A DNA stretch of 64,000 nucleotides, from the NCBI RefSeq assembly GCF_003018255.1, contig NZ_CP027440.1. One strand, written 5' to 3'. The stretch comes from Escherichia coli (GTDB lineage Bacteria > Pseudomonadota > Gammaproteobacteria > Enterobacterales > Enterobacteriaceae). Below are positions 1 to 64,000 of the stretch, piece by piece (positions within the stretch are counted from its first letter, which is position 1; each line of letters starts with the position of its first letter). The position numbers were made by a program, and so were the translations under genes. The notes under the pieces are model-generated. The model saw only the letters and a list, made by a program, of their open reading frames with translations, did no database searches and was not told where the DNA came from.

Positions 1-43
1 CACTGGATAGATTATTAGCAGCATAATATGGGGTGAGGATAAT

Positions 44-67
44 GGCCGCTCCGTGCGGCCTTTTGAT
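44..67 (+). terminator. GC-rich hairpin GGCCGC-TCCGT-GCGGCC followed by TTTT; likely intrinsic terminator of the upstream plus-strand gene
   Basis: Inverted repeat plus T-run read directly at 44-64; abuts the yniB stop codon (67-69 on minus strand). Confidence 0.5.
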
Positions 68-603
68 TAAATAAACCCCAGCAGAGAAAAGAACACATAA
101 CCTGCAGCAATACAAATAACCGGCAGGATATACAGCGAGAAAAACTGCAGGAAAATAGTATGGTGCGGCACAACAATACGTGACTCAATTTGTTCACGCG
201 TTAGCCCCTCTTCCCCTTTGGCTTTTTCCAGAATGAGTTGATCTTCAACACCTTCCCGCAAGAAGCGCGCCTGGCGACTCATCCGGGCACCGGAATCCTG
301 CAACGCCAGTCCGACAAAAATCAGGAAGAAAATCACCCAGAACATAACGTTCACGCCACCATTAAAATTGGGCGTCGGGGAGTTATACCAGAACAGATTC
401 AAAAAAGGCGTATTCGCCTGCATCATATCGATCATGACATGAGTAAAGTCGAGCATGACCGCATTAATGCCTTCCTGGTTTTCCTGCCGGGTATTCATAA
501 ATTTAAGCAAAGAAATCAATGTAGAGATCAATGCAGGTATAAAAATCACCCAACCCAAAATCCTTTTCAAAACAGCAATGCGTCCAGCTTGTTGATACGT
601 CAT
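67..603 (-). CDS. yniB: inner membrane protein YniB
   Basis: 178-aa ORF, multiple hydrophobic segments; matches recalled YniB length and position upstream of yniC. Confidence 0.8.
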   Translation of the reverse strand: MTYQQAGRIAVLKRILGWVIFIPALISTLISLLKFMNTRQENQEGINAVMLDFTHVMIDMMQANTPFLNLFWYNSPTPNFNGGVNVMFWVIFFLIFVGLALQDSGARMSRQARFLREGVEDQLILEKAKGEEGLTREQIESRIVVPHHTIFLQFFSLYILPVICIAAGYVFFSLLGFI

Positions 604-749
604 GAGTTCTCCTTGATTAAGACGCGTCGTTTCACTTAGTTTACCTGTAGATATCTGTTTTCGCCCATTCTTTAAAGGCGATATGATAGGCGCTTAATCA
701 TAAGCACGGCTTAATACCTTACATATAATGCTCTAAAGGAGAGGTTGTA

Positions 750-1418
750 ATGTCAACCCCGCGTCAGATTCTTGCTGCAATTTTTGATATGGATGGATTA
801 CTTATCGACTCAGAACCTTTATGGGATCGAGCCGAACTGGATGTGATGGCAAGCCTGGGGGTGGATATCTCCCGTCGTAACGAGCTGCCGGACACCTTAG
901 GTTTACGCATCGATATGGTGGTCGATCTTTGGTACGCCCGGCAACCATGGAATGGGCCAAGCCGTCAGGAAGTAGTAGAACAAGTTATTGCTCGTGCCAT
1001 TTCACTGGTTGAAGAGACGCGTCCATTATTACCAGGTGTGCGTGAAGCCGTTGCGTTATGCAAAGAACAAGGTTTATTGGTGGGGCTGGCCTCCGCGTCA
1101 CCGCTGCATATGCTGGAAAAAGTATTGACCATGTTTGATTTACGCGACAGTTTCGATGCCCTCGCCTCGGCTGAAAAATTGCCTTACAGCAAGCCGCATC
1201 CGCAAGTATATCTCGACTGCGCAGCAAAACTGGGGGTTGACCCTCTGACCTGCGTGGCACTGGAAGATTCGGTAAATGGCATGATCGCCTCTAAAGCAGC
1301 CCGCATGCGTTCCATCGTCGTTCCTGCGCCAGAAGCGCAAAATGATCCACGTTTTGTATTAGCAAACGTCAAACTCTCATCGCTGACAGAACTCACCGCA
1401 AAAGACCTTCTCGGTTAA
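750..1418 (+). CDS. yniC: HAD-superfamily sugar phosphatase (2-deoxyglucose-6-phosphatase HxpB/YniC)
   Basis: 222-aa ORF with N-terminal HAD motif I (FDMDGLLIDSE); RBS aaggagag upstream. Confidence 0.85.
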   Translation: MSTPRQILAAIFDMDGLLIDSEPLWDRAELDVMASLGVDISRRNELPDTLGLRIDMVVDLWYARQPWNGPSRQEVVEQVIARAISLVEETRPLLPGVREAVALCKEQGLLVGLASASPLHMLEKVLTMFDLRDSFDALASAEKLPYSKPHPQVYLDCAAKLGVDPLTCVALEDSVNGMIASKAARMRSIVVPAPEAQNDPRFVLANVKLSSLTELTAKDLLG

Positions 1419-1529
1419 TGACCAGGGGGCAGTGATCACACTGCCCCTGGTTCTTTATCTGAATTTGCATTCAACTGACGGATTAATCGCCAATTTAAGA
1501 GAAAGAGTTACACCGTCACCACTTCCGTG

Positions 1530-1567
1530 CACTGTATAAAAACCCTATACTGTACGTATCGACAGTT
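1530..1567 (+). promoter_or_regulatory. Tandem overlapping LexA (SOS) boxes upstream of ydjM
   Basis: CACTGTATAAAAACCCTATA (1530-1549) and TACTGTACGTATCGACAGTT (1548-1567); second is a perfect CTGT-N8-ACAG box, ends 15 bp before the ydjM ATG. Confidence 0.8.
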
Positions 1568-1581
1568 TAGTGAGTTTTATC

Positions 1582-2172
1582 ATGACGGCGGAAGGTCACC
1601 TTCTCTTTTCTATTGCTTGTGCGGTATTTGCCAAAAATGCCGAGCTGACGCCCGTGCTGGCACAGGGTGACTGGTGGCATATTGTCCCTTCCGCAATCCT
1701 GACGTGTTTGTTACCGGACATCGATCACCCAAAGTCGTTTCTTGGGCAGCGATTAAAGTGGATATCAAAACCAATCGCCCGCGCTTTTGGGCATCGTGGT
1801 TTTACCCACAGTCTGCTGGCGGTATTTGCGCTGCTGGCAACCTTTTACCTTAAGGTTCCTGAAAGCTGGTTCATTCCGGCTGATGCGCTACAAGGAATGG
1901 TGCTGGGTTATTTGAGCCACATACTTGCCGATATGCTGACACCCGCCGGTGTTCCCCTGCTCTGGCCATGCCGCTGGCGTTTCCGCTTGCCTATCCTGGT
2001 TCCCCAAAAGGGCAACCAACTGGAACGTTTTATCTGCATGGCATTATTTGTCTGGTCGGTATGGATGCCCCATTCATTACCCGAAAACAGCGCTGTCCGT
2101 TGGTCATCGCAAATGATCAATACCTTGCAGATCCAGTTTCATCGGCTTATTAAGCATCAGGTTGAATACTAA
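1582..2172 (+). CDS. ydjM: SOS-regulated inner membrane protein YdjM
   Basis: ORF 1570-2172; start placed at ATG 1582 (MTAEGHLLF...); LexA boxes immediately upstream. Confidence 0.85.
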   Translation: MTAEGHLLFSIACAVFAKNAELTPVLAQGDWWHIVPSAILTCLLPDIDHPKSFLGQRLKWISKPIARAFGHRGFTHSLLAVFALLATFYLKVPESWFIPADALQGMVLGYLSHILADMLTPAGVPLLWPCRWRFRLPILVPQKGNQLERFICMALFVWSVWMPHSLPENSAVRWSSQMINTLQIQFHRLIKHQVEY

Positions 2173-2304
2173 AAAGGCAAAAATCACCTTTCTGGAATAA
2201 GCAATTCCATTTGAATATAAGAGCCAGCTCACAGTTCTGTTAATCTTGCGCCAACACTATGACTGCTACGCAGTGATAGAAATAATAAGATCAGGAGAAC
2301 GGGG

Positions 2305-3696
2305 ATGAACTTTCCATTAATTGCGAACATCGTGGTGTTCGTTGTACTGCTGTTTGCGCTGGCTCAGACCCGCCATAAACAGTGGAGTCTGGCGAAAAAA
2401 GTGCTGGTGGGTCTGGTGATGGGTGTGGTTTTTGGCCTCGCCCTGCATACCATTTATGGTTCTGACAGCCAGGTACTTAAAGATTCTGTACAGTGGTTTA
2501 ACATTGTTGGTAACGGCTATGTTCAACTCCTGCAAATGATCGTTATGCCGTTAGTCTTTGCCTCTATTCTGAGCGCGGTTGCCCGTCTGCATAACGCATC
2601 ACAGTTAGGCAAAATCAGTTTTCTGACCATCGGAACGCTTTTGTTTACCACACTGATTGCGGCGCTGGTCGGTGTGCTGGTCACCAACCTGTTTGGTTTG
2701 ACGGCTGAAGGTCTGGTTCAGGGTGGTGCAGAAACTGCACGTTTGAACGCCATCGAAAGTAACTATGTTGGTAAAGTCTCTGACCTGAGCGTTCCGCAGC
2801 TGGTCTTGTCCTTTATCCCGAAAAACCCGTTTGCCGATTTGACCGGAGCCAATCCGACGTCAATTATCAGCGTGGTAATTTTTGCCGCATTCCTCGGCGT
2901 AGCTGCGCTGAAGCTGCTGAAGGATGATGCGCCGAAAGGTGAACGCGTCTTAACCGCTATCGATACCCTGCAAAGCTGGGTGATGAAACTGGTTCGCCTG
3001 GTCATGCAGCTGACCCCTTACGGCGTTCTGGCGCTGATGACCAAAGTGGTTGCAGGTTCTAACCTGCAAGACATCATCAAACTGGGAAGTTTCGTTGTCG
3101 CGTCCTACCTCGGTCTTCTGATTATGTTTGCAGTGCATGGCCTTCTGCTGGGTATTAATGGCGTGAGCCCGCTGAAGTACTTCCGTAAGGTATGGCCAGT
3201 ACTGACGTTTGCCTTTACCAGCCGTTCCAGTGCTGCGTCTATCCCACTGAATGTGGAAGCACAAACGCGTCGACTCGGTGTTCCTGAATCCATCGCCAGT
3301 TTCGCCGCCTCTTTCGGTGCAACCATTGGTCAGAACGGCTGTGCCGGTTTGTATCCGGCGATGCTGGCGGTGATGGTTGCGCCTACGGTTGGCATTAACC
3401 CGATGGACCCGATGTGGATTGCGACGCTGGTCGGTATTGTTACCGTTAGTTCCGCAGGCGTTGCCGGTGTCGGTGGTGGTGCAACTTTCGCCGCACTGAT
3501 TGTGCTGCCTGCGATGGGCCTGCCGGTAACGCTGGTGGCATTGTTAATCTCCGTTGAACCGCTTATCGACATGGGTCGTACGGCGCTAAACGTTAGTGGC
3601 TCGATGACCGCTGGCACGCTGACCAGCCAGTGGCTGAAGCAAACCGATAAAGCTATTCTGGATAGCGAAGACGACGCCGAACTGGCACACCGTTAA
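2305..3696 (+). CDS. tcyP: L-cystine transporter (sodium:dicarboxylate symporter family) TcyP/YdjN
   Basis: 463-aa polytopic membrane ORF; RBS caggagaacgggg upstream. Confidence 0.85.
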
Positions 3697-3718
3697 TCCT
3701 GATTTGTTACGTTAAACG

Positions 3719-3744
3719 CCTGTCATCCCGACAGGTGTTTTTTT
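3719..3744 (+). terminator. Intrinsic terminator of tcyP (CCTGTC-ATCCC-GACAGG + T8)
   Basis: Hairpin plus T-run read directly; T-run overlaps the cedA stop codon on the opposite strand. Confidence 0.75.
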
Positions 3745-3985
3745 ATTCTTCGACCTCATTTTCCTGACGAATCTGATTTGCCCAACGCTGGGCGGATTCA
3801 GGCACAGTAAACGCCGGTGAGCGCAGAAATGACTCTCCCATCAGTACAAACGCAACATATTTGCCACGCAGCATCCAGACATCACGAAACGAATCCATCT
3901 TTATCGCATGTTCTGGCGGCGCGGGTTCCGTGCGTGGGACATAGCTAATAATCTGGCGGTTTTGCTGACGGAGCGGTTTCTTCAT
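3743..3985 (-). CDS. cedA: cell division modulator CedA
   Basis: ORF 3743-4006; start placed at internal ATG 3985 (MKKPLRQQNRQ...) giving 80 aa. Confidence 0.8.
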   Translation of the reverse strand: MKKPLRQQNRQIISYVPRTEPAPPEHAIKMDSFRDVWMLRGKYVAFVLMGESFLRSPAFTVPESAQRWANQIRQENEVEE

Positions 3986-4188
3986 TACTGGCTTCACTAA
4001 ACGCATATTAAAAATCAGAAAAACTGTAGTTTAGCCGATTTAGCCCCTGTACGTCCCGCTTTGCGTGTATTTCATAACACCGTTTCCAGAATAGTTTCCG
4101 AAGCGGGATCTGGCTGGTGGTCTATAGTTAGAGGGTTTTTTGACCAAAACAGCGGCCCTTTCAGTAATAATTTAAGGAGACGAGTTCA

Positions 4189-6450
4189 ATGTCGCAACAT
4201 AACGAAAAGAACCCACATCAGCACCAGTCACCACTACACGATTCCAGCGAAGCGAAACCGGGGATGGACTCACTGGCACCTGAAGACGGATCTCATCGTC
4301 CAGCGGCTGAACCAACACCGCCTGGTGCACAACCTACCGCCCCAGGGAGCCTGAAAGCCCCTGATACGCGTAACGAAAAACTTAATTCTCTGGAAGACGT
4401 ACGCAAAGGCAGTGAAAATTATGCGCTGACCACTAACCAGGGCGTGCGCATCGCCGATGATCAAAACTCACTGCGTGCCGGTAGCCGTGGTCCAACGCTG
4501 CTGGAAGATTTTATTCTGCGCGAGAAAATCACTCACTTTGACCATGAGCGCATCCCGGAACGTATTGTTCATGCACGCGGATCAGCCGCTCACGGTTATT
4601 TCCAGCCATATAAAAGCTTAAGCGATATCACCAAAGCGGATTTCCTCTCAGATCCGAACAAAATCACCCCAGTATTTGTACGTTTCTCTACCGTTCAGGG
4701 TGGTGCTGGCTCTGCCGATACCGTGCGTGATATCCGTGGCTTTGCCACCAAGTTCTATACTGAAGAGGGTATTTTTGACCTCGTTGGCAATAACACGCCA
4801 ATCTTCTTTATCCAGGATGCGCATAAATTCCCCGATTTTGTTCATGCGGTAAAACCAGAACCGCACTGGGCAATTCCACAAGGGCAAAGCGCCCACGATA
4901 CTTTCTGGGATTATGTTTCTCTGCAACCTGAAACTCTGCACAACGTGATGTGGGCGATGTCGGATCGCGGGATCCCGCGCAGTTACCGCACCATGGAAGG
5001 CTTCGGTATTCACACCTTCCGCCTGATTAATGCCGAAGGGAAGGCAACGTTCGTACGTTTCCACTGGAAACCACTGGCAGGTAAAGCCTCACTCGTTTGG
5101 GATGAAGCACAAAAACTAACCGGACGTGACCCGGACTTCCACCGCCGCGAGTTGTGGGAAGCCATCGAAGCAGGCGATTTTCCGGAATACGAACTGGGCT
5201 TCCAGTTGATTCCTGAGGAAGATGAATTTAAGTTCGACTTCGACCTTCTTGATCCAACTAAACTTATCCCGGAAGAACTGGTGCCCGTTCAGCGTGTCGG
5301 CAAAATGGTGCTCAATCGCAATCCGGATAACTTTTTTGCCGAAAACGAACAAGCAGCATTCCATCCAGGTCATATTGTTCCTGGTCTGGACTTCACCAAT
5401 GATCCCCTGTTGCAGGGACGTTTGTTCTCTTATACCGATACACAAATCAGTCGTCTTGGTGGGCCGAATTTCCATGAGATTCCGATTAACCGTCCGACCT
5501 GCCCTTACCATAATTTCCAGCGTGATGGCATGCATCGTATGGGGATCGACACTAACCCGGCGAATTACGAACCGAACTCGATCAACGATAACTGGCCGCG
5601 CGAAACACCGCCGGGGCCGAAACGCGGCGGTTTTGAATCATACCAGGAACGCGTGGAAGGCAATAAAGTTCGCGAGCGCAGCCCATCATTTGGCGAATAT
5701 TATTCTCATCCGCGCCTGTTCTGGTTAAGTCAGACGCCGTTCGAGCAGCGCCATATTGTTGATGGTTTTAGTTTTGAGTTAAGCAAAGTAGTACGCCCGT
5801 ATATTCGTGAGCGCGTTGTTGACCAGTTGGCGCATATCGATCTTAACCTTGCGCAGGCGGTAGCAAAAAATCTCGGTATTGAGCTGACTGACGATCAACT
5901 GAATATTACGCCGCCACCGGACGTCAACGGGCTGAAAAAAGATCCTGCGTTAAGTCTGTACGCCATTCCTGACGGTGATGTGAAAGGTCGCGTGGTAGCG
6001 ATTTTGCTTAATGATGAAGTGAGATCGGCAGACCTTCTGGCCATTCTCAAGGCGCTGAAGGCCAAAGGCGTTCATGCCAAACTGCTCTATTCCCGAATGG
6101 GTGAAGTGACTGCGGATGACGGTACGGTGTTGCCTATAGCCGCTACCTTTGCCGGTGCGCCTTCGCTGACGGTCGATGCGGTCATTGTCCCTTGCGGCAA
6201 TATCGCGGATATCGCTGACAACGGCGATGCCAACTACTATCTGATGGAAGCCTACAAACACCTTAAACCGATTGCGCTGGCAGGAGACGCGCGCAAGTTT
6301 AAAGCAACAATCAAGGTCGCTGACCAGGGTGAAGAAGGGATTGTGGAAGCTGACAGCGCCGACGGTAGTTTTATGGATGAACTGTTAACGCTGATGGCAG
6401 CACACCGCGTGTGGTCACGTATTCCTAAGATTGACAAAATTCCTGCCTGA
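4189..6450 (+). CDS. katE: catalase HPII (large-subunit monofunctional catalase)
   Basis: 753-aa ORF with catalase core sequence; RBS aaggagacgag upstream. Confidence 0.95.
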
Positions 6451-6454
6451 TGGG

Positions 6455-6700
6455 AGGCGGCGCAGTTGCGCCGCCTCAAATGATTTACATAGTGCGCTTT
6501 GTTTATGTCGGATGCGGCGTGAACGCCTTATCCGGCCTACAAAACTGTGCAAATTCAATATATTGCAGGAAAAACGTAGGCCTGATAAGCGAAGCGCATC
6601 AGGCAGTTTTGCGTTTGTCAGCAGTCTCAAGCGGCGCAGTTACGCCGCCTTTGTAGGAATTAATCGCCGGATGCAAGGTTCACGCCGCATCTGGCAAACA
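6455..6700. repeat. BIME/RIP-type cluster of REP palindromes (katE-chbG intergenic)
   Basis: Hairpin GAGGCGGCGC...GCGCCGCCTC at 6455-6478; canonical REP units GGATGCGGCGTGAACGCCTTATCCGGCCTAC (about 6510-6545) and inverted copies at about 6578-6607 and 6663-6697; central segment resembles an IHF-site-containing RIP element. Confidence 0.8.
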
Positions 6701-6707
6701 TCCTCAC

Positions 6708-7478
<771 letters not shown>

Positions 7479-8831
7479 TTAATGTGCTTTTTTAAGCTCT
7501 GCGATGCAGTCGGCAAAATTTGGCAACCATTTCTCGTGCGCCAGAATCATCTCGCGTGCCAGCAGCTCAGCATCGCGATCGGAATGCACCAACGGACTAA
7601 GGTTTAGGGCCAGTAACACATCGTTAAACTCTCCGCTAAGTGCGGCGTTGCTGGCAGCAATCTCGAAGCCTTTAATGGTGTGAATCAGCCCCATCACTTT
7701 ATCATCGAAATGCGTAATGCGCGGATGTGGCGTCGCGCCATCGCGCCCCAGCGTACAGGTCATTTCTACCGCCCAGTCTGCCGGAATATTATCAATATGC
7801 CCATGATGCGGGATATTAACGTAATGTTCAGCTTGCTTGTCGTTGTAGATAGCGTTGATCACTTCGCACGCTGCATCAGAGTAATAAGCCCCACCGCGCT
7901 GTTCCAGTTCTTTCGGCTTAACTTTCAACTCCGGGTTTTTATATAGCTCAAAAAGTTGTTTCTCGACTTTCTGTACTACCTGCGCTCGTGCGCCGCCTTT
8001 GTAGTATTCGCCCATTTCAATAGCCAGCATCTCTTTTTGCTTGAAGTAATAAAGCAAATAAGAACACGGCAACAGATTCATAGAACGAATTAAGCCTTCG
8101 CTAAATGGCAGATCGAAAATATTTTTAACGCCAGATGCTTTTAACTGCCCGGATGCCACACCATCAAGCAATTCGGCAAAGCGTGATTTGCCATTTACCA
8201 GCACATCCTTAATGAACACCATATGGTTGAGGCCGAACAGATCGATAGATAAATCATCGCTGTCTTTCAGCATCAGAACATCGCGAATAAACATCTTCAT
8301 GCCGATCGGAATATTACACACGCCGATAAAGCGTTTAAATCCGGTATGACGATAAACGGCTTCAGTGACCATTCCCGCCGGGTTAGTGAAGTTAATCACC
8401 CATGCATTCGGACATAGTTCTTCGACATCTTTTACGATGTCAAAAATCACCGGAATGGTACGCAGACCTTTAAACAGACCGCCCGCACCGTTAGTTTCCT
8501 GACCAAGATAACCATGACTTAATGGAATACGTTCATCCAGTTCGCGCGCCGGTAATTGGCCAACGCGCAGTTGGGTAGTAACGAAATCAGCATCTTTCAA
8601 TGCTTCGCGGCGATCCAGCGTTTTATAAAGCTTCATCGGGACGCCAGCGTTATCAATCATCCGTTGGCAGAGATCAAAAATAATATCCAGTTTCGCTTTA
8701 CCACCTTCGACATCCACCAGCCATAATTCGCTGACCGGCAATTCGTGATAACGCTTAATAAATCCTTCCAGTAACTCCGGGGTATAGCTGCTCCCGCCAC
8801 CAATAGTGACGACTTTTAATTTCTGGCTCAT
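7479..8831 (-). CDS. chbF: 6-phospho-beta-glucosidase (GH4 family, NAD/Mn-dependent) ChbF
   Basis: ORF 7479-8900; start placed at ATG 8831 (MSQKLKVVTIGGGSSYTPEL, NAD-binding fold) with RBS gggag upstream; 450 aa. Confidence 0.9.
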   Translation of the reverse strand: MSQKLKVVTIGGGSSYTPELLEGFIKRYHELPVSELWLVDVEGGKAKLDIIFDLCQRMIDNAGVPMKLYKTLDRREALKDADFVTTQLRVGQLPARELDERIPLSHGYLGQETNGAGGLFKGLRTIPVIFDIVKDVEELCPNAWVINFTNPAGMVTEAVYRHTGFKRFIGVCNIPIGMKMFIRDVLMLKDSDDLSIDLFGLNHMVFIKDVLVNGKSRFAELLDGVASGQLKASGVKNIFDLPFSEGLIRSMNLLPCSYLLYYFKQKEMLAIEMGEYYKGGARAQVVQKVEKQLFELYKNPELKVKPKELEQRGGAYYSDAACEVINAIYNDKQAEHYVNIPHHGHIDNIPADWAVEMTCTLGRDGATPHPRITHFDDKVMGLIHTIKGFEIAASNAALSGEFNDVLLALNLSPLVHSDRDAELLAREMILAHEKWLPNFADCIAELKKAH

Positions 8832-8934
8832 AATTTCTCCCTTCAGTACAGAATTCTGATATCTGGCATATCTGCCCCCCGGACATAAATAATCCAGCAA
8901 CAGGACAGATATGTGAATTGTCAGGTATAACGAC

Positions 8935-9777
8935 TTACTGATTAAATTCAGTCAATTTCTTACGATAGCTCTTAGGCGTAAAGGATGTTAATTTCTTAAA
9001 CGTTTTAATAAACAAGCTCGGGCTACTATAACCGGCCTCAAACGCAATATCCGTCACTGAATAGTTGGTCATTTCCAGTTGTTTTTTGGCAAAATTAATA
9101 CGGATTTCATTAATAATCTGCATTGGCGTTTTACCATAGTATCGTTGAGTCGCTCGCGTCAAATATTCCTGTGATTTGGCTGACAACGTCACCATATTCT
9201 CCAGCGCCGATTCACTAAACTGCTCTTTATCATGCATCTTTTCTACCGTACTTTTCAGCCACTGCGGTATATCATCAATCACCTGTTCTTCGCGGTAATG
9301 ACGTAAACGGTTAATGACATAAAAAGTAACCATCTCAACAAACTCTTCCAGCCCTGTTTCGCGGAAATTCAATGAAGAAATCACTGTTTCCACATAGGTG
9401 AGAAAAGCGTTATTGGTCCGGTATACCTGCGAAGCGACAAAGCAATAAGGCAACAACGGCAGGTAATGCTGCTCAAAAAAGCGTTTACTGATCCCAACGT
9501 TCAATATACGCGTGGCACCAAATTCATAAAAACTTTGATGGTGCGAACCTAACGGAATAAAAACAAAATCGCCCCGTTCCAGTAACACGCGCTTACCGTT
9601 AATCTCCTGGAAATAACGCCCGGTTAATACCAGAGTAAATTCATAATAGTCGTGCTGATGCAGTCCGCTGATACTCTCAGTTTTATTGTAGATAAACACA
9701 TGGAAATTTTTGCCATTAAACAACTGCTGTTCTCGGGCAGTGGCAATTTCCAGCGCGTTAATCACTGGCTGCATCAT
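8935..9777 (-). CDS. chbR: AraC-family dual regulator of the chb operon ChbR
   Basis: 280-aa ORF with C-terminal AraC-type HTH. Confidence 0.9.
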
Positions 9778-9784
9778 CGACTCC

Positions 9785-10135
9785 TTATGCCTTCAGTTTT
9801 TCATGAAGCTCAATTAATTCAGTAATCAGTTCACGCGCAAGCATGGACGTCATTAAATGATCCTGAGCGTGGACCAGCACCAGACTCACTTTCATCTTAC
9901 CTTCGCCCGCATCGCCTTCAATCAGTTTCGTCTGTACCAGATGCGCTTCATTCAATGCCATCCGTGACTGATCCATCATGGTTTTTGCTGCGGCAAAATC
10001 GCCCTGCTTCGCCTGTTTCAGTGCCGCATACGCCAGGCTGCGCGCTTGTCCGGAGTTGATGATAAGCCCCATCACCACTTCTTCCAGCTCTTCAACTTCC
10101 GTTTGCGTATCGGGAATATTATCGAGATCCATCAT
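9785..10135 (-). CDS. chbA: PTS chitobiose-specific EIIA component
   Basis: 116-aa ORF, lactose/cellobiose-family EIIA. Confidence 0.9.
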
Positions 10136-10185
10136 ACATCGTTCCTCTCTATTCTTACCGGCACGATTACCCGTACCGGCATCGA

Positions 10186-11544
10186 TTAAAATTTCAGGGC
10201 GTTAGCGATATCTTCTTCGCTCTCTTCTTTATCAATCGCGTTTTGTGCTTTGTTAGCCACCACAACAAAGGGCAGATAAATTAACGTTGCGATACCAAGG
10301 TTGAAGAGTGCGACCAGCAATGCGGCGACGCTACCGTTGGTGTTAAAGAAGGCTCCCAGACCGGTTGGCATGGTCCACGGTGCAATATTGGTCACCGGAG
10401 GAATAATGCCCATGTAGTAAGCTGCGAGGGTGATTGCCGCCAGAATCGGTTGTACCAGTACAAACGGAATAAACATCACCGGGTTCATGATAATTGGCAG
10501 ACCAAACAGAATCGGTTCGTTAATCTGGAAGATGCCGGACGGCAGCGCCAGTTTTGCCACCTGACGATAATCAGCACGGCGAGAGGCGATAAAGATAGCC
10601 AGGATCAGACCTAAAGTCGCACCACTGCCCCCAAGGAAAATAAAGGAGTCCAGCATCGGCTTGGCCCAGATATGGAAGGTCTTACCGGCTGCCAGCGCCG
10701 CTTCGACGGAACCATATTGCTGATAGGTCGCGATATTTTCCAGCGCCCACGGCGTCATAATGCCGTTGTCCAGTGCGGTCAGCGCCAGCGCACCATGAAT
10801 ACCGAAGAACCAGAGCAGTGGAACAAAGATCACATAGGCCCAGCCCACCACGCTACCCAACGATGCCAGTGGGGTTGAGATGGTATCCATAATGATCTGA
10901 TGGAAGTTGGTGCCCCAGGTATTCAACGCCCAGGCAATAATCCCCATCACGGAAAGAATAATAAAGCCGGGAATTAAAGCCGAGAAGGAACGCGATACTG
11001 AAGCAGGTACGCTATCGGGCAATTTAATGACCCAATTGCGGTGGACAATAAAGGTAAACATTTCTGCCACCGCCAGGCCAATAATAATCCCGGAGATGAT
11101 ATTCGCCCCACCTAACCAGTTTGCGCCAACCGCATAGGCCTCACCGACACTATATGGGGTGACGGTCATAAATGCTGCAACAGATAACAACCCAGCCGCC
11201 AGCGCATCGACTTTACGCTCTTCTGCCAGCGCCATGCCAATAAAGAACGGTGCCATTAAAGACATTATCCCTAATGTTCCGTTATATACGTTGCCGCCAA
11301 TACCTTTCAGACCATTAAGTGTTTCAATGGTTGAGGCATCCAGGCGAATACCTAAGGAATAAAAAAACGACCCCTCCCCAAAGCTTAGAAAAACGTTGTT
11401 AATTAATACAAACATGGCCCCCGCAAGGGTTAACGGCATTAAGCGAATAAAGCCATTTTTGATTGCATTAACGTGTGGCTGCTTTCCTATTTTAACTGCA
11501 AAAGGGAGGAGTACCTTTTCAAGCGATGCAATAACATTACTCAT
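10186..11544 (-). CDS. chbC: PTS chitobiose-specific EIIC permease
   Basis: 452-aa polytopic membrane ORF. Confidence 0.9.
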
Positions 11545-11628
11545 AGAAAAATACCCTTTAAAACCGCAATTTAAATATTGCGGTATTGATTTATGAAATA
11601 ACTCTTTGACGGGAAAATTTAAAATAAA

Positions 11629-11949
11629 TTAATTTGCTGCGGCTTTTTTAATCGCTGCAACCGCAGCCTTAAGCACGCCTAAACCATCGACTTTGCCATA
11701 AAGCAGCGAGTCAATTACTTCAACCGGTTTGTTGGGTAACAAACGCTGGATTTCGGGCAACATATAAGCAATCTGCGGCCCTAATAACACGACATCGGCA
11801 TTCTGACCTTTTTCACCAGCCAGTGTTTCCGGAAATGCTTCAATAATGACCGGAACTTCATATTTTTCTGCCTGTGCGCGCATTTTTGATACCAGTAAAG
11901 AGGTAGACATGCCCGCAGAACAAAACAGATAAATGTGTTTCTTTTCCAT
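11629..11949 (-). CDS. chbB: PTS chitobiose-specific EIIB component
   Basis: 106-aa ORF with phosphorylatable Cys ([11 protein letters not shown]). Confidence 0.9.
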
Positions 11950-12187
11950 AAAACTGCCCTCATCGACGATTATCTGTCAGCCAGACACTCCGCAAGCCTT
12001 AACCTGCTTCCATGCTCTGGGTAACTTGCGAAACCAACATGACTTTTTTTGTGGCTGAAAGGAGTATACGGTATAGGCCTGAGCAATAGTATTTCTTTGA
12101 CCTTATAAATTGTCTCTCCTTGACCTGTGGTTATGACCCTCTTCACATTTCGGGCAAATAATTCGCGAAGATAATTAAGAACACAGG

Positions 12188-12217
12188 CCAAAAAAAACCG
12201 GCGCAATGGCCGGTTTC
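12188..12217 (-). terminator. Intrinsic terminator downstream of osmE
   Basis: Hairpin AAACCGGCCATTGCGCCGGTTT followed by T-run on the minus strand, about 30 nt past the osmE stop. Confidence 0.7.
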
Positions 12218-12247
12218 CGTTGTTACTCAAGCTTTCAGGCGAAGTGA

Positions 12248-12586
12248 TTACTTCGTAGCCTGTGGATCAGTGTCGTATTCAGCACAGGTCTGATAACCGG
12301 AGTTGATGACATGTCCGGTATCATCTAACGCGACAAAGTAGGTTTCTGCTTTACCATCACGTTGACCCAGGATGTAGGTCTGGCAAGTACCACGAGCATG
12401 GATCATGCTCACTTCAGACGAAGGTTTACCCGCAATTTGTGCAACCTGCGCCCGGCTCATGCCTTTTTTGACGTCTTTCACCACAGGCTGTACAAACTGG
12501 TCTTTGGTACGATCATAAGCCGTACAACCCGCCAGCATGGTTAATACCGCCGCTGCACTCAGAATTCCTGCCATATTCTTGTTCAT
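12248..12586 (-). CDS. osmE: osmotically inducible lipoprotein OsmE
   Basis: 112-aa ORF with lipobox LAGC. Confidence 0.9.
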
Positions 12587-12787
12587 ATTCCGTCCTCTTG
12601 TTTATCAGCGTGTTAGATAAGCCTGGAATACATTGGGCGCTTTTTCAAGCCCGTGAACGAAACGGCTCCGCTTTCAGAGGATTCCTGTATGACGTTTTAA
12701 CCACCATTCAGCCCGCTGTCGCTTGTCGTTTCAGTAGCAACGGGTTAGCTTTAAGGAAGTTTTGTCTTTTCTGTCTGGAGGGGTTCA

Positions 12788-13615
12788 ATGACATTGCAAC
12801 AACAAATAATAAAGGCGCTGGGCGCAAAACCGCAGATTAATGCTGAAGAGGAAATTCGTCGTAGTATCGATTTTCTGAAAAGCTACCTGCAAACTTATCC
12901 GTTCATTAAATCACTGGTGCTCGGGATCAGCGGCGGTCAGGACTCCACACTTGCCGGTAAGCTGTGCCAGATGGCGATTAATGAGCTGCGCCAGGAGACC
13001 GGCAACGAATCACTGCAATTTATTGCCGTACGCCTGCCCTATGGTGTTCAGGCCGACGAACAAGATTGCCAGGATGCCATTGCCTTTATTCAACCGGATC
13101 GCGTATTAACCGTTAATATCAAGGGCGCGGTATTGGCCAGCGAACAGGCGCTGCGCGAAGCGGGTATTGAATTAAGTGATTTTGTCCGTGGCAATGAAAA
13201 AGCGCGTGAGCGGATGAAAGCACAATATAGCATTGCGGGTATGACCAGCGGTGTCGTGGTGGGCACCGATCATGCTGCAGAAGCCATTACCGGATTCTTC
13301 ACTAAATATGGTGACGGCGGTACGGATATTAATCCGCTGTATCGTCTCAACAAACGCCAGGGTAAACAGTTACTGGCGGCATTAGGTTGCCCGGAACACC
13401 TTTATAAGAAAGCCCCAACGGCCGATCTGGAAGATGATCGCCCTTCTCTGCCAGATGAAGTGGCACTCGGCGTGACCTATGACAATATCGACGACTATCT
13501 GGAAGGGAAAAACCTACCTGAACAGGTCGCCAGAACAATAGAGAACTGGTATCTGAAAACCGAACATAAACGCCGTCCGCCAATTACCGTTTTCGATGAT
13601 TTCTGGAAAAAGTAA
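12788..13615 (+). CDS. nadE: NH3-dependent NAD+ synthetase
   Basis: 275-aa ORF with PP-loop SGGQDS motif. Confidence 0.95.
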
Positions 13616-13656
13616 TAATTTGCACATATTGGTTTGTGCGAAAAAGAGTACTTTGT

Positions 13657-13757
13657 TCACGCCGGATGCGGCGTGAACGCCTTACTCGACCTACAAAACT
13701 ATGCAAATTCAATACATTGCAGGAGTCGAATAGGCCTGACAGGCGTAGCACGTCAGA
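13657..13757. repeat. BIME/RIP-type REP cluster (nadE-cho intergenic)
   Basis: REP unit GCCGGATGCGGCGTGAACGCCTTACTCGACCTAC and inverted partner AATAGGCCTGACAGGCGTAGCACGTCAGAC; central segment near-identical to the one at 6540-6580. Confidence 0.8.
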
Positions 13758-13810
13758 CGGTGTAACCTTTGTCATCGACCCGCCTCTTTTTTAATCGCTC
13801 TCCGCCTGTT

Positions 13811-13830
13811 ACACTGGATAGATAACCAGC
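13811..13830 (+). promoter_or_regulatory. LexA (SOS) box upstream of cho
   Basis: ACACTGGATAGATAACCAGC: CTGG-N8-CCAG palindrome, a non-canonical SOS box variant, 15 bp before the cho start. Confidence 0.7.
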
Positions 13831-13844
13831 ATTCGGAGTCAACA

Positions 13845-15345
<1,501 letters not shown>

Positions 15346-15392
15346 TTAGTGGCGATCAGGCTTTTTTTGCATCTGTTTGAGAACAAAAAAGA

Positions 15393-15460
15393 AAACCGCC
15401 GATCCTGTCCACCGCATTACTGCAAGGTAGTGGACAAGACCGGCGGTCTTACGTTTTTTG
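15393..15460 (-). terminator. Long imperfect hairpin flanked by A-run and T-run; bidirectional-type intrinsic terminator downstream of spy
   Basis: CCGCCGATCCTGTCCAC ... GTGGACAAGACCGGCGG with flanking A6/T6 runs. Confidence 0.65.
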
Positions 15461-15469
15461 GCTGAAAGA

Positions 15470-15955
15470 TTATTCAGCAGTTGCAGGCATTTTACCTTTT
15501 GCCGCTGGACGTTCTGTCAGACGCTTCTCAAAATTAGCATTAAATTGCTTTTTCTGTTCCGGCGTCAGGATGTTGTAAATCTTGTTCTGGGTTTCCATGT
15601 GCGCCAGCATGTTAGCTTTGCGCTGTTCTTCCATTTTTGCGATCTGCGCTTCAGCTTTTGCTTTATCGAAGGTATCGCTGGCAATGATGTCATGCATTGC
15701 GCGGCGTTCTTCCAGCGGCGGACGTTTCATCTGGTCACGCTGGCCTTTCATGATTTCGCGGATCTGCTGTTTCTGCGCGTCGGTCAGGTTCAGGTCTTTG
15801 AACATCATGTCCTGATGCGGACCGAACTTGCCTTTGTGGTGCATCATCGGCTTCGCGTCAGCCGGTGCTGAGGTAGTGGTGTCTGCGGCATGGGCCAGGT
15901 TAGCCGCGCCAAGAGCCAGGGTAGAGGCAACAAACAGTGCAGTTAATTTACGCAT
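15470..15955 (-). CDS. spy: periplasmic ATP-independent chaperone Spy
   Basis: 161-aa ORF with signal peptide and Spy/CpxP-family sequence. Confidence 0.95.
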   Translation of the reverse strand: MRKLTALFVASTLALGAANLAHAADTTTSAPADAKPMMHHKGKFGPHQDMMFKDLNLTDAQKQQIREIMKGQRDQMKRPPLEERRAMHDIIASDTFDKAKAEAQIAKMEEQRKANMLAHMETQNKIYNILTPEQKKQFNANFEKRLTERPAAKGKMPATAE

Positions 15956-16092
15956 ATTCTATATCCTTCCTTTCAGTTATTTATTACGGCTTTCTTAAGT
16001 AGCGTGCCGTGTTGACGAGATTAACTTTACTGACTTTAGCGTCAATTAATCAGAGCAACGGTAAAACAATGAAAGTGTAAAAAACACTTTTG

Positions 16093-16110
16093 CGCCAATT
16101 ATGGAGAAAA
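16093..16110 (-). promoter_or_regulatory. BaeR-box-like site upstream of spy
   Basis: Minus strand reads TTTTTCTCCATAATTGGC, matching the recalled BaeR consensus TTTTTCTCCATDATTGGC; a second TCTCCATC copy at about 16121-16129. Confidence 0.6.
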
Positions 16111-16284
16111 AAAGAAAATTTGATGGAGAGTAATGAGAGAATATTACAACACGATGATTTTGCAGAGATTATGAAGAACTATACCGGATGACTGGTGATA
16201 AATAAAGCAAATAACCAGGATTAATCTGTATTAATTTATAAGAAAGTAACTTAATACCCGCAGAATGATTTCTGCGGGTAAGTA

Positions 16285-22348
<6,064 letters not shown>

Positions 22349-22384
22349 TTAATAATAAGTAATGTTAGCGCTGTAAATGTAGAT

Positions 22385-22400
22385 TGCAGGGTTCGTGCCA
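22385..22400 (-). promoter_or_regulatory. sigma-54 (-24/-12) promoter of astCADBE
   Basis: Minus strand reads TGGCACGAACCCTGCA, with GG and GC at the consensus spacing, about 75 bp upstream of astC. Confidence 0.75.
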
Positions 22401-22756
22401 GCCAGTGATAAAAGTGCATAAATCGCGGAGGCTAACTGGAAATCAAGGAGTTATAACCAAACATATGCATTTAAAGTGCATATAAAGTGAATACGTTTGC
22501 GATGTGGGTGAATAAAAAGAATAAAAAACGCAATGTTATGCAGAAGTGAAATATAATTCTGAAATTGTGATCATTGACGAAATTTACTGGAAATTACTGC
22601 GCCATTCTGACGCAACGCGCACCAAAAGCGGGCATTTTTTGCGCCATCGTTGACATCATTAACAACCATCGATCAAATCACTTAACAACAGGCGGTAAGC
22701 AAAGCGAAATTCTGCTACCATCCACGCACTCTTTATCTGAATAAATGGCAGCGACT

Positions 22757-23563
22757 ATGAAATTTGTCTCTTTTAATATCAACGGCCTGCGCGCCAGACC
22801 TCACCAGCTTGAAGCCATCGTCGAAAAGCACCAACCGGATGTGATTGGCCTGCAGGAGACAAAAGTTCATGACGATATGTTTCCGCTCGAAGAGGTGGCG
22901 AAGCTCGGCTACAACGTGTTTTATCACGGGCAGAAAGGCCATTATGGCGTGGCGCTGCTGACCAAAGAGACGCCGATTGCCGTGCGTCGCGGCTTTCCCG
23001 GTGACGACGAAGAGGCGCAACGGCGGATTATTATGGCGGAAATCCCCTCGCCGCTGGGCAATGTCACCGTGATCAACGGTTACTTCCCGCAGGGTGAAAG
23101 CCGCGACCATACGATAAAATTCCCGGCAAAGGCGCAGTTTTATCAGAATCTGCAAAACTATCTGGAAACCGAACTCAAGCGTGAAAATCCGGTGCTGATT
23201 ATGGGCGATATGAATATCAGTCCTGGCGACCTGGATATTGGCATTGGCGAAGAGAACCGTAAGCGCTGGCTGCGTACCGGAAAATGTTCTTTCCTTCCGG
23301 AGGAACGCGAATGGATGGAGAGACTGATGAGCTGGGGATTGGTTGATACCTTCCGCCATGCGAATCCGCAAACAGCCGATCGTTTCTCATGGTTTGATTA
23401 CCGCTCAAAAGGTTTTGACGATAACCGTGGTCTGCGCATCGACCTGCTTCTCGCCAGCCAACCGCTGGCAGAATGTTGCGTAGAAACCGGCATCGACTAT
23501 GAAATCCGCAGCATGGAAAAACCGTCCGATCACGCCCCCGTCTGGGCGACCTTCCGCCGCTAA
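22757..23563 (+). CDS. xthA: exodeoxyribonuclease III
   Basis: ORF 22745-23563; start placed at ATG 22757 ([14 protein letters not shown]...) giving 268 aa. Confidence 0.95.
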
Positions 23564-23729
23564 TTTAGCTGTTCTCCTGGCTCAAACTGGGTCAGGAGAA
23601 TTAACCTTGAGAAAAATCAACAAACTGTCAGTAATGATTTGTTGCCTGCCGTCCTTTGTTATACCGTCACTGCGTTTTTAGTTGTCTGACCACTTCTCTA
23701 TTATCAAGTTTGATATAGGAAACTCCACG

Positions 23730-24440
23730 ATGAACGCTGAGCGTAAATTTCTTTTTGCCTGTCTTATTTTTGCGCTGGTCATTTACGCTTTCCACGCTTT
23801 CGGTTTATTCGAGCTGCTCACCGATTTACCTCACTTACTGACACTCATTCGCCAGAGCGGATTGTTCGGTTATAGCCTCTATATTCTGTTATTCATCATT
23901 GCCACCCTCTTTCTGTTACCAGGAAGCATACTGGTGATCGCTGGAGGGATAGTTTTTGGCCCGCTCTTAGGGACACTACTATCATTAATTGCCGCCACGC
24001 TGGCCTCCTCGTGCTCATTCCTGCTGGCGCGCTGGCTGGGACGTGATTTACTGCTGAAATACGTTGGCCATAGCCATACCTTTCAGGCCATTGAAAAAGG
24101 CATTGCGCGTAACGGTATTGATTTTCTTATTCTGACCCGCTTAATCCCGTTGTTTCCTTACAATATTCAAAATTACGCTTACGGATTAACCACAATCGCC
24201 TTCTGGCCTTATACCCTTATTTCGGCACTCACAACCCTGCCCGGTATTGTTATTTATACCGTGATGGCAAGCGATCTCGCCAATGAAGGCATTACGCTGC
24301 GCTTTATTTTACAACTCTGTCTGGCGGGCCTGGCACTGTTTATTCTCGTCCAGCTCGCAAAACTCTACGCCCGACACAAACATGTGGATCTGTCTGCTTC
24401 GCGCCGCAGCCCACTTTCTCACCCCAAAAATGAAGGATAG
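23730..24440 (+). CDS. ydjX: DedA/TVP38-family inner membrane protein YdjX
   Basis: ORF 23682-24440; start placed at ATG 23730 (MNAERKFLF...) with RBS agga upstream; 236 aa. Confidence 0.8.
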   Translation: MNAERKFLFACLIFALVIYAFHAFGLFELLTDLPHLLTLIRQSGLFGYSLYILLFIIATLFLLPGSILVIAGGIVFGPLLGTLLSLIAATLASSCSFLLARWLGRDLLLKYVGHSHTFQAIEKGIARNGIDFLILTRLIPLFPYNIQNYAYGLTTIAFWPYTLISALTTLPGIVIYTVMASDLANEGITLRFILQLCLAGLALFILVQLAKLYARHKHVDLSASRRSPLSHPKNEG

Positions 24441-24444
24441 AACG

Positions 24445-25122
24445 ATGTTGCAACATTATTCAGTGTCATGGAAAAAAGGACTGGCTGCACTCTGCTTACT
24501 GGCTGTTGCTGGGCTTAGCGGCTGCGATCAAAAAGAGAATGCGGCTGCAAAAGTGGAATACGACGGACTTTCGAACAGCCAACCGCTGCGTGTCGATGCC
24601 AATAACCATACGGTAACCATGCTGGTGCAAATTAATGGTCGTTTCCTCACCGACGACACTCGTCACGGTATTGTGTTTAAAGATGGCTCCAACGGACATA
24701 AATCGCTGTTTATGGGTTATGCGACCCCGAAAGCATTTTATGAAGCCCTGAAAGAGGCAGGTGGTACGCCGGGCGAAAACATGACGATGGATAATAAAGA
24801 AACGACTCATGTCACAGGCAGCAAACTGGATATTTCGGTCAACTGGCAAGGGGCGGCAAAAGCGTATTCCTTCGATGAAGTGATTGTTGACAGTAATGGC
24901 AAGAAACTGGACATGCGCTTTGGCGGTAATTTAACGGCAGCAGAAGAGAAGAAAACGGGTTGCCTGGTGTGTCTGGATAGCTGCCCGGTCGGCATCGTCA
25001 GCAATGCAACATACACTTATGGTGCGGTGGAAAAACGCGGCGAAGTGAAATTCAAAGGCAATGCCTCAGTTCTCCTGGCGGATAACACGCTGGCAACGGT
25101 TACCTTTAAAATCACCGAATAA
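24445..25122 (+). CDS. ydjY: predicted lipoprotein YdjY with C-terminal Cys cluster
   Basis: ORF 24283-25122; start placed at ATG 24445 (MLQHYSVSWKK...); lipobox LSGC; motif CLVCLDSCP. Confidence 0.8.
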   Translation: MLQHYSVSWKKGLAALCLLAVAGLSGCDQKENAAAKVEYDGLSNSQPLRVDANNHTVTMLVQINGRFLTDDTRHGIVFKDGSNGHKSLFMGYATPKAFYEALKEAGGTPGENMTMDNKETTHVTGSKLDISVNWQGAAKAYSFDEVIVDSNGKKLDMRFGGNLTAAEEKKTGCLVCLDSCPVGIVSNATYTYGAVEKRGEVKFKGNASVLLADNTLATVTFKITE

Positions 25123-25135
25123 AGCAGGATAACGG

Positions 25136-25843
25136 ATGATGAAGATGCAATCGCGTAAAATCTGGTACTACCGTATAACCCTCATCATCCTGTTGTTCGC
25201 TGTGCTGCTGGCATGGGCGCTGCTTCCCGGCGTCCATGTGTTTATCAATCGCAGCGTTGCGGCGTTTGCCGCCGTGGACCAACAGGGTATAGAACGCTTT
25301 ATTCAGTCTTACGGCGCACTAGCGGCAGTTGTCTCGTTCTTGTTGATGATTTTACAGGCCATTGCTGCACCGCTACCTGCGTTTTTGATCACCTTTGCCA
25401 ATGCGTCGCTGTTTGGTGCGTTCTGGGGCGGCTTACTGTCGTGGACCAGTTCGATGGCCGGCGCGGCACTGTGCTTTTTTATCGCCAGAGTGATGGGCCG
25501 CGAAGTGGTGGAAAAATTAACCGGCAAAACCGTACTTGACAGTATGGACGGCTTTTTCACTCGCTACGGCAAACACACCATCCTGGTATGTCGGTTATTG
25601 CCTTTTGTCCCTTTCGATCCAATCAGCTATGCTGCCGGTTTGACTTCAATACGTTTTCGCTCGTTTTTTATCGCCACCGGGCTTGGTCAATTACCGGCGA
25701 CTATTGTTTATTCCTGGGCGGGCAGCATGTTAACAGGCGGTACTTTCTGGTTTGTCACCGGACTGTTTATTCTGTTTGCCCTGACCGTGGTGATTTTTAT
25801 GGCGAAGAAAATATGGCTTGAGCGCCAGAAGAGGAATGCCTGA
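25136..25843 (+). CDS. ydjZ: DedA/TVP38-family inner membrane protein YdjZ
   Basis: 235-aa membrane ORF. Confidence 0.8.
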   Translation: MMKMQSRKIWYYRITLIILLFAVLLAWALLPGVHVFINRSVAAFAAVDQQGIERFIQSYGALAAVVSFLLMILQAIAAPLPAFLITFANASLFGAFWGGLLSWTSSMAGAALCFFIARVMGREVVEKLTGKTVLDSMDGFFTRYGKHTILVCRLLPFVPFDPISYAAGLTSIRFRSFFIATGLGQLPATIVYSWAGSMLTGGTFWFVTGLFILFALTVVIFMAKKIWLERQKRNA

Positions 25844-26391
25844 TGGGTTTACCGCCGCTTAGCAAAATTCCTTTCATTTTACGTCCGCAGGCGTGGCTGC
25901 ATCGTCGCCATTACGGCGAGGTGCTAAGCCCGATTCGCTGGTGGGGGCGGATCCCGTTTATCTTTTATCTGGTGTCGATGTTTGTCGGCTGGCTGGAGCG
26001 CAAACGCTCACCGCTCGATCCGGTAGTACGATCGCTTGTCAGCGCGCGCATTGCGCAAATGTGCCTGTGTGAGTTTTGCGTGGATATCACCAGTATGAAA
26101 GTCGCCGAGCGTACCGGCAGCACCGATAAACTGCTGGCAGTGGCTGACTGGCGGCAAAGCCCGCTCTTTAGCGATGAAGAACGGCTGGCGCTGGAGTACG
26201 CCGAAGCCGCAAGCGTAACGCCGCCAACGGTCGATGATGCCCTGCGCGCCCGACTGGCTACGCATTTTGACGCTCAGGCGCTCACCGAACTGACGGCATT
26301 GATAGGCCTGCAAAATCTGTCAGCCCGTTTTAATTCTGCCATGGACATTCCCGCTCAGGGGCTGTGCCGTATTCCTGAAAAACGTTCTTAA
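25843..26391 (+). CDS. ynjA: carboxymuconolactone decarboxylase (AhpD-like) family protein YnjA
   Basis: 182-aa ORF; start overlaps ydjZ stop by 1 nt; CxCxxC-like motif MCLCEFC. Confidence 0.8.
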   Translation: MGLPPLSKIPFILRPQAWLHRRHYGEVLSPIRWWGRIPFIFYLVSMFVGWLERKRSPLDPVVRSLVSARIAQMCLCEFCVDITSMKVAERTGSTDKLLAVADWRQSPLFSDEERLALEYAEAASVTPPTVDDALRARLATHFDAQALTELTALIGLQNLSARFNSAMDIPAQGLCRIPEKRS

Positions 26392-26400
26392 GGAGAGAAG

Positions 26401-27567
26401 ATGCGCCATTGTGGGTGGTTGCTGGGATTGTTATCGCTGTTTTCTTTGGCAACACATGCCAGTGACTGGCAGGAAATAAAAAATGAGGCCAAAGGACAAA
26501 CCGTCTGGTTTAACGCCTGGGGCGGCGATACCGCAATTAACCGCTATCTCGACTGGGTTAGCGGCGAGATGAAAACCCATTACGCTATAAACCTGAAGAT
26601 TGTTCGTCTCGCGGATGCCGCAGACGCGGTGAAGCGCATTCAGACCGAAGCTGCTGCCGGACGCAAAACGGGCGGTTCGGTGGATCTGCTCTGGGTGAAC
26701 GGCGAAAACTTCCGCACCTTAAAAGAGGCCAATTTATTACAAACGGGCTGGGCGGAGACTCTGCCCAACTGGCGCTATGTCGACACACAGCTTCCGGTGC
26801 GGGAAGATTTTTCAGTGCCTACAGAAGGGGCTGAATCGCCCTGGGGCGGCGCACAACTGACATTTATCGCCCGCCGCGATGTTACGCCACAGCCACCACA
26901 AACGCCGCAAACCTTACTGGAGTTTGCTAAAGCCAATCCCGGCACGGTTACCTATCCGCGCCCACCGGACTTTACCGGCACGGCGTTTCTTGAACAGTTG
27001 CTGATTATGCTAACGCCAGATCCCACAGCATTAAAAGAAGCGCCGGACGATGCGACTTTCGCCCGCGTCACTGCGCCCTTGTGGCAATATCTTGATGCAC
27101 TGCATCCGTATTTATGGCGCGAAGGAAAGGATTTCCCGCCTTCGCCCGCGCGGATGGATGCTCTGCTGAAAGCTACCACATTGCGCCTGTCGCTGACCTT
27201 TAACCCTGCACATGCGCAGCAAAAAATCGCCAGCGGCGATTTGCCTGCAAGCAGTTACAGTTTTGGTTTTCGCGAGGGGATGATTGGCAACGTCCATTTC
27301 GTCACCATTCCTGCCAACGCGAATGCCAGTGCTGCGGCGAAGGTAGTTGCCAATTTCCTGCTCTCACCCGATGCACAACTGCGTAAAGCAGATCCCGCTG
27401 TCTGGGGCGATCCTTCTGTTCTCGATCCGCAAAAACTGCCTGACGGGCAGCGCGAAACATTGCAATCGAGAATGCCGCAAGATCTGCCGCCGGTACTGGC
27501 TGAACCGCACGCAGGTTGGGTAAATACGCTGGAACAAGAATGGCTACACCGTTACGGTACGCATTAA
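26401..27567 (+). CDS. ynjB: ABC transporter periplasmic substrate-binding protein YnjB
   Basis: 388-aa ORF with signal peptide (LSLFSLATHA). Confidence 0.8.
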   Translation: MRHCGWLLGLLSLFSLATHASDWQEIKNEAKGQTVWFNAWGGDTAINRYLDWVSGEMKTHYAINLKIVRLADAADAVKRIQTEAAAGRKTGGSVDLLWVNGENFRTLKEANLLQTGWAETLPNWRYVDTQLPVREDFSVPTEGAESPWGGAQLTFIARRDVTPQPPQTPQTLLEFAKANPGTVTYPRPPDFTGTAFLEQLLIMLTPDPTALKEAPDDATFARVTAPLWQYLDALHPYLWREGKDFPPSPARMDALLKATTLRLSLTFNPAHAQQKIASGDLPASSYSFGFREGMIGNVHFVTIPANANASAAAKVVANFLLSPDAQLRKADPAVWGDPSVLDPQKLPDGQRETLQSRMPQDLPPVLAEPHAGWVNTLEQEWLHRYGTH

Positions 27568-29075
27568 TCTTTTTGCTGTGGGCGATGATGGCGGTGATTT
27601 ATGCACCGCAGATCCCGGCAGCTCTCACGCTGATATCGCCTGCTTTGTCGTTGACGCACTGGCAGGCGTTATTTGCCGATCCACAGTTACCGCAGGCATT
27701 ACTGGCGACGCTGGTGTCGACAACCATTGCGGCGGTCGGGGCGTTGTTGATTGCCCTGCTGGTGATTGTGGCGTTGTGGCCAGGGCCGAAATGGCAGCGT
27801 ATGTGCGCCCGGCTGCCGTGGCTGCTCGCCATTCCCCATGTGGCTTTTGCCACCAGCGCCCTTCTGCTCTTTGCTGACGGAGGGCTGCTTTATGACTATT
27901 TCCCGTATTTCACTCCGCCAATGGACCGATTTGGCATCGGTCTGGGCCTCACCCTCGCAGTGAAAGAAAGCGCATTTCTGCTGTGGATCTTAGCGGCAGT
28001 ATTGAGCGAAAAACGGCTGTTGCAGCAAGTTATTGTACTGGATTCGCTGGGCTACAGCCGCTGGCAATGCCTGAACTGGCTGCTGTTGCCCTCTGTCGCG
28101 CCTGCGCTGGCAATGGCGATGCTGGCGATTGTGGCCTGGTCGCTGTCGGTCGTGGATGTGGCGATTATCCTTGGGCCAGGTAATCCCCCGACGCTGGCGG
28201 TAATTAGCTGGCAGTGGTTAACTCAGGGCGACGCCGATCAACAAACGAAAGGTGCACTCGCCAGCCTGCTGCTGATGCTGTTACTCGCCGCCTACGTTTT
28301 GCTGGGCTATCTGCTATGGCGTAGCTGGAGGCGTACTATTCCCCGCGTAGATGGCGTTCGTAAGCCTGCCACGCCTTTATTGCCTGGCATTACTCTGGCG
28401 AGTTTTTTACCCTTGACCGGTGTGCTGTGTGTGGTTCTGTTGGCGATCCTCGCGGATCAGTCGACGATCAATAGTGAAGCGCTCATCAATAGCCTGACGA
28501 TGGGACTTACCGCGACGTTTATCGCTTTAATCCTGATACTGGCGTGGCTGGAATGGGGATCGTCACGTCGGCATTTCTGGCTATGGTTGCCCATTTTATT
28601 ACCCGCTCTGCCACTGGTGGCGGGCCAGTACACGCTGGCGCTATGGCTAAACCTAGATGGAAGCTGGACGGCGGTGGTCTGGGGGTATCTGCTGTGGGTA
28701 ATGCCGTGGATGCTGTTTATCCTGCAACCCGCCTGGCAGCGCATTGATTCACGGTTAATTTTGATTGCGCAAACACTGGGCTGGTCGCGGTCCAAAATCT
28801 TCTTTTACGTGAAATGTCCGCTTATGCTACGCCCTACGCTGATTGCCTTCGCGGTGGGATTTTCAGTCAGTATTGCACAGTATATGCCGACGCTGTGGCT
28901 GGGCGCGGGGCGTTTTCCGACGCTCACCACTGAAGCGGTGGCATTAAGCAGCGGCGGCAGCAACGGCATTCTCGCCGCCCAGGCTTTATGGCAACTGCTA
29001 TTACCGCTTATTATTTTTGCCCTGACCGCGTTAGTCGCAAAATGGGTAGGTTATGTCAGACAAGGACTCCGCTAA
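27540..29075 (+). CDS. ynjC: ABC transporter permease YnjC
   Basis: ORF 27516-29075; start placed at ATG 27540 (MATPLRYAL...); polytopic membrane protein. Confidence 0.75.
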   Translation: MATPLRYALIFLLWAMMAVIYAPQIPAALTLISPALSLTHWQALFADPQLPQALLATLVSTTIAAVGALLIALLVIVALWPGPKWQRMCARLPWLLAIPHVAFATSALLLFADGGLLYDYFPYFTPPMDRFGIGLGLTLAVKESAFLLWILAAVLSEKRLLQQVIVLDSLGYSRWQCLNWLLLPSVAPALAMAMLAIVAWSLSVVDVAIILGPGNPPTLAVISWQWLTQGDADQQTKGALASLLLMLLLAAYVLLGYLLWRSWRRTIPRVDGVRKPATPLLPGITLASFLPLTGVLCVVLLAILADQSTINSEALINSLTMGLTATFIALILILAWLEWGSSRRHFWLWLPILLPALPLVAGQYTLALWLNLDGSWTAVVWGYLLWVMPWMLFILQPAWQRIDSRLILIAQTLGWSRSKIFFYVKCPLMLRPTLIAFAVGFSVSIAQYMPTLWLGAGRFPTLTTEAVALSSGGSNGILAAQALWQLLLPLIIFALTALVAKWVGYVRQGLR

Positions 29076-29728
29076 TGCTCTGCGTGAAAAATGTTTCGCT
29101 ACGTTTACCAGAAAGCCGCTTGCTGACAAACGTTAACTTTACGGTGGATAAAGGTGACATTGTCACGTTAATGGGGCCGTCTGGCTGTGGAAAATCCACT
29201 CTGTTTTCATGGATGATTGGTGGACTGGCCGGACAGTTTTCTTGTACAGGGGAGCTATGGCTCAATGAGCAACGGATTGACATGCTACCCACCGCACAGC
29301 GTCAGATTGGCATTCTTTTCCAGGATGCACTGTTATTTGACCAGTTCAGCGTCGGGCAAAATTTACTGCTGGCGCTACCGGCGACACTTAAAGGGAATGC
29401 CCGACGTAATGCCGTGAATGATGCACTTGAGCGTTCAGGCCTTGACGGAGCTTTCCATCAGGATCCTGCTACTTTGTCTGGCGGTCAGCGAGCGCGCGTT
29501 GCTCTGCTACGCGCCCTTCTCGCCCAGCCAAAAGCGTTACTCCTGGATGAGCCATTCAGCCGTCTAGATGTGGCTCTGCGCGATAATTTTCGCCAGTGGG
29601 TGTTCAGCGAAGTTCGCGCCCAGGCGATCCCCGTCGTTCAGGTAACGCACGATCTCCAGGATGTTCCTGCTGATAGTTCTGTTCTGGATATGGCGCAGTG
29701 GTCAGAAAATTACAACAAACTGCGATAA
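29075..29728 (+). CDS. ynjD: ABC transporter ATP-binding protein YnjD
   Basis: ORF 28988-29728; start placed at ATG 29075 overlapping ynjC stop (TAATG); Walker A GPSGCGKST, signature LSGGQRARV. Confidence 0.85.
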   Translation: MLCVKNVSLRLPESRLLTNVNFTVDKGDIVTLMGPSGCGKSTLFSWMIGGLAGQFSCTGELWLNEQRIDMLPTAQRQIGILFQDALLFDQFSVGQNLLLALPATLKGNARRNAVNDALERSGLDGAFHQDPATLSGGQRARVALLRALLAQPKALLLDEPFSRLDVALRDNFRQWVFSEVRAQAIPVVQVTHDLQDVPADSSVLDMAQWSENYNKLR

Positions 29729-29794
29729 CGCAAAGTTTTTCTCAATGCGTCAGTTCAGAATGGCGCACTCAAAACTACAATGTCGGGATTTTCG

Positions 29795-31102
29795 ATGAAA
29801 CGTGTTTCTCAAATGACCGCGCTGGCAATGGCTTTAGGGCTGGCTTGCGCTTCTTCGTGGGCCGCTGAACTGGCGAAGCCTCTTACACTTGACCAGCTTC
29901 AACAACAAAATGGCAAAGCGATAGATACTCGCCCCAGCGCGTTTTATAACGGCTGGCCACAAACCTTAAATGGCCCTTCTGGTCATGAACCTGCCGCCTT
30001 AAACCTCTCTGCTAACTGGCTCGACAAAATGAGCACCGAACAGCTCAACGAGTGGATCAAGCAACATAACCTGAAAGCCGATGCTCCGGTGGCGCTGTAC
30101 GGTAATGACAAAGATGTCGACGCCGTCAAAAAGCGACTGCAAAAAGCAGGTTTTACGCATATCTCCATTCTGAGTGACGCGCTAAGCGAACCTTCCCGTC
30201 TGCAAAAACTGCCGCATTTTGAGCAGCTGGTTTATCCGCAATGGCTGCACGACCTGCAACAAGGTAAAGAGGTTACGGCGAAACCTGCCGGTGACTGGAA
30301 AGTCATTGAAGCGGCCTGGGGCGCTCCTAAGCTTTACCTTATCAGCCATATTCCCGGCGCTGACTACATCGATACCAACGAAGTGGAAAGCGAACCGCTG
30401 TGGAACAAAGTTTCTGATGAACAACTAAAAGCGATGCTGGCAAAACACGGCATTCGCCATGACACCACGGTCATTCTGTACGGGCGTGACGTATACGCTG
30501 CAGCGCGTGTGGCACAAATTATGCTCTACGCTGGCGTGAAAGATGTCCGCCTGCTGGACGGCGGCTGGCAAACCTGGTCCGACGCGGGACTGCCCGTTGA
30601 GCGCGGAACGCCACCGAAAGTGAAAGCGGAACCGGATTTCGGCGTGAAGATCCCGGCACAACCGCAACTGATGCTTGATATTGAACAAGCGCGTGGACTG
30701 CTGCATCGCCAGGATGCATCGCTGGTGAGCATTCGTTCGTGGCCAGAATTTATCGGTACGACCAGCGGTTACAGCTATATTAAACCAAAAGGTGAAATAG
30801 CCGGAGCACGTTGGGGACACGCTGGTAGCGACTCGACGCATATGGAAGATTTCCATAACCCGGATGGCACCATGCGTAGCGCCGATGATATTACCGCTAT
30901 GTGGAAAGCATGGAATATCAAGCCAGATCAGCAAGTTTCATTCTACTGCGGCACCGGCTGGCGCGCGTCAGAAACCTTTATGTACGCACGCGCAATGGGC
31001 TGGAATAACGTCTCCGTTTATGACGGTGGCTGGTACGAATGGAGCAGCGATCCAAAAAATCCGGTAGCAACCGGTGAACGCGGCCCGGACAGCAGTAAAT
31101 AA
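29795..31102 (+). CDS. ynjE: periplasmic multi-domain rhodanese (thiosulfate sulfurtransferase) YnjE
   Basis: ORF 29780-31102; start placed at ATG 29795; signal peptide; rhodanese active-site loop CGTGWR. Confidence 0.85.
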   Translation: MKRVSQMTALAMALGLACASSWAAELAKPLTLDQLQQQNGKAIDTRPSAFYNGWPQTLNGPSGHEPAALNLSANWLDKMSTEQLNEWIKQHNLKADAPVALYGNDKDVDAVKKRLQKAGFTHISILSDALSEPSRLQKLPHFEQLVYPQWLHDLQQGKEVTAKPAGDWKVIEAAWGAPKLYLISHIPGADYIDTNEVESEPLWNKVSDEQLKAMLAKHGIRHDTTVILYGRDVYAAARVAQIMLYAGVKDVRLLDGGWQTWSDAGLPVERGTPPKVKAEPDFGVKIPAQPQLMLDIEQARGLLHRQDASLVSIRSWPEFIGTTSGYSYIKPKGEIAGARWGHAGSDSTHMEDFHNPDGTMRSADDITAMWKAWNIKPDQQVSFYCGTGWRASETFMYARAMGWNNVSVYDGGWYEWSSDPKNPVATGERGPDSSK

Positions 31103-31110
31103 CATTGCAA

Positions 31111-31737
31111 TTACTGACGCTGGAGCGACTTCAGCGTCAGATACCCACTCCACACCCGCGTAAAGGTCGTCATCCAGCACAACGCACCAAATACCCACGC
31201 AAACCACGGAAAACAGGCCGGAAAGAGGCAACTCAGAACAAACAGCAAAATCGTCTCGCTGCCTTCGGTTAAGCCGCCCAGATAATAAAACGATTTATGC
31301 GCATAACCGGGATTATCAATCTGATGTTTCGCCGCCAGCGCAGCAAAAGCGAGAAAACTGCTGCCCGTGCCGATAAACGCAAACAACAGCCAGCCTCCGG
31401 CCAGCGCGTTTTGTTCTGGTGCGGCGAGAATAAAACCAAACGGCACCAGCGCGTAAAAGAGAAAATCGAGAGAAATATCGAGAAAGCCGCCCGCGTCGGT
31501 AAGTCCTCTGCGCCGCGCCAGCGCACCGTCCAGACCATCAAGCAGCCTGTTCAACAAAATGACGATTAGCGCCGCCAGATACCAGCCCAGCGCCAGAAAC
31601 GGCAGTGCCAGCACGCCGATGGCAAATCCCACTAATGTTAAACCATCTGGCGTGATGCCGGGTTTATCCAGCACCTTCACACACTGATGCAACAAAGGTT
31701 TAATTCGGGGATGAAGATGGCGGTCTAGCACAGGCAC
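31111..31737 (-). CDS. ynjF: CDP-alcohol phosphatidyltransferase family membrane protein YnjF
   Basis: 208-aa ORF with D-G-x2-A-R ... D motif region (DGLDGALARRRG). Confidence 0.8.
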   Translation of the reverse strand: MPVLDRHLHPRIKPLLHQCVKVLDKPGITPDGLTLVGFAIGVLALPFLALGWYLAALIVILLNRLLDGLDGALARRRGLTDAGGFLDISLDFLFYALVPFGFILAAPEQNALAGGWLLFAFIGTGSSFLAFAALAAKHQIDNPGYAHKSFYYLGGLTEGSETILLFVLSCLFPACFPWFAWVFGALCWMTTFTRVWSGYLTLKSLQRQ

Positions 31738-31817
31738 TCCTTAAATATAAAGCCTTTCCGATTGAGCAACAGTGCGGATATTATGGCATTTTTCGCTTAT
31801 CTGCCCGTGTGTAATTT

Positions 31818-32225
31818 ATGAAAATGATTGAAGTTGTTGCCGCCATCATTGAACGTGATGGCAAAATTTTACTCGCGCAACGCCCCGCCCAGAGCGATCA
31901 GGCGGGATTATGGGAGTTTGCCGGTGGTAAAGTCGAGCCGGATGAAAGCCAGCGGCAGGCGCTGGTGCGTGAGTTAAACGAAGAACTGGGCATCGAAGCA
32001 ACTGTTGGTGACTATGTTGCCAGCCATCAGCGAGAAGTTTCGGGGCGGATTATCCATCTTCATGCCTGGCACGTACCCGACTTCCACGGGACGTTACAGG
32101 CACATGAACATCAGGCGCTGGTCTGGTGCTCACCTGAAGAGGCGCTGCAATATCCGCTGGCCCCTGCTGACATTCCATTATTAGAGGCGTTTATGGCTTT
32201 ACGCGCCGCCAGACCAGCGGATTAG
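31818..32225 (+). CDS. nudG: Nudix hydrolase NudG (CTP pyrophosphohydrolase)
   Basis: 135-aa ORF with Nudix box GGKVEPDESQRQALVRELNEELGI. Confidence 0.9.
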   Translation: MKMIEVVAAIIERDGKILLAQRPAQSDQAGLWEFAGGKVEPDESQRQALVRELNEELGIEATVGDYVASHQREVSGRIIHLHAWHVPDFHGTLQAHEHQALVWCSPEEALQYPLAPADIPLLEAFMALRAARPAD

Positions 32226-32463
32226 TGCTAAGGTTTTTGTCATCCTGTTGGCATTGCAGCAGTATTCCTTCGGCTTTAATTACCGCCCCTTCAGAATAAT
32301 TTTGATCCTGATAAACGCAGCACTGAGTACAGGGCTGCGCTGACTGCCCGCCTGAACTGAACACTTCTGGCGGTACGTTTACCTCCACGTCCGGACGATA
32401 ATGCGGGTTAGCCAGTGCAATTATTGGAAATGCTAATACTACGGCGAACAATGCTCGACTCAC
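32191..32463 (-). CDS. ynjH: DUF1496 secreted protein YnjH
   Basis: 90-aa ORF with signal peptide; 3' end overlaps nudG by 35 bp. Confidence 0.75.
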   Translation of the reverse strand: MSRALFAVVLAFPIIALANPHYRPDVEVNVPPEVFSSGGQSAQPCTQCCVYQDQNYSEGAVIKAEGILLQCQQDDKNLSTNPLVWRRVKP

Positions 32464-32698
32464 AGGGAACTCCTTAACGTTATTGTCTCTTCTACAGATA
32501 ACGGTAGCCGGGCGGCAAAACTTTAGCGTCTGAGTTATCGCATTTGGTTATGAGATTACTCTCGTTATTAATTTGCTTTCCTGGGTCATTTTTTTCTTGC
32601 TTACCGTCACATTCTTGATGGTATAGTCGAAAACTGCAAAAGCACATGACATAAACAACATAAGCATAATCGTATTAATATATAAGGGTTTTATATCT

Positions 32699-34042
32699 AT
32701 GGATCAGACATATTCTCTGGAGTCATTCCTCAACCATGTCCAAAAGCGCGACCCGAATCAAACCGAGTTCGCGCAAGCCGTTCGTGAAGTAATGACCACA
32801 CTCTGGCCTTTTCTTGAACAAAATCCAAAATATCGTCAGATGTCATTACTGGAGCGTCTGGTTGAACCGGAGCGCGTGATCCAGTTTCGCGTGGTATGGG
32901 TTGATGATCGCAACCAGGTGCAGGTCAACCGCGCATGGCGCGTGCAATTCAGCTCCGCTATCGGTCCGTACAAAGGCGGTATGCGCTTCCACCCTTCAGT
33001 AAACCTTTCCATTCTCAAATTCCTCGGCTTCGAGCAAACCTTTAAAAATGCCCTGACAACCCTGCCGATGGGCGGTGGTAAAGGCGGCAGCGATTTCGAC
33101 CCGAAAGGGAAAAGCGAAGGCGAAGTTATGCGTTTTTGCCAGGCGCTGATGACTGAACTGTATCGCCACCTGGGCGCGGATACTGACGTTCCGGCAGGTG
33201 ATATCGGCGTTGGTGGTCGTGAAGTCGGCTTTATGGCGGGGATGATGAAAAAGCTCTCCAACAATACCGCCTGCGTCTTCACCGGTAAGGGCCTTTCATT
33301 TGGCGGCAGTCTTATTCGCCCGGAAGCTACCGGCTACGGTCTGGTTTATTTCACCGAAGCAATGCTAAAACGCCACGGTATGGGTTTTGAAGGGATGCGA
33401 GTTTCCGTTTCTGGCTCCGGCAACGTCGCCCAGTACGCTATCGAAAAAGCGATGGAATTTGGTGCTCGTGTGATCACTGCGTCAGACTCCAGCGGCACTG
33501 TAGTTGATGAAAGCGGATTCACGAAAGAGAAACTGGCACGTCTTATCGAAATCAAAGCCAGCCGCGATGGTCGAGTGGCTGATTACGCCAAAGAATTTGG
33601 TCTGGTCTATCTCGAAGGCCAACAACCGTGGTCTGTACCGGTTGATATCGCCCTGCCTTGCGCCACCCAGAACGAACTGGATGTTGACGCCGCGCATCAG
33701 CTTATCGCCAATGGCGTTAAAGCCGTCGCCGAAGGGGCAAATATGCCGACCACCATCGAAGCGACTGAACTGTTCCAGCAGGCAGGCGTACTGTTTGCAC
33801 CGGGTAAAGCGGCTAATGCTGGCGGTGTAGCAACATCGGGCCTGGAAATGGCGCAAAACGCTGCGCGCCTGGGCTGGAAAGCCGAGAAAGTTGACGCACG
33901 TTTGCATCACATCATGCTGGATATCCACCATGCCTGTGTTGAGCATGGTGGTGAAGGTGAGCAAACCAACTACGTGCAGGGGGCGAACATTGCCGGTTTT
34001 GTGAAGGTTGCGGATGCGATGTTAAGCCAGGGCGTGATTTAA
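32699..34042 (+). CDS. gdhA: NADP-specific glutamate dehydrogenase
   Basis: 447-aa ORF with GDH family sequence (GPYKGGMRFHP, catalytic Lys region). Confidence 0.95.
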   Translation: MDQTYSLESFLNHVQKRDPNQTEFAQAVREVMTTLWPFLEQNPKYRQMSLLERLVEPERVIQFRVVWVDDRNQVQVNRAWRVQFSSAIGPYKGGMRFHPSVNLSILKFLGFEQTFKNALTTLPMGGGKGGSDFDPKGKSEGEVMRFCQALMTELYRHLGADTDVPAGDIGVGGREVGFMAGMMKKLSNNTACVFTGKGLSFGGSLIRPEATGYGLVYFTEAMLKRHGMGFEGMRVSVSGSGNVAQYAIEKAMEFGARVITASDSSGTVVDESGFTKEKLARLIEIKASRDGRVADYAKEFGLVYLEGQQPWSVPVDIALPCATQNELDVDAAHQLIANGVKAVAEGANMPTTIEATELFQQAGVLFAPGKAANAGGVATSGLEMAQNAARLGWKAEKVDARLHHIMLDIHHACVEHGGEGEQTNYVQGANIAGFVKVADAMLSQGVI

Positions 34043-34050
34043 GACAATTG

Positions 34051-34082
34051 TGCCGGATACAGCGCAAACGCCTTATCCGGCC
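34051..34082. repeat. REP palindrome (gdhA-topB intergenic)
   Basis: TGCCGGATACAGCGCAAACGCCTTATCCGGCC. Confidence 0.7.
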
Positions 34083-34118
34083 ATAAAAATCTTCAGTATC
34101 AGATGGTTGAAAGAACCT

Positions 34119-36074
34119 TTATATTATCACTCCATTGCCCGCCTCTTCTGATGGCGGGCTTTTTTTCGGCGCTCTCTTGCGTGGCGAATCCTTTTTCTTC
34201 CCTTCTCCACCGCCGGGAGCCATTATTCCCCGAAACTGCCTTACCGACGTGCGCTTTGCCTGATCAATCAACTGGTACAATGTCCCCACCAGCGGCTGCA
34301 TAAAGTCCTGATAGCGACACTGCTTTTCGCTGATTTGCGTCAGCACCGATTCCCAGTGCGCGGTCATGTCCGGTCGCGTCGCCATTTCTGGCAGCGAATG
34401 GAATAGCGCTTTTCCGGCGTCGGTGGAGTGGATATAGCGCCCTTTTTTGGTCAGGAAGCCTCGCTTGAACAGCAGTTCAATAATCCCGGCGCGAGTCGCT
34501 TCTGTCCCCAGACCATCGGTCGCACGAAGGATCTTTTTCAGATCTTTGTCCTGCACAAAACGTGCTATCCCGGTCATCGCTGAAAGCAGTGTTGCATCGG
34601 TAAAATGGCGCGGCGGCTGGGTTTGCCGCTCTACCACTTCACCTTTTTCACACAGCAACTCATCGCCTTTCGCCACCACAGGCAGCGGCGTGCCGTCGTT
34701 TTCTTCATCGCGCTCTTTGCTGCCTAACAGTGTGCGCCAGCCTGCTTCAGCAAGAAAACGGGCTTTAGCGACAAATTTGCCTTTGGCAATGTCCAGTTCG
34801 ATAACACACTTGCGGAACACCGCATCCGGGCAGAACTGCATCAAATACTGACGGGCAATCAGGTTATAGACCTTCGCTTCGTTCTCCGTCAGGTTGATCG
34901 CAGAACTCCGTGCGGTCGGGATGATGGCGTGGTGCGCATCGACTTTTTTGTCATCCCAACAGCGGTTGCGTATATCTGGATCGACCACTGGCTGCGGCAA
35001 CAGATCTGGTGCATGAACGCTGATAGCATTCATCACCGCGTGGCGTCCGGCAAAATGTTCTTCTGGCAAATAGCGGCAATCGGAACGCGGATAAGTGATT
35101 AGCTTGTGCGTTTCGTACAGCTTCTGGCAGATATCAAGCACGTTCTGCGCGCTCAGACCAAAACGTTTAGCCGCTTCAATCTGCAACGCCGAAAGCGAAA
35201 AAGGCAGCGGCGCGGATTCTGATTCCCGTTTATCGTTATAGCTGGTGACAATAGCTGGTTGACCACTAATGCGGTTAACCACATGCTCCGCCAGTGGACG
35301 ATGTAATAAGCGCCCTTCTTCATCCTGGTACGGTTCACACGCTTCGCTCGGTTGCCAGATAGCGGTAAACCGCTCATCGGCAGGTGTCACGATATGTGCT
35401 TTGACTTCAAAGAAGTCTTTCGCCACGAAGTTTTCAATCTCTTCGTCGCGGCGCACCACCAGTCCGAGTACGGGCGTCTGCACGCGTCCCACGGAAAGCA
35501 CGCCCTGATAACCGGCATTGCGACCGAGAATGGTATACGCACGGGTCATATTAATGCCGTACAGCCAGTCAGCTCGCGCACGCGCCAGTGCAGAAACGCA
35601 CAGCGGTACAAACTCGCTATTGGAGCGAAGACGATCGATCGCCCGCTCAACCGCCTGCGGGTTCAGGTCGTTTATCAAACAACGCTGTACCTGCTGGCGC
35701 TTTTCCGGTGCCAGTTGCAGGTAGTCCAGCACTTCATCCACCAGCAGTTGCCCTTCGCGATCCGGGTCTCCGGCGTGAACGATTTCGCTGGCTTCATGCA
35801 GGAAGCGTTTGATGACATTAAGTTGTTTAGTCACGGAGGGTCGGGGCTGTAATTGCCACTTTTCCGGGACAATCGGCAAATCCGCAAGATTCCAGCGCGC
35901 ATAGCGGCTGTCGTAGGCGTCTGGCTGCGCCTGCTCAAGCAGGTGACCGATACACCAGGTCACCACCTGACCATTACCGCACTCGATAAAGCCATCGCCT
36001 TTCCGGTGCGGTTTAGGCAGGACATCAGCAATGGCGCGCGCCAGACTCGGTTTTTCGGCAATAAACAACCGCAT
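34119..36074 (-). CDS. topB: DNA topoisomerase III
   Basis: ORF 34119-36131; start placed at ATG 36074 ([16 protein letters not shown]...); Toprim/type IA topoisomerase. Confidence 0.9.
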
Positions 36075-36078
36075 TGAA

Positions 36079-37122
36079 TTAACGGATCTCAACCATGGCA
36101 CGACCGCCGCGCGCTGGCACCAGTTCGCCAATCGCCGTCAGTTCAATGCCAAACTCGGCGGCTGTAGCTTTGACCTCATTTTCTGCTTCCGGCATGACCG
36201 CCAGCAGCAAACCGCCAGAAGTTTGCGGATCGCACAGCAGTTCGCGCACTTCACGCGGCATTTCACCCATCAGATGACCGTAGCTGGCAAAGTTACGTTC
36301 GGTGCCGCCAGGCACTGCGCCCAACTTAATGTACTCTTCAACCCCCGGCAATTTCGGGATCGCGTCATAGTCGACGCGCGCCTGCACACCTGCGCCCTGA
36401 CACATTTCGCTTAAATGCCCCAGTAAACCAAAACCCGTAACGTCGGTCATCGCTTTTACGCCTTCGATGTTGGCAAAGGACGCGCCTGCGATGTTCATCC
36501 GGCACATCACTTCCGTCGCCAGTCCCTGATGTTCTGGTTTCAGCAGTGATTTTTTCTCAGCCGTGGTAAGAACGCCAATCCCCAGAGGTTTCGTCAGGAA
36601 CAGTTTGCATCCGGCTTGTGCGGTACTGTTTTTCTTCACCCGCTCGGTAGGTACGATCCCCGTTACCGCCAGACCAAAAATCGGCTCCGGCGCATCGATG
36701 GAGTGACCGCCAGCCAGCGCAATACCCGCCTGACGGCATGCATGGCGTCCACCTTCGGTCACTTCGCGGGCAATTTCCGGGGAAAGTTTGTTAATCGGCC
36801 AGCCGAGGATCGCAATCGCCATAATCGGTTTGCCGCCCATTGCGAAGATATCGCTGATGGCGTTAGTCGCCGCAATGCGGCCAAAATCGAAAGGATTATC
36901 AACGATCGGCATAAAGAAGTCGGTGGTGCTGATAACGCTGGTGCCATTGCCCAGATCGTACACCGCCGCATCGTCGCGGGTTTCATTACCCACAAGCAAA
37001 TTCGGATCAACAAACTTCGCCTGCTCACTGTGCAGGATGGTTTCCAACACTTTTGGGGAAATTTTACAGCCGCAACCAGCGCCGTGGCTGTATTGGGTCA
37101 AACGAATCGAGTTCTCGCTCAT
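36079..37122 (-). CDS. selD: selenide, water dikinase (selenophosphate synthetase)
   Basis: ORF 36079-37128; start at ATG 37122 ([23 protein letters not shown]); 347 aa. Confidence 0.95.
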
Positions 37123-37238
37123 GGACATCTCCTGTCAATGCAATCCGGGTATGGTAACCCTCATTCCGTGAAGTGATAAGTGAGAGTGTCTGAATTCCTG
37201 CGCCTTTGCTCACAATCCAGACAGTTTCGCGACAATTA

Positions 37239-37790
37239 TCAGAAATAAGTCACAAACGGCGTCGGGTCCGGGACGTTTATCGACGTAGATGCTTTCAACT
37301 GCGGCGTACCGAGGTAGAGAAAACCGACAATTTTATCCTGCTCACGGCAACCGAATGCTTCACGCACTACCGGACTTTCAGTTAATGCACCACTGCGCCA
37401 GATGCCGCCAAACCCCTGGGCAACTGCTGCCATTTGCATCGCCATGACCGCGCATCCCGCAGACATTTCCTGTTCCCAGCGCGGGACTTTATGATTTTCT
37501 TCGCATTTCGCCACCACCGTTATGATGAGCGGTGCGCGGAACGGCGCATTACGCGCTTTGTCGATGGCTTTGTTATCACTACCGGCAGCAATCGCCCCCT
37601 GCTCCAGTACGGCGCTGAAACGCTCGCGCCCTTCCCCTTCAATCACAAAGAAATGCCACGGTTGCATGGACTTATGGTCCGGCGCACGCATAGCCGCACG
37701 CAGGATGTTTTGCAGTTGTTCACCCGTTGGCGCAGGTTCAGCCAGGCGGGAGGCGCTACGGCGATTGATCAATAGTTCGAGTGCATCCAT
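37239..37790 (-). CDS. ydjA: NAD(P)H nitroreductase-family protein YdjA
   Basis: ORF 37239-37808; start at ATG 37790 ([14 protein letters not shown]...); 183 aa. Confidence 0.9.
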
Positions 37791-37950
37791 TTGATTAACT
37801 CCTGTCATGATATTTATTCACAAAATTAACACGAGAGTGGATTTTGTTACAGCCCAGTCCGCAATTCCTGCTGACAAGTGCCGGTTGGGTCATTACGATA
37901 ACCACATCTATTGCGCCTGAAACAGGTGTGACCTTAAGTTGGGAGAATAC

Positions 37951-39807
37951 ATGCGAACCCTTTGGCGATTTATTGCCGGATTTTTTAAATGGACGTGGCG
38001 TCTGCTGAATTTCGTCCGTGAAATGGTACTTAACCTGTTCTTTATTTTTCTCGTGCTGGTTGGTGTGGGGATCTGGATGCAGGTCAGTGGTGGTGATTCG
38101 AAAGAAACGGCCAGTCGTGGCGCACTGCTGCTGGACATTTCTGGTGTGATCGTCGATAAACCCGACAGTTCTCAGCGGTTTAGTAAATTAAGCCGCCAGC
38201 TGCTTGGTGCCAGTTCCGATCGTCTGCAGGAAAACTCACTGTTTGATATCGTCAACACCATTCGCCAGGCGAAGGACGACCGCAATATCACCGGTATTGT
38301 GATGGATCTGAAAAACTTCGCAGGCGGCGACCAGCCGTCTATGCAGTACATCGGCAAAGCTCTGAAAGAGTTTCGTGATAGCGGGAAACCGGTTTATGCC
38401 GTTGGCGAGAACTACAGCCAGGGGCAATATTATCTCGCCAGTTTCGCCAATAAAATTTGGCTGTCTCCGCAAGGCGTGGTTGATCTGCACGGCTTTGCCA
38501 CCAACGGTCTGTACTACAAATCATTACTGGATAAGCTGAAAGTTTCCACCCATGTGTTCCGCGTGGGTACGTATAAATCTGCCGTTGAACCGTTTATTCG
38601 TGATGATATGTCGCCGGCAGCCCGCGAAGCTGACAGCCGCTGGATTGGTGAGCTGTGGCAAAACTATCTGAATACTGTTGCCGCTAACCGGCAGATCCCT
38701 GCTCAGCAGGTATTCCCTGGCGCGCAAGGGTTGCTTGAGGGTTTAACCAAAACCGGTGGCGATACCGCGAAATATGCGCTGGAAAACAAGCTGGTCGATG
38801 CACTGGCATCGAGTGCCGAAATCGAAAAAACTCTGACCAAAGAGTTCGGCTGGAGCAAGACTGATAAAAATTATCGCGCCATCAGTTATTACGATTACGC
38901 ATTGAAAACGCCGGCAGATACCGGTGACAGCATCGGAGTCGTCTTCGCTAATGGCGCAATTATGGATGGCGAGGAAACTCAGGGGAATGTTGGCGGTGAT
39001 ACCACTGCGGCACAAATCCGCGACGCTCGCCTTGACCCGAAAGTGAAAGCGATTGTCCTGCGTGTTAATAGCCCAGGCGGCAGCGTTACCGCGTCTGAAG
39101 TGATTCGCGCTGAACTGGCAGCAGCCCGGGCAGCGGGTAAGCCTGTGGTTGTATCGATGGGCGGCATGGCGGCATCTGGTGGTTACTGGATTTCCACACC
39201 AGCTAATTACATTGTGGCTAACCCCAGCACCCTGACCGGTTCTATCGGTATCTTCGGCGTGATCACCACCGTAGAAAATAGTCTGGATTCGATTGGTGTT
39301 CATACTGATGGTGTCTCAACTTCACCGCTGGCGGATGTTTCTATCACCAGAGCACTGCCGCCGGAAGCGCAGCAGATGATGCAGTTAAGCATTGAGAATG
39401 GCTATAAACGCTTTATCACGCTGGTTGCTGATGCGCGTCATTCAACGCCAGAGCAGATTGATAAAATCGCCCAGGGCCATGTCTGGACCGGTCAGGATGC
39501 AAAAGCTAACGGGCTGGTCGATAGTCTCGGGGATTTCGATGATGCGGTCGCCAAAGCAGCAGAGCTGGCAAAAGTGAAACAGTGGCATCTGGAATACTAC
39601 GTTGATGAACCGACCTTCTTCGACAAAGTGATGGACAACATGTCTGGTTCTGTCCGGGCAATGTTGCCAGATGCGTTCCAGGCCATGTTACCTGCACCGC
39701 TGGCCTCGGTAGCCTCTACCGTTAAAAGTGAAAGCGACAAGCTGGCAGCGTTTAACGACCCACAAAACCGTTATGCGTTTTGCCTGACCTGCGCCAACGT
39801 GCGTTAA
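37951..39807 (+). CDS. sppA: signal peptide peptidase A (protease IV)
   Basis: ORF 37939-39807; start at ATG 37951 with RBS gggaga; 618 aa tandem ClpP/crotonase-fold. Confidence 0.95.
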
Positions 39808-39971
39808 GTCTTGTACTGAGTGGCCGACAGATCGTCGGCCACATTTTTTTACCTCGACGAATCCTCTTCCCGCTGTCTCGCCCCATATTTCCTTATCCGC
39901 ATAGTATCAGGTGCGCTCCCCCTTCCTCACGTATATACTTTTGCTCTTTCGATATCATTCATATCAATATC

Positions 39972-40988
39972 ATGCAAAAGAAATCAATTTACGTCGCCTA
40001 CACGGGCGGGACCATCGGGATGCAGCGTTCCGAGCAGGGTTATATTCCGGTGTCAGGTCATCTACAGCGCCAACTGGCGCTGATGCCGGAATTCCATCGC
40101 CCGGAGATGCCAGATTTCACTATTCATGAATATACGCCATTGATGGATTCTTCTGATATGACGCCAGAAGACTGGCAGCATATTGCTGAAGATATTAAAG
40201 CGCACTATGACGACTATGATGGTTTTGTCATTCTGCACGGCACAGACACGATGGCGTATACCGCCTCTGCACTGTCGTTCATGCTCGAGAATCTCGGTAA
40301 ACCGGTCATTGTGACAGGGTCACAAATCCCGCTGGCTGAGTTACGCTCTGACGGACAAATTAATCTGCTGAATGCGTTGTACGTTGCGGCGAATTATCCT
40401 ATCAACGAAGTAACTCTCTTTTTTAATAATCGACTGTATCGTGGCAACAGAACCACCAAAGCCCATGCCGATGGTTTTGATGCGTTTGCCTCTCCAAACC
40501 TTCCTCCGTTACTGGAAGCAGGTATCCATATTCGCCGTTTGAATACGCCACCCGCCCCGCACGGTGAAGGGGAATTGATCGTTCATCCAATCACGCCGCA
40601 ACCAATTGGCGTAGTGACGATTTATCCGGGGATTTCTGCTGACGTCGTGCGCAATTTTCTGCGCCAACCTGTGAAAGCATTGATTCTGCGCTCATATGGC
40701 GTGGGTAATGCGCCACAAAACAAAGCCTTCCTGCAGGAATTACAAGAAGCCAGCGATCGCGGTATTGTGGTGGTCAACCTGACACAATGTATGTCCGGTA
40801 AAGTGAACATGGGTGGTTATGCCACCGGTAACGCCCTCGCCCATGCCGGCGTTATTGGCGGTGCAGATATGACTGTAGAAGCCACGCTAACCAAACTGCA
40901 TTACCTGCTTAGCCAGGAACTTGATACTGAAACCATTCGCAAGGCCATGAGCCAAAACCTGCGTGGCGAACTGACGCCGGATGATTAA
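39972..40988 (+). CDS. ansA: cytoplasmic L-asparaginase I
   Basis: ORF 39780-40988; start at ATG 39972 (MQKKSIYVAYTGGTIGM, asparaginase signature); 338 aa. Confidence 0.95.
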   Translation: MQKKSIYVAYTGGTIGMQRSEQGYIPVSGHLQRQLALMPEFHRPEMPDFTIHEYTPLMDSSDMTPEDWQHIAEDIKAHYDDYDGFVILHGTDTMAYTASALSFMLENLGKPVIVTGSQIPLAELRSDGQINLLNALYVAANYPINEVTLFFNNRLYRGNRTTKAHADGFDAFASPNLPPLLEAGIHIRRLNTPPAPHGEGELIVHPITPQPIGVVTIYPGISADVVRNFLRQPVKALILRSYGVGNAPQNKAFLQELQEASDRGIVVVNLTQCMSGKVNMGGYATGNALAHAGVIGGADMTVEATLTKLHYLLSQELDTETIRKAMSQNLRGELTPDD

Positions 40989-40998
40989 GGAGACTGCA

Positions 40999-41640
40999 AT
41001 GCACCCTCGCGCCCTGTTACTGGTCGATTTACAAAATGATTTCTGTGCTGGTGGCGCGCTCGCCGTGCCGGAAGGTGACAGTACGGTGGATGTCGCTAAC
41101 CGCCTGATTGACTGGTGCCAGTCGCGCGGTGAAGCGGTTATCGCCAGTCAGGACTGGCACCCGGCGAATCACGGCAGTTTTGCCAGTCAGCACGGTGTAG
41201 AGCCTTATACGCCAGGCCAACTCGACGGTTTGCCACAAACCTTCTGGCCAGATCACTGTGTGCAGAACAGTGAAGGCGCACAATTACATCCGTTACTGAA
41301 CCAAAAAGCGATCGCAGCGGTGTTCCATAAAGGCGAAAATCCTTTAGTTGACAGTTACAGTGCCTTTTTTGATAACGGCCGTCGGCAGAAAACCACGCTC
41401 GATGACTGGTTACGCGATCATGAAATCGATGAATTGATCATTATGGGTCTGGCTACTGACTATTGCGTGAAGTTTACCGTGCTGGACGCGTTACAGTTAG
41501 GTTATAAGGTTAATGTGATTACCGATGGTTGTCGTGGCGTGAATATCCAGCCACAGGACAGTGCGCACGCGTTTATGGAGATGTCAGCAGCTGGGGCAAC
41601 GCTATATACGCTGGCAGATTGGGAAGAGACGCAGGAGTAA
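40999..41640 (+). CDS. pncA: nicotinamidase/pyrazinamidase
   Basis: ORF 40981-41640; start at ATG 40999 with RBS aaggaga; isochorismatase-fold, 213 aa. Confidence 0.9.
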   Translation: MHPRALLLVDLQNDFCAGGALAVPEGDSTVDVANRLIDWCQSRGEAVIASQDWHPANHGSFASQHGVEPYTPGQLDGLPQTFWPDHCVQNSEGAQLHPLLNQKAIAAVFHKGENPLVDSYSAFFDNGRRQKTTLDDWLRDHEIDELIIMGLATDYCVKFTVLDALQLGYKVNVITDGCRGVNIQPQDSAHAFMEMSAAGATLYTLADWEETQE

Positions 41641-41800
41641 TATTAGTTGGATTCATCTCTGGCCTACATTTCCTCAATGACATTGTAGGCCAGGTAATAC
41701 TTGTTAGTGTTGCATTTAACCTACTCGCAGCTAAAACACGACATCCGAACAAGTCTATTTGCCCTCCCTTAATAACAGGCTTAAATACTAGACAACTCAT

Positions 41801-42073
41801 TCACTTAAACATGGCAATAGGCTTTGCTGAGATACCAAAATCTTCTTTTAACTGTTGTTTGCTCTTCATGACCATCTGACCATTTGTGTCAATTGTCATA
41901 TGCTGTGCTTCGGTATTATTACGGGCTTGCCACAGCATCACCAGTTGCAGGCAGTTCTCTTTTTGTTCCTCGGTCAACGCAACGCCATCAGGCCATTTCC
42001 CCAGTTCAACGGCGGTCGACAAACGCTGGTATACCTCAGGCGTCATGCTGTTGATAATGTCATCAAGATTCAT
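41801..42073 (-). CDS. yeaC: DUF1315 protein YeaC
   Basis: ORF 41801-42118; start at ATG 42073 (MNLDDIINSMTPEV...); 90 aa. Confidence 0.8.
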   Translation of the reverse strand: MNLDDIINSMTPEVYQRLSTAVELGKWPDGVALTEEQKENCLQLVMLWQARNNTEAQHMTIDTNGQMVMKSKQQLKEDFGISAKPIAMFK

Positions 42074-42114
42074 AATTTTTCCGCTCCTGTGGAATAAGTT
42101 GCTGAATCGTTTTT

Positions 42115-42528
42115 TCAACCGTTGATTTCTTCGCCGTTTTCGCCATCGGTAAAGCGTAAAGAGGCAGAGTTAACACAATAACGTTCGCCCGTTGGCTGCG
42201 GCCCGTCGGGGAAGACATGCCCCAGATGGGCATCACAGTTACCGCAACGAATTTCTATGCGCTGCATTCCATGTGACAAGTCTTTGATATAACAAATAGA
42301 TTCTTCACTCACCGGTTCGTAGAAACTGGGCCAGCCACAGCCGGAATCATACTTGGTTTGGGAATGAAACAGCGGGGCATCGCAGATCAAACAGTGATAT
42401 ACGCCGTCACGCTTGTTATGCAGTAAACGACCCGTAAATGGCGGTTCTGTCCCATGATTCTGCGTCACGTAGAACTGCATCTCGGACAAATTTTTTTTCA
42501 GTTCTTCTGCCGAAGGTTTATTAGCCAT
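42115..42528 (-). CDS. msrB: peptide methionine-(R)-S-oxide reductase MsrB
   Basis: ORF 42115-42558; start at ATG 42528; zinc-binding CxxC pairs and SelR catalytic region; 137 aa. Confidence 0.95.
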
Positions 42529-42857
42529 TTGCTCACATCTCACTTTAATCGTGCTCACATTACGTGACTGATTCTAACAAAACATTAACACCAACTGGCA
42601 AAATTTTGTCCTAAACTTGATCTCGACGAAATGGCTGCACCTAAATCGTGATGAAAATCACATTTTTATCGTAATTGCCCTTTAAAATTCGGGGCGCCGA
42701 CCCCATGTGGTCTCAAGCCCAAAGGAAGAGTGAGGCGAGTCAGTCGCGTAATGCTTAGGCACAGGATTGATTTGTCGCAATGATTGACACGATTCCGCTT
42801 GACGCTGCGTAAGGTTTTTGTAATTTTACAGGCAACCTTTTATTCACTAACAAATAG

Positions 42858-43865
<1,008 letters not shown>

Positions 43866-43886
43866 GTTGAGATGACACTGTGATCT

Positions 43887-43917
43887 AAAAAGAGCGACTT
43901 CGGTCGCTCTTTTTTTT
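43887..43917 (+). terminator. Strong intrinsic terminator of gapA
   Basis: AAAAAGAGCGACTTCGGTCGCTCTTTTTTTT: perfect hairpin with flanking A and T runs. Confidence 0.9.
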
Positions 43918-43948
43918 ACCTGATAAAATGAAGTTAAAGGACTGCGTC

Positions 43949-44833
43949 ATGATTAAGAAAATTTTTGCCCTTCCGGTCATCGAACAAATCTCCCCTGTCC
44001 TCTCCCGTCGTAAACTGGATGAACTGGACCTCATTGTGGTCGATCATCCCCAGGTAAAAGCCTCTTTTGCATTACAGGGCGCACACCTTCTCTCATGGAA
44101 ACCTGCGGGTGAAGAAGAAGTTCTGTGGTTGAGCAATAACACACCGTTCAAAAATGGCGTCGCTATTCGCGGTGGCGTACCGGTTTGCTGGCCGTGGTTT
44201 GGTCCGGCTGCACAACAAGGTCTGCCTGCGCACGGTTTTGCCCGCAACCTGCCGTGGACGCTGAAATCACATCGTGAAGATGCTGATGGCGTAGCGCTGA
44301 CTTTTGAATTGACACAAAGCGAAGAGACGAAAAAATTCTGGCCACACGACTTTAAGCTATTAGCGCATTTCCGCGTGGGTAAAGCCTGTGAAATCGATCT
44401 TGAAGCACACGGCGAATTTGAAACCACCTCTGCCCTGCATACCTACTTTAACGTGGGTGATATCACTAAGGTAAGCGTCAGTGGACTGGGCGATCGCTTC
44501 ATTGATAAAGTGAATGACGCGAAAGAAGATGTACTGACCGACGGTATTCAGACCTTCCCTGACCGTACCGATCGCGTGTATCTGAATCCGCAAGATTGCA
44601 GCGTGATTAATGACGAAGCGCTGAATCGTATTATCGCCGTAGGCCACCAGCATCATCTGAACGTTGTAGGCTGGAACCCAGGACCGGCGCTTTCAGTTAG
44701 CATGGGCGATATGCCGGATGATGGCTACAAGACCTTTGTTTGTGTAGAAACAGCTTACGCCTCAGAAACGCAAAAAGTCACCAAAGAGAAACCTGCACAT
44801 CTGGCGCAATCCATTCGCGTTGCGAAACGTTAA
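43949..44833 (+). CDS. yeaD: glucose-6-phosphate 1-epimerase-like protein YeaD
   Basis: ORF 43928-44833; start at ATG 43949; aldose-1-epimerase fold, 294 aa. Confidence 0.9.
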   Translation: MIKKIFALPVIEQISPVLSRRKLDELDLIVVDHPQVKASFALQGAHLLSWKPAGEEEVLWLSNNTPFKNGVAIRGGVPVCWPWFGPAAQQGLPAHGFARNLPWTLKSHREDADGVALTFELTQSEETKKFWPHDFKLLAHFRVGKACEIDLEAHGEFETTSALHTYFNVGDITKVSVSGLGDRFIDKVNDAKEDVLTDGIQTFPDRTDRVYLNPQDCSVINDEALNRIIAVGHQHHLNVVGWNPGPALSVSMGDMPDDGYKTFVCVETAYASETQKVTKEKPAHLAQSIRVAKR

Positions 44834-44849
44834 TTTGCGTTAATGTTGT

Positions 44850-44874
44850 GTGCCGGGTGCGATGCATCCGGCAC
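44850..44874. repeat. REP-like hairpin between convergent yeaD and yeaE
   Basis: GTGCCGG-gtgcgatgcat-CCGGCAC. Confidence 0.6.
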
Positions 44875-44883
44875 GTATCAACA

Positions 44884-45782
44884 TCACACCATATCCAGCG
44901 CAGTTTTTCCTTTTGGTGCCGGATATGCCTTATCCAGCATAGCTAATTCCGCTGATGAAAGTTCGACCTCAAGCACAGCCGCATTTTGTTGGACATGGGT
45001 AATCGTGGCCGCTTTTGGAATCGCCATCACACCCTGATGGCTGATTACCCACGCCAACAATACTTGTGCCGCGCTGATATTGTGAGCATGTGCAATTTCG
45101 TTGACTACCGCGTTTTTTAACAGCCCATTGCGCAACCGCCCGGCCTGGGCTAACGGACTGTAAGCCATCACCGGCATCTGCTGTTTCTGGCACCAGGGAA
45201 GTAGATCGTACTCAATCCCTCGTGAACCGAGATGGTAAAGCACCTGATTAGTGGCACACTGATTCCCCCCGGCAGCTGCCAGAGTTCCTGCATATCGGCA
45301 TAATCAAGGTTAGAAACGCCCCAGCGGCGGATTTTTCCCTGGGCGATCAATTTTTCCATCGCTGCGACAGTCTCTTCAAAAGCGAAACTGCCAGACCAGT
45401 GTAATAAGTAGAGATCGAGATAATCAGTATTGAGACGGCGTAAACTGGCTTCGCATGCATTTATCGCTTTTTGCCCGCCAGCATTCCACGGATAGACTTT
45501 AGAGACGAGAAAGACGTTCTCACGCAGGCCGGTTAATGCTTCCCCAACCACCATTTCGGCACCGCCATCGGCATACATTTCGGCGGTATCAATGAGGGTT
45601 AAACCGAGTTCAATGCCCGCGCGTAGTGCAGCAACTTCTGTTTTACGCTGACTGGCATCTTCGCCCATATACCATGTTCCCTGCCCTATGGCTGGCAGTG
45701 AGACATCGCCACTAAATTGAATCATTTTTTGTTGCATTGCTTCCTCCCAGGTATTGCACCACCGTAATGCAAAACAGGGCAT
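44884..45782 (-). pseudogene. yeaE: aldo-keto reductase YeaE disrupted by -1 frameshift in a G6 (plus-strand C6) homopolymer
   Basis: Two consecutive minus-strand ORFs (45168-45782 and 44884-45243) each carry one half of an AKR; reading frame switches at plus-strand CCCCCC 45265-45270; adding one G restores ...QLPGGNQCATNQVLYHLG... Confidence 0.7.
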
Positions 45783-45826
45783 GACGCCCTGTTTTTATGC
45801 ACAAAATGCCCTGGAAAAATGCATTA

Positions 45827-46573
45827 TCAGAATTTGTAGGTGATCCCGGTAGAAATCAGGCCAGTCCAGGATTTATCCACCATTGGGCTGTCAGTAACTT
45901 CATCAGACAGACGGGTGTAGCGCGCGGTACCGTAAACACTCCAGTCACCGAGGAAGTTGTAGCTGGCGCTCAGCTCCAGGTAAGGGCTCCAGCTGTCGTT
46001 CGGGTTATAGCCACGCAGACCGCTGCGAGCGGACTCTTTGCGCGATACGCCATAATAGTATTCGTTCTGGTTTTCGCTGTTCCACTGCACACCAATACCC
46101 GGAGTCACGGTCAGGCCACCGTTGGTGTAACGATACAACCAGGCCATATCCCAGACGATGCCGTTGCTGTTATCCAGGGTATCGCCAGCCAGGGTGGTAC
46201 GCAGGTAACCGTACTGGGTAAAGTGAGCATAAGACAGACCAGCCATCATGGTGCTCTTACGGTCATCCAGGTGACGCATTTGGTGATCGCCACTGTCTTT
46301 AGCTTTGAAGTAAAGCGGCGACCAGTAAGCGGTAATTGAAAGTTTGTCCGTTGCGTCATTCCACAGGTAGTAACCACCACCTAAGCCACGGAACCAGAAG
46401 TTATCGCCGTCATAGTTGATTACCGGTACTGGGTAAACATCGGTATCGTAATCTTTATATGGGTGTTCAACGACACCTACGCCTGCGCCCAGGGAAAATT
46501 TACCTTCAGCGTGCGCTACGCCTGCAGACGTTGCGATAAGCACTCCAAGTGCCAGAAGTTTGAGTTTGGTCAC
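45827..46573 (-). CDS. mipA: MltA-interacting outer membrane scaffold protein MipA
   Basis: 248-aa ORF with signal peptide and C-terminal aromatic residue (ITYKF). Confidence 0.9.
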   Translation of the reverse strand: MTKLKLLALGVLIATSAGVAHAEGKFSLGAGVGVVEHPYKDYDTDVYPVPVINYDGDNFWFRGLGGGYYLWNDATDKLSITAYWSPLYFKAKDSGDHQMRHLDDRKSTMMAGLSYAHFTQYGYLRTTLAGDTLDNSNGIVWDMAWLYRYTNGGLTVTPGIGVQWNSENQNEYYYGVSRKESARSGLRGYNPNDSWSPYLELSASYNFLGDWSVYGTARYTRLSDEVTDSPMVDKSWTGLISTGITYKF

Positions 46574-46889
46574 AATTAATCATTCCTTAAACAAATGTTT
46601 AGCGGGCGACAAAGTTTACCCGTCAATACATCGAAACCCAACCTTTTTACGTTTTCATTTTTTATAGTAACTGTTTAATTTTCCTGACGCAGATGACACC
46701 ACTCTTACAGCCAAATGAATTTAGCGTTACTGGCGACCCTGGTCTTTACATTAATTATGCAAAATTTATGGATGAGTTGTTGATATGCCATTGAAATTAA
46801 GAAAGCCGTGCAGGCAAGTTTTCCATTTGCCATCTACGCTTAATTTTGAAGGTGTATCACCGGGCACGTTGTTCTCATCGTCGATAAAA

Positions 46890-46905
46890 TGGCATGAGAG
46901 TTGCT
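46890..46905 (+). promoter_or_regulatory. sigma-54 (-24/-12) promoter-like element upstream of yeaG
   Basis: TGGCATGAGAGTTGCT: GG and GC at the consensus spacing, about 100 bp upstream of the yeaG ATG. Confidence 0.6.
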
Positions 46906-47008
46906 GTGTTTTAGCAAGAGACGTCGTTCAGTTTACCTCTTCCGGGAGCCTCTACTATTCATATGAACGGCTCTTAACCTGTGCTAAAAAACGAAAGGAC
47001 GGCATACC

Positions 47009-48943
47009 ATGAATATATTCGATCACTATCGCCAGCGATATGAAGCTGCCAAGGACGAAGAGTTCACACTGCAGGAGTTTCTTACCACTTGTCGGCAAGA
47101 TCGCAGTGCTTATGCCAACGCGGCTGAGCGGCTATTGATGGCTATCGGTGAGCCTGTCATGGTCGATACAGCCCTGGAACCCAGACTTTCTCGACTCTTT
47201 TCTAACCGGGTCATTGCACGTTATCCGGCGTTTGAAGAGTTTTACGGCATGGAAGACGCGATTGAACAGATTGTCTCTTATCTGAAACACGCGGCTCAGG
47301 GGCTGGAAGAGAAGAAACAAATTCTGTATCTGCTGGGGCCTGTGGGTGGGGGTAAATCATCGCTTGCTGAGCGACTGAAATCATTAATGCAGCTCGTACC
47401 GATTTATGTATTGAGCGCCAACGGTGAGCGTAGCCCGGTCAACGATCATCCGTTCTGTCTTTTCAATCCGCAGGAAGATGCGCAGATTCTGGAAAAAGAG
47501 TATGGCATTCCTCGCCGTTATCTCGGCACCATCATGTCGCCGTGGGCGGCAAAACGCCTGCATGAATTTGGTGGCGATATCACTAAGTTCCGGGTAGTGA
47601 AGGTCTGGCCGTCAATTCTGCAACAAATTGCTATCGCCAAAACGGAACCCGGTGATGAGAACAACCAGGACATCTCCGCGCTGGTTGGGAAAGTCGATAT
47701 TCGTAAACTCGAACACTACGCGCAGAATGACCCGGACGCCTACGGCTATTCCGGTGCATTGTGCCGCGCCAACCAGGGGATCATGGAATTCGTTGAGATG
47801 TTTAAAGCACCGATTAAAGTGCTGCATCCCTTGCTAACCGCCACTCAGGAAGGTAACTACAACGGGACGGAAGGTATCTCCGCCCTGCCGTTCAACGGGA
47901 TTATTCTCGCCCACTCGAACGAATCCGAATGGGTCACTTTCCGTAATAACAAAAACAACGAAGCCTTCCTCGATCGTGTTTACATCGTGAAGGTGCCGTA
48001 TTGCTTGCGCATTTCCGAAGAGATCAAAATCTACGAGAAATTGCTTAATCACAGTGAATTGACTCACGCCCCCTGCGCCCCTGGCACGCTGGAAACGCTG
48101 TCACGTTTTTCCATTCTTTCGCGCCTTAAAGAGCCAGAAAACTCCAGCATTTATTCAAAGATGCGGGTTTATGATGGCGAAAGTCTGAAAGACACAGATC
48201 CCAAAGCCAAGTCGTATCAGGAATATCGTGACTACGCCGGTGTCGATGAAGGGATGAACGGTCTGTCGACGCGTTTTGCGTTTAAGATCCTCTCCCGCGT
48301 GTTCAACTTCGATCATGTAGAAGTGGCGGCAAACCCGGTTCATCTGTTCTACGTCCTGGAACAGCAGATCGAGCGCGAGCAGTTCCCGCAAGAACAGGCA
48401 GAACGCTATCTGGAGTTCCTGAAAGGTTATCTGATCCCGAAATATGCCGAGTTTATCGGCAAAGAGATCCAGACGGCCTACCTTGAATCCTATTCCGAAT
48501 ATGGGCAAAACATTTTCGACCGTTATGTTACCTACGCGGATTTCTGGATTCAGGATCAGGAGTATCGCGATCCTGATACCGGGCAGTTGTTTGACCGCGA
48601 GTCTCTTAACGCCGAGCTGGAGAAAATCGAGAAACCGGCGGGGATCAGTAATCCAAAAGATTTCCGCAACGAGATTGTTAACTTCGTACTGCGCGCCAGA
48701 GCGAATAACAGCGGACGCAATCCGAACTGGACCAGCTATGAAAAACTGCGCACGGTTATTGAGAAGAAAATGTTCTCCAATACCGAGGAGCTGTTGCCGG
48801 TTATTTCGTTTAACGCCAAAACGTCAACCGACGAGCAGAAGAAACATGACGACTTTGTCGACCGTATGATGGAAAAAGGCTACACCCGTAAACAGGTGCG
48901 TTTACTGTGCGAATGGTATTTGCGCGTACGTAAATCGTCTTAA
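47009..48943 (+). CDS. yeaG: PrkA-family serine protein kinase YeaG
   Basis: 644-aa ORF with Walker A (GPVGGGKSS) and PrkA family sequence. Confidence 0.9.
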   Translation: MNIFDHYRQRYEAAKDEEFTLQEFLTTCRQDRSAYANAAERLLMAIGEPVMVDTALEPRLSRLFSNRVIARYPAFEEFYGMEDAIEQIVSYLKHAAQGLEEKKQILYLLGPVGGGKSSLAERLKSLMQLVPIYVLSANGERSPVNDHPFCLFNPQEDAQILEKEYGIPRRYLGTIMSPWAAKRLHEFGGDITKFRVVKVWPSILQQIAIAKTEPGDENNQDISALVGKVDIRKLEHYAQNDPDAYGYSGALCRANQGIMEFVEMFKAPIKVLHPLLTATQEGNYNGTEGISALPFNGIILAHSNESEWVTFRNNKNNEAFLDRVYIVKVPYCLRISEEIKIYEKLLNHSELTHAPCAPGTLETLSRFSILSRLKEPENSSIYSKMRVYDGESLKDTDPKAKSYQEYRDYAGVDEGMNGLSTRFAFKILSRVFNFDHVEVAANPVHLFYVLEQQIEREQFPQEQAERYLEFLKGYLIPKYAEFIGKEIQTAYLESYSEYGQNIFDRYVTYADFWIQDQEYRDPDTGQLFDRESLNAELEKIEKPAGISNPKDFRNEIVNFVLRARANNSGRNPNWTSYEKLRTVIEKKMFSNTEELLPVISFNAKTSTDEQKKHDDFVDRMMEKGYTRKQVRLLCEWYLRVRKSS

Positions 48944-49043
48944 CAACCCTGGCCCGGTACACATGCTACCGGGCCTACAACGACAGCGAACCGTGGGCCA
49001 GAGAAGCGGCAACACAGGCGTAGCATAAAGTTGGCAAATGTAG

Positions 49044-50339
<1,296 letters not shown>

Positions 50340-50485
50340 AACTGTCAGCCGGGTCATTATCGCCTGGCTGATTTTTAGTTCACTGTAAATTATCTCATTT
50401 ATTACATACATTAGCTTACAATCGCTTTAAATATGACAGCATAACCTTTACACAATTTAGTTCCAGAAAACAATCATTCGGAAAA

Positions 50486-51961
50486 ATGATTCGGTCAACA
50501 CGTATTTCCCTGGGGTTATTCTTTAATTATTTTTTATCGTTAACGAAAATTGATCCTGGTCAAAACTATATATCTCTGCCATCAATAAAATCCAGCACTC
50601 ACATTGCTCTCCTTTTTATGGCTTCTATGGGTACACAAAAATTAAAAGCTCAAGGCTTTTTTATTTTCAGCTTATTGCTGACGTTAATTTTATTTTGCAT
50701 TACTACCTTATATAACGAAAACACGAATGTAAAACTCATCCCACAGATGAATTACCTGATGGTTGTTGTGGCTTTGTTTTTCCTTAACGCCGTCATTTTC
50801 CTTTTCATGTTAATGAAGTATTTCACTAACAAACAAATTTTACCAACACTCATTTTAAGCCTTGCATTTTTAAGTGGCCTTATCTATTTAGTTGAAACCA
50901 TTGTAATTATCCATAAACCAATCAACGGCAGTACACTGATCCAGACAAAGTCGAATGATGTTTCTATTTTCTATATTTTCCGCCAACTCAGTTTCATTTG
51001 TTTAACCTCGCTGGCGCTCTTTTGTTATGGGAAAGACAACATCCTTGACAACAATAAGAAGAAAACTGGCATTCTGTTGCTGGCGCTGATTCCTTTTTTA
51101 GTTTTTCCCCTTCTGGCACACAATCTGAGCAGTTATAACGCTGACTATTCTTTGTATGTCGTCGATTACTGTCCGGACAACCATACTGCGACCTGGGGAA
51201 TCAACTATACAAAAATATTGGTTTGTTTGTGGGCATTTTTACTGTTCTTTATTATCATGCGTACACGATTAGCCAGCGAACTATGGCCGTTAATAGCATT
51301 ATTATGTCTGGCATCGCTATGCTGCAACTTACTTCTACTGACTCTGGATGAGTATAATTACACCATCTGGTATATCAGTCGCGGGATTGAAGTTTCCAGT
51401 AAACTGTTTGTTGTGTCTTTTCTGATTTATAACATTTTTCAGGAACTGCAACTCTCCAGCAAACTGGCAGTTCATGATGTACTGACCAATATTTATAATC
51501 GGCGCTACTTTTTCAACAGCGTAGAGTCATTATTGTCGCGACCTGTTGTTAAGGACTTTTGTGTCATGCTGGTTGATATTAATCAGTTCAAACGCATCAA
51601 TGCCCAATGGGGACATCGTGTGGGTGATAAAGTGCTGGTATCAATTGTCGATATTATCCAGCAAAGCATCCGCCCCGATGATATTTTAGCGCGACTGGAG
51701 GGTGAGGTGTTTGGCTTGCTATTTACCGAACTCAATAGTGCCCAGGCAAAAATCATTGCGGAACGTATGCGTAAAAATGTCGAACTCCTGACCGGCTTTA
51801 GTAACAGATATGATGTTCCTGAGCAAATGACCATCAGTATTGGCACGGTTTTTTCAACGGGTGACACACGTAATATCTCGCTTGTCATGACGGAAGCAGA
51901 TCAAGCCTTACGCGAAGCGAAAAGCGAGGGGGGCAACAAAGTGATTATTCATCATATTTAA
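50486..51961 (+). CDS. yeaI: membrane-bound degenerate GGDEF protein (EGEVF variant) YeaI/CdgI
   Basis: 491-aa ORF; N-terminal multi-TM domain, C-terminal GGDEF fold with RLEGEVFGL in place of GGDEF; AT-rich. Confidence 0.85.
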   Translation: MIRSTRISLGLFFNYFLSLTKIDPGQNYISLPSIKSSTHIALLFMASMGTQKLKAQGFFIFSLLLTLILFCITTLYNENTNVKLIPQMNYLMVVVALFFLNAVIFLFMLMKYFTNKQILPTLILSLAFLSGLIYLVETIVIIHKPINGSTLIQTKSNDVSIFYIFRQLSFICLTSLALFCYGKDNILDNNKKKTGILLLALIPFLVFPLLAHNLSSYNADYSLYVVDYCPDNHTATWGINYTKILVCLWAFLLFFIIMRTRLASELWPLIALLCLASLCCNLLLLTLDEYNYTIWYISRGIEVSSKLFVVSFLIYNIFQELQLSSKLAVHDVLTNIYNRRYFFNSVESLLSRPVVKDFCVMLVDINQFKRINAQWGHRVGDKVLVSIVDIIQQSIRPDDILARLEGEVFGLLFTELNSAQAKIIAERMRKNVELLTGFSNRYDVPEQMTISIGTVFSTGDTRNISLVMTEADQALREAKSEGGNKVIIHHI

Positions 51962-52141
51962 GTGCAAAAATATTCAGAGCCATGCTTTTTGCGTGGCTTT
52001 TGCATACAATTTATTACTATTACCCCTAAATTTCCCCTCCCCAGCGGCGCAGAGATGAGTATAATTAGCGCCCCTGTGCCAGGCCGCAATCGAACTTTAT
52101 CTGGTTTTCTCGTTTCACTAACCGAAGGAGTGCCATTTATC

Positions 52142-53632
52142 ATGAAATTGCACCATAGAATGCTCCGGCATTTTATCGCCGCAAGTGTCATTGTGCTGAC
52201 ATCTTCCTTCCTTATTTTTGAACTTGTCGCCAGCGACAGAGCAATGAGTGCCTATCTGCGCTATATCGTGCAGAGAGCAGACTCCTCCTTTCTTTATGAT
52301 AAGTATCAGAATCAGAGTATTGCCGCGCATGTGATGCGCGCTCTCGCTGCTGAGCAGTCGGAAGTGTCGCCAGAACAGCGGCGCGCCATCTGCGAGGCTT
52401 TTGAGTCTGCCAATAATACCCATGGCTTAAACCTGACTGCCCATAAATACCCGGACTTACGCGGCACACTACAAACCGCATCCACTGACTGCGACACAAT
52501 TGTGGAAGCTGCAGCACTATTACCCGCTTTTGATCAGGCAGTGGAAAGCAACCGCCACCAGGATGATTACGGTTCAGGTCTTGGGATGGCCGAAGAGAAA
52601 TTTCACTATTATCTCGATCTCAATGACCGCTATGTCTATTTTTATGAGCCGGTTAATGTTGAGTACTTTGCGATGAATAACTGGTCTTTCCTGCAGTCAG
52701 GAAGTATTGGCATCGATCGCAAAGATATTGAAAAGGTATTTACCGGGCGTACCGTTTTATCGAGCATTTACCAGGATCAGCGTACTAAACAGAACGTGAT
52801 GAGTTTGCTGACGCCGGTATATGTCGCAGGGCAGCTAAAAGGGATTGTGCTGCTGGATATTAACAAAAACAATCTGCGGAATATCTTTTACACTCATGAC
52901 CGCCCTCTCCTCTGGCGTTTTCTCAATGTCACGCTAACCGATACCGATTCGGGGCGCGACATTATCATCAACCAGAGCGAAGATAATCTGTTCCAGTATG
53001 TCAGTTACGTCCATGACTTACCGGGCGGCATTCGTGTCTCGTTATCCATTGATATTCTTTACTTTATCACGTCTTCGTGGAAAAGCGTTCTGTTCTGGAT
53101 TTTGACGGCGTTAATTTTGCTGAATATGGTGCGGATGCACTTCCGTTTATACCAAAACGTGTCGCGAGAAAATATTAGTGATGCGATGACTGGACTGTAT
53201 AATCGCAAAATTTTAACCCCTGAACTGGAGCAGCGGTTGCAGAAGCTGGTGCAATCCGGTTCTTCGGTGATGTTTATTGCAATTGACATGGACAAGTTAA
53301 AGCAAATAAATGACACCCTCGGTCATCAGGAGGGGGATTTAGCGATTACGTTATTAGCTCAGGCGATTAAACAATCGATTCGTAAAAGTGATTATGCCAT
53401 CCGACTCGGTGGCGATGAATTCTGCATCATTCTTGTCGATTCGACGCCGCAAATTGCAGCACAACTGCCTGAACGTATCGAAAAACGTCTGCAACATATC
53501 GCGCCGCAGAAAGAGATCGGCTTCTCTTCCGGTATTTACGCGATGAAAGAAAACGATACGTTACATGATGCGTATAAAGCTTCCGATGAGCGTTTATATG
53601 TCAATAAGCAGAACAAAAACAGCCGTTCATGA
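52142..53632 (+). CDS. yeaJ: membrane-anchored diguanylate cyclase YeaJ/DgcJ
   Basis: ORF 51962-53632; start at ATG 52142 with RBS aaggag; intact RLGGDEF motif; 496 aa. Confidence 0.85.
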   Translation: MKLHHRMLRHFIAASVIVLTSSFLIFELVASDRAMSAYLRYIVQRADSSFLYDKYQNQSIAAHVMRALAAEQSEVSPEQRRAICEAFESANNTHGLNLTAHKYPDLRGTLQTASTDCDTIVEAAALLPAFDQAVESNRHQDDYGSGLGMAEEKFHYYLDLNDRYVYFYEPVNVEYFAMNNWSFLQSGSIGIDRKDIEKVFTGRTVLSSIYQDQRTKQNVMSLLTPVYVAGQLKGIVLLDINKNNLRNIFYTHDRPLLWRFLNVTLTDTDSGRDIIINQSEDNLFQYVSYVHDLPGGIRVSLSIDILYFITSSWKSVLFWILTALILLNMVRMHFRLYQNVSRENISDAMTGLYNRKILTPELEQRLQKLVQSGSSVMFIAIDMDKLKQINDTLGHQEGDLAITLLAQAIKQSIRKSDYAIRLGGDEFCIILVDSTPQIAAQLPERIEKRLQHIAPQKEIGFSSGIYAMKENDTLHDAYKASDERLYVNKQNKNSRS

Positions 53633-53674
53633 TAACCTTCTGTGGTTGTTTGCTTGTAATCTCAGGAGCATGAA

Positions 53675-54178
53675 ATGACTGAAATGGCTAAAGGAAGCGT
53701 GACGCATCAGCGGTTAATCGCTTTATTATCACAAGAAGGTGCTGACTTCCGCGTCGTTACCCATGAAGCGGTAGGTAAATGTGAAGCGGTGTCAGAAATT
53801 CGTGGCACCGCTTTAGGCCAGGGGGCTAAGGCACTGGTATGTAAAGTCAAAGGCAATGGTGTAAATCAACATGTTCTGGCGATCCTCGCGGCCGATCAAC
53901 AGGCCGATCTGAGCCAACTCGCCAGCCATATAGGCGGATTACGCGCTTCGTTGGCCAGCCCGGCGGAAGTCGATGAACTCACAGGCTGTGTCTTCGGCGC
54001 GATCCCCCCTTTCAGCTTCCATCCAAAACTCAAACTGGTTGCCGATCCCCTACTCTTCGAACGATTTGATGAAATCGCCTTCAATGCAGGCATGCTGGAT
54101 AAATCCGTTATTTTGAAAACCGCGGATTATTTGCGCATTGCGCAACCAGAACTGGTCAATTTCCGCCGCACTGCGTAA
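53675..54178 (+). CDS. yeaK: YbaK/ProX-family aminoacyl-tRNA deacylase YeaK
   Basis: 167-aa ORF. Confidence 0.8.
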   Translation: MTEMAKGSVTHQRLIALLSQEGADFRVVTHEAVGKCEAVSEIRGTALGQGAKALVCKVKGNGVNQHVLAILAADQQADLSQLASHIGGLRASLASPAEVDELTGCVFGAIPPFSFHPKLKLVADPLLFERFDEIAFNAGMLDKSVILKTADYLRIAQPELVNFRRTA

Positions 54179-54283
54179 CTAGCCTGTCCGTTCGATAAGA
54201 AGAACGGACAAAACCAGCACAACAGCAATGGCAAAAAACGATGACGTGATAATCAGTGTCTCGACGAACATTTGATCGTTCAT
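54179..54283 (-). CDS. yoaI: 34-aa small membrane protein YoaI
   Basis: Read by hand on minus strand: ATG AAC GAT CAA ATG TTC GTC GAG ... TAG = [34 protein letters not shown]; not in ORF track (below 60 aa). Confidence 0.75.
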
Positions 54284-54452
54284 AGTATGCCCCCGGGAGA
54301 TAGTTGTTTTCACGTTATTGTTAGCGTGCGCAAATGGCAGTTTGATGACAGTTCGCCTGATTTTTTATGCAAAAAACGTAAAGATTTTCTACTTCCTTCC
54401 TGCAGCAAGCGTAAAGTAAGCAGGCTTATTATTCTTTGGCAAGGAAACCACG

Positions 54453-54899
54453 ATGTTTGATGTCACTTTGCTGATCCTGCTCGGGTTAGCTGCGCTGGGC
54501 TTTATCAGTCATAACACCACTGTCGCCGTTTCAATTCTGGTGTTAATCATTGTCCGCGTCACACCGTTAAGCACCTTTTTCCCGTGGATTGAAAAACAGG
54601 GGCTAAGTATCGGGATAATCATTCTGACGATTGGCGTTATGGCTCCCATCGCCAGCGGGACGCTACCGCCCTCAACCCTGATTCACTCGTTTCTGAACTG
54701 GAAATCGCTGGTGGCAATTGCAGTCGGCGTTATTGTCTCCTGGCTGGGGGGGCGCGGCGTGACGTTAATGGGCAGCCAGCCGCAACTGGTCGCCGGGCTG
54801 CTGGTGGGCACTGTTTTGGGCGTGGCGCTGTTTCGCGGCGTACCGGTTGGCCCGCTTATTGCCGCGGGTCTGGTTTCGCTGATTGTGGGGAAACAGTAG
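54453..54899 (+). CDS. yeaL: DUF441 inner membrane protein YeaL
   Basis: 148-aa hydrophobic ORF. Confidence 0.8.
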
Positions 54900-55677
54900 T
54901 TAATCCCGCAATATATCGGCCTGGCGTTTGCCCCAGGCCTTTCTTAAACATAGTAATAAAGGCCGTTGTTGAATCATACCCCAGCGTATGAGCAACTTTC
55001 TGTACAGTATCGCCTTTCACTAATCCCTGAAGCGCCATAATCAGCTGTAACTGCTGACGCCACTGGCGAAAACTCACCCCCGTCTCTTTCACTATCAGTC
55101 GGGCAAGATTGCGTTCACTCATCGCAAAAAAGCGAGCCCATTGCCCCAATGACCCCCACTCGACGGGCTCTTTCGCCATCATCTCCACCATCGCGCGGAT
55201 TTTAGGATGAGAAGAAACGGGTAGGTGCAGCTGTTGTTGTGGCTGCTGAGGGAGTTCATCAAACAGGACCTGAATTAATCTGCGGGTCATCGGCTCAGCA
55301 CGCTGAGTCGTCGTCCTGTTTGCCAGGGTTAAAATTAATTCCCGGCATAAGGGCGATATTTTCAATGTGCAACAGGTTGTCGGCATTGTCACTGCGCTGG
55401 GTTCGATAAACAGAAAACAGAGTTCAGCGTTAGCTGTCACTTGATTGCTATGTTCCACCCCTCCCGGTATCCAAACCGCATATTGTGGCGGCACCATCCA
55501 CAAAGCATTTTCCACCGTACAGGTAATTGCACCATGTAGTGCCAGTATCAACTGTCCTTTGCGGTGCTGATGTACAGGACTGGTTAACTCATCCGTTCCG
55601 GCGTGAATACAAAATGCGACCGCGGCTTCATGGTGTCGGTCGGGTTCATAGCCATTGAGATTCAACCTGTGCATCAT
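54856..55677 (-). CDS. yeaM: AraC-family transcriptional regulator YeaM/NimR
   Basis: 273-aa ORF with cupin N-domain and AraC HTH; 3' end overlaps yeaL by 44 bp. Confidence 0.85.
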
Positions 55678-55773
55678 TTTGTCCGAATTTAGCGATAATT
55701 TGTCATTTTAGCTTGATTCAACATAACAATAAAAACGGTAAGGTACAGCCTCGTTTGTAACAATGAGAAGCAT

Positions 55774-56955
55774 ATGACCTGTTCAACTTCATTAAGCGGC
55801 AAAAACAGGATTGTCCTTATCGCTGGCATTCTGATGATTGCCACAACATTACGCGTCACCTTTACCGGCGCAGCACCGTTACTGGATACGATTCGTTCCG
55901 CTTACTCGCTGACGACGGCGCAAACCGGCTTATTGACCACCCTGCCATTATTAGCCTTTGCGCTAATCTCACCTTTGGCTGCCCCGGTGGCGCGACGTTT
56001 TGGTATGGAACGTAGCCTGTTTGCCGCGTTACTTTTGATCTGTGCTGGTATCGCAATTCGCTCTCTCCCTTCGCCTTACTTATTATTTGGCGGTACAGCG
56101 GTCATTGGCGGTGGGATTGCATTAGGCAATGTCTTACTGCCAGGATTAATTAAACGCGATTTCCCTCATTCCGTCGCCAGACTTACCGGCGCATATTCCC
56201 TGACAATGGGAGCTGCAGCGGCACTGGGATCGACTATGGTCGTGCCGCTGGCTTTGAACGGTTTTGGCTGGCAAGGCGCGTTGCTCATGCTGATGTCTTT
56301 TCCTCTGCTGGCTCTTTTTTTATGGCTGCCACAGTGGCGAAGTCAACAACATGCAAATTTGAGTACCTCACGCGCCTTACATACTCGGGGTATCTGGCGT
56401 TCGCCGCTTGCCTGGCAGGTAACATTGTTTCTTGGGATCAACTCACTGGTCTATTACGTGATTATTGGCTGGCTTCCGGCGATTCTCATCAGTCACGGCT
56501 ATAGCGAAGCACAGGCGGGTTCACTGCATGGTTTGCTGCAACTAGCCACAGCAGCTCCCGGTTTGCTGATCCCACTTTTCTTACATCATGTGAAAGATCA
56601 GCGTGGTATTGCAGCGTTCGTTGCCTTGATGTGCGCAGTGGCCGCGGTTGGGCTCTGCTTTATGCCAGCACACGCGATCACCTGGACTCTGCTTTTCGGT
56701 TTTGGTTCCGGCGCAACAATGATACTGGGGTTGACGTTCATTGGTCTGCGGGCAAGTTCTGCGCATCAGGCGGCGGCACTCTCGGGGATGGCACAATCCG
56801 TCGGGTATTTGCTGGCAGCCTGTGGGCCGCCGCTGATGGGTAAAATACACGATGCTAACGGTGACTGGTCCGTACCACTGATGGGTGTTGCAATACTTTC
56901 ACTACTGATGGCGATTTTCGGACTTTGCGCCGGGAGAGACAAAGAAATTCGCTAA
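55774..56955 (+). CDS. yeaN: MFS transporter YeaN/NimT
   Basis: 393-aa 12-TM-like ORF divergent from yeaM. Confidence 0.85.
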   Translation: MTCSTSLSGKNRIVLIAGILMIATTLRVTFTGAAPLLDTIRSAYSLTTAQTGLLTTLPLLAFALISPLAAPVARRFGMERSLFAALLLICAGIAIRSLPSPYLLFGGTAVIGGGIALGNVLLPGLIKRDFPHSVARLTGAYSLTMGAAAALGSTMVVPLALNGFGWQGALLMLMSFPLLALFLWLPQWRSQQHANLSTSRALHTRGIWRSPLAWQVTLFLGINSLVYYVIIGWLPAILISHGYSEAQAGSLHGLLQLATAAPGLLIPLFLHHVKDQRGIAAFVALMCAVAAVGLCFMPAHAITWTLLFGFGSGATMILGLTFIGLRASSAHQAAALSGMAQSVGYLLAACGPPLMGKIHDANGDWSVPLMGVAILSLLMAIFGLCAGRDKEIR

Positions 56956-57009
56956 TATCCGGTGCTATAGTGACGTGGCAAATCATGCGTGAAAGGGAGA
57001 ACAAATACG

Positions 57010-57357
57010 ATGAATATTCAGTGCAAACGCGTTTATGATCCGGCTGAACAGAGCGATGGTTATCGCGTACTGGTCGACCGCCTCTGGCCACGCGGTATCA
57101 AAAAAACCGATTTAGCCCTTGATGAATGGGATAAAGAAATCACGCCGTCAACGGAACTGCGCAAAGCCTTTCACGGCGAAGTCGTCGATTTTGCAACCTT
57201 TCGCGAGCAATATCTTGCAGAACTGGCGCAACACGAGCAAGAAGGAAAGCGGCTGGCGAACATCGCCAAAAAACAGCCGCTGACCCTGCTCTACTCAGCA
57301 AAAAACACCACGCAGAACCATGCGCTGGTGCTGGCAGACTGGCTACGTAGCTTGTGA
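57010..57357 (+). CDS. yeaO: DUF488 protein YeaO
   Basis: ORF 56989-57357; start at ATG 57010 with RBS gggaga; 115 aa. Confidence 0.8.
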   Translation: MNIQCKRVYDPAEQSDGYRVLVDRLWPRGIKKTDLALDEWDKEITPSTELRKAFHGEVVDFATFREQYLAELAQHEQEGKRLANIAKKQPLTLLYSAKNTTQNHALVLADWLRSL

Positions 57358-57378
57358 TTTTAGTACGCCATCCGGCAG

Positions 57379-57633
57379 TTATTTTTCACCAGCCGGATGG
57401 TCCCGTCGCCACAATGCCCATTCATCAATCGTTTCACCGCCCGGTAATTTGCAATTGTTGCTGACCCCTTGCGCTGTCTGCACAGGAATGAGCGTCCCGC
57501 CCTTCTGCTGGCAATAGACCGACGCCGGATTTGCCATACCAATCTGCGGCGGTTTAGGTGCTTCTGGCTGAGAAGGGGTTGAACAACCAGCCAGGACCAG
57601 CAAGCAAGGCAGAACAAAACTGATAATTTTCAT
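57379..57633 (-). CDS. yoaF: DUF333 lipoprotein YoaF
   Basis: 84-aa ORF with lipobox LAGC. Confidence 0.8.
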   Translation of the reverse strand: MKIISFVLPCLLVLAGCSTPSQPEAPKPPQIGMANPASVYCQQKGGTLIPVQTAQGVSNNCKLPGGETIDEWALWRRDHPAGEK

Positions 57634-57815
57634 TTATTGATCTCACATATTTATCCAGACTTAGAGTATCGCGGTATCGTTTTGTTTTGCAGCACTATTT
57701 TTATTACATTCACTCAAATCATATTACGCCTTGTTTCATCTTTGTTGATGATGTTTTATCATGCCTGCAAAGATTAAATAATCAGCATTTACCCGCCGTA
57801 TCCTGGAGTTGTTTC

Positions 57816-58841
57816 GTGTCAGATCAGATTATCGCCCGCGTCTCGCAATCCCTTGCCAAAGAACAGTCACTGGAAAGCCTGGTCCGACAGCTTCTGGAGA
57901 TGCTGGAAATGGTCACTGATATGGAATCAACCTACCTGACCAAAGTGGATGTCGAAGCGCGCCTGCAGCATATAATGTTTGCCCGTAACAGCCAGAAAAT
58001 GCACATCCCGGAGAATTTTACCGTCTCGTGGGATTACTCGTTATGCAAACGCGCCATTGATGAAAACTGCTTTTTCAGCGATGAAGTCCCTGACCGTTGG
58101 GGCGACTGTATTGCGGCACGCAATCTTGGCATCACCACATTTCTGAGCACGCCAATTCACTTACCGGATGGATCATTCTATGGCACGCTTTGCGCCGCCA
58201 GCAGTGAGAAGCGCCAGTGGAGTGAACGCGCGGAACAGGTTTTACAGTTATTCGCCGGACTGATTGCACAATATATTCAAAAAGAGGCACTGGTTGAGCA
58301 GCTGCGCGAAGCCAATGCTGCGCTGATTGCGCAATCGTATACCGACTCGTTAACCGGGCTACCGAATCGGCGGGCGATTTTTGAAAATCTGACGACGCTG
58401 TTTTCTCTCGCCCGACATCTTAACCATAAGATAATGATCGCGTTTATCGATCTGGATAACTTCAAATTAATCAACGATCGTTTTGGTCATAATAGTGGTG
58501 ATTTGTTCCTCATTCAGGTTGGCGAGCGCCTTAATACGCTCCAGCAAAATGGCGAAGTTATTGGTCGTCTCGGCGGTGATGAGTTTTTGGTTGTTTCACT
58601 GAACAACGAGAATGCGGATATTTCGTCTCTGCGAGAACGTATTCAACAGCAAATACGTGGAGAATATCACTTAGGTGACGTTGATTTGTATTATCCCGGT
58701 GCCAGTCTTGGCATAGTAGAAGTCGATCCTGAAACGACCGATGCAGACAGTGCCCTGCATGCTGCCGATATCGCGATGTATCAGGAGAAAAAACACAAAC
58801 AGAAAACACCTTTTGTCGCGCATCCAGCGCTACATTCCTGA
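57816..58841 (+). CDS. yeaP: GAF-GGDEF diguanylate cyclase YeaP/DgcP
   Basis: ORF 57687-58841; start placed at GTG 57816 (VSDQIIARV...) with RBS ggag 8 nt upstream; intact RLGGDEF; 341 aa. Confidence 0.8.
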   Translation: MSDQIIARVSQSLAKEQSLESLVRQLLEMLEMVTDMESTYLTKVDVEARLQHIMFARNSQKMHIPENFTVSWDYSLCKRAIDENCFFSDEVPDRWGDCIAARNLGITTFLSTPIHLPDGSFYGTLCAASSEKRQWSERAEQVLQLFAGLIAQYIQKEALVEQLREANAALIAQSYTDSLTGLPNRRAIFENLTTLFSLARHLNHKIMIAFIDLDNFKLINDRFGHNSGDLFLIQVGERLNTLQQNGEVIGRLGGDEFLVVSLNNENADISSLRERIQQQIRGEYHLGDVDLYYPGASLGIVEVDPETTDADSALHAADIAMYQEKKHKQKTPFVAHPALHS

Positions 58842-58873
58842 GGCGTATTCACATCCTTTTGATTGGTGATAAC

Positions 58874-58972
58874 ATGCGAATCGGTATTATTTTTCCGGTT
58901 GTAATCTTTATTACAGCGGTCGTATTTTTAGCATGGTTTTTTATTGGCGGCTATGCTGCCCCGGGAGCATAA
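58874..58972 (+). CDS. yoaK: 32-aa small membrane protein YoaK
   Basis: Read by hand: MRIGIIFPVVIFITAVVFLAWFFIGGYAAPGA; not in ORF track. Confidence 0.7.
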   Translation: MRIGIIFPVVIFITAVVFLAWFFIGGYAAPGA

Positions 58973-58974
58973 AG

Positions 58975-59049
58975 ATGAAAAAAACAACGATTATTATGAT
59001 GGGTGTGGCGATTATTGTCGTACTCGGCACTGAGCTGGGATGGTGGTAA
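58975..59049 (+). CDS. yoaJ: 24-aa small membrane protein YoaJ
   Basis: Read by hand: MKKTTIIMMGVAIIVVLGTELGWW; starts 2 nt after the yoaK stop. Confidence 0.7.
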   Translation: MKKTTIIMMGVAIIVVLGTELGWW

Positions 59050-59107
59050 CGTCACATCTAGAAAATAGCAAAGGCTGCCTGTGTGCAGCCTTTGTGCAAT
59101 TTACGCG

Positions 59108-59356
59108 TTAACTTTTAATCTTTCTGTAGATAAACAGCACGACAATCGCGCCAATAACGGCAACCACGAAGCTGCCAAAATTGAAGCCATCGACTTTACC
59201 AAAGCCAAACAGCGTGCTGATCCATCCGCCGACTACGGCACCGACTATCCCCAGCAGGATAGTCATAAAGAATCCACCACCATCTTTACCTGGCATGATC
59301 CACTTCGCCAGAATACCGGCAATAAGCCCAAAAATAATCCATGACAGAATGCCCAT
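59108..59356 (-). CDS. yeaQ: GlsB/YeaQ/YmgE-family stress membrane protein
   Basis: 82-aa Gly-rich two-TM ORF. Confidence 0.85.
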   Translation of the reverse strand: MGILSWIIFGLIAGILAKWIMPGKDGGGFFMTILLGIVGAVVGGWISTLFGFGKVDGFNFGSFVVAVIGAIVVLFIYRKIKS

Positions 59357-59503
59357 TGTTTCCTCACTTATCTGTTTTGCATTAGCGGGTTAGTCGCTGA
59401 TAAAAAGCATAGCACAACATCGTGAGGGCAAGATTTGTGACGAGCATCACGGAGGATTTTTTTGCGATGGCGCAGAAATTGCGCCATCAACGATCAGTGA
59501 TAA

Positions 59504-59686
59504 TTACCAACCACAAACATCATGTTCGTTTTCCGTGTCATAAGAACGCACGGTATTCACCAGATCTTTTATCACTTCAGCCGCCACTTCTGGCACCAGC
59601 AAAGTCATCGGCGTCTCTGTTTCATAATCGACAGAAACGCCATTGCTGTTATTGGTGACGGTCACGGTATACGTTGCTTTGCCCAT
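59504..59686 (-). CDS. yoaG: DUF1869 protein YoaG
   Basis: 60-aa ORF immediately downstream of yeaR (4-bp gap). Confidence 0.8.
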   Translation of the reverse strand: MGKATYTVTVTNNSNGVSVDYETETPMTLLVPEVAAEVIKDLVNTVRSYDTENEHDVCGW

Positions 59687-59689
59687 GAT

Positions 59690-60049
59690 TCATTTCCCGT
59701 TATGAATGACTTTCCGTTGTTGCGCACCTTCCATCAGGACTTCAGGAGCAACGAAGAAGTCAATGTTGAAATAAGTGTCGTCAGTCATGGCTTCAATGTT
59801 GTGCCACTTTTCTGGAGGGAACACAGCAAACTGCCCCGCTTCGATAAGGATCACTTGATCAGGCTCTGTACTGTGTTCATCAGCGTAGCCGAGATATTTG
59901 ACCGCCCCATGCATAACGGAAAGGCGTGGGTAAACCCCCGGGCGCGTTCCTTTATCAAGATGACGTTCGAATATTCCGGCAGGCGCAGTTTGTTTATTCC
60001 AGAAAGGCGTTGAGCGCGTATGAATATAATTCTGTGGGATTTGCAGCAT
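59690..60049 (-). CDS. yeaR: DUF1971 protein YeaR
   Basis: 119-aa ORF. Confidence 0.8.
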   Translation of the reverse strand: MLQIPQNYIHTRSTPFWNKQTAPAGIFERHLDKGTRPGVYPRLSVMHGAVKYLGYADEHSTEPDQVILIEAGQFAVFPPEKWHNIEAMTDDTYFNIDFFVAPEVLMEGAQQRKVIHNGK

Positions 60050-60221
60050 CCTTTTCCCTCCTTCGGTGAATGCGCTGAAAACGGTTTATTTCAGCCGTTT
60101 CAGGGTACGCCTGATAATTTGCATTTTAAATACCATTTATTGGTTACTATTTAGCACCGTATCAGAGAAGAATCAGGGAGGATTACAGGTGGGAAGCCCG
60201 CGACAACGCGGGCTGAATGCA

Positions 60222-60929
<708 letters not shown>

Positions 60930-60986
60930 TTAGAAAGGAGAAAATCAGGTTTTAACCTGATATCAACCCGATAATTGAATCATTAA

Positions 60987-61910
60987 TCAGGCATGCTCCA
61001 GTGAAAAATTCGGGTAGTGCTCGGCAAAATACTGGCGTAAAAATTCTACCGTTATCCGTACTTTCGCTGACGTCGCCAGCCTTGAAACATAAACGGCCCA
61101 GACATTCGCTGGCTGGTAATATTCCGGTAGCACTTGTACTAAATGACCACTGGCAATGTTTTCGCTAACATCCCACCAGGAGCGCAGAGCAATCCCCTGC
61201 CCATCGAGACACCACTGATGGACAATTTCTCCATGATTAGACGACAGTGGGCCGGTAACTTTAATCGCATGGTGGCCTTCTTTATTGCGTAATTGCCAGA
61301 CACCAAAAGGATGATCGCGCTCTTTAATGACCAGGCACGGCAATGCAGAAAGATCGGTTAAATGTTTCGGCGCGCCATGTTGCGCAATAAATTCCGGTGA
61401 CGCGCAGAGAATGCGATAATTGGTCGCCAGTTTGCGGGCGATTAAATTAGGGGCGATGTCATCGCCAATGCGAATATCGAGATCGACACCTTCATTGACC
61501 AAATCGACCAACCGGTCTTCCACATCAAAACGTAATTCCAGTTGCGGATACGCCTTCGCCAGCGCTGATAACGCCGGGGCCACCACCTGTCGTCCAAAAC
61601 CAAAGCTGCTGATAATACGCAGCATCCCCTGTGGCACCTGACGCACGTCAGAAAGTTCGTCCATCATCTGACCGACATCCTGCAAAATCCGCTGCGCCCA
61701 TTCATAAATCCGCTCTCCTTCTTCGGTAATGGTGACGCGGCGGGTGGTGCGGTGTAACAACACCACGTTTAGCGTTTGCTCCAGCAAGGCGATGCGCTTG
61801 CTGACGAACGCCGGAGAAACGCCCAGTTCTTCCGCCACGGCGGCAAAACCAGCCCGGCGAGCCACCAGCATAAAGACGCGCAAATCGTTCAGCAGCGGTA
61901 AATTATTCAT
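60987..61910 (-). CDS. dmlR: LysR-family transcriptional regulator DmlR
   Basis: ORF 60987-61931; start placed at ATG 61910 (MNNLPLLNDLRVF...); N-terminal LysR HTH; divergent from dmlA. Confidence 0.8.
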   Translation of the reverse strand: MNNLPLLNDLRVFMLVARRAGFAAVAEELGVSPAFVSKRIALLEQTLNVVLLHRTTRRVTITEEGERIYEWAQRILQDVGQMMDELSDVRQVPQGMLRIISSFGFGRQVVAPALSALAKAYPQLELRFDVEDRLVDLVNEGVDLDIRIGDDIAPNLIARKLATNYRILCASPEFIAQHGAPKHLTDLSALPCLVIKERDHPFGVWQLRNKEGHHAIKVTGPLSSNHGEIVHQWCLDGQGIALRSWWDVSENIASGHLVQVLPEYYQPANVWAVYVSRLATSAKVRITVEFLRQYFAEHYPNFSLEHA

Positions 61911-62012
61911 GATTCGTGTTTTATGTTTCACCAGTTACAGGGATTAATTCCTTTTCAGTCAATTATAGGATGGTGATGTTGTCAATTTTGATGGTCAGGA
62001 AGTGAGAACCCA

Positions 62013-63098
62013 ATGATGAAAACGATGCGTATTGCTGCGATCCCGGGAGACGGGATTGGCAAAGAAGTCCTTCCTGAAGGGATTCGCGTGTTACAGGCTG
62101 CCGCTGAGCGCTGGGGCTTCGCCTTGAGTTTTGAGCAAATGGAGTGGGCGAGCTGCGAGTATTACAGCCATCACGGTAAAATGATGCCGGACGACTGGCA
62201 TGAGCAACTTAGCCGTTTCGACGCCATCTATTTTGGTGCCGTCGGCTGGCCGGACACCGTTCCGGACCATATTTCGTTGTGGGGTTCGCTGCTGAAATTT
62301 CGTCGTGAATTCGACCAGTACGTCAACCTGCGCCCGGTTCGTCTCTTTCCTGGCGTTCCCTGCCCGCTGGCGGGAAAACAGCCTGGCGACATCGATTTTT
62401 ACGTGGTCAGGGAAAACACCGAAGGCGAATATTCCTCGCTCGGCGGCAGAGTGAATGAAGGTACAGTGCATGAAGTCGTCATTCAGGAATCGGTATTTAC
62501 TCGTCGTGGTGTCGATCGTATTTTGCGCTATGCCTTTGAACTTGCGCAAAGCCGCCCACGTAAGACGCTAACTTCTGCCACTAAATCGAACGGTTTAGCC
62601 ATCAGCATGCCGTACTGGGATGAGCGAGTGGAAGCAATGGCTGAGAATTACCCGGAGATCCGCTGGGACAAGCAGCATATTGACATTCTCTGCGCACGTT
62701 TTGTGATGCAACCGGAACGCTTCGATGTGGTAGTGGCGTCCAATTTGTTTGGCGATATCCTTTCCGATCTTGGCCCGGCCTGCACCGGCACCATTGGCAT
62801 TGCCCCATCCGCCAACCTGAATCCGGAACGCACTTTCCCGTCGCTCTTCGAGCCTGTCCACGGTTCCGCGCCGGATATCTACGGGAAAAAAATTGCTAAC
62901 CCTATCGCCACAATTTGGGCCGGTGCAATGATGCTCGATTTTCTCGGCAATGGAGATGAGCGTTTCCAGCAAGCGCATAACGGTATTCTGGCCGCGATTG
63001 AAGAAGTGATTGATCACGGGCCGAAAACACCTGATATGAAAGGCAATGCCACCACGCCACAGGTTGCCGACGCGATTTGCAAAATTATTTTGCGTTAA
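62013..63098 (+). CDS. dmlA: D-malate / 3-isopropylmalate dehydrogenase-family enzyme DmlA
   Basis: 361-aa ORF, isocitrate/isopropylmalate dehydrogenase family. Confidence 0.85.
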   Translation: MMKTMRIAAIPGDGIGKEVLPEGIRVLQAAAERWGFALSFEQMEWASCEYYSHHGKMMPDDWHEQLSRFDAIYFGAVGWPDTVPDHISLWGSLLKFRREFDQYVNLRPVRLFPGVPCPLAGKQPGDIDFYVVRENTEGEYSSLGGRVNEGTVHEVVIQESVFTRRGVDRILRYAFELAQSRPRKTLTSATKSNGLAISMPYWDERVEAMAENYPEIRWDKQHIDILCARFVMQPERFDVVVASNLFGDILSDLGPACTGTIGIAPSANLNPERTFPSLFEPVHGSAPDIYGKKIANPIATIWAGAMMLDFLGNGDERFQQAHNGILAAIEEVIDHGPKTPDMKGNATTPQVADAICKIILR

Positions 63099-63117
63099 GG
63101 TCAAACCAGTTTATTTG

Positions 63118-63145
63118 AACCGCGTCACTGACGCGGTTTTTTTAT
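63118..63145 (+). terminator. Intrinsic terminator of dmlA
   Basis: CCGCGTCACTGACGCGG hairpin followed by TTTTTTTATT. Confidence 0.85.
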
Positions 63146-63348
63146 TCGTTCTTTGCAGTAAATAACCTGCGTCATTTCACCTTTTATTGTTTCCGTTTCG
63201 TGTTTTATGGCTTTCCGTATTCTTAATTGTTTAATTTATGTAACATGCAAATAATCAATTTGTTAATCACGACATACAACTCATTACCCTGCAAATAATT
63301 ACAACTGGCAAAAGCCAGAGACGGGCTTTTATGCCCAGGAGATGACTC

Positions 63349-64000
63349 ATGATGAGCAATGTTAAGAAAAAAGATGTGCCGCTGATAAGCATCAGCCTGG
63401 TGGCCATTCTTTTCATCGCAGCTGCATTAAGCCTTTTCCCACAACAATCGGCCGACGCGGCCAACGCAATATACACTTTTGTTACGCGTACGTTAGGTTC
63501 CGCCGTACAGGTATTGGTTTTGCTGGCAATGGGACTGGTGATTTATTTAGCCACCAGTAAATACGGCAATATTCGTCTTGGCGAAGGAAAACCGGAATAC
63601 AGCACGCTCTCATGGCTGTTTATGTTTATTTGTGCCGGTTTAGGTTCTTCTACGCTTTATTGGGGGGTTGCTGAATGGGCCTATTATTATCAAACGCCTG
63701 GATTAAATATCGCACCGCGTTCACAACAGGCACTCGAATTTAGCGTTCCCTACTCCTTCTTCCACTGGGGCATCAGCGCCTGGGCAACTTATACGCTGGC
63801 CTCATTAATCATGGCTTATCACTTTCATGTGCGGAAAAATAAAGGGCTGAGCCTTTCCGGCATTATTGCTGCTATTACCGGCGTTCGCCCGCAAGGCCCG
63901 TGGGGAAAACTGGTCGATTTGATGTTCCTGATCGCCACTGTCGGCGCACTGACCATTTCCCTTGTTGTCACCGCAGCAACCTTTACCCGTGGGCTTTCCG
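63349..64000 (+). CDS. yeaV: BCCT-family transporter YeaV (5' partial, runs off window end)
   Basis: Open frame from ATG 63349 ([15 protein letters not shown]...) with RBS aggag 8 nt upstream; hydrophobic TM segments; no stop before 64000. Confidence 0.75.

Follow-up and report, generated by a model that had tools for sequence, protein, structure and literature searches.

We have analyzed two short, tandem open reading frames that lie between the genes dgcP (yeaP) and yeaQ of Escherichia coli, in a 64,000-nucleotide stretch of contig NZ_CP027440.1 that is referred to here as the window. The genes and features of this locus, in order along the window, are as follows.

57816-58841, plus strand: dgcP (yeaP), encoding a soluble GAF-GGDEF diguanylate cyclase, first gene of the unit (RefSeq coding sequence, Pfam).
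58829-58836, plus strand: candidate -10-like element GCTACATT, of low confidence, with positional equivalents in relatives.
58865-58869, plus strand: Shine-Dalgarno-like GGTGA, 4 nt before the yoaK ATG, read from the sequence.
58874-58972, plus strand: yoaK, 32 amino acids, MRIGIIFPVVIFITAVVFLAWFFIGGYAAPGA; ATG at 58874 and TAA at 58970-58972 (sequence, ORF list, RefSeq).
58963-58967, plus strand: Shine-Dalgarno-like GGGAG for yoaJ, within the yoaK codons Pro-Gly-Ala, 7 nt before the yoaJ ATG.
58975-59049, plus strand: yoaJ, 24 amino acids, MKKTTIIMMGVAIIVVLGTELGWW; ATG at 58975 and TAA at 59047-59049 (sequence, ORF list, RefSeq).
59068-59095, no strand assigned: hairpin with an 11-bp stem between the convergent yoaJ and yeaQ (fold -18.6 kcal/mol; terminator-like call on the minus strand).
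59108-59356, minus strand: yeaQ, GlsB/YeaQ/YmgE family, a convergent neighbour that is not part of the unit.

The original prediction had placed yoaK and yoaJ directly downstream of yeaP, and the names proved right: RefSeq annotates exactly these ORFs as such, with yeaP appearing as dgcP. The predicted coordinates, translations and 2-nt gap (AG) between the two ORFs were confirmed base by base in the sequence. The predicted distance of 33 bp past the yeaP stop is likewise accurate, in that dgcP ends at 58841, 32 nt intervene, and the yoaK ATG begins at the 33rd base. The statement that neither ORF appears in the ORF track holds in part. At a 20-amino acid threshold both reading frames are in fact listed, but from upstream alternative starts: a TTG at 58859 for the yoaK frame (37 amino acids) and an ATG at 58933 for the yoaJ frame (38 amino acids).

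Both predicted proteins are members of curated families. YoaK scores 69.1 bits against the NCBIfam equivalog NF033821 (cutoff 32), aligned over residues 1-32 of 32, and YoaJ scores 60.4 bits against NF011343 (PRK14760; cutoff 54), over residues 1-24 of 24. The more divergent Salmonella ortholog of YoaJ scores 42.6 bits against the same model and falls below its cutoff (54). Peptides identical to both are present in the protein collection, entered as YoaK and as YoaJ (the latter with a citation of YOAJ_ECOLI), and gene calls in the contig collection carry the accession PF28021:YoaK; the Pfam copy that was searched contains no YoaK or YoaJ model, and the two proteins gave only noise matches to it. 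A 1.1-kb query around the site matched 5,418 of 5,426 complete E. coli genomes and was covered to at least 80% in 5,397 of them. Among the matches listed, the RefSeq features beneath the query are dgcP, yoaK, yoaJ and yeaQ, with the product names 'YoaK family small membrane protein' for yoaK and 'protein YoaJ' for yoaJ. The gene order in the best genome match is yoaF (minus), dgcP (plus), yoaK (plus), yoaJ (plus) and yeaQ (minus). That the window pair represents the known, protein-coding E. coli genes yoaK and yoaJ is practically certain. Both are already known and annotated, and the finding in the window is in itself a re-identification of two catalogued small proteins.

ORFs of this size are not found above chance level, since 78 ORFs of at least 20 amino acids overlap the 3.5 kb around the pair; what argues for genuine genes is conservation and other evidence. 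Orthologs were collected from 26 DgcP-anchored loci drawn from one-genome-per-species collections. Both ORFs directly follow dgcP in 24 of the 26, and in these YoaK always has 32 amino acids and YoaJ always 24. These two-ORF loci come from Escherichia (six loci, or seven of the 24 analyzed sequences when the window is counted), Citrobacter, Enterobacter, Lelliottia and Pseudenterobacter; the loci that hold yoaJ without yoaK are those of Kosakonia cowanii and Enterobacter sp. EA-1. Substitution rates were computed as pooled pairwise Nei-Gojobori estimates. In its annotated frame yoaK has a pS of 0.611 and a pN of 0.061, or a pN/pS of 0.10, over 24 loci. The corresponding values for yoaJ are 0.610, 0.163 and 0.27, over the 24-codon orthologs among the 26 loci. 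For both genes pN/pS is at least 1.0 in four of the five other frames (1.06-4.9 for yoaK), with the shifted sense frames at 2.6 and 3.1 for yoaK and at 1.1 and 2.3 for yoaJ. The fifth frame, an antisense frame with wobble positions in common, gives low values (0.20 and 0.45). An antisense gene was considered on this account and rejected, as a low value is the artefact expected of shared wobble positions. Third codon positions vary in 31 of 33 yoaK codons and 21 of 25 yoaJ codons, and second positions in 9 of 33 and 10 of 25, respectively. The original prediction had named the balance of synonymous and non-synonymous change in orthologous regions as the test on which protein coding could fail; the pattern found there is that of coding DNA. 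The substitution pattern is frame-specific: yoaK and yoaJ evolve as protein-coding sequences, and both are under purifying selection in their annotated frames.

Both proteins have recognizable conserved features. YoaK consists of one hydrophobic helix, carries a single Arg at its N-terminal end, and shows the conserved motif FP...WF..GGYA.P; columns M1, P8, A15, W21-F22 and G26-Y27 are invariant in an alignment of 17 chromosomal sequences and in one of 15 chromosomal and phage sequences. YoaJ begins with Lys-Lys, in agreement with the positive-inside rule, followed by a hydrophobic core and a C-terminal LGWW; its orthologs conserve M[KR]K[TS]T...G..[LFM]GWW. The start codon of yoaJ varies among orthologs between ATG and GTG. 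A longer YoaJ is ruled out in Enterobacter and Lelliottia, where the in-frame stop codon of yoaK stands directly 5' of the yoaJ start.

The two genes appear to be transcribed together with dgcP. A terminator-like site was looked for between the dgcP stop and yoaK and none was found, and yeaP-yoaK-yoaJ is an operon derived from RNA-seq that serves as an example in OperomeDB (PMC4620388). In a 12-locus alignment spanning several genera, the GG of the Shine-Dalgarno-like GGTGA is invariant and lies 4-6 nt upstream of the yoaK ATG, which supports the annotated start. An equivalent of the yoaJ element, CCGGGAGCA or CCGGGGGCA, is found 5' of yoaJ in most orthologous loci. The junction between the genes is tight throughout: a 2-nt gap in Escherichia, Citrobacter and Salmonella, 0 nt in Enterobacter, Lelliottia and Pseudenterobacter (TAA followed directly by ATG or GTG), a 1-nt overlap (TAATG) in one locus, L088, and a 4-nt ATGA overlap in another, L032. 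Given this tightness, and a putative yoaJ ribosome-binding site that falls inside the last codons of yoaK, the geometry suggests that initiation at yoaJ is probably coupled to termination at yoaK (termination-reinitiation). Downstream, the hairpin between yoaJ and yeaQ is kept in 12 loci, with compensatory changes (on both sides of the stem) at 3 of 11 pairs. Because in Enterobacter it stands between an A-run and a T-run, the hairpin is probably a bidirectional intrinsic terminator that ends the unit.

A promoter belonging to yoaK and yoaJ themselves was also considered. The element GCTACATT at 58829-58836 is a low-confidence candidate for it, and was not called by a consensus promoter scan. 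Its positional equivalents, GCTATTCT in Citrobacter and Salmonella and GTACACTC in Enterobacter, lie ~40-55 nt upstream of the yoaK ATG. Salmonella keeps GCTATTCT and has lost dgcP; the persistence of the pair there without dgcP implies that it has, or has acquired, a promoter of its own. A separate consensus promoter match at 58848-58875 was rejected. With a -10 hexamer that ends on the start codon of yoaK, any transcript from this match would lack the yoaK ribosome-binding site, and the number of such matches is below that expected from shuffled sequence.

Published work places the products in the membrane. An HA-MBP-YoaJ fusion shows integral, alkali-resistant membrane association (PMC4597795), and a type II topology of YoaJ (Nin-Cout) was confirmed experimentally by Fontaine et al. 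2011, according to PMC4597795. These data and the sequences fit the description of each protein, in the original prediction, as essentially one transmembrane helix. The sole reported interaction, ambiguous in meaning, is the co-immunoprecipitation of overexpressed HA-MBP-YoaJ with RseP (PMC4597795). Both YoaJ and YoaK have been assayed as small-membrane-protein substrates of RseP, beside MgrB and CydX, with results that were inconsistent between constructs and that placed both in the weaker 'class II' (PMC10470546). In stationary phase, YoaK tagged on the chromosome can be detected by immunoblot, and is described as one of the worse-expressed members of the original set (preprint 10.1101/511675). 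YoaJ is raised by diamide treatment, according to PMC12542507, which cites Hemm 2010. DgcP is a relatively abundant cyclase with vegetative (RpoD) expression (PMC5635695). Removal of the interval from yeaJ to yeaV did not affect fitness in M9 glucose (PMC9769844); the authors of that study class yoaK and yoaJ among the genes without a known function, and the earlier characterization of the pair as functionally unexplained is thus still accurate.

In our judgement the best overall explanation, and a likely one, is that yoaK and yoaJ encode two genuine, separately translated, single-pass inner-membrane proteins that are co-transcribed with dgcP and are probable modulators within the membrane. 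Each gene would be translated from its own Shine-Dalgarno-like sequence, and the pair would be transcribed after dgcP with no terminator in between, the unit ending at the hairpin it has in common with yeaQ. Initiation at yoaJ would follow from termination at yoaK. Each product would span the inner membrane once, YoaJ with its N-terminus inside and its C-terminus outside, and each helix may bind a larger membrane protein inside the bilayer and tune its activity or stability; the partner would not have to be DgcP. By analogy with other enterobacterial small membrane proteins, we give about even chances to the proposal that the YoaK and YoaJ helices act as such in-bilayer modulators.

Relatives of YoaK also occur in prophages, and their distribution bears on this interpretation. 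A profile search of 1.84 billion representative proteins gave 51 YoaK matches at E<=1e-3, many of them frameshifted, fused or truncated calls. Two divergent full-length matches lie in the immunity regions of lambdoid prophages, directly after an HTH-Peptidase_S24 repressor gene and before hicAB. When E. coli YoaK was compared by tblastn to 50,697 phage records, a 32-amino acid ORF with 61-71% identity was found in phages HK106, mEp234 and mEp506 and in Klebsiella phage ST974-OXA48phi18.2. This ORF carries no annotation in the first three phages and is misannotated as 'CI transcriptional regulator' in the fourth. In HK106 the ORF (MRIGIVFPILVFIVAMGFMAWFIIDGYATPSG, positions 2501-2599 of locus L033) is part of the pRM-to-Timm immunity unit, with cI on one side and hicA on the other, and a search for a terminator-like site ahead of the annotated Timm found none. 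A scan of IMG/VR gave at least 80 YoaK loci. Among the matches listed, 32 are host flanks with a GAF-GGDEF gene followed by yoaK and yoaJ, at the edges of prophage predictions, and 48 are phage-borne; about 38 of these 48 lie 12-172 nt downstream of a co-oriented gene for a CI-type repressor (HTH_3 or Phage_CI_repr, with or without Peptidase_S24). None of the 48 phage-borne loci listed has a YoaJ-like ORF beside YoaK, and YoaJ itself has no tblastn match in the phage records. Since phages carry YoaK alone, YoaK can presumably act without YoaJ.

The phage ORFs are themselves maintained as genes. They have a pN/pS of 0.27 in frame vs 1.3 and 1.7 out of frame, and pass NF033821 with 54.9-73.6 bits. 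They retain the C-terminal GGYA.P though no yoaJ follows; this motif is thus constrained at the level of the protein and not merely as the ribosome-binding site of yoaJ. In 6 of 5,426 E. coli genomes, the prophage copy of the HK106 type bears the product name 'YoaK family small membrane protein' from the RefSeq pipeline, so that its membership in the family is already implicit in annotation; our literature search found no paper connecting YoaK with prophages. What goes beyond existing annotation is therefore only a part of these results, namely the occurrence of the YoaK family among prophages and the separability of the pair from dgcP.

These observations could be taken to mean that YoaK is by origin and function a prophage lysogeny gene, serving for example in superinfection exclusion or membrane protection together with the repressor, and that the chromosomal copy has been domesticated. 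The identity between E. coli YoaK and the phage ORFs, their purifying selection and fit to the YoaK model, their frequent position behind a co-oriented CI-type repressor, and the uninterrupted immunity unit of HK106 would all be accounted for. However, neither the chromosomal nor the phage versions have a meaningful match in PHROGs or PADLOC; no PADLOC defence model and no annotated PHROG is matched. The phages may instead have captured a host gene. Moreover, chromosomal yoaK occupies a stable, non-prophage locus across genera, beside a yoaJ that is never carried by phages; in the window it lies between dgcP and yeaQ and not in a phage repressor transcription unit. We consider this origin and function unlikely. 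A related proposal, which we advance as speculation and with equally little confidence, is that the YoaK helix is a portable membrane module, produced by temperate phages along with their repressor, the chromosomal yoaK being its resident counterpart. If this were true, the target of YoaK would be conserved, would lie in the inner membrane and would be of importance for phage infection (a DNA-entry route, for example) or for envelope stress, chromosomal yoaK would gain a function, open to test, in excluding phages or in the fitness of lysogens, and YoaJ would be a chromosome-specific addition. In any event, the large and mostly unannotated set of prophage YoaK relatives right after a repressor gene makes a phage-linked phenotype worth looking for.

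The original prediction had found the position of the pair after a diguanylate cyclase gene intriguing. That this position is meaningful is weakly supported: the order is kept wherever dgcP exists, but Salmonella has the pair without dgcP, and phages have yoaK alone. A specific version of the idea is that YoaK, YoaJ or both are dedicated partners of DgcP that tether or regulate this soluble cyclase at the inner membrane, in local c-di-GMP signalling. DgcP matches the Pfam domains GAF_2 (1.4e-10) and GGDEF (5.6e-41) and has no membrane segment of its own. The order dgcP-yoaK-yoaJ, with no terminator, is found in five genera as well as in the 32 IMG/VR host flanks among the matches listed. Furthermore, the Kosakonia yoaJ lies between dgcP and a gene for a 606-amino acid GGDEF/EAL-like protein, and in locus L032 the pair lies between two GGDEF genes. 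The chromosomal cases nevertheless all derive from one ancestral locus, so that the synteny counts as a single observation. Salmonella enterica has lost essentially all of dgcP and retains both small genes intact (yoaK MRVGILFPVVVFITAILFLAWFFIGGYAAPGA and yoaJ MRKTTMMLMGIALIAVLGTELGWW, between yoaF and yeaQ), together with the Shine-Dalgarno-like sequence before yoaK; only ~70 nt upstream of yoaK align with the 3' end of Citrobacter dgcP and the spacer. Conversely, in Kosakonia cowanii and Enterobacter sp. EA-1 dgcP is followed by yoaJ alone, yoaK being missing, and the 48 phage-borne YoaK genes listed have no GGDEF neighbour and no YoaJ. The link of dgcP to yoaK-yoaJ is not obligate, and a dedicated partnership with DgcP is improbable. 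Comparative genomics in fact separates the pair from DgcP, as dgcP, yoaK and yoaJ can each be lost alone; an effort directed specifically at c-di-GMP is for this reason less likely to pay than an unbiased search for partners.

A role as membrane-damaging peptides in the manner of the type I toxins Hok, TisB, Ibs and Ldr is very improbable. Both proteins are indeed small, hydrophobic and limited to a single helix, and YeaQ and YoaJ match small toxin or membrane models, though only below threshold. Against this, Rfam finds no RNA family, antitoxin or other, in 57300-59700 on either strand at E<=1, and the sole antisense promoter-like match (59021-58993) is within chance expectation (2 found, with a shuffle mean of 3.9). 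The genes lie at the end of a housekeeping operon with their ribosome-binding sites exposed, tagged proteins accumulate in normal cultures (10.1101/511675), and the RseP study names HokB, and not YoaJ or YoaK, as cytotoxic (PMC10470546). Finally, the notion that these ORFs arose by chance in a 3' untranslated or intergenic region and encode no protein, to which the abundance of ORFs of 20-40 codons (78 in 3.5 kb) and the frequency of AT-rich, hydrophobic-looking ORFs might lend some color, can be dismissed in view of the frame-specific substitution pattern, the lengths and starts kept across genera, the matches to curated family models and the detection of the proteins in published work (PMC4597795, 10.1101/511675).

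The reading that we favor, of two separately translated inner-membrane proteins that probably modulate a larger one, can be set beside several known systems. The pair in the window does not differ from YoaK and YoaJ of E. coli K-12, with which it shares the amino acid sequences, the neighbours (yoaF, dgcP, yeaQ) and the 2-nt junction, and in E. coli strain 104 the region is 100% identical over 1.1 kb. The type I toxins (Hok, TisB, Ibs, Ldr) are similar to YoaK and YoaJ in size and hydrophobicity; in contrast to them, yoaK and yoaJ are operonic, with Shine-Dalgarno-like sequences of their own, no antisense RNA partner found and no reported toxicity. The phage homologs of YoaK occupy the slot downstream of cI that holds rexA/rexB in lambda and hicAB in mEp234 and HK106, between cI and hicA, ahead of Timm. 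Phage YoaK has no sequence similarity to lambda Rex, and the likeness is one of gene position that concerns the phage paralogs and not the ORFs of the window; unlike the chromosomal locus, phages have no YoaJ. Several small proteins are known that regulate larger inner-membrane proteins or complexes: AcrZ acts with AcrB, MgrB with PhoQ, MgtS with MgtA, CydX with CydAB and KdpF with KdpABC. The locus differs from the AcrZ, MgrB and CydX type in that the gene upstream of yoaK-yoaJ encodes a soluble enzyme and not a membrane complex. Like YoaK and YoaJ, however, proteins of the AcrZ, MgrB, MgtS, CydX and KdpF type have fewer than 50 amino acids and a single helix, are encoded in or next to an operon, and are often induced by stress or in stationary phase.

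The dgcP-yoaK-yoaJ arrangement is not kept intact in all enterobacterial loci that we compared, and the missing member can be either dgcP or yoaK. The yoaF-yoaK interval of Salmonella enterica (GCA_033669885.1, positions 3805-4177 of comparison locus L028) is without dgcP; what is left is a stretch of ~70 nt with homology to Citrobacter, where it corresponds to the 3' end of dgcP and the spacer behind it, and yoaK and yoaJ follow, both intact. The gene caller found yoaK in this locus and missed yoaJ. Conversely, yoaJ alone follows dgcP, with yoaK absent, in Kosakonia cowanii (L023, 4129-4206) and Enterobacter sp. EA-1 (L027, 4124-4198). The Kosakonia YoaJ is 25 aa long, and the next gene, co-oriented with yoaJ, encodes a 606-aa GGDEF/EAL-like protein (L023, 4303-6123) in place of the convergent yeaQ. 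Further downstream variation is seen in Escherichia albertii NBRC 107761 (L004, 4235-4330), where the yoaJ terminator hairpin leads directly into the yoaG region (window ~59500 onward); from this junction, yeaQ appears to have been deleted.

The features of the window discussed here are:
57687, + strand, TTG start of the longest dgcP ORF, 384 aa
57816, + strand, GTG start of the RefSeq form of dgcP, 341 aa
58829-58836, GCTACATT, a -10-like element with C at -13, at the extreme end of dgcP

The shorter, 341-aa annotation of dgcP is supported, since orthologue matches start at residue 1 of that form. Positional equivalents of the GCTACATT element are present in Citrobacter, Salmonella and Enterobacter. 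The element is a candidate internal promoter, from which yoaK-yoaJ may be transcribed.

In six entries of the protein collection (P0017-P0020, P0028 and P0065), which are 40-97 aa long, a perfect YoaK sequence forms the N-terminal part and the remainder comes from another frame; among them, P0018 is a YoaK-YoaJ fusion of 57 aa. Each of these calls probably reflects either a frameshift error or a rare but genuine fusion across the 2-nt junction.

At least about 30 IMG/VR prophage predictions (L082-L111), mostly ~38 kb, end at the exact stop codon of a host yoaK, which is preceded by a GAF-GGDEF gene of 337-340 aa. Among the IMG/VR matches listed, both of the two contigs that reach further have yoaJ next after yoaK. 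The yoaK ends of these contigs look like host DNA taken in at the boundary of the prophage call, and they may mark an integration hotspot adjoining dgcP in that host.

YoaK-family genes also lie within phage genomes proper:
L034 2480-2599 (MK448237.1), Klebsiella phage ST974-OXA48phi18.2, 39-aa CDS labelled 'CI transcriptional regulator'
L033 2501-2599 (NC_019768.1, 30467-30559 region), phage HK106, unannotated 32-aa YoaK-family ORF between cI and hicA

The Klebsiella phage CDS is misnamed: its product, MRIGIAFPASVFIIAVAFLAWFILGGYATPGT, is a YoaK-family small membrane protein, and a genuine HTH repressor gene directly precedes it. The same peptide was found again in at least 14 IMG/VR loci. 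The HK106 ORF scores 54.9 bits against the NCBIfam YoaK model, above the cutoff; the same 32-aa ORF is carried by mEp234 and mEp506, and in HK106 it lies within the lambdoid immunity unit that runs from pRM to Timm.

Follow-up and report, generated by a model that had tools for sequence, protein, structure and literature searches.

The spacer between leuE and yeaR in an Escherichia coli genome (contig NZ_CP027440.1) raises the question of which of its sequence motifs control the yeaR-yoaG operon, and in what arrangement. An original prediction, made from the letters alone, had named two: a partial dyad resembling an NsrR-type operator and the palindrome AAACGG-N10-CCGTTT, which together were put forward as a candidate nitric oxide (NO)- and nitrate-responsive control region for two DUF proteins. 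We analyzed these motifs within the window, by which we mean the whole 64,000-nucleotide stretch of DNA that contains them, and in orthologous loci of related bacteria. We conclude, with a probability of about 0.93, that the region is the sigma-70 promoter of yeaR-yoaG, activated by NarL and repressed by NsrR, and that the AAACGG palindrome is no operator.

An NO- and nitrate-responsive control region upstream of yeaR (DUF1971) and yoaG (DUF1869) is already documented (PMC5320621, PMC10853779), and the operon is described as being under NarL and NsrR control (PMC4959519). The regulatory assignment is accordingly known, and the first reading was correct but ordinary. In the presence of nitrate, yeaR is upregulated 160-fold and yoaG 168-fold in CFT073, where both rank near the top of the induced genes and are assigned to NsrR/NO regulation. 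Furthermore, yoaG is an NO-responsive gene in plant-associated Salmonella, and the yeaR promoter is active in the mouse gut. The promoter is a textbook-level model of Fnr-independent NarL activation and is recognised as belonging to the NsrR regulon, and a reading of the sequence alone had here recovered a real operator. Beyond that reading, we describe the overlap of the NarL and NsrR sites, the conservation of this overlap, and a possible hairpin in the leader RNA that has apparently gone unexamined to date.

The leuE-yeaR Spacer Corresponds to the K-12 Promoter Region

Several complete E. coli genomes match the 901 bases around the site at 100% identity, and the gene order is that of the K-12 map (dgcP, yoaK, yoaJ, yeaQ, yoaG, yeaR, leuE, dmlR, dmlA). 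The K-12 yeaR-yoaG promoter is reportedly the subject of the studies by Lin, Bledsoe and Stewart (2007) and Squire et al. (2009). Because yoaG, yeaR, and leuE all lie on the minus strand, the motifs in the spacer are to be read on that strand (Table 1). Between 60092 and 60148 (-53 to +4) the window shows no difference from K-12 MG1655, such that the NarL 7-2-7 site, the NsrR operator, the -35 and -10 hexamers, and the +1 position are all identical at what is the same locus. The window differs from the K-12 promoter by strain-level SNPs only, the nearest being located upstream at 60149 (-54), 60159 (-64), and 60166 (-71) and in the leader at 60091 (+5), where the window carries A and K-12 and other Escherichia carry G.

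At the downstream end of the spacer, the purine-rich block at the yeaR Shine-Dalgarno sequence is kept across the orthologue alignment. Downstream of yoaG, the window contains two further reading frames that the yeaR-yoaG operon may include (PMC4959519): one of 40 aa on the minus strand at 59368-59490, and yeaQ at 59108-59356. At the upstream end, a GC-rich hairpin follows the leuE stop codon. A terminator scan did not call this hairpin (60195-60214) because no T-run follows it. It is probably the leuE terminator, which would shield yeaR from read-through and delimit the yeaR control region on its upstream side.

Table 1. Coordinates of genes, control elements, and inverted repeats at the yeaR-yoaG locus of the window.
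Feature	Coordinates	Strand	Position or description	Basis
yoaG (DUF1869)	59504..59686	-	60 aa	ORF and RefSeq annotation of identical E. coli DNA
yeaR (DUF1971)	59690..60049	-	119 aa	ORF and RefSeq annotation of identical E. coli DNA
leuE-yeaR spacer	60050-60221		172 bp; both motifs inside	Gene coordinates
Shine-Dalgarno AAGGAGG	60057..60063	-	7 nt 5' of the yeaR ATG	Sequence reading
Candidate 5'-terminal mRNA hairpin GCUGAAA-UAAACCGU-UUUCAGC	60074..60095	-	+1 to +22	Repeat search and folding
AAACGG-N10-CCGTTT palindrome	60079..60100		-6 to +17, across the start site
Transcription start (+1, G)	60095	-	+1	Derived from the published NarL centre at -43.5
-10 hexamer TACCCT	60102..60107	-	-12 to -7	Position arithmetic from the NarL centre
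NsrR operator, 11-1-11 inverted repeat AAATGGTATTT-A-AAATGCAAATT	60116..60138	-	-43 to -21, centre -32
Putative -35 hexamer TTTAAA	60125..60130	-	Inside the NsrR operator	Inferred; 17-bp spacer to the -10 hexamer
NarL 7-2-7 activator site TAACCAA-TA-AATGGTA	60131..60146	-	Centre -43.5	PMC10853779
GC-rich hairpin AGCCCGCG-TTGT-CGCGGGCT	60195..60214	-	3' of the leuE stop; 8-bp perfect arms	Repeat search
leuE	60222-60860	-	Stop codon 60222-60224	ORF; RefSeq name from identical E. coli DNA

The Dyad Is the Published NsrR Operator of yeaR

The dyad was found as AATTTGCATTTTAAATACCATTT at 60116-60138, exactly where the original prediction had placed it. Its reverse complement, AAATGGTATTTAAAATGCAAATT, is an exact copy of the yeaR entry among the 11-1-11 NsrR sites of CFT073 (PMC5320621 Table 4). 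By this identity the dyad is the already characterised NsrR site of the yeaR-yoaG promoter, and its resemblance to an NsrR-type operator had thus been recognised correctly. Mutation of the operator abolishes NsrR-dependent repression, according to the account that PMC5320621 gives of Lin et al. 2007.

A PWM scan for NsrR had been proposed as a check on the prediction, and it bears the assignment out. We constructed a symmetrised PWM from the 16 distinct ChIP-seq-positive sites in PMC5320621 Table 4, with yeaR left out, and found that the yeaR operator scores 21.46 bits and is the top match in the 64 kb, where the runner-up reaches 13.84. This score lies in the upper part of the range of the ChIP-verified training sites (13.2-30.6 bits) and corresponds to a per-position P of 2.3e-8 under an iid model with the composition of the window; 2 of 200 Markov-1 simulated windows attained it. 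Half-site scores are 11.3 and 10.4 bits, both above the median of 9.8 for ChIP-positive half-sites. The match, earlier described as imperfect, is thus strong and not weak: by PWM rank it stands among the better ChIP-verified sites.

The internal dyad symmetry of the operator is 8/11. We considered whether this imperfection arises from the distal half doubling as a NarL heptamer, an explanation that is ruled out because the two halves are alike in score. Like the NsrR operators of ytfE, hcp, hmp, and ygbA, the yeaR operator has a 23-bp architecture and a ATGCATTT-N-AAATGCAT-like core; unlike them, it overlaps a NarL half-site and the -35 hexamer, and it was negative by ChIP-seq in CFT073.

The other PWM matches in the window (at 15825, 9218, and 22462; 11.9-13.8 bits) are at the level of the random maximum (13.7 +/- 2.3) and are not regarded as sites. 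One of these is a near-perfect palindrome, CATATGCATTTAAAGTGCATATA, at 22462-22484 in the astC-xthA intergenic region, whose 11.9 bits do not rise above a random maximum and do not make it an NsrR site. It is similar to an ARG box, and the astCADBE promoter is ArgR-regulated.

NarL Site and Core Promoter

The proposal that the region responds to nitrate was sound, but neither of the two motifs listed for it is the nitrate element, and the NarL 7-2-7 site at 60131-60146 had been overlooked. This site (TAACCAATAAATGGTA) equals the yeaR sequence in the published description, which also reports its -43.5 position, its contact with the alpha-CTD, activation in vitro and in vivo, and a 3.2 A cryo-EM structure of the NarL activation complex at the yeaR promoter (PMC10853779). 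A single 7-2-7 site is enough for NarL activation of yeaR (PMC7419079). A scan with the NarL consensus, likewise proposed at the outset, does not discriminate the true site: compared with two TACYYMT heptamers it matches at 10/14 positions, a level reached or exceeded by 207 16-mers in the window. As the consensus scan is unable to single it out, identification of the NarL site rests on the literature.

The placement of the transcription start at 60095, which corresponds to K-12 1879994 (minus strand), is consistent with the scaffold designated '-59 to +1' and with the G-initiated de novo transcript reported for this promoter (PMC10853779). With this start, the NsrR operator covers the -35 hexamer together with the promoter-proximal NarL heptamer. 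Its computed centre agrees with the -32 position at which the study of Lin, Bledsoe and Stewart (2007) reportedly places the operator. The NsrR operator and the NarL site overlap by 8 bp (60131-60138), which comprise the whole promoter-proximal heptamer and one further base. The sequence GCGTAMCCT in the -10 region is common to Escherichia, Citrobacter, and Salmonella. A scan of 59950-60300 for consensus sigma-70 promoters called none; this miss is uninformative because the promoter is activator-dependent and has a TTTAAA/TACCCT core.

A Fis footprint described by Squire et al. (2009) is said to overlap the -43.5 site. The title of that study, as cited in PMC10853779 and PMC7419079, states that Fis antagonises NarL. 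A close parallel to this architecture is the ogt promoter, which like yeaR is activated by NarL independently of Fnr from a 7-2-7 site abutting the -35 hexamer and is reportedly subject to Fis antagonism; activation of ogt takes a tandem pair of NarL sites (-44.5 and -77.5), that of yeaR a single one (PMC10853779, PMC7419079). Also unlike yeaR, ogt has no NsrR operator reported in the literature surveyed.

The Overlapping Arrangement Is Conserved

To compare the control region between species, we took one genome per species and obtained 26 usable yeaR loci of approximately 3.3 kb each, from Escherichia (5), Citrobacter (17), Salmonella enterica subsp. arizonae and diarizonae, a 'Raoultella' MAG, and Silvania. 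In 26/26 loci the best NsrR PWM match in the whole 3.3 kb falls 84-95 nt upstream of the yeaR ATG, with scores of 12.5-23.8 bits. A NarL 7-2-7 site matching the consensus at 10-11/14 positions lies eight bases upstream of the operator in every locus except that of Silvania. The distal NarL heptamer, the NsrR operator, and GCGTAMCCT form one conserved block, beyond which the sequence further upstream is unrelated between genera. As judged from these alignments, the overlapping NsrR/NarL arrangement is kept across the orthologues, with Silvania retaining the NsrR match without a 10-11/14 NarL site.

The NarL site TAACCAATAAATGGTA is invariant in most of the orthologues. A Citrobacter sedlakii/amalonaticus-like clade has TGCCCCTTTTGGTGTA instead at the same position (approximately 1401-1416 in 3 loci), which is still a 7-2-7 site and matches at 11/14 positions. 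In this clade the overlapping NsrR half-site is altered too, and the operator still scores about 21 bits. The clade thus illustrates how two overlapping sites can change in step. We also noted an apparent yeaR fragment, whose product is 93% identical to E. coli YeaR, in an assembly of Alkalicoccobacillus porphyridii (Bacillaceae), on a 234-bp contig with a coverage of 0.8; this fragment is almost certainly enterobacterial contamination of the assembly.

The orthologues bear directly on a competing account, in which the NsrR motif would be a mere AT-rich partial dyad and the response of yeaR to NO would be indirect. Such an account could invoke the NsrR ChIP-seq study in CFT073, in which yeaR had no peak, a result that its authors considered a probable false negative (PMC5320621), and it could point to the AT-rich character of promoter DNA, which lifts the PWM background approximately 10-fold. 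Even against a 64% A+T background, however, the per-position P of the operator is still 2.3e-7, corresponding to about 3e-5 expected matches per intergenic region. Moreover, the top PWM match occupies the same position in every orthologue, including Silvania with its unrelated flanks, and PMC5320621 and PMC4959519 count yeaR among the known targets of NsrR on the strength of mutational analysis. We consider an indirect NO response very improbable, and we retain the reading in which NsrR represses yeaR-yoaG directly from this operator.

A Model for Combined Control by Nitrate and NO

The geometry of the promoter suggests how its two regulators may be combined. NarX/NarQ sense nitrate or nitrite and give rise to phospho-NarL, a dimer of which binds to 60131-60146 and recruits RNA polymerase via its alpha C-terminal domain, Fnr not being required (PMC10853779). 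Repression by NsrR and its relief by NO are likewise reported (PMC5320621, PMC4959519). Binding of this [Fe-S] repressor to 60116-60138 would cover the -35 hexamer and the proximal NarL heptamer, so that NsrR should exclude polymerase and activator alike, and because the operator and the NarL site share 8 bp, the repressor and the activator are expected to compete for the same DNA. On this basis we infer that bound NsrR would sterically exclude NarL. NO damages the NsrR cluster, whereupon NsrR leaves and the promoter is open. Full expression would then need both nitrate or nitrite and NO, a logical AND that the geometry of the sites suggests.

Inverted Repeats around the Transcription Start

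The second motif of the original prediction, AAACGG-N10-CCGTTT, is present in the spacer, one base away from where it had been placed: it occupies 60079-60100, whereas 60080-60101 reads AACGG...CCGTTTC. In the 64-kb window, perfect inverted repeats with 6-bp arms at N10 spacing number 20, as compared to about 15.6 expected, and 494 are found at spacers of 0-20; about 0.8 such palindrome is expected per 172-bp intergenic region. The AAACGG palindrome is no commoner than chance, and six-base arms are uninformative. The spacer as a whole contains 8 six-base inverted matches, a number that 0.3% of simulated regions attain; these 8 consist of overlapping registers of the probable leuE terminator hairpin and of mutually exclusive repeats near the start site. 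The hexamer CTGAAA occurs there twice in direct orientation, 9 bp apart (60103..60098 and 60094..60089), and once inverted (60080..60075), and it is this combination of a direct repeat with one inverted copy that generates three mutually exclusive inverted repeats. The copies read CTGAAAC at -8..-2 and CTGAAAT at +2..+8, with the inverted copy at +16..+21, a pattern specific to Escherichia.

Of 6 distinct Escherichia sequences, only those of the window and K-12 carry the palindrome intact; the other 4 have lost it through uncompensated substitution of the two downstream-arm C's (60083, 60084) or of the C at 60097. Citrobacter and Salmonella have unrelated sequence at this position, and the motif is absent. 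As a motif of the promoter region, the palindrome therefore fails on frequency and on conservation, and it extends across the start site rather than lying in the upstream promoter. It also cannot form an RNA hairpin, since the upstream arm lies almost wholly before the start site and only one of its bases is transcribed.

A different inverted repeat begins at the start site itself. With +1 taken from the literature, its arms (60095..60089 with 60080..60074) are wholly transcribed and start at +1, and GCUGRAA-N8-UUUCAGC is the only inverted repeat at the start site that is conserved in Escherichia. The first 30 nt are predicted to fold into a 7-bp stem with an 8-nt loop (MFE -9.2 kcal/mol; 96% of the ensemble; z = -4.2 versus dinucleotide shuffles). 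In all Escherichia sequences the stem is 100% paired; its single substitution, A/G at 60091, exchanges an A-U for a G.U pair. The C. freundii group, C. R56/Awk4, C. amalonaticus/sedlakii, and Salmonella have hairpins of different sequence located 0-4 nt from a predicted +1, whose position is assumed in these lineages. The hairpins of the five lineages have z-scores of -2.0 to -4.3 versus dinucleotide shuffles, with modest z-scores for the whole leaders. As the left arm ACAGCG is common to the non-Escherichia lineages, their hairpins are not independent of one another. An Rfam search of 59400-60400 with E up to 10 returned only two meaningless matches.

Three explanations of these repeats have to be weighed. 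If the AAACGG palindrome were the operator of a further dimeric factor, for example of the LacI/Cra type, its extent from -6 to +17 would be the classic position for a repressor acting as a roadblock over the start site. Its half-sites also resemble TGAAAC, the half-site of Cra. Against such an operator stand the chance-level frequency of the palindrome, the uncompensated loss of its arm C's within Escherichia, and its absence from Citrobacter and Salmonella; furthermore, PMC10853779, PMC7419079, and PMC4959519 name no further regulator. No match to the Cra consensus, RSTGAAWCSNTHHW, with at most one mismatch lies within 60060-60110, and the middle CTGAAA copy is TGGAAT in most Escherichia, so that we rejected a Cra/LacI-type operator in the leader. 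An additional operator at the start site appears highly unlikely. The remaining two explanations concern whether the +1 hairpin is itself a product of selection. In the neutral account, both the palindrome and the +1 hairpin would be by-products of the CTGAAA repeats with no function in DNA or RNA. This would fit the chance frequency of palindromes with 6-bp arms and the three overlapping alternative pairings that arise from one repeated hexamer. It would equally fit the Escherichia stem, which has one substitution and no double-sided compensatory change, and the genomic background, in which 2.1% of 30-nt windows fold from nt 1 at -8.7 kcal/mol or below; for the weaker hairpins, those of C. 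amalonaticus and Salmonella, the background is in the 8-22% range. What speaks against neutrality is that 3 of 8 loop columns vary within Escherichia versus 1 of 14 stem columns, with pairing preserved, and that five divergent lineages keep a hairpin 0-4 nt from the predicted +1. We regard the neutral account as a real possibility, somewhat short of probable. The alternative is a 5'-terminal stem-loop of the yeaR-yoaG mRNA that is under selection and is kept with different sequences in Citrobacter and Salmonella; we put it forward tentatively, at a little below even odds.

If the selected stem-loop is real, it would be expected to shield the mRNA from 5'-end-dependent decay (RppH/RNase E), by analogy with ompA. 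Emory, Bouvet and Belasco (1992) reportedly found that 5'-terminal stem-loops of the ompA type stabilise E. coli mRNAs. Like these, the yeaR candidate starts at or within a few nucleotides of the transcript 5' end, and by this likeness it may belong to the ompA type. A 5' stem-loop would add a post-transcriptional layer to a promoter that has so far been studied at initiation only, and could make the NO/nitrate response sharper or longer. It could also make nitrate/NO biosensors built on PyeaR behave differently with the leader than without it.

Elsewhere in the window, the Cra consensus is frequent. There are 25 matches to RSTGAAWCSNTHHW with at most one mismatch, all outside 60060-60110, a number above that in all 100 shuffles (mean 14), and the sole exact match is GCTGAATCGTTTTT at 42101-42114.
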